Translations under genes and position numbers: made by a program
Shown here: piece after piece, positions 1 through 44,054 of the stretch
Position numbering within the stretch: position 1 is the stretch's first letter
How the letters are laid out: every line of letters begins with the position of its first letter
Origin: a virus
Taxonomy: Duplodnaviria > Caudoviricetes
Length of the DNA: 44,054 nucleotides
Reading direction: 5' to 3' (one strand)
Virus record (IMG/VR): IMGVR_UViG_3300048853_000116
Span: 1 to 44,054 of that record
The notes under the pieces: model-generated
Database searches by the model: none
Told to the model about the DNA's origin: nothing
What the model saw: the letters and a program-made list of their open reading frames with translations, nothing else

Positions 1-27
1 CTTGTGTGATCCTGCAGAATCGCCGAT

Positions 28-140
28 GCCCCGCGTGCTGCTCATGTGACGGCGGGGTGGCATTGAGCAGTTTCATGCTGGCCGGGGACAAAGTTTGCCG
101 ACCGAGACCCCGGCGCGAGGGCAACCTCGCCCCCGCCACG
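28..140 (-). ncRNA. Candidate structured RNA (multi-stem junction plus pseudoknot) downstream of gene D
   Basis: Complementary pairs 51-57/131-137, 60-63/75-78, 81-87/108-114, 115-120/125-130 and 38-44/64-70. Confidence 0.4.
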
Positions 141-1181
141 TCATTCCTTCGCTTGCCCGCCCCCCTTCTCCAATGCGGTCACCTGGACGGTCGTGGTGTA
201 GCCGTCCTCGTCGAACACATCCTCGACCGCCTCGGCGCGCCAGAGGCCGGCGATGCCGTCGCGGAAGCCGACCGCCTGAACGAGCGCCTCGGCTTGAGCG
301 TCGGGCCGCCCGTAAAGTCTGAAGCTCCCGTTTCCCGTGCAGCTTGTGAGGCGCATGCCTTCCGCCTCGGCCGCGCGCATGGCGCGGTCCTGGTCGGGCA
401 GAGCTTCGGGCAGGATGTAGTCGGGGCCGTCGAGCCCCGTCTCATAGGCTTCGAACCGACGCTTGCCGGTCTTCTGATCCACCCAATGCGCCTTGACCTT
501 GCCGTAGGCGGTTCGCCCATCCGGCGCGATCTGCCAGGAAATGCACTCGTCCTTGCGGATGACGATCAGCGGAAGATCGAGCCCGGAGACCGTTTTCCGG
601 CTGCCCCGCTTTGCCACGACGAGCTTGTCTCCCGCCGGTTTGACCACGGCGCCGAACTCGTCGCCCAGCCGGGTCAGGAAGTCGATGTCGGACTGGTCGA
701 TACGCGGCTCGAATGCGATGCGGATGCCGTCGAGGTCGCGGTCCACCAGAGCGGTCATGCCCTGCCCGCGGGCGATGTCGCGGGCCACCTCGCCCAAGGT
801 CGTGTTTTCGTAGGCTTTGCGGCCGCTGCCCTTCAGCTTGCGCCGCAGGTCGGCCGCCTTGCCCTGGAGGATAAGGCGCTCACCGTCGTCGCCACCCTCG
901 AATTCGACGTTCTGGAGTTCATAGGTCCCGCGATCGACCAGGCCGGTCTCGCGGAACCCGAGCGAGATCTCGATCCGCGCTTTCTCGCGGGGCACAGCGA
1001 GTTCGTTCCGCGCGTCATCGAGAACGATCGTGCACATGTCCGAGGATTGGCCGGCCTCGTCCCTGATCGTCGCGCTGATCAGGCGCGAGTAGAAGATGCC
1101 GGCGACCTCCTTCCCGTCGACCTTGATCTCGATCTCCGGTGTCCAGCCGCGGGCGTTGGGATCGAATGGGGCGGCCGCCAT
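141..1181 (-). CDS. Baseplate hub / late control protein (P2 gpD, Mu gp44-like)
   Basis: RLISATIRDEAGQSSD, QSDIDFLTRL motifs; ATG at 1181 overlaps the tail X stop. Confidence 0.9.
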   Translation of the reverse strand: MAAAPFDPNARGWTPEIEIKVDGKEVAGIFYSRLISATIRDEAGQSSDMCTIVLDDARNELAVPREKARIEISLGFRETGLVDRGTYELQNVEFEGGDDGERLILQGKAADLRRKLKGSGRKAYENTTLGEVARDIARGQGMTALVDRDLDGIRIAFEPRIDQSDIDFLTRLGDEFGAVVKPAGDKLVVAKRGSRKTVSGLDLPLIVIRKDECISWQIAPDGRTAYGKVKAHWVDQKTGKRRFEAYETGLDGPDYILPEALPDQDRAMRAAEAEGMRLTSCTGNGSFRLYGRPDAQAEALVQAVGFRDGIAGLWRAEAVEDVFDEDGYTTTVQVTALEKGGGQAKE

Positions 1182-1399
1182 CAGTCCCACAACCTCCGGA
1201 CGGTGCGCCGCGGTGTCCGCGGCTGCCGATCGGGCACGACGATTTCGCGCCCGAGCGGCAGGATCGCTCCGGCCGACGCCAGACCGCGGTTCAACGCGAG
1301 GGTCTGCTCGACGAGACTCGCGTCGGGGCTCCCTGTCGCTTCCCAGACCACGCGATCGAGGGTCAGCCCCACCTTCGAGATCCGCACCCGCTGCGGCAT
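1181..1399 (-). CDS. Phage tail protein X (LysM-like)
   Basis: 72 aa, TLDRVVW...LALNRGLA...LPLGREIVVP, RLWD end; lies between U and D. Confidence 0.9.
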   Translation of the reverse strand: MPQRVRISKVGLTLDRVVWEATGSPDASLVEQTLALNRGLASAGAILPLGREIVVPDRQPRTPRRTVRRLWD

Positions 1400-1821
1400 C
1401 AGAACAGCCCTCCGAAGATGCCATCGTCGCCGAATGGCGCGACCACCACATGGAACGAGATCTTCCGGCCCACGCCGCTCGTGCCGAGGTATTCGTGCGT
1501 CGCACCGACTTCGAGGAGCACCACCGGCCCGAACACACGGGCATAGCCCGATGCCGAACCCCAGCCGATCATGTCCACAGGCTCCGGCTGCCGCTGAGTT
1601 TGCTTCAGGGCGAGGTAGTCTTCGAACCCGCCGAATTCCTCATTGAAGATCAGCCCCTCAACGCGCAGGCTGTCTTCTCCGCGGCCGGTGTATTGCCGCG
1701 CTGGAGCCCGGCCGAACCTGCTGACCGCCGGCCATTTGGCGCGGGTCACCTCGTCGAGTTGCTGGAGCGAGAGCGGCAGGATCTCGAAGACATGCGGTCC
1801 GAGTGCGAGGATGGGTGTCAT
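1399..1821 (-). CDS. P2 gpU-like tail tube initiator
   Basis: LALGPHVF, WPAVSRFGRAPARQYTG motifs; follows the tape measure gene. Confidence 0.88.
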   Translation of the reverse strand: MTPILALGPHVFEILPLSLQQLDEVTRAKWPAVSRFGRAPARQYTGRGEDSLRVEGLIFNEEFGGFEDYLALKQTQRQPEPVDMIGWGSASGYARVFGPVVLLEVGATHEYLGTSGVGRKISFHVVVAPFGDDGIFGGLF

Positions 1822-1825
1822 CGGA

Positions 1826-4138
1826 TCACCTCGGCGTCACGCCGTCGTGCAGCGCCCCCGAGAGCCGCGGCGCCGCTGGCGCCTTGCTCGTCGGCGCTGT
1901 TCCGCCCGCCTTCGCTGCCGCGGCGCGCACGCTGGCGGCGACACTCTCGGCCGCGGCGACGGCCGCCGCACCGCCATTGCGAATGCCGGCGGCGAGGCTG
2001 TCCATGATCGCCTGGCCCTGCGCTGTCAGGTCGATGCCGGACAACGCGGTCTTGATGCCTTCGCCAGCGATCCGCGCGCTGTTCTGGGCATCCTGTCCGC
2101 CTTGCGCGATTGACGCGGAGAACCTCTGCATGATGGTTGAGCCAAAATCGCTGCCATCGAGCCCGAGCCAGGTCCGCACGTCCGTTTGTGGCCCGGCAGC
2201 ACCGGCAACAGGCCCCTGGAGGCCGAACGAAAGGCTGGCGGGTCCAATGGCCTGGGAAGGCCCGCGCTGATTGACGGTCAGCCCTCTCACTCGCTGTTGC
2301 TGCCCCTCGACGCCCGCGAGCCGGAGATTCGTTTCGTCACGGGCGGCGAGCAGGGCGTCGAAGTCCTGGAGCTCTCGCCTCGCCTGGGCGATCTGCGCCT
2401 CGGCGCGCTTCACCCGGTCGCCGCCAAGCCCAAGCCTTGTCCAGATCGAGCTTTTCGCGTCCTGCGCATCGGTCTCGGCCTGCTGGACAGCACCCGCCAA
2501 TTGCGCGCGCTTCGACTCGATCGCGTTCCTTTCACGGAGCGGCTCGCGCGCCGCCTCGATCTCCGAGCGCGATTGGCTCAGGGGCTCGCCGTAAAAGATC
2601 GCGTTCATCCACCGGTTGAACTTCTTCTGACCCTCAGTCGCCGTGTAGTCCCCGCCTGTCTGCCGCTCGCCGGCGTCGTCTACCTCATCCGTGAACTTGA
2701 TGACGCGCTCGATCGCCGCATTGATACCGGGCAGCGTCCATCGTCCGAGGCGATCGCCGACCTCGGAGGCCAGCGTTTTCAGGCGTTCCAGATGACTTTC
2801 CGTGGTGGACAGCTCGATATTGAGGTTCTTTTGAGCCGAGCCACTCCAGTTGCCCGGATTGCTGAGAATCGCCAGGTTCTTTCGGATCTCGGGCAGTGCC
2901 TGGCCTGCGCGAGCGATCTCGTCCCACCACTCCTGGCCGAAGATCTTGATGGCCGCAGACGCCTTCTCGGGCGAGCGCTCCAGACGCTCCAGAAGGTTGA
3001 CCATCGTCGCCAGGGAGTCGGTCTTCATGCCGGCTTCGACCTGCTTGGCCGAAAGTCCGATCATTTGCAGTCCCTGGGCGACCGTCTTCTTATTCCCCGT
3101 CGCTGCGGTGCGGAGGGTCGATGCAAAGGCCGCGAAGCCACGGGCCGCCACCTGCGGGTCCATGGCGATATTGTTCATTGCGGTGAGGAAAGCGAGAGAA
3201 GCATCGAAGTCGACGTTGGCCGCCTTTGCCGCAGCGCCCGCTCGCTGGAACATGTCGACGACGTCCATCTCCTTGGCTGCGCCGGCATCGGAGAGAGCGT
3301 TGACCTTGTCGACGAATTGCTCCAGCTGCGGGTTCGCCCATTGCGTCGCCGCACGGATCTTCGCGAGTGACGCCGATGCTTGATCCGCGGCCGTATCCCA
3401 CGCTGTTGCGGCAGCGAGGGTGATCCGCAGGAAATCCGGCATTTGCTCCTTTGTGATGCCACCAGCGCCGGCTTCGGCCACCAGTTTGGCGACTTCCTCG
3501 CGAGGACGGCCGTATTGTACTGCTGACTGCCTGATCAGCTTTTCGACCCGAGCGAGTTCAGCCGGGTCGTCGACGCCATCGACCTTCTTCCTGACATCGG
3601 CCATTGCGGCCTCGAACGAGACCGAACTTCCAACCGTGCCCCGCACCGCCGCGCGCGCGGCGTAAACGCCTCCGACGGTAGCGAGCGCTCCTCGGCCGGC
3701 GGCAAGGACCCCGTCGCGGTTTGCTCCGTTCGTTGGCTCTTGCTCGGCCCGCGCTCGCCTGCGAGCATCGGCGAGCTGACCTCCGAGCAGGGTGCGAAGC
3801 CTGTTCAGATCGCGGGCTCGGCGCGCCAGCTGCTCGATCTCACGGCGCGCACGCCGGGCTTCGTCGCCGGTCGATCGAAGATCGCGACCGAGGCGCTCCG
3901 CGCCATTGCCGCCGGCGAGTCGCCGGTCCGCTGCAGCCGTCTGCGCGAGCGCTCTGTGTGCTAGCGTCGCCTCCTTGGCTGTCCGCGCCAGATCTCGCCG
4001 CAGTTCGTCGCTTCCACGCGTCCGGCCGAGCTTTCCGACTTCCTTTTCGACGGCCTGCAGATCCTTCGCAGCTGCCTTGGCCGGCGCCGAGAGGCGATTG
4101 ACGAGATCGAGGAAGAGCTTGACCCGCAGATCGGCCAT
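1826..4138 (-). CDS. Tail tape measure protein
   Basis: 770 aa Ala-rich helical protein with FEAAMADVRK core; follows the tail chaperones. Confidence 0.93.
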   Translation of the reverse strand: MADLRVKLFLDLVNRLSAPAKAAAKDLQAVEKEVGKLGRTRGSDELRRDLARTAKEATLAHRALAQTAAADRRLAGGNGAERLGRDLRSTGDEARRARREIEQLARRARDLNRLRTLLGGQLADARRRARAEQEPTNGANRDGVLAAGRGALATVGGVYAARAAVRGTVGSSVSFEAAMADVRKKVDGVDDPAELARVEKLIRQSAVQYGRPREEVAKLVAEAGAGGITKEQMPDFLRITLAAATAWDTAADQASASLAKIRAATQWANPQLEQFVDKVNALSDAGAAKEMDVVDMFQRAGAAAKAANVDFDASLAFLTAMNNIAMDPQVAARGFAAFASTLRTAATGNKKTVAQGLQMIGLSAKQVEAGMKTDSLATMVNLLERLERSPEKASAAIKIFGQEWWDEIARAGQALPEIRKNLAILSNPGNWSGSAQKNLNIELSTTESHLERLKTLASEVGDRLGRWTLPGINAAIERVIKFTDEVDDAGERQTGGDYTATEGQKKFNRWMNAIFYGEPLSQSRSEIEAAREPLRERNAIESKRAQLAGAVQQAETDAQDAKSSIWTRLGLGGDRVKRAEAQIAQARRELQDFDALLAARDETNLRLAGVEGQQQRVRGLTVNQRGPSQAIGPASLSFGLQGPVAGAAGPQTDVRTWLGLDGSDFGSTIMQRFSASIAQGGQDAQNSARIAGEGIKTALSGIDLTAQGQAIMDSLAAGIRNGGAAAVAAAESVAASVRAAAAKAGGTAPTSKAPAAPRLSGALHDGVTPR

Positions 4139-4359
4139 CAGTCGTCACCCAGGGCCAAGACGGCCGCCTGTTCGTGCCACAAGAAGATCTCCGGCACGGG
4201 CATGGCCAAGACGTCGGGTAGCGGCGTCGAAAGGACGTGAGCGACCTCAGCGACGAACGTGGGAAAACGAATCAGTCCTGCTGGTCGAGCGCGGCCGTTG
4301 CGCCCGCCACCAGGTCGTCGGGATCCGGGGCGACGCGCAGCGGCCGGGGCAAGAAAGGG
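4138..4359 (-). CDS. Tail chaperone extension (gpE'-like), probably reached by -1 frameshift
   Basis: -1 frame encodes FVAEVAHVLSTPLPDVLAMPVPEIFLWHEQA; slippery C CCT TTC at 4359-4353. Confidence 0.65.
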   Translation of the reverse strand, partial: PFLAPAAARRPGSRRPGGGRNGRARPAGLIRFPTFVAEVAHVLSTPLPDVLAMPVPEIFLWHEQAAVLALGDD

Positions 4360-4712
4360 CGGCATGAGGCTACCACTCGTGCATGATCGTCGGCATGGAG
4401 GGCGTCGAGCACGTCCGGATGGACGCCGCACATGGTCGCCCGAACCAGGCGCACGAGCCGGTCTTCGTCACCATCGGCCTGCATGACGAGGTCCACGAAG
4501 GCGCGCCCCGTGAGCGCCTTGACCGTCAGGGTGTCGAGCCGGGCATCATCCACCAACAAAGGATGGTCGAGGGAAAGCGTTGCGGACCACCGGTCGGGGT
4601 CGGCCGGCCGCACAATGGGACGCTGTGTGGCGACCGGCTCGGCTTTCACGGTCGGCGCGCCCGGTCCGGCAGCGATGGGCTCGAGTTCGGGATCGTGAGG
4701 AAAAGCGCTCAT
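4272..4712 (-). CDS. Tail assembly chaperone (P2 gpE / Mu gp41-like)
   Basis: Between tube and tape measure; LDHPLLVD, LDALHADD motifs. Confidence 0.85.
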   Translation of the reverse strand: MSAFPHDPELEPIAAGPGAPTVKAEPVATQRPIVRPADPDRWSATLSLDHPLLVDDARLDTLTVKALTGRAFVDLVMQADGDEDRLVRLVRATMCGVHPDVLDALHADDHARVVASCRPFLPRPLRVAPDPDDLVAGATAALDQQD

Positions 4713-4713
4713 C

Positions 4714-5244
4714 TCACGTCGACAGCCCGATTGCCTGTGCGATCTCCACGCGCTGCCCCTCGCGATCGAGCCAGCCGCCGAGACGCAGATCGAAGCGGCA
4801 GATCTCGATGCCGCCGATCCGCAGCGAATACTTCAGGATCGACTTCACCGTGTAGCCGGTCCCAGCGAGCGCGTTGGCCTGGTGTTCGTCCAGCTCGGCG
4901 TTCAGGCGGCCGAGCACGGTGGCTTCGACCTGGGTGACACGGGAGCCGGGGTCGTTGGCATACTCGTCGACCAACGCGCCATAGAGCGTGTACTTGCCGC
5001 GGCGGCCGAAACCTCGATTGGTCTGCGCCAGCAGCTCTGGCTGAACGCCCTTCGTCTTGAAGCTCAGCTCCAGGGCCTCGCTGGAGACGGCTATCTCGAT
5101 CGAGCCGTTGGCGGCCGCCGGGGCAAATGTTTCGGCTCCGTCCTGTTGCATCGGCAGCTTGGCGCTTTCCAGCGCGAGCCCGGTGTTGACCCCCTCCGCG
5201 AAGATGTTGATCCCGCGGACAAGGAGAAGCGGAATGGCCGGCAT
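4714..5244 (-). CDS. Tail tube protein (P2 FII-like)
   Basis: 176 aa directly after the sheath gene; FII-like size and C-terminus. Confidence 0.85.
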   Translation of the reverse strand: MPAIPLLLVRGINIFAEGVNTGLALESAKLPMQQDGAETFAPAAANGSIEIAVSSEALELSFKTKGVQPELLAQTNRGFGRRGKYTLYGALVDEYANDPGSRVTQVEATVLGRLNAELDEHQANALAGTGYTVKSILKYSLRIGGIEICRFDLRLGGWLDREGQRVEIAQAIGLST

Positions 5245-5268
5245 GGTGTGACCTCCGTGAAGGGACGC

Positions 5269-6543
5269 TCAAGCGCCGGTCAGGCTGGTGTTGATGCCGT
5301 AGGTCAAGGCGATGGTGCTCGCGTTGATCTGCTCCACGGCGCGGACGATGCCATCGGCCACCTGGTCGTAGTAGCCGACGTTCCGGCGCGCCCCGAACTG
5401 CAGATCCTGCAGGGGCGCGTAGGGCTCGCGGTCGTATTCGAGCCGCAGAATGCCCGACACCAAGTTGCTGTTCGGGTTCAGCGGCCGCTCGAACCAGCAC
5501 CGGCCGTTGATGATCTGCCCCTTGGCGGATGCCTCGGCGAGGAACTCGTCGAGGCTCTGAATGATCGCCGAGGCGAGCGGCACGGAAATGTTCGAGGCGA
5601 TCGCCCAACGAAAGGCTTTCACGACCGCGCCGTCGATCATGTCGTTGGTGCGCACGACATTGACGAAGCGCTCCAGCGGGTCGGCGGCACAGGTCTCGTT
5701 GCCCCAGAGGATGCCGTTCTCGATGATGGTGGCGATTCGGTTCTGGTTGAGTAGGTTCGCTTCCGAGTCCGGCTCGCCGTCGTAATAGCTGACAGGACGG
5801 GACGTCCCGACGATGCCACCCATCGCCTGATTGGACGGGCTCATATGCGGGCCGCCCACGTTCTTGTCGCGGCGCACGAAAAGGCCTGCTACCCGGCCGG
5901 AGGCCGGCTGGAAGACCGGTTTGCCATCCGCGCCCGTCACGAGCACGCCCGGCGAGACGAGGTAGGCGCGAGCGTCGTCGGCGAAGTCCTCACGATATTC
6001 GAGCGCCGCGTCCCGCGTCGTTGCCGGCGCATCGCCGATCTTGATCCCACGCAGGCGGCGCGCAACGGAATCGAGCTCGGCCATGACCGGGTTTTTGCCG
6101 TTCCCGATGCGCTGCGACGTATAGCCCGGCGCAATCAGGAGCTTGGCGCGCCGGCTCGCCTGCAGGAAGGCGTGGACGCCGGTGCTGGCGGCCGCCGCGC
6201 CGACGATGTTCGCCATCGTCGCTTCGAGCTTCTCCTGGTCGGTGGCTCCCGTCCCCTCGGGCACGCGGACGGCGACGATCTCGGCCGCGACGAATTCCTC
6301 GTCGGTCTGATCGTTGATCGCGTCGAAGACGGCGTCCACGTTGCCGCCGGTCCCGAGCGCCGTGATCTTGTCCTTCTCATTGCTGAACAGCACGACGGGC
6401 TCGTTTTCCGGCCAGACATCCGGATCGGCATTCGGCGCCACGATAACGGCGCCGATCGTCGAATAGTCCTCGACCGCGATCGGCCGCGGCTCGTCGCCCG
6501 CTTTGAAGACGCGCGTGCCATGGAAATATTCGGTGGTCGCCAT
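5269..6543 (-). CDS. Contractile tail sheath protein (P2 FI-like)
   Basis: YFHGTRV start; LLIAPGY, SPSNQ, LWGNET, FVNVVRT motifs. Confidence 0.95.
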   Translation of the reverse strand: MATTEYFHGTRVFKAGDEPRPIAVEDYSTIGAVIVAPNADPDVWPENEPVVLFSNEKDKITALGTGGNVDAVFDAINDQTDEEFVAAEIVAVRVPEGTGATDQEKLEATMANIVGAAAASTGVHAFLQASRRAKLLIAPGYTSQRIGNGKNPVMAELDSVARRLRGIKIGDAPATTRDAALEYREDFADDARAYLVSPGVLVTGADGKPVFQPASGRVAGLFVRRDKNVGGPHMSPSNQAMGGIVGTSRPVSYYDGEPDSEANLLNQNRIATIIENGILWGNETCAADPLERFVNVVRTNDMIDGAVVKAFRWAIASNISVPLASAIIQSLDEFLAEASAKGQIINGRCWFERPLNPNSNLVSGILRLEYDREPYAPLQDLQFGARRNVGYYDQVADGIVRAVEQINASTIALTYGINTSLTGA

Positions 6544-6635
6544 ATTCGGCAGCTCCCTTCAAAGGCTGTTCAAAGGCGCCTTGACCCGAGATCAATCGGG
6601 TCGCAGGCTAAGGGAGCGAGACCGCCGCAACACCG

Positions 6636-6649
6636 GATGCGCGTGCATC
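6636..6649. promoter_or_regulatory. Dyad GATGCGCGTGCATC, candidate late-activator site upstream of sheath
   Basis: 13/14 identical to the palindrome at 19139-19152. Confidence 0.55.
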
Positions 6650-6661
6650 TCCAGCGATCGG

Positions 6662-7285
6662 TTAGAGCGCCGCGGCATCCCGGAAGAACTGGTCGACCTT
6701 CGCGTCATCCCATGACAGCTTGGCCGCGATGGCGTTGGTGAGCGGGTGCGCGCGCAGAAACTCCGCGGCGCCCATCAGCAACGCCTTCGCGTCGAACTGT
6801 TCATCGGGTGGCAGCGTCAAGACGATCGCGCTCAATGTCGGTGGCAAGGCACCGGAGAGCGCAGCGAGCGCATCATCCTCGGAGATCATCGCGTAAAGGG
6901 GTTTGGCCAGGCATTGGTAGAACTGGCGTCGCGAGATCGACGGCGGCACCGGAGGCGGTGCATCCGTGAAGCTGCCGTTGCTCGTGTTCAGGATCTTACC
7001 TGCATAGAGGCTGAGCTGTGACACGTCGGCATCGGCGATCTCATAGACGCGTTCTCCGTCCATGGGGAAAAACGCATCGGGGCCGACGCCGACGAAGGTG
7101 ACACGGTTGTCGTCGTCGACGCTCACCAGCAGAGCGCCGACCGTGCGTTCCGCCTTGGTGAGATAGAAATCCCTGCCACGCTCGTCGCGGCGGAAGACCG
7201 CCCCGGCTTTGAGAGCGGGGCCGAGCTGCTCGTCGTCCGGCGCGGGTTGATACGCCGTGAACCGGCCGAGATAGGTGATGGTCAT
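6662..7285 (-). CDS. Putative tail fibre assembly / chaperone protein
   Basis: ATG at 7285 overlaps the fibre stop; PPSISRRQF...VDQFFRDAAAL C-terminus typical of fibre-associated proteins. Confidence 0.7.
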   Translation of the reverse strand: MTITYLGRFTAYQPAPDDEQLGPALKAGAVFRRDERGRDFYLTKAERTVGALLVSVDDDNRVTFVGVGPDAFFPMDGERVYEIADADVSQLSLYAGKILNTSNGSFTDAPPPVPPSISRRQFYQCLAKPLYAMISEDDALAALSGALPPTLSAIVLTLPPDEQFDAKALLMGAAEFLRAHPLTNAIAAKLSWDDAKVDQFFRDAAAL

Positions 7286-8799
7286 TAGACCTGCCCGATC
7301 GTGTACCAGTTGCCGCCCACGCTCTTCTGGAGAGAGCGGAAGGCAAAGGTGGTGGCGTAAGCGTTCTGATGATTGATGCCGGTCACCACGCAGCCCCAGT
7401 CGGCCTGCTGCATGGCTCCGAACGATTGCCGCTCGGCGTAGCCCGAAAGACGAACGTCCTGGACCAGATTGGACCAAGCATAGTTCTGCGCCGCATCCCG
7501 CGCAGAGTTAGCGATGCCCCACACATAATCGCTCAGCCAGCCAAAGCGCGACAGCCAAATGTTGCCATCGGCCTGGATGACGAAGGTGGCAGCCCCATTA
7601 TTGGCGACGTAACACTTGCCGTCCGAGTCCCAATAAAGGCCGGTATCTTGGGAGCCATCTTGGACGAACCTGAACGCCCGCGCGATGATGTCCCCGGCGA
7701 TCGTCTGATGACCGCTGTTGCTGAGCTTCGTGGCGAGGGTCTGATTGATCGAGGCGATCGCCTGGTTGATCGCCGCGACGGCCGCGTCGAGCTGTTGCTT
7801 CGGGATCGCGTGGAGATTTCCCGCAGCGTTCCCCGGCAAGGTGAGTGGGCCGGACATGACATCTCCGCCCTTCGCTACCTTCCCGCCGAGGGCGGCGGCC
7901 ATGGTGGTGGCGAAATTCGGATCGTTTCCGAGCGCCGCCGCCAGCTCGTTGAGGGCGTTCAGCGTGTCCGGCGCGCCGCCGACGAGGCTCCTGAACAGAT
8001 TATCGATCTCGGCTTTCGTGTAGCGGCTCGCGAGAGCTTCCACCAAGCCGGGGACGTCGTCTTGAGTCAGCTCGATTACGCCTGTGCGGCCGTTGACGGA
8101 CGAAACCGGCCCGCCCTGAATCAGGATTGCGGCGGCCTTCGCCGCGTCGGCCGCCTCGACGGCCGTCTTCTTGGCGGCGATCGCCGCGTCCCGAATTGTG
8201 CTCGTCTCCTGGATCGTCGCGGTCTTGAGCGCCTGGACATCGGCCTTGAGCTGGATCGCCGCATCTCGGGCTGATCGCGTATTCGCCAGCAGCGCGATTG
8301 CCGCCGTGACGGTGCCGGCCGAGGCCGTGATCTCCCAGTCGTCATGGGTACGGGGCGAGACGTTCGAAGCCACGATCGTCACGACCAGATCGCCGCTCGG
8401 GCTGTCGTAGCTCTCGACCTTGCCGATTGCCCAATCGTCGGGTGTCGAGCTGCGCGTGATCGTGACGAACTGCGTCGGAGTGAACAGGTTGCGTTGTTCA
8501 CCGTCCGTGATCCGGAACGTCAGCCGCTGGCCGATCTGCACGCCGATCGCCGAGGCGCTCTGAGCAATGAGGAAGCCGAGCGCGCTGAGGGCGGCGAGCC
8601 GTTGGAAGGCGGGCAGCAAGGCCTCGTTAATGCGAGCCAGGCCGAATTGCCGCAGCTCGTCGACCGCGGTCTGCCATTGAGGCTGGACTGAACCGAGTGC
8701 GCGCAGCTGGCCGACAATCCACTGGAAGGCCTTGTCGAGCCTCTCCTTGGTAAAGTCCTCGTCGGCTGGAATGTCGAGTTCAGTTGGCAGCTCGCTCAT
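7285..8799 (-). CDS. Tail fibre protein
   Basis: VSSVNGRTG and LVGGAPDTLNALNELAAALGNDPNFATT (P2 gpH-type) motifs. Confidence 0.88.
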   Translation of the reverse strand: MSELPTELDIPADEDFTKERLDKAFQWIVGQLRALGSVQPQWQTAVDELRQFGLARINEALLPAFQRLAALSALGFLIAQSASAIGVQIGQRLTFRITDGEQRNLFTPTQFVTITRSSTPDDWAIGKVESYDSPSGDLVVTIVASNVSPRTHDDWEITASAGTVTAAIALLANTRSARDAAIQLKADVQALKTATIQETSTIRDAAIAAKKTAVEAADAAKAAAILIQGGPVSSVNGRTGVIELTQDDVPGLVEALASRYTKAEIDNLFRSLVGGAPDTLNALNELAAALGNDPNFATTMAAALGGKVAKGGDVMSGPLTLPGNAAGNLHAIPKQQLDAAVAAINQAIASINQTLATKLSNSGHQTIAGDIIARAFRFVQDGSQDTGLYWDSDGKCYVANNGAATFVIQADGNIWLSRFGWLSDYVWGIANSARDAAQNYAWSNLVQDVRLSGYAERQSFGAMQQADWGCVVTGINHQNAYATTFAFRSLQKSVGGNWYTIGQV

Positions 8800-8974
8800 C
8801 GATCGCCTCGCTGACGGCCTCCTTGATCGCTTCCACCAGGGCGCCGTCCATGATGTGCCGCTCGCTGGGACGGAAGGTGATGCCGCGCCATTTCACGGCG
8901 CGGGCGAGTTTCACCCGATAGGTTTTGCCGGCCTCGTAGGTTGGCTCGGCCTGATTTTGAGCCTTGGTCGCCAT
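8780..8974 (-). CDS. Small hypothetical tail-region protein
   Basis: 64 aa ORF with GGAG RBS filling the gap between two tail genes. Confidence 0.65.
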   Translation of the reverse strand: MATKAQNQAEPTYEAGKTYRVKLARAVKWRGITFRPSERHIMDGALVEAIKEAVSEAIDERAAN

Positions 8975-8989
8975 GGATCGGTCTCCGCG

Positions 8990-11248
8990 TCAGGACAGGG
9001 CGATGTCGACGCGCTCGGCGACGTGAAACGTCTTGAGCGCGGTGGTCGTGGTGCCCTCGGTTTGGATCTCGTAGGACGGCACGGCGGCCGGGAGAGCGAA
9101 GGTGTAGGTCCGCTCGACCGCGCTCTCCTCCGGGATCGGCAGCTCGGTCACGGCCGTGGCCGCGACCTCGGTCGCGTAGCCGGCCCCGGTGCGCAGCTTG
9201 CAGCTCGAAGTGTGATAGGCCGGGTCGAAATATTCGAGCCGCTCCTTGACCTGGATATTCTGCGCCGGCGCCGGCAGCGTGCGCGCCTTCGAGATGTGCT
9301 TGAAGGTCGTGCGCGGCCGGCTGACCTTGACCTGCGAGCCGGACAGCATCACGCCCGGCATCATGTCCGTCGTGCCGTTGAAGGCGATGCGCAGCGGCAG
9401 TAGCGGCGGGAGCCCGATGAGCGCCGTCTGCTCGACGGCCGCCAGCGGGTACCAACTCGAACCGACCTGGATCTCGTAGGTGATCGTGGTCGACTTCGGC
9501 GCGATGGTGTTCGCCAGGATATCGATCTTCGTGATGCCGCCCTGGAGCTGCAGAGGCTGCATGTCGACCCGCACGAAGTTCGACCGGAACTTCGCGAAAT
9601 AGAGCGAGAAGACGAGATCCTTGGTCAGATCGCCCTGCTGGTAGGCGCCGTCCGTGTTGTAGAACAGTGTGCCCTGGGCGAAGTTGCTGCCTTCGGTCAC
9701 GGCGAGCCAGTGGTCGGCCGTCGTCGTCACGACGATCCCGTAACGCTCGCCGGCCTGGAGATAGGTCGGCGGGAGCGCGACCACGGTCTCCTCCGGCGCG
9801 AGCCTCAGCTTGTCTCGGCCGACTTCGACGAAGGCGATCACGCTGTCGAGGTCCGGCTCGCCGCGCACGGTCTTGGTCAACGCCAGCGTGACGATGCCGT
9901 CCGCTGCAATGCGTGTGAAGCTCAGCCCGATCGCATCGAGCCAGCCGTCCTGAGAGTTGAGGAAGGTCTGCGCGACCTGGGCGCCCTGGACGGTGTGATC
10001 GACCGTGACCTCATCCCAATAGGGCTCCTCGACGGTGTCGTACCAGAAGCGCTGCAGGCGCAAGATCTCGTGGTTGATGGTGCCGTCATAGGACGTGAAG
10101 GTCGTGCCGACCTGGAAGGTCTCGCCGTCTTTGGTGAAGATCCCGCTGATCGGATCGTATTGGCCGCTCTGCCACCAGCTGTTGTTCGTGCAGACCGTCA
10201 GCTCCTCGCCGTAACGGATGCGCTGACGGGTCATGGTCAGCTCCCGCATTTCGTGCGTCTGGTAGCTGTACTGGGCAATCGACAACTCACCGCTGCGCTG
10301 TCCCGTCGCGAGCCGCAAGGTGCGGTCGTAGGCCGGCAGAAGGATGCCACCGGCAATGACCTGGCGCGGGTTGAGCGGATCGAAAACCTGGAGCTGCGCG
10401 AGGCCCTCGTTCTCGGGCGCGAAGCGGATGCCCTCCTGCACGAGCGCCAACAAGGTCGGATCGGTGGTGTTGGTCTCGTCGAGCGTCAGGAAGTGGTCGC
10501 TCGCATAGTCGATGCGCTCGTCCGGAATGCCGGCGACCTCCTTGAGACGGGCGACGTCGTAGGCGATGCGGGTCACCAGCCCCTGGTTCGACAGGCCCTT
10601 GATGGAGTTGGCGAGCTTGGCGATATCGGACGCGATCGTCGAAACGCGCGGCTCGACGTCCTTCCGGAACCCTTCGAGATCCTCGACGCGGTCCTCGACG
10701 TTTTCAAGCTGCGGCAGGGCCGTGTCGGTAAGCATCGTGATGCTCTCGACGCCGAGGGGCGACAAGACGATGCGGGCGACTTCGGTGATGCCCACGTCGA
10801 TCAGAGGCGGCACGGGGTCGGGCGCCTCCTGACCGACCACCACATTGATGTTCGCCAATCGGGCGTGCTCCAGGGGGACAGGCCTTGCCTCCGTCTGCCG
10901 CGTCTCCTCGTTGATCAGGAACTCGCGCGGCTGCACATTGGTATCGGTCTCGGTTCCCCAGACGACTAGCGAGACGATCTTCTTGCCGGCGACCGGCAAA
11001 GCGGTCACGAAGTCGTTCGTGTAGACGTCGTTGCGCGCATAGACCTTGCCTCCCGAATAGAGGCGTCCCGCTGCCACCGTGATCGTCGTCGGTCCGCTTT
11101 TGGAAGCTGTGAAACCGGCATAACGCGCCTTCGGCGTAACCGCATCGCCCACGACATGGTCGATCGAGGTCTGGGCAAAATCTTGCACATTGTTGAAGTC
11201 GTCAGGTCCGACGTCCTGGCCGTCGTGGAATAGGACTTTTCTCTCCAT
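8990..11248 (-). CDS. Large baseplate / fibre-base structural protein
   Basis: 752 aa from MERKVLFHDGQ; beta-rich with a coiled coil; sits after gpI. Confidence 0.7.
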   Translation of the reverse strand: MERKVLFHDGQDVGPDDFNNVQDFAQTSIDHVVGDAVTPKARYAGFTASKSGPTTITVAAGRLYSGGKVYARNDVYTNDFVTALPVAGKKIVSLVVWGTETDTNVQPREFLINEETRQTEARPVPLEHARLANINVVVGQEAPDPVPPLIDVGITEVARIVLSPLGVESITMLTDTALPQLENVEDRVEDLEGFRKDVEPRVSTIASDIAKLANSIKGLSNQGLVTRIAYDVARLKEVAGIPDERIDYASDHFLTLDETNTTDPTLLALVQEGIRFAPENEGLAQLQVFDPLNPRQVIAGGILLPAYDRTLRLATGQRSGELSIAQYSYQTHEMRELTMTRQRIRYGEELTVCTNNSWWQSGQYDPISGIFTKDGETFQVGTTFTSYDGTINHEILRLQRFWYDTVEEPYWDEVTVDHTVQGAQVAQTFLNSQDGWLDAIGLSFTRIAADGIVTLALTKTVRGEPDLDSVIAFVEVGRDKLRLAPEETVVALPPTYLQAGERYGIVVTTTADHWLAVTEGSNFAQGTLFYNTDGAYQQGDLTKDLVFSLYFAKFRSNFVRVDMQPLQLQGGITKIDILANTIAPKSTTITYEIQVGSSWYPLAAVEQTALIGLPPLLPLRIAFNGTTDMMPGVMLSGSQVKVSRPRTTFKHISKARTLPAPAQNIQVKERLEYFDPAYHTSSCKLRTGAGYATEVAATAVTELPIPEESAVERTYTFALPAAVPSYEIQTEGTTTTALKTFHVAERVDIALS

Positions 11249-11250
11249 AG

Positions 11251-12476
11251 TCAGGCAACCTCTCTGATCTGTCCGAGCCGGAACGTCCCGAGCCGTAGCC
11301 GGTCGCGAAGCCGGACGACGCGGTGAGTGATGGTGTTGACGAGGATGGTGTCGCGTTCGGCGCGCGACGTGCCGATCGCGTCGAGCGCGTTCCAGAGCGG
11401 GCTCATGTCGGCCGGCTTGAGGTAGCCGCGCAGGTGACCACCGAGCGCAAAGCGCCAAGTGCTGCGACGCATCGGCACCGAGACCGTCAACTCGGCGCTG
11501 TAGGGCCGGATCCCGAGCCGCATGTGGCCGAGGTAGCTGCGGCCATGGCGTGTGACGCGCGCCTTTGCCGGATCGAGCAGCGCAATCCGGTCATAGATCA
11601 TCATGCCGGCGCGGCTCGACAGCACGTGCCAGCCTCGGCCGAGGCCCGGCTGGCCCAAGTACCACCGGCCATCCGGCGCCGTTCGCGACTCCGCGACGCG
11701 CATTGGACGGACGTCGACCGGCGTCATGCCGCGCGGCACCGGCGATGCCGAGGCCGCATCCGACCGGCGCACGCTGATCACCTTCGAGCCGGCCGCGCTG
11801 GCCCGGACAAAGAACCGACCGAAGAACGTATCGCCGAGAAGGCGCGGCTGCCGCTCGTTCCGGTGAAAAAGAACCGGTCGACGGGAATCGCGCCCTGGGC
11901 GGCTCCGGGGTCCATGACGACCGGCGTCTCGACGCCGTCTGCGACGAAGGTCGCGCGGTGGCCGTAAAGCCGAGGGCCGCGTGACGCCTGGAGGAAAACC
12001 TCTCCGAAGAACAGGCGGCCGCCCGGCCCGTTCAGAAAGCTGCGATTGCCGGCTGATGCCTTATTGGCGAAGGGATAGATCCGGATCTGCGGCAGGTCCG
12101 CAAGCCACGCTACCCGCTCTTGCTCCGTCATTGTACGGACGAGGTAGCCGGCCGCCGGCGGCCGAACGATCTTGCGCACCTCCGCCCCCGTCAGAGCGAC
12201 GTAGGCCTTGATGCCGGCCGGCGTCGTCTTAAGCCGCGAACGGGACAGCTCCGTCGCGATCACGAGGCGCTGCTTGGCCTCGGGCCAGGCGCTGTCCCAG
12301 ACGTCAACGGAGAAGCCCCAGGCGAGCCACGGCAGGAGGTGGACCGGGCACCGCCAGGGATCGAGGATGTCGCGGAGGGTCGACAAATCCATCGGCCGGC
12401 GCGCGGCCGAGGTCAGCGAGACCGCCCGTTCCCAGGGGCCTGCGTTCGAGGGCAGGAGCGATACGGGCTCGGTCAT
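11251..12476 (-). pseudogene. Baseplate/tail protein I (P2 gpI-like), split by an apparent 1-bp frameshift
   Basis: N-terminus SLLPSNA..DPWRCPVHLLPWLAW..SVDVWD; the reading continues sensibly only in the -1 frame near 11836-11870. Confidence 0.7.
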
Positions 12477-13402
12477 TTCGCCACCTTCACGTCGAAGGCG
12501 ATGCCCGTGCACCAGGCGGCGCCGTCCGGGCCGGGGTCGACATCGGCGGTGGGAGAGAGCACGTCGAGCTTCGTCATCGGCCGGGAGCGTGCGGCGGCGA
12601 TGACGGCGTCGATCGGCACGATCGCGCCGATCTTGCGCAGGTCGGTCGCCATCTGCACGAGGCCCTGCACCCCCTGCGCGCGGATCAGCTCGCGATCGGG
12701 ACCGAGCGGCACCGAGGCGCGAACCGAAATCGCAAAGGGCACGATCTTCGCGGAGCGCACCGTGACGATGTCGGTGAGCTGCGTCGCCTCATCGTCCTCG
12801 AAGGCCTGCGCCACAGCTGTCACCACCGCGGCCGGCACGGTGCCGTCGCCATCTCGGCCGAGGAGGATCACGTCGATCACGGGATGGCCTTGCGCGTTGC
12901 GCCGTTTGATGGTGCGCACGTCGAGGAGCGTGCCGCCGGCGGCCTCGCGCGCGATGTGGCGATAGGCGCCGCCCGTCAGGCCGGCATAGGGAAAGGCCTC
13001 GGGGGCTTCCTGAATGCGCCGCCGATACGCTTCATTGCCTTCGAGCACCGGCGGCCGCGGCGGCGAGGCGGCGGGATCGCCGGGATCGAGCACGAAGCGG
13101 CGCACGCCGACGAGCGCGCCGAGCTGGTCGAGGTCGGGGCCTTGCGCGAAGGCCACCATGCGGCCGAGCGCCAGGTCGTTGGCCGCCTGGATGTCGAGCG
13201 TGTGGCGATAGGCGTCCTCTTCCTGGAGGATGACACCCGGATCGCTCTCCAGCCCGCCGACGTCCCAGGGAATGCCGGCCGCCTCATAGCGGGCCTTCAG
13301 CGCGGCGAGCCGCGCGGCCTTCTCGGCCTCGTAATCGACCGGCGCGAGCTTCGGCGCCGGCAGGAGCGACAGATCGAGATTGGCGGAAACGAAGCGGCTC
13401 AT
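12473..13402 (-). CDS. Baseplate protein J
   Basis: LDLSLLPAP, LESDP, FAQGPDLDQLGA, YRRRIQEAPE, LTDIVTVRSA motifs. Confidence 0.93.
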   Translation of the reverse strand: MSRFVSANLDLSLLPAPKLAPVDYEAEKAARLAALKARYEAAGIPWDVGGLESDPGVILQEEDAYRHTLDIQAANDLALGRMVAFAQGPDLDQLGALVGVRRFVLDPGDPAASPPRPPVLEGNEAYRRRIQEAPEAFPYAGLTGGAYRHIAREAAGGTLLDVRTIKRRNAQGHPVIDVILLGRDGDGTVPAAVVTAVAQAFEDDEATQLTDIVTVRSAKIVPFAISVRASVPLGPDRELIRAQGVQGLVQMATDLRKIGAIVPIDAVIAAARSRPMTKLDVLSPTADVDPGPDGAAWCTGIAFDVKVAK

Positions 13403-13797
13403 GCGGCGTCTCCGAGAACGGTGATGCCGTCCGCTCCGAGCCCGATCGCCGCCTGCCTGATCTCCGACAGGCTATAATCGCCGAGATGTCCCAGCGGATA
13501 GAAGATCCCGACAAGATCGAAAAGGTATCGGCCGTCCGGGCCGCCCTGCACGAGCTTCAGGCTGTCGAGCCGAAAGCCCGGCTCCCATTGCCGCAGGGCC
13601 TGCGCGATGCCGACATAGCAAAGCATCACGATGCGCGGCTCCGGGTTGCGGTCCTGCAGATCGCGCAGCACCGAACCGAAATCCCGGCGCATGACGCGGC
13701 TGCCGATCCTCGTGGTGAGGATCTTGCCGATGGACTGGACGCAGTGGTCCCAGCCCTGGAGCACCGTTCCGGTTCGCGCGTCGAGGCCCGTGCGCAT
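13399..13797 (-). CDS. Baseplate wedge protein W (GPW/gp25 family)
   Basis: HCVQSIGKILTTRIGSRVMRRDFGS, WEP motifs. Confidence 0.93.
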   Translation of the reverse strand: MRTGLDARTGTVLQGWDHCVQSIGKILTTRIGSRVMRRDFGSVLRDLQDRNPEPRIVMLCYVGIAQALRQWEPGFRLDSLKLVQGGPDGRYLFDLVGIFYPLGHLGDYSLSEIRQAAIGLGADGITVLGDAA

Positions 13798-13813
13798 GGC
13801 TTCAATCGCCCTT

Positions 13814-14056
13814 TCAATCGGCCTTTTGACGCGCCGATTTCTTGGCCTCGAGTTCGGACTCGAGCGCCTTCGCGACGATCGTGCCGGCGAGCAGCTCGTA
13901 CTTCGCCTGCTCGTCCGTCAGCATCAGCTCGTGGCCGAGTTTCGGGCGAAGCGAGCCGTCCCGCTGCTCGCCCGGAATGCGCCGGCCGGCGACATGCCAG
14001 CCGGCCTTGTCCGTCGTGAAATACGCCTTGGTCTCGCTCATCTCAGACCTCTCCAA
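13814..14056 (-). CDS. Small hypothetical protein
   Basis: ORF between V and W; true start may be the second Met (14041). Confidence 0.6.
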   Translation of the reverse strand: MERSEMSETKAYFTTDKAGWHVAGRRIPGEQRDGSLRPKLGHELMLTDEQAKYELLAGTIVAKALESELEAKKSARQKAD

Positions 14057-14693
14057 AGGGGCCGACGAACCGCTCGGCCGTCACGATGCCCTTCACGGTG
14101 ATGTTTCCCTCCCAGACGAGGTCGCCTTGACCTTCGCCGCCGCCGCCCATCGACACCGTCTTGGCGAACCGGGCCGGCGGGGAGACCTCGAACTGCTTCG
14201 TCTCGCCGCCGATCGAGACGCTCTGGTCCTTCGCGTCGAGGGCGATTCCGCTGTCGCGGGAGAGCGTGACGGATTGGCCGGCGACATCCGTCCGGACGTG
14301 GCCATCCTTGATCTCCTGGCGCACATCGCCGACCTGATGGACGAAGCCGTCCGCCTCCGCCGTGCCGGGACTGGGATGGTCATCGACCGGGCCGAAGAAC
14401 ATGGCGCGCGAGTGCTGCCCGATTTTCCCGCCGGGAGAGACAAGGAGCATGGGCTCGCCGATGCCGGGGCGTGTGTAGACCGAGTGCCCGCCACCGTTCT
14501 TGCCGCTCGGCAGGCCTATCCGCACCCAGGGCGAGAGGATATCCTCGGCGCCGTCGAAGCCGATCGACAGCCGCACGCGGTCGCCCTCGACCGCCGCCAC
14601 CGTTCCGCTGACGATCGTGCGGGCGAGCCGCTGGCGCAGGTCCGCCAGCTCCTTGTGCACCTTGCGCAGCTCCTCGACGAAGTCGATGCTCAT
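14043..14693 (-). CDS. Baseplate spike protein (P2 gpV / Mu gp45-like)
   Basis: OB-fold-like N-terminus (SPWVR, PGIGEPMLLVSPGG) with beta-repeat C-terminus. Confidence 0.88.
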   Translation of the reverse strand: MSIDFVEELRKVHKELADLRQRLARTIVSGTVAAVEGDRVRLSIGFDGAEDILSPWVRIGLPSGKNGGGHSVYTRPGIGEPMLLVSPGGKIGQHSRAMFFGPVDDHPSPGTAEADGFVHQVGDVRQEIKDGHVRTDVAGQSVTLSRDSGIALDAKDQSVSIGGETKQFEVSPPARFAKTVSMGGGGEGQGDLVWEGNITVKGIVTAERFVGPFGEV

Positions 14694-15274
14694 GGCTGCA
14701 CTCCGAGCTCGTCGGCCGGTACATCCTCACCGTTGATCTGCAGCGCGTCCGGCACGAAGGGCGCCCGGCCCGTCTCGGCCGCCTGCGCGACGAGGTTCCG
14801 CTCAAGCACCACTTCCAGGAGCGTCGTGCGAAACAGCACGAGCGTGATGGCCAGGCCCTTCTCGTTGGCCTTCTCGGAGACGGCGACCTTCAGGCCCTCG
14901 ACCTGGACGGCCGTCAGTTTGCCCAGGCCGAAATAAGGGTCGTCGGCCACCAGCTGCGCGACGACGAGCGCATAATCGAGTGCGGACGCATCGGCCGTGG
15001 CGACCTCGGAATTGGGGCGGCCCTCGCGTTTCGTGATGACGGCGATCGTCACCAGGCATTCGAGGTCCATCGTTCCGATCGCGCGCGGGACCGGCTTGGC
15101 CGTGGTGAAGAGCACGCGCGATGCAGGCGCGCGGAAACTCTCGCGGGTGACATCGTCGAGATCGTAGGGATCGAGCTGCACACGCACGTCCGAGAAAAGC
15201 GGCCGATGGTCCGGCAGCTTGGCCGCGCGAAGCATGCCGGCGACGGCTTCGAGCAGCGCCATGATCCGGCTCAT
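14690..15274 (-). CDS. Tail completion/terminator protein (Mu gp37-like)
   Basis: Position between gpG and gpV; 194 aa. Confidence 0.55.
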   Translation of the reverse strand: MSRIMALLEAVAGMLRAAKLPDHRPLFSDVRVQLDPYDLDDVTRESFRAPASRVLFTTAKPVPRAIGTMDLECLVTIAVITKREGRPNSEVATADASALDYALVVAQLVADDPYFGLGKLTAVQVEGLKVAVSEKANEKGLAITLVLFRTTLLEVVLERNLVAQAAETGRAPFVPDALQINGEDVPADELGVQP

Positions 15275-15747
15275 CCGAGCTTCCTCCGGATGAAGTCGGC
15301 CGTGGTCTCCAGGATGTCGCGCGCATTCTCGGCCGAGAGGCCGAGGAAGGGGCGCGCCGGCAGGACCGCCTGCATGGCGAAGACCAGGGCATTGCCCAAG
15401 CGGAAGGCGAGACGCTTGGCATTCTTGGGCTTGATGGTCGCGCCGTATTGATGCGGGCGGGCATAGATCAACCCTGAGCCGACCACGATCGACTCGCCGA
15501 TGACGGCATAGTCGATCGAACGCGAGAGATTGCCCTCGCGGTAGAGGATCGGCGTGCCGGACTTGTTCTTCGGCCAGGCCGTGCCGTCCGGCGCGGTCTT
15601 CTCCTCCTCGATCCGGCGCCGGGTCTGTTGTTGGACGAGGCGCGCCAAGCCTTCGAGCAGCGTGCCGGTATCGAGCGGCGACAGGCGCGCCAATAGCGCC
15701 TCGACGCCGTCAAGCCCGGTGACGTGGACCTCGACGGCGAGGCTCAT
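15271..15747 (-). CDS. Virion morphogenesis protein (Mu gpG / P2 S family)
   Basis: APDGTAW, YARPHQYG, LPARPFLGLS motifs. Confidence 0.9.
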   Translation of the reverse strand: MSLAVEVHVTGLDGVEALLARLSPLDTGTLLEGLARLVQQQTRRRIEEEKTAPDGTAWPKNKSGTPILYREGNLSRSIDYAVIGESIVVGSGLIYARPHQYGATIKPKNAKRLAFRLGNALVFAMQAVLPARPFLGLSAENARDILETTADFIRRKLG

Positions 15748-16169
15748 AGCCCACCGCCCGTGCGGAACAGGCGCGGCTCCGCGAAGAAGGCCGCGCCGCT
15801 TTCCGACACCGCGCCGCTGCCGCCGGTGTCCGCCGGCGGCTCCAGCTCGTCGATCTTCGCCTTGCCGGCGGCGATGTCGCGCAACATGTCGAGCGCGATC
15901 TTGGCGCGCTTAGCGATTTCCTCCGTCAGGCGATCGCCGGACGGGGCCAGCTTCCAGCAGGCGATGTCGATGGTGAAGCCGACCACGATGCTCGGTACGG
16001 CTGCGAGGGGCAGCGGATAGCGAACGGCAAGATAGCCGTTGACCATCGCCGAGGCGTCGTCGAGCGCCCGTGCCACGGCGAGGTCGATATCGACGTCGGC
16101 CGGGACGAGCGTCTCCAGGTGGGCGGCGCCATAGCGCGCCTCGATGTCATGGCGAGTGGCATAAGGCAT
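15744..16169 (-). CDS. Head-tail adaptor (Mu gp36 / DUF1320)
   Basis: MPYAT..D, ALDDASAMVNGYLAVRYPLPL, DIA motifs. Confidence 0.9.
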   Translation of the reverse strand: MPYATRHDIEARYGAAHLETLVPADVDIDLAVARALDDASAMVNGYLAVRYPLPLAAVPSIVVGFTIDIACWKLAPSGDRLTEEIAKRAKIALDMLRDIAAGKAKIDELEPPADTGGSGAVSESGAAFFAEPRLFRTGGGL

Positions 16170-16321
16170 GGCGGGCCTCGATCGGTGCGGTCCCGCTTGC
16201 GCGGGGCCGCGGCAGGCGGGGCGGCGGGCTGAGCCCCTACGGGCCGTGTGGACCGGTCACCGTTCCCATCGGGTGCTGGGGGCCTTGCGAGCCGTACCAG
16301 ACCGCCCCTCTCGGGTATTCC

Positions 16322-16609
16322 TCAGTCGCGGTCGGCCGGCGTGATCGGCGAAACCGACAGCAAGGGGTCGGCGAGCAGCGCCTTCATGCGGGCTTCGCGC
16401 TCCTCGTCGGTCGCGCCGAGATCCGCGGCGGTGAGCTGGCGCGGCTCTTTGCCGAAGGCGAGGCCGGCGCGGCGCCGGGGACCGGCGGGCGCGACGACCT
16501 GAAGGACCGGGCGCTCGTCGATCGCCGCCGCGGCGTCGGCCGCCGGCGGCTCGGGGGTATTGGCGCCGTTGCCGGCGCTCGTGGCGTTCTTCCCCACATT
16601 CGTCTCCAT
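16322..16609 (-). CDS. Small Mu-like protein after capsid gene (HI1506/gp35-like)
   Basis: RRRAGLAF...LLADPLLSV motif. Confidence 0.7.
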   Translation of the reverse strand: METNVGKNATSAGNGANTPEPPAADAAAAIDERPVLQVVAPAGPRRRAGLAFGKEPRQLTAADLGATDEEREARMKALLADPLLSVSPITPADRD

Positions 16610-16655
16610 CGTCAGAGTGGCGGAGCGGCCGCGGCCGGCGCCGCGGCGGCGGGCG

Positions 16656-17552
16656 TCAGTCGAGAAGCGGCGCTTCGAGGATCTCGACCAGGTTGCGATC
16701 CGTGTTGGTGGCGCCGTTTTCCAGGCGCTCGGCCAGGATGATGTCGCGGGCCTTGTCGCCGTTGCTCACCCCGACCACCAGCAGGTTCGGGTTGATGCCG
16801 AGCTTGCGGCCTTCATCGGACGTGAGCGCCCGCATGGCGTTGCGCGCCGCGCGCAGGTTGTCCCTGGTCAGCTCGGCTTTCGAGCCGAAGGCCATCTGCC
16901 AGAAGCCGAAGCCGACATTGCAGCGGCTGTAGGTGCCGTAGACGAACTCGTTGCGGTCGAAGACGCGCTCGTCGTCCGGATTGTCCTTCGTCACGAACTC
17001 GGGCTTCTTGCGGTCCTGGAAGATGAGCGGCTTCAGCGCTCGCGTGGTGTCGAGCAGGAACCAGGGCGCGCCGGTGCCGTCCTGCACGTTCGAGACGGAG
17101 GCCGCTTGTCCGGTCGCCGGGTCGGTCACGGGATGATCCGCGTCGAAGAAATTCTGCCCGTCGTAGCAGGCGGTTGCAAAGCCGCGCTTCAGGAGATCGT
17201 AGACGAGTTCGTCGGGATGGGACGCCGCTGCCCGGCCCATCTCCTCCATCATCGGCGCATAGATGCCGAACTGATCGTCCTCGATCTTGGGACGGGGCAC
17301 CGCAACCGTCGACTCCCATTCCTTGTTCTTGATCGAGTAGCCGTGCTCGGCGAGGTTCTTGACGACGCGCGGGCCGATCCATTCCCGCATCTTCGGCCAG
17401 TCGCCCAGCCAGGCATAATCCTCGGAGCCGGTCGACGACGGCACGACGGTCGCGATCCGGGTATAGGTCGGCTGCACCCCGGCGAAGCCCCGCTGGAAGC
17501 TTGCTTTATAGCCCCGCTGCAGGTCGCGGAGGTTCGACGAATTGATCAACAT
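16656..17552 (-). CDS. Major capsid protein (Mu gpT)
   Basis: YAWLGDWPKMREWIG, IEDDQFG, CYDGQNFFDADHP, GFWQMAFGS motifs. Confidence 0.96.
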   Translation of the reverse strand: MLINSSNLRDLQRGYKASFQRGFAGVQPTYTRIATVVPSSTGSEDYAWLGDWPKMREWIGPRVVKNLAEHGYSIKNKEWESTVAVPRPKIEDDQFGIYAPMMEEMGRAAASHPDELVYDLLKRGFATACYDGQNFFDADHPVTDPATGQAASVSNVQDGTGAPWFLLDTTRALKPLIFQDRKKPEFVTKDNPDDERVFDRNEFVYGTYSRCNVGFGFWQMAFGSKAELTRDNLRAARNAMRALTSDEGRKLGINPNLLVVGVSNGDKARDIILAERLENGATNTDRNLVEILEAPLLD

Positions 17553-17589
17553 GGTTCGGTCCTCTCCGAGGCCTTGCCTCGCCCTGAAT

Positions 17590-17664
17590 TGGTTGCGGGG
17601 GCCGGGATCGAACCGGCGACCTGAGGGTTATGAGCCCACCGCGCTACCGCTGCGCCACCCCGCC
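17590..17664 (-). tRNA. tRNA-Met(CAT), initiator-like
   Basis: 75-nt cloverleaf GGCGGGG..GGG CTCATAA CCC..GTTCGATC..CCCCGCAACCA with encoded CCA, three G-C pairs at the end of the anticodon stem and a 1-72 mismatch. Confidence 0.93.
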
Positions 17665-17671
17665 GAAAGCG

Positions 17672-18070
17672 TCAGAATTCGACCCAGACGCCGCCGATCT
17701 CGACCTCGCGCACGATGCCGGCGCGGGAGCGCGTGCCGGCGCCGTCCGTCTTCGCCACGGTCTCGTCGTCGACGACGAAGCAGTCGGTGCCGACCTCGGC
17801 CTGAGTGATCGGGTCGGTTGCGCTGTTCGCGAAAAGGAAGGTGCCGCGCTCAACACGCACGCGGGCGGCGCCGGCGGCACCCGCCGCATTGTCCACCGTC
17901 TCTTCGGCGCGACCGACAGCGACCAGCCCCGTGCCGGTCTTGCCGGGGCGCGCATATCCGGCCTCAAGCACGACAAGCGCGCCGGCCATGATGTGCACGC
18001 CTGCGGCGACCTTGTAGGCCCACTGCCCGGAATGCCGGGCCGGCGTGTTGCGTTCTCTCGTGAGCGGCAT
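17672..18070 (-). CDS. Capsid decoration/cement-like protein
   Basis: 132 aa between protease and capsid; VDN, VVDDETV, GVWVEF motifs. Confidence 0.75.
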   Translation of the reverse strand: MPLTRERNTPARHSGQWAYKVAAGVHIMAGALVVLEAGYARPGKTGTGLVAVGRAEETVDNAAGAAGAARVRVERGTFLFANSATDPITQAEVGTDCFVVDDETVAKTDGAGTRSRAGIVREVEIGGVWVEF

Positions 18071-18101
18071 GCGCTCCTCCTGGTCAGTTGGGACGGTGAG
18101 G

Positions 18102-18587
18102 TCAGGCCTTGGCGAACTCGGCCTCGTCGAGGCCGAGCTGGCGGCAGAGCGCCTTCTGTTGGTCCGTCAGAGCGCCGGCGCCGGGATCGGGATCGTTCTT
18201 CAGCTTCGGATCGGCGCCGGGCTGCAGGACGGCGGGCATCGCCTCGATCGCCGCTTTCGTGGACTCGAAGGCGTTGAGGGCCATCTGGAGGAAGTGGTCC
18301 TTCGCGGCCGGGGCCACCTTGCCGGCCTTCACCGCCTCGTCCACCAGGTCGTTGGCCCGCTTCTCATTGGCCGCGCGTTCGAAATCCGTGATCTTCTGGC
18401 GCGCCTCATTGAGCTGAGTGACGACCTGGTCGTGCTGCGTCCGGGGGATGAACTTCTCGATCGGCGGGTGCTCGGCCGCGTTCAAGGCAACCGTCTTCTC
18501 GCTCTTGAGCGCATTGATCGCCACCACGGCGTCGGCCGCCGATGCGGTCTCGGCAAGGCCGAGGGCCGCCAGGATCTCTTTCAACAT
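18102..18587 (-). CDS. Nested in-frame scaffold protein (Mu gpZ-like)
   Basis: Internal ATG (MLKEILAALGL) preceded by GGAG; same arrangement as Mu I/Z. Confidence 0.55.
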   Translation of the reverse strand: MLKEILAALGLAETASAADAVVAINALKSEKTVALNAAEHPPIEKFIPRTQHDQVVTQLNEARQKITDFERAANEKRANDLVDEAVKAGKVAPAAKDHFLQMALNAFESTKAAIEAMPAVLQPGADPKLKNDPDPGAGALTDQQKALCRQLGLDEAEFAKA

Positions 18588-19100
18588 GGGAGGCTCCGGG
18601 TTGTCGGCGCTCCGGTTGAGCGCGGTCAGATAGAGGTTCGGACGATGGACGAGCCCCGCGGACGCCAGCGCCAGGATCTCCTTCGTCTTGGGATCGATGA
18701 GGAGCGCCGGCGAGATGAAGCGGTATTCCCGATTGCCGACCAGCTCGGCGCCGCGCGTCGTCCAGCTCACGGTGCCCCAGATGCCGTCGTCGGCCAGCTC
18801 CAGGCGTTCGATCCACCCCGCCGCCGGCCGCGGCGTGCCGTCCGGGTCCTGCTCGGCGCCGTGCTCGTAATCGACGGGAATGGGTAACCCGCTGGCATTG
18901 AAGGCGGCGATGACCCGCTGCGGGTCGCTCAGCCGGAAGCGGCGGCCGTCACGCCCCTGGATCTCGGGTCCGCGCGGCAGGAGATGAATGCGAGCCGGGG
19001 CACCGCCTTCCGCCTGCAGCGCCAAGCCGAGCGCCTCACACCGCGGAAGATCCGTGGCAGGCGCTTGGTTCAGGGCAATGCAGAAGGGGTGCGTGGTCAT
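18102..19100 (-). CDS. Prohead protease (Mu gpI) with C-terminal scaffold region
   Basis: GRDGR, IPVDYEH, AAGWI, EYRFISP, GLVHRPNL motifs. Confidence 0.93.
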   Translation of the reverse strand: MTTHPFCIALNQAPATDLPRCEALGLALQAEGGAPARIHLLPRGPEIQGRDGRRFRLSDPQRVIAAFNASGLPIPVDYEHGAEQDPDGTPRPAAGWIERLELADDGIWGTVSWTTRGAELVGNREYRFISPALLIDPKTKEILALASAGLVHRPNLYLTALNRSADNPEPPMLKEILAALGLAETASAADAVVAINALKSEKTVALNAAEHPPIEKFIPRTQHDQVVTQLNEARQKITDFERAANEKRANDLVDEAVKAGKVAPAAKDHFLQMALNAFESTKAAIEAMPAVLQPGADPKLKNDPDPGAGALTDQQKALCRQLGLDEAEFAKA

Positions 19101-19138
19101 GCCGGCGACGATGGCCGGCTGCGGCATCCGTCAACACG

Positions 19139-19152
19139 GATGCACGTGCATC
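19139..19152. promoter_or_regulatory. Perfect palindrome GATGCACGTGCATC, candidate late-activator site
   Basis: About 40 bp upstream of the protease ATG; related copies at 6636 and 32812. Confidence 0.55.
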
Positions 19153-19390
19153 ACCGAGGACGATTTGAGGGCTCGATGCTGGCGATCATCGCCCGTCCGG
19201 GTGGCGCCCGCAAGTCATGCCTTCAGCGTGGCCATTAAAGGGGTTTCTAAGGGGGCTGGCCGGCAACTACTGCCGCGCCTGCGCCGGTCGCCTTAACCGC
19301 AGCCTTGGCCGCGTCGTTGGCGGCTTTCGGCTGAGTTAGGCATTGTGCATAGGCCTTAGGTCCACGCGTCAGCGATACTGCCCTCGCAAT

Positions 19391-21079
19391 CTACTCTGCG
19401 GCTCTGGCCGTTCGGTCAGGATCCACGCGCAAGTACTCGTACATCGCCTCGCGCCGGAGCCCTTCGGCTGGAGTTGTTCTCACAAGCTGGCGGTTCTCGG
19501 GTTCATAGCTCATGCCGTCCACGAGACATGCCTCGGCGACGCGTGAGTTGTGAGCATATAACCAGGCGTAATTCCTTCTGACCCACGAAATAACGGCCAC
19601 ATGGAGCGCGTAACTATCTCTATCAAAGCTGCGTTTTCTCGGCTCGAAGCCCAAAACGTTGAGGCAAAAGCACAGAAAACCCGCTCCTTTGAAGTTTGGG
19701 ATATCTCCCATCCGTAGAACTTCGTTATAGATTAATCGCCGGACCTTGAATTTAACGATATTTCCCGCTGGGCTCGATAGATGATAACCGAACAGCTCGC
19801 TCCAGACGGTGTTATGTTGGATCCACCAACAATGCCATCTTGGTGATTTGACCGACGATGCGGAAAAGATCAATTCAGCAATAAGCTGCGCGAGGTGATC
19901 GTAGAAGGATCTTTCCGAGAACCATCCGTTTTGATCCCGGACGCGCAGCCGAACAGCCTTTAAGGGCGCCTTTTTATCAAGTATTTCCACCGCTTTCTGA
20001 ATGAAGCTGGTAATGACGCGCACGCGCGCCAATACGTCCCTGTCCGGGCTATCGTTGGCTAGGCCGTTGAGGGTGCGGAGATCTGATACCGCGTGCTCAA
20101 GATAGTGAATGGCGCGATTGAGGACCGGTGAGTTGCTCCCGAAGCGCTTCTCGACATAATCTTGGAAAGTCAAAAGAGTGATCCGGCAGTAAGCTTTCCA
20201 ATTTTCAGCATGCCACTTGGACCAAGTAGAAAGGTCGGGATCCAGAAGCGTCCCAATTGCTTCAACCATTTCATAATTAGCAAACATCGCTTGGCTGAGC
20301 GGCTTATGATAGCCTATCAGCCCGGACTCATAGCCTTCAGTCTCATGATAGAGAAATGAATCCGTATTGGTTAGTGCCTCTGTTACGAGATTTTTGGCGA
20401 ATGTCCCGACATGTATCTCATATTTTTCTGTATCTCCGATTTCTTCAAATAACGCTAATGCAGTTAATGGCGACGATGAAACTATTTCGCGACATAGTCG
20501 CCTGTCAGCGATCAGAAGAAGGATGTCGCGTGCGTATATTTCTGTCTTTCTCAGTTCTGCTTCAGTTGTGAAAAACCGTCGATCTGGCGCGTAGTGGACA
20601 AGTTCTCGGGTCGAGTAGATCAATTCATCAGCTATGACCGCCAACTCGGTGGCTGATCCCTTTATCACGTAGTGATATAAGGTCCGGGCGTAACGCTCAG
20701 CGTTTCGTTTGCTGAAAGATGGAGGTCGGAGGAAAGCGAACCATGCCCAAGTAAGGAATGTGACAAGGAATATGCCAGCGAGAAGCGCTTGCCATGATGC
20801 TTGATCGAGAGGGATCCTCCGAGGTACGAGCCAACCCTCCGCACGCCAGAGGTCGGTTAAAACCGTTAGAGCGCCAATCATGGCGACAACGAGGAAGGTC
20901 AGGCCCTGCAGTGGTAGGGGGGCGGTCTTGATCCGAAATCGATACCTGACGTCGGCAATTGTCCATGCGAGCACCATAAGCGCAAGGCCCGCTAGGAACT
21001 CCGAGAATCCAAAAAACTTGGACCCGTTGGAGTTCACTGCAACGAAGCACACCCCCAGAAAACATGGCTGTTCCGGCAC
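19391..21079 (-). CDS. Accessory hypothetical membrane protein (about 3 N-terminal TM segments plus large soluble domain)
   Basis: Long ORF, visibly AT-richer than the phage core; GTG start at 21079 is inferred. Confidence 0.8.
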   Translation of the reverse strand: MPEQPCFLGVCFVAVNSNGSKFFGFSEFLAGLALMVLAWTIADVRYRFRIKTAPLPLQGLTFLVVAMIGALTVLTDLWRAEGWLVPRRIPLDQASWQALLAGIFLVTFLTWAWFAFLRPPSFSKRNAERYARTLYHYVIKGSATELAVIADELIYSTRELVHYAPDRRFFTTEAELRKTEIYARDILLLIADRRLCREIVSSSPLTALALFEEIGDTEKYEIHVGTFAKNLVTEALTNTDSFLYHETEGYESGLIGYHKPLSQAMFANYEMVEAIGTLLDPDLSTWSKWHAENWKAYCRITLLTFQDYVEKRFGSNSPVLNRAIHYLEHAVSDLRTLNGLANDSPDRDVLARVRVITSFIQKAVEILDKKAPLKAVRLRVRDQNGWFSERSFYDHLAQLIAELIFSASSVKSPRWHCWWIQHNTVWSELFGYHLSSPAGNIVKFKVRRLIYNEVLRMGDIPNFKGAGFLCFCLNVLGFEPRKRSFDRDSYALHVAVISWVRRNYAWLYAHNSRVAEACLVDGMSYEPENRQLVRTTPAEGLRREAMYEYLRVDPDRTARAAE

Positions 21080-21620
21080 GTTGTTTTTCCCCCGTGTAAT
21101 CGTCCGGCTCAGGACAATAGCTACCGGGCGGCGGATAGCTTCCGCAACCCTAGCATTCCGGTCGCTGGCTAGACCATTCACTCCTACCGCGCTATGATTT
21201 TTCAAGCGCCCGAGCCATCGCGTCGCGAGACGCGCCGATGAACCGGACAAGAGCCGCGTGGGGGTTATCGGCCCACCGGGCGCATCACCTGCCATTCTGC
21301 TGATTCGGCTTTGTACCCGTCTAAACTTGCCGCGAAGGGTAGACGGAATGTCCGCGCTGTACCCCTAAGCGACCTTCGCACGTCGAAGCACCGGCGGCAG
21401 CCTTGCGCCCAATTTCAGTCGGCGGCAGAGCTCGTGCCCAGCACCAAAAGCCGCCGGTCCGTTTTGAGGACGAGAATGGCAACAACGGGGAAACGGTCTG
21501 GCAGGTTTTGAGCGGTTACGCCGGGAAAGTTGCCCTTCACCTCACATTCCCGGAAATATGCCCTGGTAAGATTCGTTTTTCTCTGCTGGCGTGGAATGCT
21601 CGCCATGGGAGCCAATCAGA

Positions 21621-22112
21621 ATGTCCACGATGACCGATCCGACGCCTGCCATGGTGAGCATGGAGCAGGCTCTGCGCGCCGGGGGGATGCGGCTTGAACC
21701 CAGTCATCTCGACACGAACCTGGGGACTTTTCTCGACTTGGCCAACGGCAAGCGTCGCTTTTCCTGCGCCTACCGCCATGGTGACACGATCACCGCATTC
21801 GCCACCTTGATCATCGTCGATCAGATCGATGGTCTGCCCGTCTTCCACGCCGGGTTCGCGGTGCCGCCTCCATATCGCGGACAAGGGCGCGCGAAGGCGG
21901 TCCTGAAGGCCGCGATCGCCGAGTTGGCCGCCGGGCTAGGCCGGGCCAGCAAATCGGCCTTCTATATCGAAGCGGTTGTCGGCGTCGGCAACGCGGCTTC
22001 GAATGCCGTATGCAGGTCGGTGCTGACGGAGAAGCCGGAGGAGATCACCGATAGCGTCTCGGGACAGCCAGCTCTGCACTACATCCGCAGGGTCGAGACC
22101 GTCCGCGCATGA
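21621..22112 (+). CDS. GNAT-family N-acetyltransferase
   Basis: Acetyl-CoA motif VPPPYRGQGRAK and GNAAS motif. Confidence 0.8.
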   Translation: MSTMTDPTPAMVSMEQALRAGGMRLEPSHLDTNLGTFLDLANGKRRFSCAYRHGDTITAFATLIIVDQIDGLPVFHAGFAVPPPYRGQGRAKAVLKAAIAELAAGLGRASKSAFYIEAVVGVGNAASNAVCRSVLTEKPEEITDSVSGQPALHYIRRVETVRA

Positions 22113-22642
22113 CCACGGCGGACTGGGCCCTCGTAGTGTCGATCTGCTCGGCCGCACTATCCCTGTTCAGCCTGGGCTGGAACGTGTGGTCGAAGTGGGT
22201 CCATCCAAAGCCCAAGATCAAGGTGACTTTCGCCGTCATGAGCATGATCGACGAGAATGGGATGTCCCCGCCTTTCCTTGCCGCCACCGCGACGAACTTC
22301 GGACCAACCGACACGACTCTCAAGCAGATGATCGGTCGCAGCCGGGCGCCGTGGTGGTGCCTGAAGTGGGGTCATCGCCGCTGGCGCTGGGGCATCATGA
22401 ACAACGTCAGGACGCCCCAGGAGGCCATCGCCGAGAGCTACCCGTACTCAGGGCTTCCACATAAGCTGACAGTCGGCGAGGAGTTCTCGGCTTACACGAC
22501 CGCCAAGCATCAACCGCTGCGCGACACCGGCATCATTGACGTTGGGTTTGTCGACGTCTTCGGACGCTATCACTGGGCGCCAAGGAAAGCCGTCAGGGCC
22601 GTGGTGAGATCGATCCGGAAAGACTGGCCGATAAGGGCCTAA
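22109..22642 (+). CDS. Hypothetical protein with N-terminal TM helix
   Basis: ATGA overlap with the GNAT stop; WALVVSICSAALSLFSLGWNVW anchor. Confidence 0.75.
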   Translation: MTTADWALVVSICSAALSLFSLGWNVWSKWVHPKPKIKVTFAVMSMIDENGMSPPFLAATATNFGPTDTTLKQMIGRSRAPWWCLKWGHRRWRWGIMNNVRTPQEAIAESYPYSGLPHKLTVGEEFSAYTTAKHQPLRDTGIIDVGFVDVFGRYHWAPRKAVRAVVRSIRKDWPIRA

Positions 22643-22659
22643 GAGGCGGGAGCTCTGGA

Positions 22660-23042
22660 GCGTACACCGGGGGCAATGCCGAGATCCGCCACCGCCGCAC
22701 TGGCGCCGTCTACGAAATCGAAGCCGACGAGCTTGATTGGGAGCAATTTGGAGGCGATGAACGGGGCATGGGGCCCGAGCTCCGCTATGAGGCCGTCGTC
22801 GAGCATCCGCATCCGGAATGCTCACAGGGGCTCTGTGAGAATACCCGCTCGGGATCGAGAACCGCAATGACACCGATGTCGGCCCGCACGAGGTCCTCAC
22901 CCTAGGGTTTCCGATCTTGAACCTGATGCCCCACGTCGAAGCAATGCTGGAGGCGGACTACGTCAACCGGACCGCAGATATGATCAAGGATTGCCTCGAG
23001 GGCGTCGAGCGAAAGGTCAGGGCGTTGGAGGCATCTGATTAG
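22660..23042 (+). pseudogene. Degraded gene (ERGMGPE...WEYPLG-type small domain)
   Basis: No start codon, frameshift near 22810, TGA at 22836-22838 where Trp is expected. Confidence 0.5.
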
Positions 23043-23181
23043 GCCTCCTGCCCAATCTTATGTCCTTTGCCGCCTTTCCGGGCGCCCAGCCTATATGTCA
23101 CCCCGCCGTCCGCGTGATCCCCTTCCTGAAGACCGCGGACCCGTGCATTGTAGCGCGGGAATTAGGGGGATATCGGCGACG

Positions 23182-24801
23182 ATGAGGATCACTCGGGTCC
23201 AGATCCAGCACTGGCGGTCGATCAAGTACATTGACTTCTATCCGCAAGACATCTGCGTCCTCGTCGGTGCGAACAATGCCGGCAAGACGAACATCCTGAG
23301 TGCGATTAATTTCCTTATCGGTGATCGGTGGCCGATGCCGGGCAACCTGGACGATTCCGACTTCTACGATCGTGACAGGGACCGCGACATCAAAATCCGA
23401 ATCGATTTCAAGGATGCACATTTTAGCTTCATCGATTTCGATACCGCACGGCTCCAGTACACCCTCCAAGCTGGAGACCGGCACGGCAACATCGTGAAGG
23501 GCTTCAACAACACGATGCGGGAGGAGCTCGCATTCGCGTATGTCGATGCGAGCCGGAACTTTGAGAGGCAGTTCAGCGCCTCGCGCTGGTCCTTGTTTGG
23601 CCAAGCCCTGAGGTTCCTGCATTCAGAGCTCAAGCACAACGGGGAGCAGCTCGGTAAGCTGAGAAAGACGCTCGGCGAGGCGCACCAACTACTTCAAACA
23701 GATCTTTACAAGGGTTTCGAGGAGAACCTTCGCGAAGCATTCGCCGCTCAGCTTAAGACGGCGCGATACGACGTCGCCTTCGAGTTCAGGACGATCGAGG
23801 AGACCAATCTCTACCGCAGCCTCTATCCGACTCTGATCGAGCGCGGGAGCGCACGCAGCCCGGCGGAAGTCGGCTCGGGGGTGAGGAACGTCTTAGTTCT
23901 CGCGCTCTTCCAGGCGTTCGCGAAGTCTTTCCGGGGCGGCGCCATCTTGGGCATCGAGGAGCCCGAGTTGTATCTGCACCCTCACGCGCAGCGGAGCTTG
24001 ATGCGGCAGTTCGAGGAACTCGCTGCGGCTGGAAATCAAATCTTCATCTCATCCCACAGCGTCCACTTCCTCGATGTCTCGCGTAGCGATCGCATAGTTC
24101 TGGTCGAGCGATGTGAGGACGATGAGGAAGAGGTCTGCACGCAGGTGGCGATCACCTCCAGTGACGAATTGCTCGCGCTGAGAAAGTCGCTACATCCCGA
24201 GCGGGAGATGACGGTTGAGTCCATGCGGAGCTTTATTCGCAACATCCGCACAGCTGAGATGACAGAAGCATATTTCGCGCGGTGCGTGGTGGTGGTCGAG
24301 GGCGCGACCGAGCGCGAGGCACTGCCGATCTACGCCAGGGCGCTAGGTCTCGACTTCGACCAATCCGGCATCTCGATCGTGGCGGCCGGCAGCAAGTCGG
24401 CAATCGACACCTTGGTCCATCTCTATGGGGCCCACGCCATACGGCGGTTCGTGATTTTCGACAACGACGTTGAGAATGATCAGGAGAAAACCACAAACCG
24501 AACCCTGTGCCGGCTGCTAGGCCAGCCCGAAGCAGACGTCCCGCCAGCTCAAATTCATGGAGATTTCGCCATCATCGATGGCAACTGGGAAAAGCAGTTC
24601 CAAACGGAACTTAATGCGATGGAGGCAGGGCTCTACGCGAAGCTCGAAGCCCAGGCCCGAGCCGCTCTTGGCATCGGACCGCGGCGAAACAAGCCTTTGG
24701 TTGCTCGCTTCATCGCTGAGAGCCTCATTGAGAAGGCCACGATCCCCGAGTTCGTTAGGACGATCATCACGAAGATCAGCGCCAAGGTTGCTTCAGCTTA
24801 A
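23182..24801 (+). CDS. OLD-family ABC-ATPase-TOPRIM nuclease
   Basis: Walker A GANNAGKT, Walker B IEEPELYLHP, H-loop SSHS, TOPRIM VVEGATE and DND; ATG with AGGGGG RBS. Confidence 0.92.
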   Translation: MRITRVQIQHWRSIKYIDFYPQDICVLVGANNAGKTNILSAINFLIGDRWPMPGNLDDSDFYDRDRDRDIKIRIDFKDAHFSFIDFDTARLQYTLQAGDRHGNIVKGFNNTMREELAFAYVDASRNFERQFSASRWSLFGQALRFLHSELKHNGEQLGKLRKTLGEAHQLLQTDLYKGFEENLREAFAAQLKTARYDVAFEFRTIEETNLYRSLYPTLIERGSARSPAEVGSGVRNVLVLALFQAFAKSFRGGAILGIEEPELYLHPHAQRSLMRQFEELAAAGNQIFISSHSVHFLDVSRSDRIVLVERCEDDEEEVCTQVAITSSDELLALRKSLHPEREMTVESMRSFIRNIRTAEMTEAYFARCVVVVEGATEREALPIYARALGLDFDQSGISIVAAGSKSAIDTLVHLYGAHAIRRFVIFDNDVENDQEKTTNRTLCRLLGQPEADVPPAQIHGDFAIIDGNWEKQFQTELNAMEAGLYAKLEAQARAALGIGPRRNKPLVARFIAESLIEKATIPEFVRTIITKISAKVASA

Positions 24802-25023
24802 CCCGCTGCCCGTGCACAACAGGAGGCAATCTGGAGCGAAGCCTGATTCAATGCGGGCAGGTGAGCATGACGGCGCCAACAGTTGGGTGCGCCAGAAGCG
24901 GCTGCTGTTGGGAAGCCGCCGGTGACCTTGGAACGACGGAGATGAGGTCGGAAGTCGCCGATCCGTCCCAACAGTGCAAATGGCAGCTATGGCCGGCCGG
25001 CGAACTGAAAGCTGGCGGCTGCG

Positions 25024-26268
25024 TCATCGCGCTTCCTCCTCCCCATACAGCACCGTCACAGGTCGCGTTCCATCCACCCAGGGCCGCAGCGGCGCCTGTT
25101 CGTAACGCGTCCCGTGGATCTTGTACCAAGTCGACAGGAACACCTCGGTCCCGTCCTTGGTCGCCGTCAGCGAGGCCCGCCACCAGAGGCCGTCCTCAAC
25201 CGCCCTATCGACCAGAAGCTTGCGGTCGCCCTCCTGGATAATGCGGCCGGCGTCGATCGCCTGCTGCACCAGCCTGTAGGTCTCGAAGGTGGCTTCCGGG
25301 TGATGTGGCCGGCCGGACTTGCCCCGCCGCATCGACTTGGCGCCGATCTCGCCCGAGGCGCGGACGATCGAGGTCTTGGCGCCAATCGCCTGCTGGAGAG
25401 CCTGGGGCAGGACGGCGATCGGCGCATGGTTGTCGCGTGAGGCCCGGCCGGAGATGACATATTCGGTCAGAGGATGCCTCGCGAGATCCTGGACGGCGCG
25501 GCGGCGGGCCTCCTCCGGCATCCGATCGAGGGCGCCGGCGAGATTGCGCGACAGCGTCCGGTCGCGCATCACGCCCGGATTGTGCTGCCAGCCGGGATCG
25601 ATCCCGACCGGCACCATCTCGGTTTCGCCGGTTCGTCTATTGCGCCAGGCCCGCATCTCGACGGGCGGCGCGTCGCGCCGATCGGCCGGCGCGCGCTCGG
25701 CTGCCGGCCGGGAGATCTGCCTGACCCGGCATCTGCAGAGCCAGCCGTTCGGCGGGTAATGCGTCGCCCACCAGGGATCGTCGACGGAAAGGGTCGTGCC
25801 GACCCAGCCGAGATGCTCCGGCCGTTTGTGCTCGGCGAGCGAGACCAGATATTCGAGGAACGGGAGCACGTCCTTCGTCTGCTGGGTGCGCGCCCATTCG
25901 CCCGCGGCCTCGGCCGAGGCAACATTCGCCCAGTAGATCGTGCGCAGCCGCCGCGGCGAGCCGAGCTGCACGATCCCGTCGCGACCGGTCACCGGATCTG
26001 TTGCGATCTTCCGCCCCCACCAGCCCTTGGCCTGCAGCACCGGCGTCAGCTCGGCGCGAAAGGTCTCGAAGGACTTGCGATCGACGACGGCCTGGCGCAC
26101 CGCGGCCCGGAGATCATCGATGACATCGTAGCCGGCCGTCTTGGCCACGGTGAAGCCGAGCGCATGCTCGCGGGGCGCGATGTCTCGCCAGTCGAAGGTC
26201 GGGACGGACGGTCGCCGGTCGAAATAGTCCACGACTTCGCGTGGGGCCGTGCGGAACAGCTCGGTCAT
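25024..26268 (-). CDS. MuF head morphogenesis protein with C-terminal extension
   Basis: FTVAK, RRLRTIY, YPPNGWLCRCRV, GIDPGWQHNPG motifs followed by about 150 extra residues. Confidence 0.92.
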   Translation of the reverse strand: MTELFRTAPREVVDYFDRRPSVPTFDWRDIAPREHALGFTVAKTAGYDVIDDLRAAVRQAVVDRKSFETFRAELTPVLQAKGWWGRKIATDPVTGRDGIVQLGSPRRLRTIYWANVASAEAAGEWARTQQTKDVLPFLEYLVSLAEHKRPEHLGWVGTTLSVDDPWWATHYPPNGWLCRCRVRQISRPAAERAPADRRDAPPVEMRAWRNRRTGETEMVPVGIDPGWQHNPGVMRDRTLSRNLAGALDRMPEEARRRAVQDLARHPLTEYVISGRASRDNHAPIAVLPQALQQAIGAKTSIVRASGEIGAKSMRRGKSGRPHHPEATFETYRLVQQAIDAGRIIQEGDRKLLVDRAVEDGLWWRASLTATKDGTEVFLSTWYKIHGTRYEQAPLRPWVDGTRPVTVLYGEEEAR

Positions 26269-27899
26269 GCGATCTCGCCCGTGAAGCCGTTGCCGCGAGC
26301 CTTCATGCCGAGGATCGCGATGTGACGGGCCAGCGCGTCGACCGGAAAAACGGCCGCCAGCGCGAGCAGGCGGCGATCGAGGTCATCGAAATCCGTCGCC
26401 TCTTCGAAGGCCTTTTGAAGGGCCTCTCGAATGGGCTCCATGACGCGTTCCCAATCGCCCAAGGCGTCCTCGACCAGTCGATCGCGTTCGTCGAGGATCT
26501 CGGCATTGAGCGCGACCGAAGGACCACAGACAGGGCAAATGCCCGGCTTCAGGCGGTATCGGTTGTCGGCGCGGGCCGGGTCGTCGTCTTCCTCGGCCGA
26601 GCTGTCGTCGGTCGCGGGCGGGGTCTGCGGCTCGCGCTTGCCCCCGCCCGAGGCGCCTCGCGGCTTCAGGATCTTGGCGCCCTTGGCGGGCTCGCGATGC
26701 CCGATACGGTCGCGCACCTCCGCCTGCTCGATCTCCAGCCCGCGGTCGACGAGCTGGCCGATGGCCGAGGCATAGGCGGCGAGATCCTCCCGCTCCATCA
26801 CGGGCAGGACGATCATGGGGTATTTGCCGCGCGGCCGCGGCCCGAAATTGAGGTCCACCCAGGGCCGCACGACGTCGCGATTGAGCGTCACGGTCAGGTC
26901 GCGCGCATCATCCTCCTTGATGTCGATGCGCACCTTGTCGTGGATCGCGGCCTGGCCGAGCGAGGAGCCGTCGTCGGCGGTCATCGTCTGGCCGATGATG
27001 ACCTTGGAGACCTGCTTGTCGATGTAGCTGGCAAAGCCCTCGAACGGCTTTTCCGAGAAGCCCTTCACCTCGACGAAGTCGATCGACATGCCCTGTGGGA
27101 TGATGGCGGCGGCATCGCGGCCGAGGTTGCGCACGGCCTGAAGCAGCACGGCCCGGTCCTGCGGGCTTGCGCCGGGGCCGTATTTGCCGAGACGCAGCGG
27201 CATGCCGTGCACTTCGAGGAAGGCCGCCCAGTCCTTCAAGGTGAAGCTCTTGAGCAGGAAGGCCCAGGCGGCGATCCTAGCGAGGCCGTTGCGCGCCGGC
27301 AGCCCGCTCTTCAGCTTCGGCGTGTGCACCACGAATTTGAACGGGCTGAGCGGCAGCCCGTTGGGGTCCTCCGTGGTGCGCACGCGCAGCTCGCGCCGCG
27401 TGTCGCGATCCCACTGGAAGAGGCGCGGGTCGCGCTCCTCGAAGCCGGCGATGTCCCAGCGCGTGCCCGAGGTCTCCCAGAGGATCTCGGCCACCGCATA
27501 GCCTTTGCCCAGGCTGTCCAGCAGGTGGCCGACGAGGTCCGTGAAATCCGGCCGATCGACCAGCTCCTCCTTCACGGCATCGGCGATCTCGATATCCTGC
27601 GCGTCCTCGGTCGGCGCTTTGACGAAGGCCTCGATCCCCTTGATGGCTGTCTTCCGCGTGCCGAGCACGGAGCGATATTGGAACTCGCGCTCTTCCATCT
27701 CTTCGGCGAGCGTCAGGAAATCGTACATCTCGCCCTGGGCGGCGTCGCGCAGCACTTGCGCCAGGCGCGCCGGGTTGAGCCCGGATGCGACCACGTCATC
27801 GAAGACCTGGCGCACGCCCGTCACTGACGGCGTGACGATTTCCTCGCGAAGGCCGCGCGTCTTGATCGGGTTTCCCCATTGGTCGAGGAGCTGCGCCAT
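26265..27899 (-). CDS. Portal protein (Mu gp29 / DUF935)
   Basis: EEMEER, DWAAFLEVHGMPLRLGKY, SKVIIGQT motifs. Confidence 0.95.
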   Translation of the reverse strand: MAQLLDQWGNPIKTRGLREEIVTPSVTGVRQVFDDVVASGLNPARLAQVLRDAAQGEMYDFLTLAEEMEEREFQYRSVLGTRKTAIKGIEAFVKAPTEDAQDIEIADAVKEELVDRPDFTDLVGHLLDSLGKGYAVAEILWETSGTRWDIAGFEERDPRLFQWDRDTRRELRVRTTEDPNGLPLSPFKFVVHTPKLKSGLPARNGLARIAAWAFLLKSFTLKDWAAFLEVHGMPLRLGKYGPGASPQDRAVLLQAVRNLGRDAAAIIPQGMSIDFVEVKGFSEKPFEGFASYIDKQVSKVIIGQTMTADDGSSLGQAAIHDKVRIDIKEDDARDLTVTLNRDVVRPWVDLNFGPRPRGKYPMIVLPVMEREDLAAYASAIGQLVDRGLEIEQAEVRDRIGHREPAKGAKILKPRGASGGGKREPQTPPATDDSSAEEDDDPARADNRYRLKPGICPVCGPSVALNAEILDERDRLVEDALGDWERVMEPIREALQKAFEEATDFDDLDRRLLALAAVFPVDALARHIAILGMKARGNGFTGEIA

Positions 27900-27902
27900 G
27901 TC

Positions 27903-29549
27903 TCACCACAAGCCGTCGCCGCGGCCGCCGAGGCTCAAGTCCTCGTCGAGCCGCCGCATGTGTCGGTCGAAGTCGTCCCGCTGGTCCCGGCGGCCGCTGA
28001 CGTAGCCGTAAGCTTCGACGCGCATGCGCGTCGCGAAATAGGCGAGCGCCAGGGCCACCGCCGCATCGCCATGCCGGCGCTTGCCCTTCTCGCCGGTGCG
28101 CTCGGGCGGGACCTGCGGGATGCCGCGGATGACCTTCACGAGCCGGAGATCGGAGAGGATCTCGTCGTCCCTGGGAAGGGCGATCGCATCGTCCTCGAAA
28201 GCCGCTTTTACCGGCGGCATCTCGGTCCGATACCATTCCTGGCTGAATTTGATGGAGGCGATGATGCCCGTGCTGGGCTCGTCCTCCTTCATCGCGACCG
28301 CGCCGAACTTCCGGGCCATCGCCTCGGCCACGTATTCGCCGGCGCCGGTTGCATCAAAGGCGGCGCCCAAAGGCCTCGGCATGGCGCGGATGATCGCCTC
28401 GGTGACGGCCGCCTGCTCCTCGTAAGGAATGCGGCGCATTTCGACCACGAGCGCGGTGACCCGCCTCAGCAGCCTGTCGATGGCGAAGACCCAGACGACG
28501 GAGAGATCACCGACGCGCGCGAAGTCGAAGCCGAGCGCGTGCATCAGATATGGATCGAACCGCGCTACGGCGGCCTTCAGCTCGTCCATGAAGGCCGCGA
28601 CCATGGCCTTCTGCTCAAGGGCGGACCGGTGCAGGAAGTCGGGTGGCAACTCCCACCGCAGGATCGGGCAATCGGCCGTCATCCGCGCTTCGATCAGCGG
28701 ACCGGGAAGCCAGGCGCCGGAGCCGAGCGACGGGACGCAGAACAGCTCCTCGTCGGCGCCATCGGCATAGAACTCGATGATCTCCTGCCGCCAGGCTGCC
28801 TCGGCTTCCGGCGACCACTCCCGGCCGGTGACGAGGCAGATGCGCTGATAAAGTCCGTCGCGCAGCGCGTCGTCGAAGTCGATGCGCAGATGCGTATAGG
28901 GCTTGCGGCCGGCGAGGATGTCCTGGACGAGGACATTGAACTCGTTTTCGGCGCCGTCATGGGTCGAGCAGATGACAACCTGGCCGCCCCACATCAGGAA
29001 GGCGAGCGCGGCCTTCAAAAGCTCCTTCAAATTGTCGACGAAGGCCGCCTCGTCGATGATCACGACGCCTTGTTTGCCGCGTAGCGTACGTGGGGCCGAG
29101 GACAGGGCGAGCACCTCGAAGCCGCTGGCGAAGCGGATCCGGAAGGCCTGGATCGAGCGCTGGCCCTCATCGTCGCCATCGTCGAACAGGACCTCGTCGA
29201 CCGCGGTCGCCGCGACCGCGAAGGCCCGCGCCCACATGGCGCAGGCATCGATGAATTCGCGTGTCATCTCCTGGCTGTAGGAGATGTACATCGCATCCAT
29301 GCCGCCGGCTTTTCGCTCGCGCGCTGCGCGCAGCACGCAATAGGCGGCAAGCCCCCAGGTGAGGCCGATGCGGCGGCTCTTTTCGACGACGAGGACGCTG
29401 GTGCCAGCCGAGTCGAGGAGCCCGACTGCCTTCTGCTGATAGGGCAGCAAGGCGGCGGGCAAGCCGACCTGGTCGATCACGTCTCCGATTCCGGAGACGG
29501 AATGACGACGCAGCTCCTCCCATTCGGCCTTGGAGATCGGCCCGTTCAC
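27903..29549 (-). CDS. Terminase large subunit (Mu gp28-like)
   Basis: LLPYQ, KSRRIGLTW, IIDEAAF, GFDFAR, HGDAAVA motifs. Confidence 0.95.
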   Translation of the reverse strand: MNGPISKAEWEELRRHSVSGIGDVIDQVGLPAALLPYQQKAVGLLDSAGTSVLVVEKSRRIGLTWGLAAYCVLRAARERKAGGMDAMYISYSQEMTREFIDACAMWARAFAVAATAVDEVLFDDGDDEGQRSIQAFRIRFASGFEVLALSSAPRTLRGKQGVVIIDEAAFVDNLKELLKAALAFLMWGGQVVICSTHDGAENEFNVLVQDILAGRKPYTHLRIDFDDALRDGLYQRICLVTGREWSPEAEAAWRQEIIEFYADGADEELFCVPSLGSGAWLPGPLIEARMTADCPILRWELPPDFLHRSALEQKAMVAAFMDELKAAVARFDPYLMHALGFDFARVGDLSVVWVFAIDRLLRRVTALVVEMRRIPYEEQAAVTEAIIRAMPRPLGAAFDATGAGEYVAEAMARKFGAVAMKEDEPSTGIIASIKFSQEWYRTEMPPVKAAFEDDAIALPRDDEILSDLRLVKVIRGIPQVPPERTGEKGKRRHGDAAVALALAYFATRMRVEAYGYVSGRRDQRDDFDRHMRRLDEDLSLGGRGDGLW

Positions 29550-30160
29550 GGCGTGCTCCCAGCCGTCCGCGGTGCGATGCCGAGGATCTTCGATTTGATC
29601 TCCTCGGCGGTCTCGGCCGACAGCCCGCGCGTTCTCGCGACCGTCTCGACGGCCTTCTCCGCCTGAGCCTTGAACTGGGTCTCGATCTTGACCCGCGTGT
29701 CGGCCGAGATCCGCTTCGCCTCTTCCGCGTGCTTGAGGGCGCGGGCGGTCATCATGAGCATTTCGGCCGTGTCGCCGTCAGCGGCGAGTTCGCCGGCATT
29801 GGCGAGCATCTCGTGGACCAGCGTCTTGATGGTTTCCGAGACCAGCAGCGTGACCGAGTTGTCCCCGGCCTCGTCCAGCTTCGGCGCGAGGACGGAGGCG
29901 ATCTCCCGCGTCTCCTGCAGCCGGCGCCCGATCACGGCGAGCCGAACGGCCGTGCGGTTGAAGGCGGACTTCGAGATCTGCGGCGGGTCGGTGATGCCCT
30001 GTTCCCAGGCGGCCGTGCGCAGCCGGGCGTTGAACTCGTCCAGGATTTCGAGCTGCGTGAGCTTGCGCTCCTTGAGCTGCTCGAATGCCCAGAGCTTGGC
30101 GTCATCGGCCCATTCGGGAAGCTGGTCGATCGCCGAGAGGCGCCCGCGGCCGCCGGCCAT
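29546..30160 (-). CDS. Terminase small subunit (Mu gp27 / DUF3486)
   Basis: SAIDQLP, ISKSAFNR, GLSAETAEEIKSKILGI motifs. Confidence 0.9.
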   Translation of the reverse strand: MAGGRGRLSAIDQLPEWADDAKLWAFEQLKERKLTQLEILDEFNARLRTAAWEQGITDPPQISKSAFNRTAVRLAVIGRRLQETREIASVLAPKLDEAGDNSVTLLVSETIKTLVHEMLANAGELAADGDTAEMLMMTARALKHAEEAKRISADTRVKIETQFKAQAEKAVETVARTRGLSAETAEEIKSKILGIAPRTAGSTP

Positions 30161-30161
30161 G

Positions 30162-30461
30162 TCACGACTCCGGCGGCGACGGCCGCTTCACGCCTTCGAT
30201 CACGATCCGACGCTCCACGTGATCGCGTCCCTTCGCCGTCAGCTCGGCCACCCGAACACTGCCCGCGTCGTGGACGATCACGGCGCCGAGATTGGCGAGA
30301 TAGGTCAGCTCCTCGTGGACCCAGGCGCGAATGCGGGTGATCCCGAACTCTTCGAGGGCAATGCGAAGCAGTTCCGAATTGAGGCGCCCGTCCGGCTCGC
30401 CATACAGGGTCCGGAGGATGATCAGGCGCGCCTCCCGGCGGATGAGATCGTCCATGCTCAT
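30162..30461 (-). CDS. Mu gp26-like winged-helix protein
   Basis: RLIILRTL...LTAKGRDHV...GVKRPSP; ATG at 30461. Confidence 0.8.
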   Translation of the reverse strand: MSMDDLIRREARLIILRTLYGEPDGRLNSELLRIALEEFGITRIRAWVHEELTYLANLGAVIVHDAGSVRVAELTAKGRDHVERRIVIEGVKRPSPPES

Positions 30462-30817
30462 CGCGTCACCTTGGCCTGTTCGAGCAGGAATTCCTGGAGT
30501 CGTTCGCCGATCGCGCTCACGGGCTTGAGCCTCTCGGAGAGGACGGCGATCTCGCCCTTCATTTGCTGAATCGCGAGTTCCATCCGGTGCGACACGTCCT
30601 TGTCCGGCAGATGCTCCAGCTCGCTCTCGATCCGCGTGGCGCGGTCCTCGAGTTCGGCGACTCGAGTCTCGATCACCTGCACATGTGCGGCGTCGGCCTT
30701 GCCCTGGATCTCGCTGCGGGCCGCCTTTCCGCGTTGAATCACCAGCGTGATGGCGAGGATGGCGAAGGGTGAGATCGCGCCCCACAGCTTGAGGAGCGTT
30801 TCGAAGCCGTCGCTCAC
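30458..30817 (-). CDS. DUF2730-like protein (Mu gp25-like)
   Basis: N-terminal TM, coiled coil, IESELEHLP motif; GTG at 30817. Confidence 0.75.
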   Translation of the reverse strand: MSDGFETLLKLWGAISPFAILAITLVIQRGKAARSEIQGKADAAHVQVIETRVAELEDRATRIESELEHLPDKDVSHRMELAIQQMKGEIAVLSERLKPVSAIGERLQEFLLEQAKVTR

Positions 30818-31077
30818 GGCTGCCCCCCGCAGCGCTGCCGCCAAAACTGCGTGTTCGCGGAGATGCCTTTGACGAAGGCCGGCAGATCGGCCGGAACGCC
30901 CGGCTGGCACCGGCCGGCATCATCGCAGAGCGATTTGAGCCACGCCTTCAGGGCCTGCGATGCTTGCGGGGGCCGTTGCGAGACGCAGATCGTGTCGGCC
31001 GCGATGGTGCAGGCGCTCATCGCGAGCGCGTCAGAGGCGATCAACAGCGTCGCCATAGCCGCCACGATCAACGGCAT
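30814..31077 (-). CDS. Putative outer-membrane spanin lipoprotein
   Basis: Hydrophobic leader then MSAC lipobox-like motif, Pro/Cys-rich, overlaps the upstream ORF; start uncertain. Confidence 0.5.
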   Translation of the reverse strand: MPLIVAAMATLLIASDALAMSACTIAADTICVSQRPPQASQALKAWLKSLCDDAGRCQPGVPADLPAFVKGISANTQFWRQRCGGQP

Positions 31078-31264
31078 CGCGGATATCAGCCGAACGGCGC
31101 GCGGCATCGGTTGCCCCCTCCAGTGCTTCGGTCTCGGCTTGGAAGCGCCCCTGGTCCCGGAGCGCCTGATCCCGGCATATGTCGTCCAGCCACCCCAGGA
31201 ACGACTGCGCAATTGCCTCGCCCAGGGTTCCGAGGATGGTCGTGAGAAAGGCCGAGAGGCTCAC
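31031..31264 (-). CDS. Putative inner-membrane spanin
   Basis: 77 aa with hydrophobic N-terminus and helical tail, in the lysis cassette. Confidence 0.5.
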   Translation of the reverse strand: MSLSAFLTTILGTLGEAIAQSFLGWLDDICRDQALRDQGRFQAETEALEGATDAARRSADIRDAVDRGGYGDAVDRL

Positions 31265-31842
31265 GTCTTCGCGCCGATGGCGGCGGCGGTGACCTCAGGC
31301 GCCACCTCAAGGCGCGCGAGGATCTTGGCCTTCAAAGTATCCGGGCCGATCCAGGCGACCAGTGCCGGTGCATTCGACACCGCGTAGTCGGCCGCCGCCT
31401 GAAGCACCTGCGACGTGACGTGAAGGTCGAGGGTCTTGCCGGCCACGGCGCCTTCCACGGCCGAGAGGCCGTAGCCGACTGCCCGCGAGAGAAGCTGCTC
31501 GACCCGCAAGGTCTGGAGGGCGTCATAGATCGACCTCGGCAGCCGGCGCAGGAGCCACAAGGCGATAGCCGCCAGGATCGTGCTCGACCAATCGAGCACC
31601 GAAGCGAGCCAGTCGCCCCAGGGCACGGTGACTGTGTTGTCGGCCGCGAAAGCCGCCGGCGCGAGCACAAGGAGCGCAACGGCGGAGATGATCAGCAGCC
31701 GCACAAGATAGCTCCGGACAACCCTGTCGAAGAGGGTCGGCACCTTCGCGGCCGTAAGGCCGCCAGCGGTGGCCGGAACGACGGTGAGCTGCCCGAGGGC
31801 GATGAACGCCAGGCAGATCGCGATGAGGAGGAGCAGAAGCAT
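31261..31842 (-). CDS. Putative holin / membrane lysis protein
   Basis: Several hydrophobic segments; directly after the endolysin. Confidence 0.6.
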   Translation of the reverse strand: MLLLLLIAICLAFIALGQLTVVPATAGGLTAAKVPTLFDRVVRSYLVRLLIISAVALLVLAPAAFAADNTVTVPWGDWLASVLDWSSTILAAIALWLLRRLPRSIYDALQTLRVEQLLSRAVGYGLSAVEGAVAGKTLDLHVTSQVLQAAADYAVSNAPALVAWIGPDTLKAKILARLEVAPEVTAAAIGAKT

Positions 31843-31873
31843 CAGCGTGTTCCGTTCTGAGGTTGCGAGTAGG

Positions 31874-32737
31874 TCAGGCTGCGGCGGCCGGCGATGCCGC
31901 GAGGCGAGCGTCCATCAGCGCGCGATCGAGAGCTGCGCGCGTCATCGGTCCGACGACCCCATCGGGATTGAGAGCGCGGGCCTTCTGGAAGGCGCGAATG
32001 GCCGTTTCGGTCGCGGGTCCGAAGACGCCGTCCGGCCGCATGCGCGTGCTCAGCTCGACGAGTTCGCCCTGGAGGAGGCGCACGTCGTTGCCGCGCGTCC
32101 CCGTCCTCAGCGTCCGCCGGGGCAACCGGTCGGGAAGCAGCAAGTCGCGCGCGATCGCCGTGAGCGCCTCACGATCGGCCAGACCGTTCGTGCCGCCGTT
32201 GATCAACCGCGTCAGTTCGGAGACGTTGTCCCGATCGGCTGCGGTGAGACAGCCGGTGCGGCGGAAGAAGGCGAGCGCCAGCTCGAAGGCGAGGACGGGC
32301 TCGGCGGCACGATCGGGCTCAGCCTCGATATCGACGCCGACAACCCGACCGTAGGTCTGATAATTCGCGCGGCCGGTCAGACCGATGAGCGCGCGACCAC
32401 GATAACGCCAGCCGTCATCCGGCCCGCTGTTGCCGAGCCGGCCGCCATAAACCTTGTTGGCCAGTGCCTGCGGGTTGTGCGCAAAAGGCGCCGCGGATGC
32501 GAGCGTCGGGAAGCGGTTCGGCCAGACCTCACAGAGGCGGCTTGCGGAATAGTTCAGGTTTTCTTCGAGCCGGGTGAGTCCCTGGCTTTCATGCACCGTC
32601 TGCGCGATGAAATGGACCAGGCGCAGGGGCTTGTCGGCCCCATAGGCGATGAGGAGCCGCGGACCGTTGCTGACGATCGCCTTGACGATTTCCGGCCGCG
32701 CGTTGGGCGCGATGGCATAGAGGTGGCTGGCGTACAC
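31874..32737 (-). CDS. GH19 endolysin with C-terminal peptidoglycan-binding domain
   Basis: HFIAQTVHES, EENLNYS, YRGRALIGLTGRANY, INGGTNGLADR; DGVFGPATE..FQ..DGVVGP. Confidence 0.93.
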   Translation of the reverse strand: MYASHLYAIAPNARPEIVKAIVSNGPRLLIAYGADKPLRLVHFIAQTVHESQGLTRLEENLNYSASRLCEVWPNRFPTLASAAPFAHNPQALANKVYGGRLGNSGPDDGWRYRGRALIGLTGRANYQTYGRVVGVDIEAEPDRAAEPVLAFELALAFFRRTGCLTAADRDNVSELTRLINGGTNGLADREALTAIARDLLLPDRLPRRTLRTGTRGNDVRLLQGELVELSTRMRPDGVFGPATETAIRAFQKARALNPDGVVGPMTRAALDRALMDARLAASPAAAA

Positions 32738-32856
32738 GGCGTGCTCCCGAGCCGACTCGACGGCATCCAAGCGATGCCGCACGGTCTCTCGGGCGCGCTG
32801 AAATCAGTAGAGATGCAGGCGCCACCTACACACCAAGCATCAGATCGCCCGGAGGC

Positions 32857-33882
32857 TTAACTGCCCTGATACCGGCGAACAGGTTGCCACTCACCTGATC
32901 CAACGCTCTGATACTCGTCGACCGGATGTGGTGCTACGTATTTTGACAATAAATCTAAGTATTTATCTATAACATCTTTCTGATTGTGGGGGATTATTGA
33001 CGATAATTTTAGGCCGACATCGGTAAGAACATACACCGGTATGCTTGCTTCGTCTTTTGATATTGTTATCGGCGGATTGTTTTCATCACGTCCATTTGCT
33101 TTTGCTTCTTGCGGAAGAACTACGGCAGACGTTCCAAGGGGGGCAAGCCATAGACGTTTCCCCTGGGAGTCGGCTGTGCTCTCAAATTTCAATCTTTGCC
33201 CAAATATCCCTGGTTCAATAAGAAGATCGGCGGAGACTAGCGCTGCTCGATCTGCGAATGTCAGTTCGCCAGAAAGGCATTTTATAATACCGTTCTCAAC
33301 TCTGTTTCGACATAGACGTTCAAATAGCCTAGCAACGTCCGGATCGATTTCGTCAATGATCCGCATTGTCTTCGCCGAAAAGGTGCCTGGCGTTCGAACT
33401 TCCGCCGCCAGGACCTTCGCCCATTTTTCGCGTGCCTGTTCGTCCGTTGCATCTTCTGCATAACGTCCCAGCCTGTCTGTAAACGCGTCGCTGAGCTTAG
33501 GTTCGTCGGGCGCAGACCGCTCGTCAGTGGGTGGATTGTATCGAAGATCTTGGGCGGCTAGCTGAACGACAGCCTCCTTGTTCTCAAATCGTCTAAACGT
33601 AACGTTGAGATCACTCTCAAGGGCCCTTTCAAAAAATTCGGGATCCGTCTTTAATTTTTCAATCGTCATGTCTCCCATGGCTTCTATAATCTTGTTTCGC
33701 GTCGCCGCCTTCGTGCGAATTGCGCTTGCTTCAGCTTCTGCCGTGGCATTCCGTTTTTCGAATATATTCCCCAGTAGGCGATCCGCGGCCGCGATAAACC
33801 TGCTCTTGGCGGCCGCCTGAAGTCCAGTCTCTGTGATTCGCACGGAGACTGCCGTTTCCTTATCCAGATGATCGTCGCCCAT
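32857..33882 (-). CDS. DUF2806-like accessory protein
   Basis: WAKVLAAEVRTPGTFSAKT motif; visibly AT-rich insert. Confidence 0.75.
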   Translation of the reverse strand: MGDDHLDKETAVSVRITETGLQAAAKSRFIAAADRLLGNIFEKRNATAEAEASAIRTKAATRNKIIEAMGDMTIEKLKTDPEFFERALESDLNVTFRRFENKEAVVQLAAQDLRYNPPTDERSAPDEPKLSDAFTDRLGRYAEDATDEQAREKWAKVLAAEVRTPGTFSAKTMRIIDEIDPDVARLFERLCRNRVENGIIKCLSGELTFADRAALVSADLLIEPGIFGQRLKFESTADSQGKRLWLAPLGTSAVVLPQEAKANGRDENNPPITISKDEASIPVYVLTDVGLKLSSIIPHNQKDVIDKYLDLLSKYVAPHPVDEYQSVGSGEWQPVRRYQGS

Positions 33883-33950
33883 AGCTTCCTCCCCAACCGG
33901 AAGGCACCATAAACCAGGTTTGGAAACTGCGGCAACGTTATGTCTGTTTG

Positions 33951-34364
33951 TCAGAAGTTAAAGCTACCCTGGTTGCCTTCCGCTTTGCGAAGGCGCTGCT
34001 TGGCCCGAATGACGGTGGACCTATCGACGCCGACGAGCCGTGCTGCTTCATCGATTGAACAGTTATCTGTGATCGCGGCTTGAAGAGCTCGAGCTCTCGT
34101 GCGTTGCTGCTCGCGATATCCGCCCTGCGGCCCGAGCGGGATCGACAGCTGCAGGCCGGTATTCCTGACCTTGAAGTGTTCGCAGATCGTGCGCGCTGTC
34201 TCGATCCCCACTGCCTCCACCAGCCAGTGATCGCGCGTGAGGCGTTCCGGCGTCGGGAAGGACGCGCGCGTGCCGCCTTTCGCTTTCGCGATGGCAAGGG
34301 CAGCGTCGAGGCCGGCCACCTCGGCGATCTCGGCGAGCAGCGCCGGCAGCCAGGAATAGCTCAT
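33951..34364 (-). CDS. Mor/C-like late transcription activator
   Basis: LPALLAEIAEVAG..AALAIA...GG N-terminus and C-terminal HTH; last gene before the lysis region. Confidence 0.8.
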   Translation of the reverse strand: MSYSWLPALLAEIAEVAGLDAALAIAKAKGGTRASFPTPERLTRDHWLVEAVGIETARTICEHFKVRNTGLQLSIPLGPQGGYREQQRTRARALQAAITDNCSIDEAARLVGVDRSTVIRAKQRLRKAEGNQGSFNF

Positions 34365-34609
34365 CGGCCGGCCTCGCTTGCCGGTGCGGCCGCCTTCTCC
34401 GGCAGCACGGTGGTGACGGTCCCGCTACGCACCACGAAGGTGACGCCGTCCACGTGGATGGAATAGTCGCAGGCCCCGACATGCTGGGCGGCCGCGTGCG
34501 CACGGCAGAGCGAGCCTGCGAGAGCCGACCGGACGGCCTCTACATCGAGCCCGCCGGCACGCTGGAGCCAACGCAGGAGAGCATGGTCGGAGATGCGGAG
34601 GCCTCTCAC
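34361..34609 (-). CDS. Hypothetical protein
   Basis: ISDHALLRWLQR motif; overlapping start/stop with both neighbours. Confidence 0.75.
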   Translation of the reverse strand: MRGLRISDHALLRWLQRAGGLDVEAVRSALAGSLCRAHAAAQHVGACDYSIHVDGVTFVVRSGTVTTVLPEKAAAPASEAGR

Positions 34610-35169
34610 GGGGCCTCCGTGTCGAATTTGCCGGCCTCATGGCCCCAAGCGTGCCAGCCCGGCCGGTTCTGCCGGCTGAACAGGTCGAGCTTGTGCACCG
34701 CCGGAACGTGCTTATCGACGAGAGCGTAGAACTCCTCGGGCTTGCGCGAATGCTGGCGGGCGATGCCGTCGAAAAGGCTCGGAAACGGCTTGTGATGCGG
34801 GTTGCCGATCGTTCCGACCAGGATCGGCTCGTGCAAGGTTCGCACCCGGTATCCCGGCCCCATCCGAGGCTTGCCGTTGCGGGTGACCTTGCGCCAGACC
34901 ATCTCGGAGACGAATTTGAAGCCCCAGGCCGCCATGACCTCCAGTGCGTCCGGGATCGACCAGCCGCAGGTCCAGAGCAGGAGAAGGCAATCACCCCGCG
35001 CGAGCTGCCCGACTGGCAGCGCCTTGATCTCGTCCAGCGGCATGGTGTCGTAGTGAGCGCTTGCGCTTTTTGCCGCGCCAGCGGGCGAGTACAGCAAGAA
35101 TTCCCATGCCGGGTCGGCGGCAATGAAGTCGAACCAAAGCGGCCGGAGGTCATCGAAGGGCCAGCTCAT
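34606..35169 (-). CDS. MT-A70 family adenine methyltransferase
   Basis: ADPAW, YDTM, LLWT, AWGF, HSRKP, DLFSR, GWHAWG motifs. Confidence 0.9.
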   Translation of the reverse strand: MSWPFDDLRPLWFDFIAADPAWEFLLYSPAGAAKSASAHYDTMPLDEIKALPVGQLARGDCLLLLWTCGWSIPDALEVMAAWGFKFVSEMVWRKVTRNGKPRMGPGYRVRTLHEPILVGTIGNPHHKPFPSLFDGIARQHSRKPEEFYALVDKHVPAVHKLDLFSRQNRPGWHAWGHEAGKFDTEAP

Positions 35170-35771
35170 GATGCCCTCCGCGATCGGCCTGCCCGCCGGA
35201 TCTGGCGTCCGAATTCCGCAATGGAGACGTCGAGCTGATCGTCCGGCACATGGAGCGTGAGGGCATTCACGCCGTGTTCGCCGGCGAGCATGCGCGCCTG
35301 GGCGCGCAGCACGGCGCGCTTGGCGCTCAGCGCGTCGCCGCCGTCCTTCGGCCATACCACTCCCGCCTGGCGCGCGATCCAGCTCTTGAGCGCTTCAATG
35401 GCCTTTGAAGCCTCCTTTGCATCCGTCAGGAATCGGGTATGGGTGAGCCCCGTCTGGCGTTCGACGAAGGCGATCAGGGCGCGATCGTCGCGCTCGCGCA
35501 CGACGCCGAGATGCCAAGCGGAAATCCACAAGGCACGCAGCTTGGCGGTATAGCGGCCCGAAGCGGTTGCCGCCGGCGCCCGGCGTCCGCGCCGATTGAG
35601 TTGATCGAGCAGAGCGGCGGCTTGCGCACGCGTGAGGTCCCGCGTCGAGCCGACGCCTGCCTCTCTCGCGAGCCAGGCGCGATAATCGTCGTCGTCCATG
35701 CCGAAGCTGCGGCGCGCAGCTTGCAAGGCGCGGATCTGGTCGGTGGTGGCGGTGTCATGGGCGGGGATCAT
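35166..35771 (-). CDS. gemA: GemA (Mu gp16 / DUF1018)
   Basis: GMDDDDYR, KLRALW, ALIAFVERQTG, IEALKSW motifs. Confidence 0.88.
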   Translation of the reverse strand: MIPAHDTATTDQIRALQAARRSFGMDDDDYRAWLAREAGVGSTRDLTRAQAAALLDQLNRRGRRAPAATASGRYTAKLRALWISAWHLGVVRERDDRALIAFVERQTGLTHTRFLTDAKEASKAIEALKSWIARQAGVVWPKDGGDALSAKRAVLRAQARMLAGEHGVNALTLHVPDDQLDVSIAEFGRQIRRAGRSRRAS

Positions 35772-35998
35772 TGCCGTTCCTCGCCCCGCAAACTGGCCTC
35801 GATCCTATCGAGGCAGTGATTGGCGCCGTGATCGGCCGCCTGGGCCAGGGCCAGACGACGCAGCGACCACGCCCCAAGGAGCGTCGCCCCGACCGGCAGG
35901 GCCAGCGACCAGTCGTGGACATGCAGGCCAGCAATCCCGAAGGCCAGCGCCGCGGCGGCGCACGCCCACTCCACCAATGCAAGACAGGCAGCGATCAT
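35768..35998 (-). CDS. Small membrane protein
   Basis: Two hydrophobic segments; GAGGAG RBS before ATG at 35998. Confidence 0.55.
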   Translation of the reverse strand: MIAACLALVEWACAAAALAFGIAGLHVHDWSLALPVGATLLGAWSLRRLALAQAADHGANHCLDRIEASLRGEERQ

Positions 35999-36008
35999 TG
36001 CTCGCTCC

Positions 36009-36284
36009 TCACGCTGCCTGGCGCCGGCTGGCGAGGTCCAGGGCCGCATCGACGACGGTCATGTGCCGCCCGGCTTTTTCGATCCGCTCGCGGTGGGCTC
36101 GGGCTGCGCGCCAGGCCTGCCGTGCCGCCTCGGCCTCGATGAAGACGAGGCAGGGATCGACCATGGTGGCCCTCAACGCGCCTTGCACATGGACCTTGAG
36201 GCGTATGCGGCCGGCGCGCTCGACGCGGGCGATGAGACCCGCCTGCCGCACGCCCATCGCCTGAATGACGAAGACCTTCTGCAT
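36009..36284 (-). CDS. Hypothetical protein
   Basis: 91 aa with GGAGG RBS, in the early operon. Confidence 0.6.
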   Translation of the reverse strand: MQKVFVIQAMGVRQAGLIARVERAGRIRLKVHVQGALRATMVDPCLVFIEAEAARQAWRAARAHRERIEKAGRHMTVVDAALDLASRRQAA

Positions 36285-36296
36285 GACGCGCCTCCG

Positions 36297-36941
36297 TCAC
36301 GCCTTGGCGAGGTCGATGGTCACCGGCCGCCAATCGGCGTCGTGCCGGTCCCGCTCGTAGCAGCGCACGTAGGTTTTGGAGCCGATGACGCGCATGGCGT
36401 CGCGGATCGCCTCCATGGCGCGCTTCCACCGCTCGTCTGCGATATCGAGACGCAACAGCATGAAGATCTCGGCGCGGTTGATCTGCCCAGCCTTGTCCGT
36501 ATTGAAGGCGCGCGTGACGATCGCCCTGATTTCGGGCCGGCTGTCGGCCGCCCATTCCATCAGGCACTCGTCGATCAACTCCTTCGCGTGCTGCAGCTGC
36601 GCGCCGAAGTCGATGGTGTCCTGCACCTGGACCTGCACCTTCATGAGCCCGTCGAAGGTCAGGAAGGTCTTGTTGCCCTTCGTCCCGCCTTTGCTGGTGC
36701 CGTATTCCTGCGCCAGGATCGCCTCGAAGGCGCCGAGATCGTCGAAGGTGTGCTGCTTAAATCGGCTGATCTGCGCCGACAGCGCTTTGGCGTAGCCGAT
36801 GATCTTGCGCACTGTTTCGTCTTCGAGCTGGTCGGCCGGTTTGATTGCATCCAATGGGACGAGATTGCCCTTGGCATCGGGCATGTAGGGCTTGCCCTGC
36901 ACCTCGATGGTGCCGGGGCGGGAAGCTGCTTCAGGCTGCAT
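36297..36941 (-). CDS. DUF3164 family protein
   Basis: DAKGNLVP, GGTKGN, AKELIDECL, WKRAMEAI, IDLA motifs. Confidence 0.88.
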   Translation of the reverse strand: MQPEAASRPGTIEVQGKPYMPDAKGNLVPLDAIKPADQLEDETVRKIIGYAKALSAQISRFKQHTFDDLGAFEAILAQEYGTSKGGTKGNKTFLTFDGLMKVQVQVQDTIDFGAQLQHAKELIDECLMEWAADSRPEIRAIVTRAFNTDKAGQINRAEIFMLLRLDIADERWKRAMEAIRDAMRVIGSKTYVRCYERDRHDADWRPVTIDLAKA

Positions 36942-37006
36942 GGGTATGGATCTCCAACGGAGTGGTGCTGGTCCTTCGGCGGCGACGGCCGCCGGTCGCG
37001 GCAAAG

Positions 37007-37411
37007 CTAGGGCTCACGCGGCCGCTCCACCCTGTGCGCGTGCGGGCACGCCCGGCATGCGTGGTAGAGCCGCGCCCGCATGGCGCTCGTTGCGCGAAAT
37101 GGTTGGCGCTGTTCGTCGAGGCAGCGGTCGCGGCCGATGTCGCCGAGGACGGGACAGGTCACCGTCGCGCCCATTAGAGCGCCGCGGACCGTCTCCGCCA
37201 CCCGTTCGCGATTGCCCCGGTACGTCCCGGAGATGATGGTCGAGAGCACCGCCTGGCTGTAGCCGACCTTCCGCGCCGCCGCCGCGCCGCTCGTCCGGCT
37301 CATCTCGTCGGCGAGCGCCAGCACCCAGTCCGGCGCCGCGCCGCCATAGGCAGCCTCGGCCTTGCTGACATAGTCGACCGTGGTCTTTCCGGGCAAAGGT
37401 CCGCGGTTCAT
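37007..37411 (-). CDS. HTH protein with Cys-rich C-terminus
   Basis: PDWVLALA, VGYSQAVLS, CPVLG, CRACPH motifs. Confidence 0.75.
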   Translation of the reverse strand: MNRGPLPGKTTVDYVSKAEAAYGGAAPDWVLALADEMSRTSGAAAARKVGYSQAVLSTIISGTYRGNRERVAETVRGALMGATVTCPVLGDIGRDRCLDEQRQPFRATSAMRARLYHACRACPHAHRVERPREP

Positions 37412-38019
37412 GCGAGCACCTTTGCCTTGGGCGAGCCCAGCACCGTGTTCGAGTTCGGGTCGAAGACAAGGTGCGTCCTGAGGATCTTCGGTGCTTCACC
37501 GCCGAGGTTCCGGACGAGCATGAACTCGGCCTCCGTCGCCGGCCCGCCGGCGAAGGGACGGCTCAGCACGCCAACCTCGGCGAGCTGCCTGACGTAGCGA
37601 TGCGCCGTGACGCGCGGGATGACCCGCGTTTCCGAGCCGGCCGCAGCAATCAGCGCCGAGACCGTGAAGCGCTTCAGCATCTTGATGGTGCGCCAGAGCG
37701 TGTCCTGCGCCGTCTCGGGCAGCTCCGTCCCGTCACGCCTCAGGCGGGGGGCGTCCCGTGCGGTACGCACGAGGCGGTAAACGCGGCGGGGTGGATTGCC
37801 GTGCTCGATGCGATCGAGCGCGAGATACCCGGCACGCTCCAGACGTTGAACGTAGTCCCGCACCGTGTCCCTATGGCTGTTCATGCGCCCGTCGACATCG
37901 ACGACTGTGAAGGTCTCGCGCTCGGCCGCGAGCGTCTTGATGACCTGCCAAATGCCCGCGTTGCCGCGCGGAACGAGGACGTGCATCGCCAATTGTTCGA
38001 GGTGAGGCCGGCGTGCCAT
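37408..38019 (-). CDS. Tandem winged-helix hypothetical protein
   Basis: Two repeats (TVRDYVQRLERAGYL; TAHRYVRQLAEVGVL), VFDPN end. Confidence 0.75.
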   Translation of the reverse strand: MARRPHLEQLAMHVLVPRGNAGIWQVIKTLAAERETFTVVDVDGRMNSHRDTVRDYVQRLERAGYLALDRIEHGNPPRRVYRLVRTARDAPRLRRDGTELPETAQDTLWRTIKMLKRFTVSALIAAAGSETRVIPRVTAHRYVRQLAEVGVLSRPFAGGPATEAEFMLVRNLGGEAPKILRTHLVFDPNSNTVLGSPKAKVLA

Positions 38020-38696
38020 TACGCGGCCCTCCCGAGGCGACGGACCTCTTCGAGTTCGCGCGCGAGCGCGACCACGATGCGGCGGGTGTTGCCCTTGGTC
38101 TCCGTCACGATCGCCGCGAGCCGGTCCTCGGCGATCTTCAGATCAGGGCAATAGGAGCGCGCCAGGTGCCGGGCGTCTTCGAGGTCGCAGGGCACTGCCT
38201 GGACCCATTCGAGCACGCGGTTATGGACCCGCTCGAAAGCTTCGAGCTGCTGCGGGAGCGTCTCCTCGCCAATCATGATCACCGGTGCCAGGGACTTGTC
38301 GTGCAGCTCGCGCAGAAGATCGACGAACCGCTTGGCCGCGATCCAGTGGGCCTCGTCGATGATGAGCGGTCGGGTCGGATCGGCGGCGAGCCGCATAATC
38401 GCCTGCTCGACCATGTCGGCCACCGACCCGCGCGGCCGCATCTCCCCCAGCTCCACCAGGATCGAGCGAAGCAAGGATTTCGCCGTCGTGAACTGGCCGA
38501 CCTCGACGTAAGTCGCGCGCGAGCTGTTCGCGCCGTAGACGGCCGCCTTTGTCTTGCCGAGTCCGGAGCGACCGTGAAAAACCGCGAGGCCCGGTAGATC
38601 CGGAGCCCGGTTCACGACCCGCTTCACCAGGCCGTTGAAGCTCGCCACATTCTTAAGAGGCGCCGGTTTCTTGGCGCTCAGCGTTTCCATCGTCAT
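38019..38696 (-). CDS. Transposition AAA+ ATPase (MuB-like)
   Basis: Walker A GRSGLGKT, Walker B LIIDEA; follows the transposase. Confidence 0.92.
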   Translation of the reverse strand: MTMETLSAKKPAPLKNVASFNGLVKRVVNRAPDLPGLAVFHGRSGLGKTKAAVYGANSSRATYVEVGQFTTAKSLLRSILVELGEMRPRGSVADMVEQAIMRLAADPTRPLIIDEAHWIAAKRFVDLLRELHDKSLAPVIMIGEETLPQQLEAFERVHNRVLEWVQAVPCDLEDARHLARSYCPDLKIAEDRLAAIVTETKGNTRRIVVALARELEEVRRLGRAA

Positions 38697-38742
38697 TATC
38701 GGTCCCCAGTTGATGACCAGCCCGGCAATCCGGGCGCACTCG

Positions 38743-40947
38743 TCACCCGAACAGCCACTCGTCCCCGAAGTCGCGGTGGAGGTCCTGGTGAGCGAGGTAC
38801 TCGGCACTCATGCGGTAGCCGCCGAGCCAGAGCGCTTCGGTCGTCGAAAGCTGCTCACCGGCATCGAGGCGGCGCTCCAGCTCCACCGCGCGCCGGAAGC
38901 GATGTTTCGGCTGCTCGGGGAAGCTTTCGATGTTGGGCTCGGATGTCGCCGGCGCGGGCTCCGACGTCTCGGCCTGGGCGACCAGCGCGGCATAGATCGC
39001 GGCATCGTCCGGCCAGAGCGTGCTGGGCTTAGGTCCAGGACCGGCCGCGTCGAGGGCGGCGGCAATCTGCGGCGTCGTATGCTCGACGCGCGCCCGCGGC
39101 AGCTCGATCAGCTTGCCGGACTCTTTGGCGCTTTGTCGCAAGACCAGGTCGGCGAGGCGTGGCCCCTTCGTTAGGCGCTTGACCTCGGCCTTCACGCCAG
39201 CCATCCGCTCGTCGATGATGCGCTTCTGCTCGGTTCGGGCAGCCCTGACCGCCGCCTTCGGATCGATGCCGGCGAGCGCCGGGCAGATCGCTTCACCAAG
39301 GTAGTCGTCGCCGGCCGGCGAGAAGAGCAAAGCGCGACCGAGGTCGGCGGGATCCATGCGCACGAGCACCTGCGTCTCGGGCATGACGTGCGGCGCGAGA
39401 TACCAGTTGTGGTCGATGCGGATGCCGGATTTCGTGACGACGCGCAGGCCGTCTTTGCCGGCGATCGGCGCGAGCAGCATGTCGAGGGCACGCTCGTCGA
39501 CCGTCCGCGCGGCGTCACGGCTCGCGGCGGCAACGGCGAAGGGCGTCTGTCCCCCCAGGCCATCATGCGGCCGATGGGCATAGCGCGTGGCGGTCCATTC
39601 GTCGCAATAGCGCTGCAGGTCAGCGCCGGTCAGCTCGACGCAGAAGGCATCTTTCGGATCCTCGCCGATCCGCTCGGCAAAGCTCTTGCGCGCCTCGATC
39701 ACGGCCCGATCGGCGACCGAATGCCCGATGAAGCCGGGCAGCAAGGGCATGAGATCGCGCTGGACCGTGCCGATCGCGCGCTCGACGAAGGCTTTTTCTT
39801 CCGGGGTAAACGGCGTCGATGTCTCGGCCTCGATCGCGAGGGCCGCAAAGAGCCGCACCGTGGCCTTGGCGGTGAAGTCGCTGCCGTTGTCGGTCTTCAC
39901 GCCCTCCGGCACGCCCCAGGCGAGAATGGCGCGGCGCATGAGCAGGCCGACCGCTGCGGCGCGCGGCGTCTTGCTGACATAGATCAGCAATCGCCGCGTG
40001 TAGATGTCGACCGCCACGTAGATCGTGTGCCGGCCGTCGAGCAGCAGAGCGTCGGCCGGCGAGGCGTCGATCATCCACAGCTGGTTGATGCGGCGAACAT
40101 GGCCGAAGGAATTGCGGCCGGAAGTCCGATACCGCGACTTGAAGGCGTCCGGATTGGTGAGGGCTGTGAGTTCGACCTTGTAGGAGGCCTTCCACTGGCT
40201 GATCGCCCACTGGAAGGTCCGCAGCGGCGGGACCGGCACGCGACGGATCCCCTCGCGGGAGGGCACTTCCAAGCCGCCTTCAAACCGATCTCGAACGATC
40301 TCGCGGATATGGTCTGCGGTCAGATGCGGCTGCTTGGCGATGAGCGCGAGGACGAGCGTCTTGACCTCGCCGCCGTTAGCGCGGTCCAACACCCCCGACC
40401 CTTTACGGGCGGCCCCCTTGTCGACGGCGAGGCGGGTTGTCCGGCCGAGCTTCCGGGCCTGACGCCAGCGGAACAGGGTCCGCGGCGTGACGGATCGAAC
40501 GTGAGCGCGGATCCAGTCGGCCACCTCGATTGCGCCGGCGGCGTAGAGGTCGCAAAAGTGCTGGTCCGCGACCTTCTTCGGAATGCCGGCGTCCTCGGCA
40601 TAACGGTCGGCCAAACCGAGCAGCGCGAGCCGGGCGTCGCGCGCCTCGGCGGCGCGGTTGGACAGGAGCTGGGCCTCCGGCTCGACGGCCGCTTCGGCCT
40701 GCAGTGCCGCTGGGACTTCGACGGCGGCGAGGTGCCGCGCCAGGTAAGCGGCGCGAAGCTCAGCCGGAAGGACGTCGAGCGGATATTCGCGGCCGCCGCC
40801 GCGTCCCTGGCGTTCGCGGAAGGGCCAGTTGAGCCGCTTTGCCAGCCGGACGGTGCCGCTTTCGGTCTGCGGGATACCGGGCAACTGCAGCTCGACCAGC
40901 TCACGCGCCGTGAACCAACGTCGAACTTTCGAGGCATGGGCGTTCAC
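38743..40947 (-). CDS. DDE transposase (MuA-like)
   Basis: Mu DNA-binding N-terminus (WFTAREL..GRGGGREY); WMIDAS, TDNGSDF, VERAIG catalytic motifs. Confidence 0.95.
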   Translation of the reverse strand: MNAHASKVRRWFTARELVELQLPGIPQTESGTVRLAKRLNWPFRERQGRGGGREYPLDVLPAELRAAYLARHLAAVEVPAALQAEAAVEPEAQLLSNRAAEARDARLALLGLADRYAEDAGIPKKVADQHFCDLYAAGAIEVADWIRAHVRSVTPRTLFRWRQARKLGRTTRLAVDKGAARKGSGVLDRANGGEVKTLVLALIAKQPHLTADHIREIVRDRFEGGLEVPSREGIRRVPVPPLRTFQWAISQWKASYKVELTALTNPDAFKSRYRTSGRNSFGHVRRINQLWMIDASPADALLLDGRHTIYVAVDIYTRRLLIYVSKTPRAAAVGLLMRRAILAWGVPEGVKTDNGSDFTAKATVRLFAALAIEAETSTPFTPEEKAFVERAIGTVQRDLMPLLPGFIGHSVADRAVIEARKSFAERIGEDPKDAFCVELTGADLQRYCDEWTATRYAHRPHDGLGGQTPFAVAAASRDAARTVDERALDMLLAPIAGKDGLRVVTKSGIRIDHNWYLAPHVMPETQVLVRMDPADLGRALLFSPAGDDYLGEAICPALAGIDPKAAVRAARTEQKRIIDERMAGVKAEVKRLTKGPRLADLVLRQSAKESGKLIELPRARVEHTTPQIAAALDAAGPGPKPSTLWPDDAAIYAALVAQAETSEPAPATSEPNIESFPEQPKHRFRRAVELERRLDAGEQLSTTEALWLGGYRMSAEYLAHQDLHRDFGDEWLFG

Positions 40948-41402
40948 CGGCGCGCCCTCCACTCGGCGTCGGCGGCAGCCACCTCGCGCTGGAGTTCCTC
41001 AAGCATCTCCTTGGCGCGTTCGCGCTTCAGGAGGGCCTCGTACCGCGCGGGTACGGCGATCAGATCGGCCTCGTTGAGAAGGGCGTTCAGCGGCCGAGCG
41101 TCGCCCGTCACCATTGTCAGGGCGACGAGACGGGTCGCCGGTATCTGATGCTGTGCTTTGGCCTGGCTGGCGTAGGCGTCCAACATGGAGACGCGCACGT
41201 CCTCCTGGAGGAACTCCGACATCCGTCTTGCGACCTCTTCGCGGCTCATGCCGCAATCTCGGAGGCAGGAAGCCACCGCTCGCGAAAGGCGACCCGCGAG
41301 TGTTCCGGCGCGCACGACCTCCTCCCCGAACCGGGGAACGACAGGTTCCGGTCGAATATCTCGAAAGAGATCAAGGGTTTGCGCGTCGCGCCGGCGGGGC
41401 AT
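40944..41402 (-). CDS. Conserved Mu-like early protein upstream of transposase
   Basis: QTLDLF, SREEVARRMS, MLDAYAS motifs; stop overlaps the transposase GTG. Confidence 0.75.
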   Translation of the reverse strand: MPRRRDAQTLDLFRDIRPEPVVPRFGEEVVRAGTLAGRLSRAVASCLRDCGMSREEVARRMSEFLQEDVRVSMLDAYASQAKAQHQIPATRLVALTMVTGDARPLNALLNEADLIAVPARYEALLKRERAKEMLEELQREVAAADAEWRARR

Positions 41403-41649
41403 CGAACTCAGCCTCCCGCCGAACAAAGGGCCGGGTGAACCCCGCTGTCCGCCCGGCAGTCAGGGAGGAAACGCCCAAGGTGGGCACGGGTTAGCCCCGT
41501 CACCGACCACTGACGCAGGTCGCGCGTTTCCCCGTGACTCGGAAGGGGGGATTCAACCGCGTGTTTGGGGAGAATCGAGATCGGACATCCGGTTGGCGCC
41601 GAAGCCTGTGGCCGGAGCCCCATCCGGAGGCGAGGCATGGCGCCACGCA

Positions 41650-41808
41650 TCACAACGCCCTTCCCAGAACCAGGGTGGCGCCAATGGCAACGACCCCGAC
41701 GAGAAGCGCCAATGCCGCGACCTGGCACGCGTCAGGGGCGAAGGCACGGACGATTGGCCCGAAGCGCGTGTCCGGCCGCGGTGGCCGTTTTGACACGGGA
41801 GGCTTCAC
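41650..41808 (-). CDS. 52-aa membrane peptide (absent from ORF track)
   Basis: GTGA overlap with the ner stop; MKPPVSK...VAALALLVGVVAIGATLVLGRAL. Confidence 0.5.
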   Translation of the reverse strand: MKPPVSKRPPRPDTRFGPIVRAFAPDACQVAALALLVGVVAIGATLVLGRAL

Positions 41809-42101
41809 GCCGCGGCTCCCATGTCCGAGTGTTCGCGTTCGTTTTGTCTGGTGGCGCGGGCGTGGGCTGCGCTATTCTCCCCGCCGGAAGTCGATGTCTC
41901 GTACCGTTCGGGCCACAGGTCTGCAGGGTTGAGGCTGAGGTATTGGGCGAGAGCCCTCTCTCCGGCGAAATGACGCCGGATGAGAGCGGCACTGCACGCT
42001 GAAGGATCCAAGCCGGCCTCGGTCGCGATCCTAGTGAGCGTGGTGCCGCGCCGATGCACCTCGGCCTTTATGGCGAACCTGTCCCAACGCTTGCGGGGCA
42101 T
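41805..42101 (-). CDS. ner: Ner-like transcriptional regulator
   Basis: WDRFAIKAEVHRRGTTL...LWPERY; divergent from the repressor. Confidence 0.9.
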   Translation of the reverse strand: MPRKRWDRFAIKAEVHRRGTTLTRIATEAGLDPSACSAALIRRHFAGERALAQYLSLNPADLWPERYETSTSGGENSAAHARATRQNEREHSDMGAAA

Positions 42102-42116
42102 CACATTCTCCAAAGG

Positions 42117-42143
42117 GCCGGTCCTGGCAGGGACCGGTTTTTT
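42117..42143 (+). terminator. Hairpin followed by T-run in the ner leader
   Basis: CCGGTCC/GGACCGG stem followed by T6. Confidence 0.4.
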
Positions 42144-42181
42144 CGGGCTACTGGACGCATGAACATGAGCAACTGCGTGCG

Positions 42182-42210
42182 CATATTCGCACCCAAGTTC
42201 GAGGTGTCAA
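42182..42210 (-). promoter_or_regulatory. Candidate early lytic promoter
   Basis: TTGACA (42210-42205), 17-bp spacer, AATATG; points toward ner. Confidence 0.5.
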
Positions 42211-42223
42211 GCCTTATGATGCG

Positions 42224-42358
42224 AGGTCAGACTTCGCCATCTTCGCTCTGCGGTGCGATGTGGACAGAAATTGCGGCAGATCAGAGAGTTAATCCAACTC
42301 TGACCTGTCCATTGGGAACCAGGAAGCGAGGTCAGAGTTGATCGCGAAGAACTCTGAC
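42224..42358. repeat. Four operator-like repeats (AGGTCAGAGTTG consensus)
   Basis: Copies at 42224-42235, 42295-42306 (inverted), 42329-42340 and 42350-42358 (inverted). Confidence 0.65.
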
Positions 42359-42787
42359 GGCTTCGCGGAGCGATTGCGGCTCGCCCTTGAGGGCGAATCA
42401 GTGAATGCGTTCGCCAGAAAGTGCGAGATCAGTGAGAGCCTTGTCAGGAAGTACCTCTCCGGGGCCATGCCCGGCCTCGATAAGGCGGTGATCATGGCCA
42501 GATCGGCGGGTGTTTCCCTGGATTGGTTGGCCACCGGCCGCGGAGCTATGCGTCCCCACAGCCCCCTCGCAGACGAAGGCAGCGCTCTAGACATCCGAGT
42601 TGATGTTCTGCAGGAGTCGATCGCAATCGTCGAAGAATGGTTAGTAATGAATGAACGAAAAATGTCGCCCGACAAGAAGGCCGAAATTGTTGCGAAACTC
42701 TACCAGCTGGTTTTAGATGAAACGGTTGAGGGTGGGTCTGGGCTCGACAGGAAGACCGCGCATAAGTTCCTGCGCCTTGTCGCCTAG
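42338..42787 (+). CDS. Prophage repressor (XRE/CI-type HTH)
   Basis: FAERLR, AFARKCEISESLVRKYL, GVSLDWLATG; divergent from ner. Confidence 0.88.
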   Translation: MIAKNSDGFAERLRLALEGESVNAFARKCEISESLVRKYLSGAMPGLDKAVIMARSAGVSLDWLATGRGAMRPHSPLADEGSALDIRVDVLQESIAIVEEWLVMNERKMSPDKKAEIVAKLYQLVLDETVEGGSGLDRKTAHKFLRLVA

Positions 42788-42811
42788 GCCGATGGGCTGC
42801 GTGGGGGAATC

Positions 42812-43072
42812 ATGGATTTCGGCCAGGAGAATAGAGCGCGAATTTTCGAGTTTCTGCGAGAGGCCTTGGAAAAGGCCAGCGAGCCATTGCGGGCAACTCA
42901 GAAGCGGCTGAGCAAGCCGCGGCCGCGGTCGCAGGGTGATGCTATGCTGACAGTGAATTTGAGCGGGAACGTCATCGGCGAGACGATCATCGTCTTGGGA
43001 AGTGACGGCTTGCGTGACGGGACCGATGTCGCCCGCGTGGTTGCCAGAGCGCTGCAGAAGCCCGGCACTTGA
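42812..43072 (+). CDS. Hypothetical protein in repressor operon
   Basis: 86 aa with GGGGGA RBS. Confidence 0.6.
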   Translation: MDFGQENRARIFEFLREALEKASEPLRATQKRLSKPRPRSQGDAMLTVNLSGNVIGETIIVLGSDGLRDGTDVARVVARALQKPGT

Positions 43073-43084
43073 GAAGGCGGCTAC

Positions 43085-43366
43085 ATGTTCGAGGCACTCG
43101 GTGTTTTCGCCATTGTGGCGGCGGCCCTGATCGGCCTTCCCGCGCTGATCGGTCTCATCAATCTGAGCCTTGAGGGCTTCCTCATCGGCGCTGCCTTGAG
43201 CGCGCTCGCCTTCGGTTTGGGGCTCGTGAGCTGGGTGCTCGGGCTCTGCGTTTGGCTGCTGGCGTGCTTCTACGTCGTTCGGATGGTCAATGGCCGAAAC
43301 GCCCGGCGGGAGCAGGAGCGGCGGCACAAAGAGCTACTGAATGCCGTTCGCGGGCGATCGCCGTGA
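43085..43366 (+). CDS. Small multi-pass membrane protein
   Basis: Hydrophobic first 65 aa followed by a basic tail. Confidence 0.7.
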   Translation: MFEALGVFAIVAAALIGLPALIGLINLSLEGFLIGAALSALAFGLGLVSWVLGLCVWLLACFYVVRMVNGRNARREQERRHKELLNAVRGRSP

Positions 43367-43385
43367 TATGCAGCGCGCCCGCCAC

Positions 43386-43590
43386 TGTCACGTGATCTTG
43401 CGCCAACGTGTTTTTCGCGGAGGGCGCGGCTCGCCGATGACATCTGTTCTTGCGCGGCGGATCATACCGGCGGATCCACCCGCAATGCCCCACAACCTCT
43501 AGCGCTGTTTGCGTTTCAGCCCGCCGCGTCCCGGCTCTTCCCGGCTAATCCCGGCCGCCCCTGCGGTGACACCCGTTCTTGCACTTCACA
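43386..43590. repeat. Prophage end with three candidate transposase-binding sites
   Basis: TGTCACGTGATCTTGC 43386, TGACATCTGTTCTTGC 43438, TGACACCCGTTCTTGC 43567, then ACTTCACA end. Confidence 0.7.
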
Positions 43591-43607
43591 CCTGCCTTCA
43601 GAAACGC

Positions 43608-44054
43608 TCAGAACTTCACATTGAGCACGCCCTTGACCTGCTGGTCCTGGGCGTCCTGGGCAAACTGGGCCGAATAGGCGACGCCGAGGGTGACGGCCGG
43701 GCCGATGTCGAGGTCGGCGCCGGCTTTGAGGACAAGCGCGTCCTCGGCCACCGGCAGGCCGGCCACCGTGAAGGGCAGGCTCCCGCCGGCGAAGAGGAAG
43801 GACGCCGTCGGGCTCGTGTCGCCGAAGGCATGCTGCCAACCGAGCGTGCCGCGCAGCGTCAAGGCCGTCGCTTCACCCACCACCCAGCGCTGGGCGGCGC
43901 GAAGGCCGAGCGTCGTGAAGGTCACGTCCTCGCTGCCGCTGAAGCCGAAGAGCCCGGCCGCCCCGCCCTGTTCGGTGAAGGCATCGGTTTCGAGGTTCAC
44001 GTATGCGAGGCCCGCGAAGGGCTCGAGCGCCAGGCCCCCCAGGGCAACCCGATA
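43608..44054 (-). CDS. Host autotransporter beta-barrel, 3' end (partial)
   Basis: Frame open to the window edge; LEPFAGLAYVNL, GTLGWQHAFGD, terminal VKF. Confidence 0.9.
   Translation of the reverse strand, partial: YRVALGGLALEPFAGLAYVNLETDAFTEQGGAAGLFGFSGSEDVTFTTLGLRAAQRWVVGEATALTLRGTLGWQHAFGDTSPTASFLFAGGSLPFTVAGLPVAEDALVLKAGADLDIGPAVTLGVAYSAQFAQDAQDQQVKGVLNVKF

Follow-up and report, generated by a model that had tools for sequence, protein, structure and literature searches.

An initiator-type tRNA gene beside the major capsid gene of Mu-like phages

Phage-encoded initiator tRNAs are already known as members of tRNA arrays, and lone CAU tRNAs are already known from phiLM21-like prophages. 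A single tRNA, nearly always with a CAU anticodon, is listed for 15 of 25 phiLM21-like prophages (PMC12429752, Table 1). The rescue tRNAs of lytic phages include tRNA-Thr acting against P2-OLD, tRNA-Lys against PARIS AriB and tRNA-Tyr against retron Eco7 (PMC12445682, PMC10264068), and phage tRNAs rescue the toxicity of P2-OLD, PARIS AriB and retron PtuAB (PMC12445682). The host initiator tRNA is itself a target of VapC and AtaT (PMC7180214, PMC8522696), VapC cutting at what the literature places as the stem-loop junction (PMC7180214, PMC8522696), and an alphaproteobacterial VapC cuts tRNA-fMet in a host that has one copy of the gene (PMC8522696). In open-access PubMed Central and bioRxiv text, covered as listings and the starts of abstracts, we came across no account of a transposable phage with an initiator tRNA among its head genes, and the word tRNA is absent from the comparative papers on transposable phages PMC4378225 and PMC8705779. 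Here, we describe such a gene and its relatives.

The tRNA gene and the head operon around it

The window, that is, the whole 44,054-nucleotide stretch of DNA analysed here, is one complete 44-kb Mu-like provirus, and IMG/VR classes the record as a provirus with 100% completeness. It holds the genes by which we recognised Mu-like carriers, namely those for MuA (phrog_310), MuB (phrog_296), a Mor/C-type protein (phrog_836) and proteins matching PF10124 and PF10123, together with genes for a repressor, terminase, portal, protease, gpT and a contractile tail; all of its late genes lie on the minus strand. An autotransporter beta-domain fragment at the right end (43608-44000) is probably host DNA flanking the provirus. 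The nearest named relative of the window gpT comes from Blastochloris tepida (67%), and the named relatives of the OLD gene described below come from Bradyrhizobium, Mesorhizobium and Rhizobium; because the nearest named capsid and OLD relatives belong to these genera, the host is likely a member of the Hyphomicrobiales.

ARAGORN, run over the whole window, called a single tRNA, a tRNA-Met(CAU) of 75 nt with an encoded CCA, at 17590-17664 on the minus strand, and Rfam model RF00005 scored it at 57.9 bits against a cut-off of 29 (E 4.5e-10). The full cloverleaf with CCA proposed in the first-pass annotation is thus seen by ARAGORN, by Rfam and in the feature table, and covariation among relatives agrees. 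Also as that annotation had it, the gene starts 7 nt past the stop codon of an upstream virion structural protein gene (17672-18070, minus strand, 132 aa; phrog_1731, E 7.9e-45) and ends 37 nt ahead of the ATG of the Mu-like major capsid protein gpT (16656-17552, minus strand, 298 aa; PF10124, E 1.5e-125; phrog_371). Further upstream lies the Mu-like head protease/scaffold gene (18102-19127, minus strand; PF10123, E 8.2e-60), the first head gene past an accessory block. The position of the tRNA on the sense strand among head genes, so close to the upstream stop, upholds the proposed co-transcription with these genes, and a Mor/C-type late transcription activator (33951-34364, minus strand; phrog_836, E 7.9e-18) is presumed to drive the operon. 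A scan of 15600-19500 for sigma-70 promoters, which is uninformative for activator-dependent late promoters, returned none against 0.4 expected.

The 7-nt spacer between the upstream stop codon and the tRNA (17665-17671, minus strand) is pyrimidine-rich and presumably serves as a leader removed by RNase P. The 37-nt gpT leader on the other side (17553-17589, minus strand) carries a Shine-Dalgarno-like run 7 nt before the ATG and, after excision of the tRNA, would form the 5' end of the gpT message. The fold of this leader was no more stable than that of shuffled sequences (z -0.63), and its hairpin, which is not significant, is absent from the related locus L001.

As had been claimed, the tRNA bears the marks of an initiator, with G29:C41, G30:C40 and G31:C39 in the anticodon stem, G2:C71 and C3:G70 in the acceptor stem and an open 1:72 position (G1xA72); it also has G4:C69, G5:C68, A73 and the host anticodon loop. 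A 1:72 position without a Watson-Crick pair is a criterion for initiators (PMC6393288, PMC11231383), G2:C71, C3:G70, G4:C69 and A73 are elements recognised by Fmt (PMC9976931), and the three anticodon-stem pairs are P-site determinants, with G30 essential (PMC5389676). Comparison with tRNA-fMet of Salmonella and of alphaproteobacteria reproduced each deviation reported earlier, that is, G1, C11:G24, U28xU42 and a short D-loop (7 nt against 9 nt), and added others, among them U27G/A43C, A57G, A59U and U60C. G1 serves an initiator tRNA as well as C1 does. R11:Y24 is counted among the Fmt elements (PMC9976931, PMC11231383), and because this purine11:pyrimidine24 pair is missing, we file the gene as an initiator-type variant rather than as a canonical tRNA-fMet. 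It is 82% identical to a Salmonella metZ-type copy (L176) and 79% to an alphaproteobacterial one (L409), compared with 66% to a host non-initiator CAU tRNA (L376). We considered tRNA-Ile2 (with lysidine) and elongator tRNA-Met as identities and rejected both on the open G1xA72, G4:C69, G29:C41 and the low identity to L376; the determinants of tRNA-Ile are C4-G69 and C29-G41 (PMC9976931).

By fold energy alone, the tRNA is not distinct from shuffles in this GC-rich DNA (z 0.36), and it is the covariance-model score and the covariation among relatives that argue against a chance origin. The cloverleaf lies 2.0 kcal/mol above the predicted minimum, compared with 0-0.4 for host copies, so that early decay of the window tRNA is conceivable, and U28xU42 could be a sign of it. 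A Logan contig of one DNA run spans 16400-18400 with zero differences, although that run may be the window's own source, and part of the tRNA used as an exact query in IMG/VR gave no match. A C stands directly before G1 in five of the six G1 copies in our collection (position 17665 of the window, L253, L346, L349 and L261; three of the five are kin), compared with 3 of the 16 others. An additional G may have displaced the former C1 into the leader, so that the mature 5' end may be either G1 or the C before it.

Distribution, conservation and decay among relatives

The survey of Mu-like relatives that the first-pass annotation had proposed showed that the window is not unique. Protein searches with the window gpT gave 80 IMG/VR loci, 60 GTDB loci, 80 metagenome loci and 54 more from two samples of 401 genomes, which were clustered at 97% capsid identity and counted where both flanks were covered. 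A sense-strand tRNA(CAU) lay beside gpT in 8 of 176 capsid clusters in these capsid-anchored searches, at the default threshold of ARAGORN (relaxed thresholds gave many false calls); about 95% of the clusters examined thus have no such tRNA. A search with the L253 capsid found it in 5 of 18 clusters, L253 included. In all, 22 distinct intact copies, the window's among them, were found in Mu-like head operons, a number that is a lower bound, with tRNA-pattern scans covering IMG/VR. Seven copies separate the virion gene from gpT; the 15 others come after gpT, ahead of the gp36/neck genes. The closest phage with DNA context, L001 (76%), carries the tRNA in the same position, with compensatory changes. 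The protein collection has capsids that are closer still (77-84%), but gives no DNA context for them.

Near gpT in 197 protein-anchored clusters, tRNAs with an anticodon other than CAU were limited to two weak ARAGORN calls, neither of them credible, and the CAU tRNA was the sole tRNA of the genome in all nine carrier records read whole or nearly whole. When Rfam was run over 50 whole Mu-like records picked by capsid, only two phage-internal tRNAs exceeded the cut-off, both of them head-module CAU tRNAs; the scan also returned one tRNA-Gly in a host flank and one sub-threshold tRNA-like piece. Sixteen of the 22 copies begin no more than 11 nt past a stop codon, with U-rich leaders, and so must be cut out of the late message.

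Conservation among the 22 copies is concentrated at the initiator identity elements. CAU, G2:C71, G4:C69, G5:C68 and G30 are invariant, and C3:G70 is present in 21, A73 in 20 and CCA in 21. Position 1:72 is a mismatch in 17 copies and U:A in the other 5, never G-C or C-G, compared with 40 G-C/C-G pairs and no mismatch in 69 non-CAU phage array tRNAs. With R11:Y24 as the exception, what is conserved coincides with the determinants that have been published for MetRS, Fmt and the P site (PMC9976931, PMC5389676, PMC6393288, PMC11231383). Other positions vary. N1 is G, A or U in six copies each and C in four (C1 in 8/8 host copies), the D-loop is 7 nt long in 17 of 22 (9 nt in all hosts), and 11:24 is C-G in 11, A-U in 5, G-C in 5 and G-U in 1, so that R11:Y24 is lost in half of the copies, four of these having been found by a pattern that forces C11:G24. 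The host pair U27:A43 is retained in only two copies and C28:G42 in 11 (8/8 in hosts). The host anticodon loop is kept in 15 copies, the window's among them, and A38 is altered in six. Nine of the copies were first found by tRNA patterns in IMG/VR, which force some features; the conserved core is nevertheless not an artefact of those patterns, because the 12 copies reached by capsid searches only, 8 with the window gpT and 4 with that of L253, share it.

The stems covary, 95.9% of 462 cells being paired, with two-sided changes at 11 of 21 pairs; none of 500 shuffles reached the score, a control that is inflated by the relatedness of the copies. Mean identity is 77% among the phage copies and 79% between phage and host copies, whereas it is 97% among eight host copies. 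In three genomes, the prophage tRNA is only 77-83% identical to the host's own tRNA-fMet. As read from the aligned copies, the identity elements are under purifying selection, and the tRNA has very probably been selected as a working initiator tRNA rather than left as att-site debris, because the identity elements are kept, the stems covary and identity to same-genome host copies is low. The initiator-like identity proposed at first pass, resting on CAU, G2:C71, C3:G70, the open 1:72 and the three G-C pairs, agrees with this. We had entertained att-site debris or recent capture as an origin, and both were ruled out by the same conservation, covariation and 77-83% identity. The earlier claim that the gene is not an att site was likewise confirmed in the window itself, where a scan of 54 ORFs found MuA and MuB and no integrase, and where the tRNA lies mid-genome, with 17.6 kb on one side and 26.4 kb on the other.

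In a FastTree capsid tree of 201 tips, which is enriched for carriers and from which L124 and L261 were excluded as having no full capsid match, 23 tips have an intact or broken copy, with 14 changes compared with a shuffle mean of 22. Carriage is thus common to kin, yet spread over about 11 separate groups, and the tRNA has been lost repeatedly among phages that are 79-95% identical in gpT. One clade illustrates this. It contains intact copies in L253, L346 and L349, a copy in L345 on the other side of gpT from that of L346, a copy in L355 with the T-arm deleted, an acceptor remnant with ACCA in L344 and a plain hairpin at the tRNA spot in L350 and L351. Also in this clade, the copy of L251 / L343 (about 2860-2976) has an insertion of about 36 nt, with a 9-bp hairpin, that interrupts the anticodon stem on its 5' strand; the acceptor, D and T arms are intact. 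All three broken copies (L251, L355 and L344) retain both acceptor strands and the 3' ACCA. Absence or decay in relatives, which the first-pass annotation regarded as evidence against a function, was thus found in part: most relatives have no such gene and some have a decayed one, yet 22 copies are intact and covary. On the sequences at hand, the pattern of gain and loss is that of an accessory gene with conditional benefit.

Several other elements came to light in the survey. In other Mu-like prophages, tRNA-shaped elements lie antisense to late genes, upstream of the neck or protease gene (L206 4971-5045, L221 4743-4817, L335 1123-1202 and L498 1501-1620, all minus strand); they have credible acceptor and T arms and odd or missing anticodon arms, and that of L498 consists of tandem pieces. 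In the Mu-like locus L124, a gene for a DNA-binding protein (about 2213-2488), whose product we take to resemble HU, stands in the head module directly before the tRNA.

Outside the Mu-like phages, we examined 32 loci with a lone fMet-like tRNA (from 40, with 8 short or redundant ones dropped). Seven have a head, packaging or virion neighbour within two ORFs, two have a major capsid gene, and the remainder lie near replication, recombination, lysis or unknown genes; because so few are near virion or packaging genes, the placement beside the capsid gene is shown for Mu-like phages only. In non-Mu head modules, a lone initiator-like tRNA lies one gene past the major capsid gene in L098 (2497-2571) and L250 (2454-2524) and before a protease/scaffold-like gene in L237 (1526-1599). 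Mesorhizobium phage vB_MseS-P1 (PP232116.1; L175 6210-6284) has an unannotated initiator-like tRNA(CAU) inside annotated gp13, in the early region of an integrase phage.

Possible functions of the capsid-side tRNA

In a small temperate phage that transposes, a lone tRNA for the start codon cannot be explained by att-site repair or by codon compensation. The explanation that fits best, to which we give about an even chance, is that the gene yields a working fMet-tRNA that backs up the host pool when this is cut, modified or exhausted during capsid synthesis. The tRNA would be transcribed from the Mor/C-activated late promoter, its gene being amplified along with the replicating genome, and would be cut by RNase P at G1 and trimmed at the 3' end to the encoded CCA. 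Host MetRS would then charge it through the CAU anticodon, Fmt would formylate it by way of the open 1:72 with G2:C71, C3:G70, G4:C69 and A73, perhaps more poorly without R11:Y24, and G30:C40 would allow its delivery to the P site. The weakest step is the benefit, which would be conditional on hosts that attack tRNA-fMet. Such a conditional benefit would account for a gene that is patchily carried, that decays and that has diverged wherever a position is not essential. However, drift predicts that divergence equally well, the family has no common signature of escape (15 of 22 copies keep the host loop, six change A38 and 11 keep C28:G42), and Shigella phages are reported generally to avoid tRNA-fMet (PMC10264068), which counts against a back-up role.

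The first-pass annotation had proposed a late-expressed, nuclease-resistant tRNA. A late-expressed functional tRNA is the best reading of the sequences, whereas resistance is upheld only in part, by one candidate escape change, U28xU42, at the site cut by P2-OLD. The window copy gives no sign of escape from VapC, since its host anticodon loop and three G-C pairs are unchanged; we take the VapC cut in tRNA-fMet to fall at 38/39. Nor does it give a sign of escape from AtaT, the acceptor stem being host-like apart from position 1.

Alternatively, the tRNA might act through dosage. It would then be a working initiator tRNA that lets more initiation take place on those late genes that are translated most, independently of any attack on the host. 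This would conserve the same identity elements, and it is favoured by the position of all 22 Mu-like copies next to gpT, by the one or two tRNA-fMet copies seen in many Hyphomicrobiales genomes (drafts undercount them) and by the host anticodon loop of most copies. A general benefit nevertheless fits badly with carriage in 8 of 176 clusters and with repeated loss among close relatives, and it leaves unexplained why so few copies keep the host U27:A43, so that we regard it as rather unlikely. Proposed at the outset was also a processing signal, in which the tRNA fold would serve mainly as an RNase P/RNase E cut that parts gpT from its neighbours and tunes capsid stoichiometry. The proximity of most copies to a stop codon means that maturation must cut the late message, and the broken copies, with their acceptor helix and ACCA, as well as the hairpins of L350 and L351, are in its favour. 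The claim is weakened by the variable side of gpT on which the tRNA lies, which differs between L345 and L346 of a single clade, by an invariant anticodon and G30, neither of which RNase P needs, and by the restriction to CAU where any isotype would do; we consider this function improbable.

A third alternative, also raised at first pass, is a decoy, an abundant cleavable mimic that would absorb fMet-targeting toxins and spare the host tRNA. Late co-transcription would supply the abundance, and the window copy, with its host loop, three G-C pairs and host-like acceptor stem, has the appearance of such a mimic. Yet Fmt and P-site determinants are kept, whereas the presumed nuclease contacts at 27-29 and 41-43 vary freely, and protection from P2-OLD came by replacement and not by competition (PMC12445682), which makes a decoy very unlikely. 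Very unlikely, too, is neutral cargo that plays no part in initiation, be it a host tRNA gene that was captured or a tRNA of the elongator Met or Ile2 type. Its rare, patchy and often decaying occurrence would suit cargo, but the compensatory changes at 11 of 21 pairs already largely refute it, the divergence from same-genome tRNA-fMet speaks against recent capture, and an elongator or Ile identity is at odds with the 66% identity to the host non-initiator CAU tRNA, the absence of C4-G69 and C29-G41 and the open 1:72.

The accessory block (19391-24801) lies between gpF and the protease gene, has 57% GC compared with 65% for the window, and contains genes for a 634-aa protein (phrog_25374), a lone GNAT (21591-22112, plus strand), a 177-aa membrane-anchored protein and a stand-alone OLD-family nuclease. 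The accessory region that holds anti-CRISPR genes in Pseudomonas Mu-like phages presumably also sits before the protease gene. Its anti-CRISPR content is described in PMC4378225. We considered the GNAT as an AtaT and rejected it, there being no PADLOC or NCBIfam match. Among 39 low-GC ORFs, chosen crudely from ten carrier genomes, none matched a tRNA nuclease or toxin family in Pfam.

The OLD-family ATPase-Toprim nuclease of this low-GC block (23182-24801, plus strand) matches PF20469 and PF13175, PADLOC Old (E 4.1e-44) and PDB 6p74 (E 7.4e-32). P2-OLD cleaves within a paired CNG motif, behind C28 and C40, and the phage tRNAs that resist it have a changed motif and a shorter stem (PMC12445682). 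The enzyme also cuts E. coli tRNA-fMet in vitro, the C28-ended 5' fragment having an MS area of 3.0e7 compared with 2.0e4 without enzyme (PMC12445682, Table S4). Against a role of fMet tRNAs in escape from it, the P2-OLD rescue screen showed no enrichment of five coliphage fMet tRNAs (PMC12445682, Table S2). Of the 110 cells that make up the anticodon stems of all 22 copies, the U28xU42 of the window is the single non-standard one; it breaks the CNG motif while leaving the anticodon loop and the stem-loop junction cut by VapC unchanged. The window OLD nuclease is a candidate partner of the U28xU42 change, a lead resting on one case. The window OLD protein was matched in none of 18 carrier records, PF20469 in none of 16 other carrier records (of these 16, 9 are 90% or more complete; the window served as positive control), and relatives of the window OLD were not found in IMG/VR scans, so that the link stays at that one case. 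As an explanation for the whole family, self-immunity to OLD was rejected, since none of the other carrier records scanned has an OLD.

One could envision a bolder scenario, in which OLD amputates tRNAs against rival phages, the late-operon U28xU42 tRNA is self-immune so that capsid synthesis completes while the host initiator pool is destroyed, and the roughly 11 Mu-like lineages mark a widespread defence directed at tRNA-fMet late in infection. U28xU42 would then remove a CNG cut site that the host initiator tRNA cannot drop at G30:C40. We hold this conjunction to be a long shot, but the window does give a sharp single prediction that links the OLD nuclease and position 28.

The set is a test bed of one isotype in one operon, with 22 natural alleles that map the positions a working initiator tRNA can lose, including N1 and 11:24. 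A single clade holds versions that are intact, moved, interrupted or reduced to a remnant. If the tRNA indeed backs up the host pool, these alleles could be used to fish for host systems directed against tRNA-fMet.

Comparison with known systems

The window tRNA resembles bacterial tRNA-fMet in its CAU, open 1:72, G2:C71, C3:G70, G4:C69, G5:C68, A73, G30:C40 and host anticodon loop; it differs in having G1 for C1, C11:G24 for A11:U24, a 7-nt D-loop, G27:C43 and U28xU42, and in lying within the late operon of a phage, where it has no promoter to itself. Temperate phages with their own tRNA are also found in tRNA-dependent lysogeny, where the phage tRNA replaces a host tRNA broken by integration (PMC10865867), whereas the window has MuA and MuB, no integrase among the 54 ORFs scanned, and its tRNA mid-genome.

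Like the rescue tRNAs of lytic phages, the window tRNA has an anticodon arm that has diverged from the host isoacceptor. Its broken CNG motif and shortened stem resemble the two-factor pattern described for P2-OLD resistance (PMC12445682), although the likeness is limited, half of the Mu-like family keeping the motif. The rescue tRNAs are elongators in arrays of large lytic phages whose rescue has been tested, whereas the window tRNA is a lone initiator-type tRNA of a 44-kb temperate phage and a candidate for rescue at most.

The Sinorhizobium phiLM21-like prophages likewise have a lone CAU tRNA, unrelated to the integration site, in an alphaproteobacterial temperate phage; they are integrase phages, however, and the Mu-like carriers transpose and have the tRNA gene flanking the capsid gene (PMC12429752). 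The initiator tRNAs in arrays of large phages, those of T5-like coliphages (PMC12445682, Table S2) and of L240, L242 and L255, share the open or weak 1:72, the fMet-type acceptor stem and divergent D and anticodon arms. They sit among many isotypes, whereas the tRNA beside the window capsid gene is the only one of its genome.
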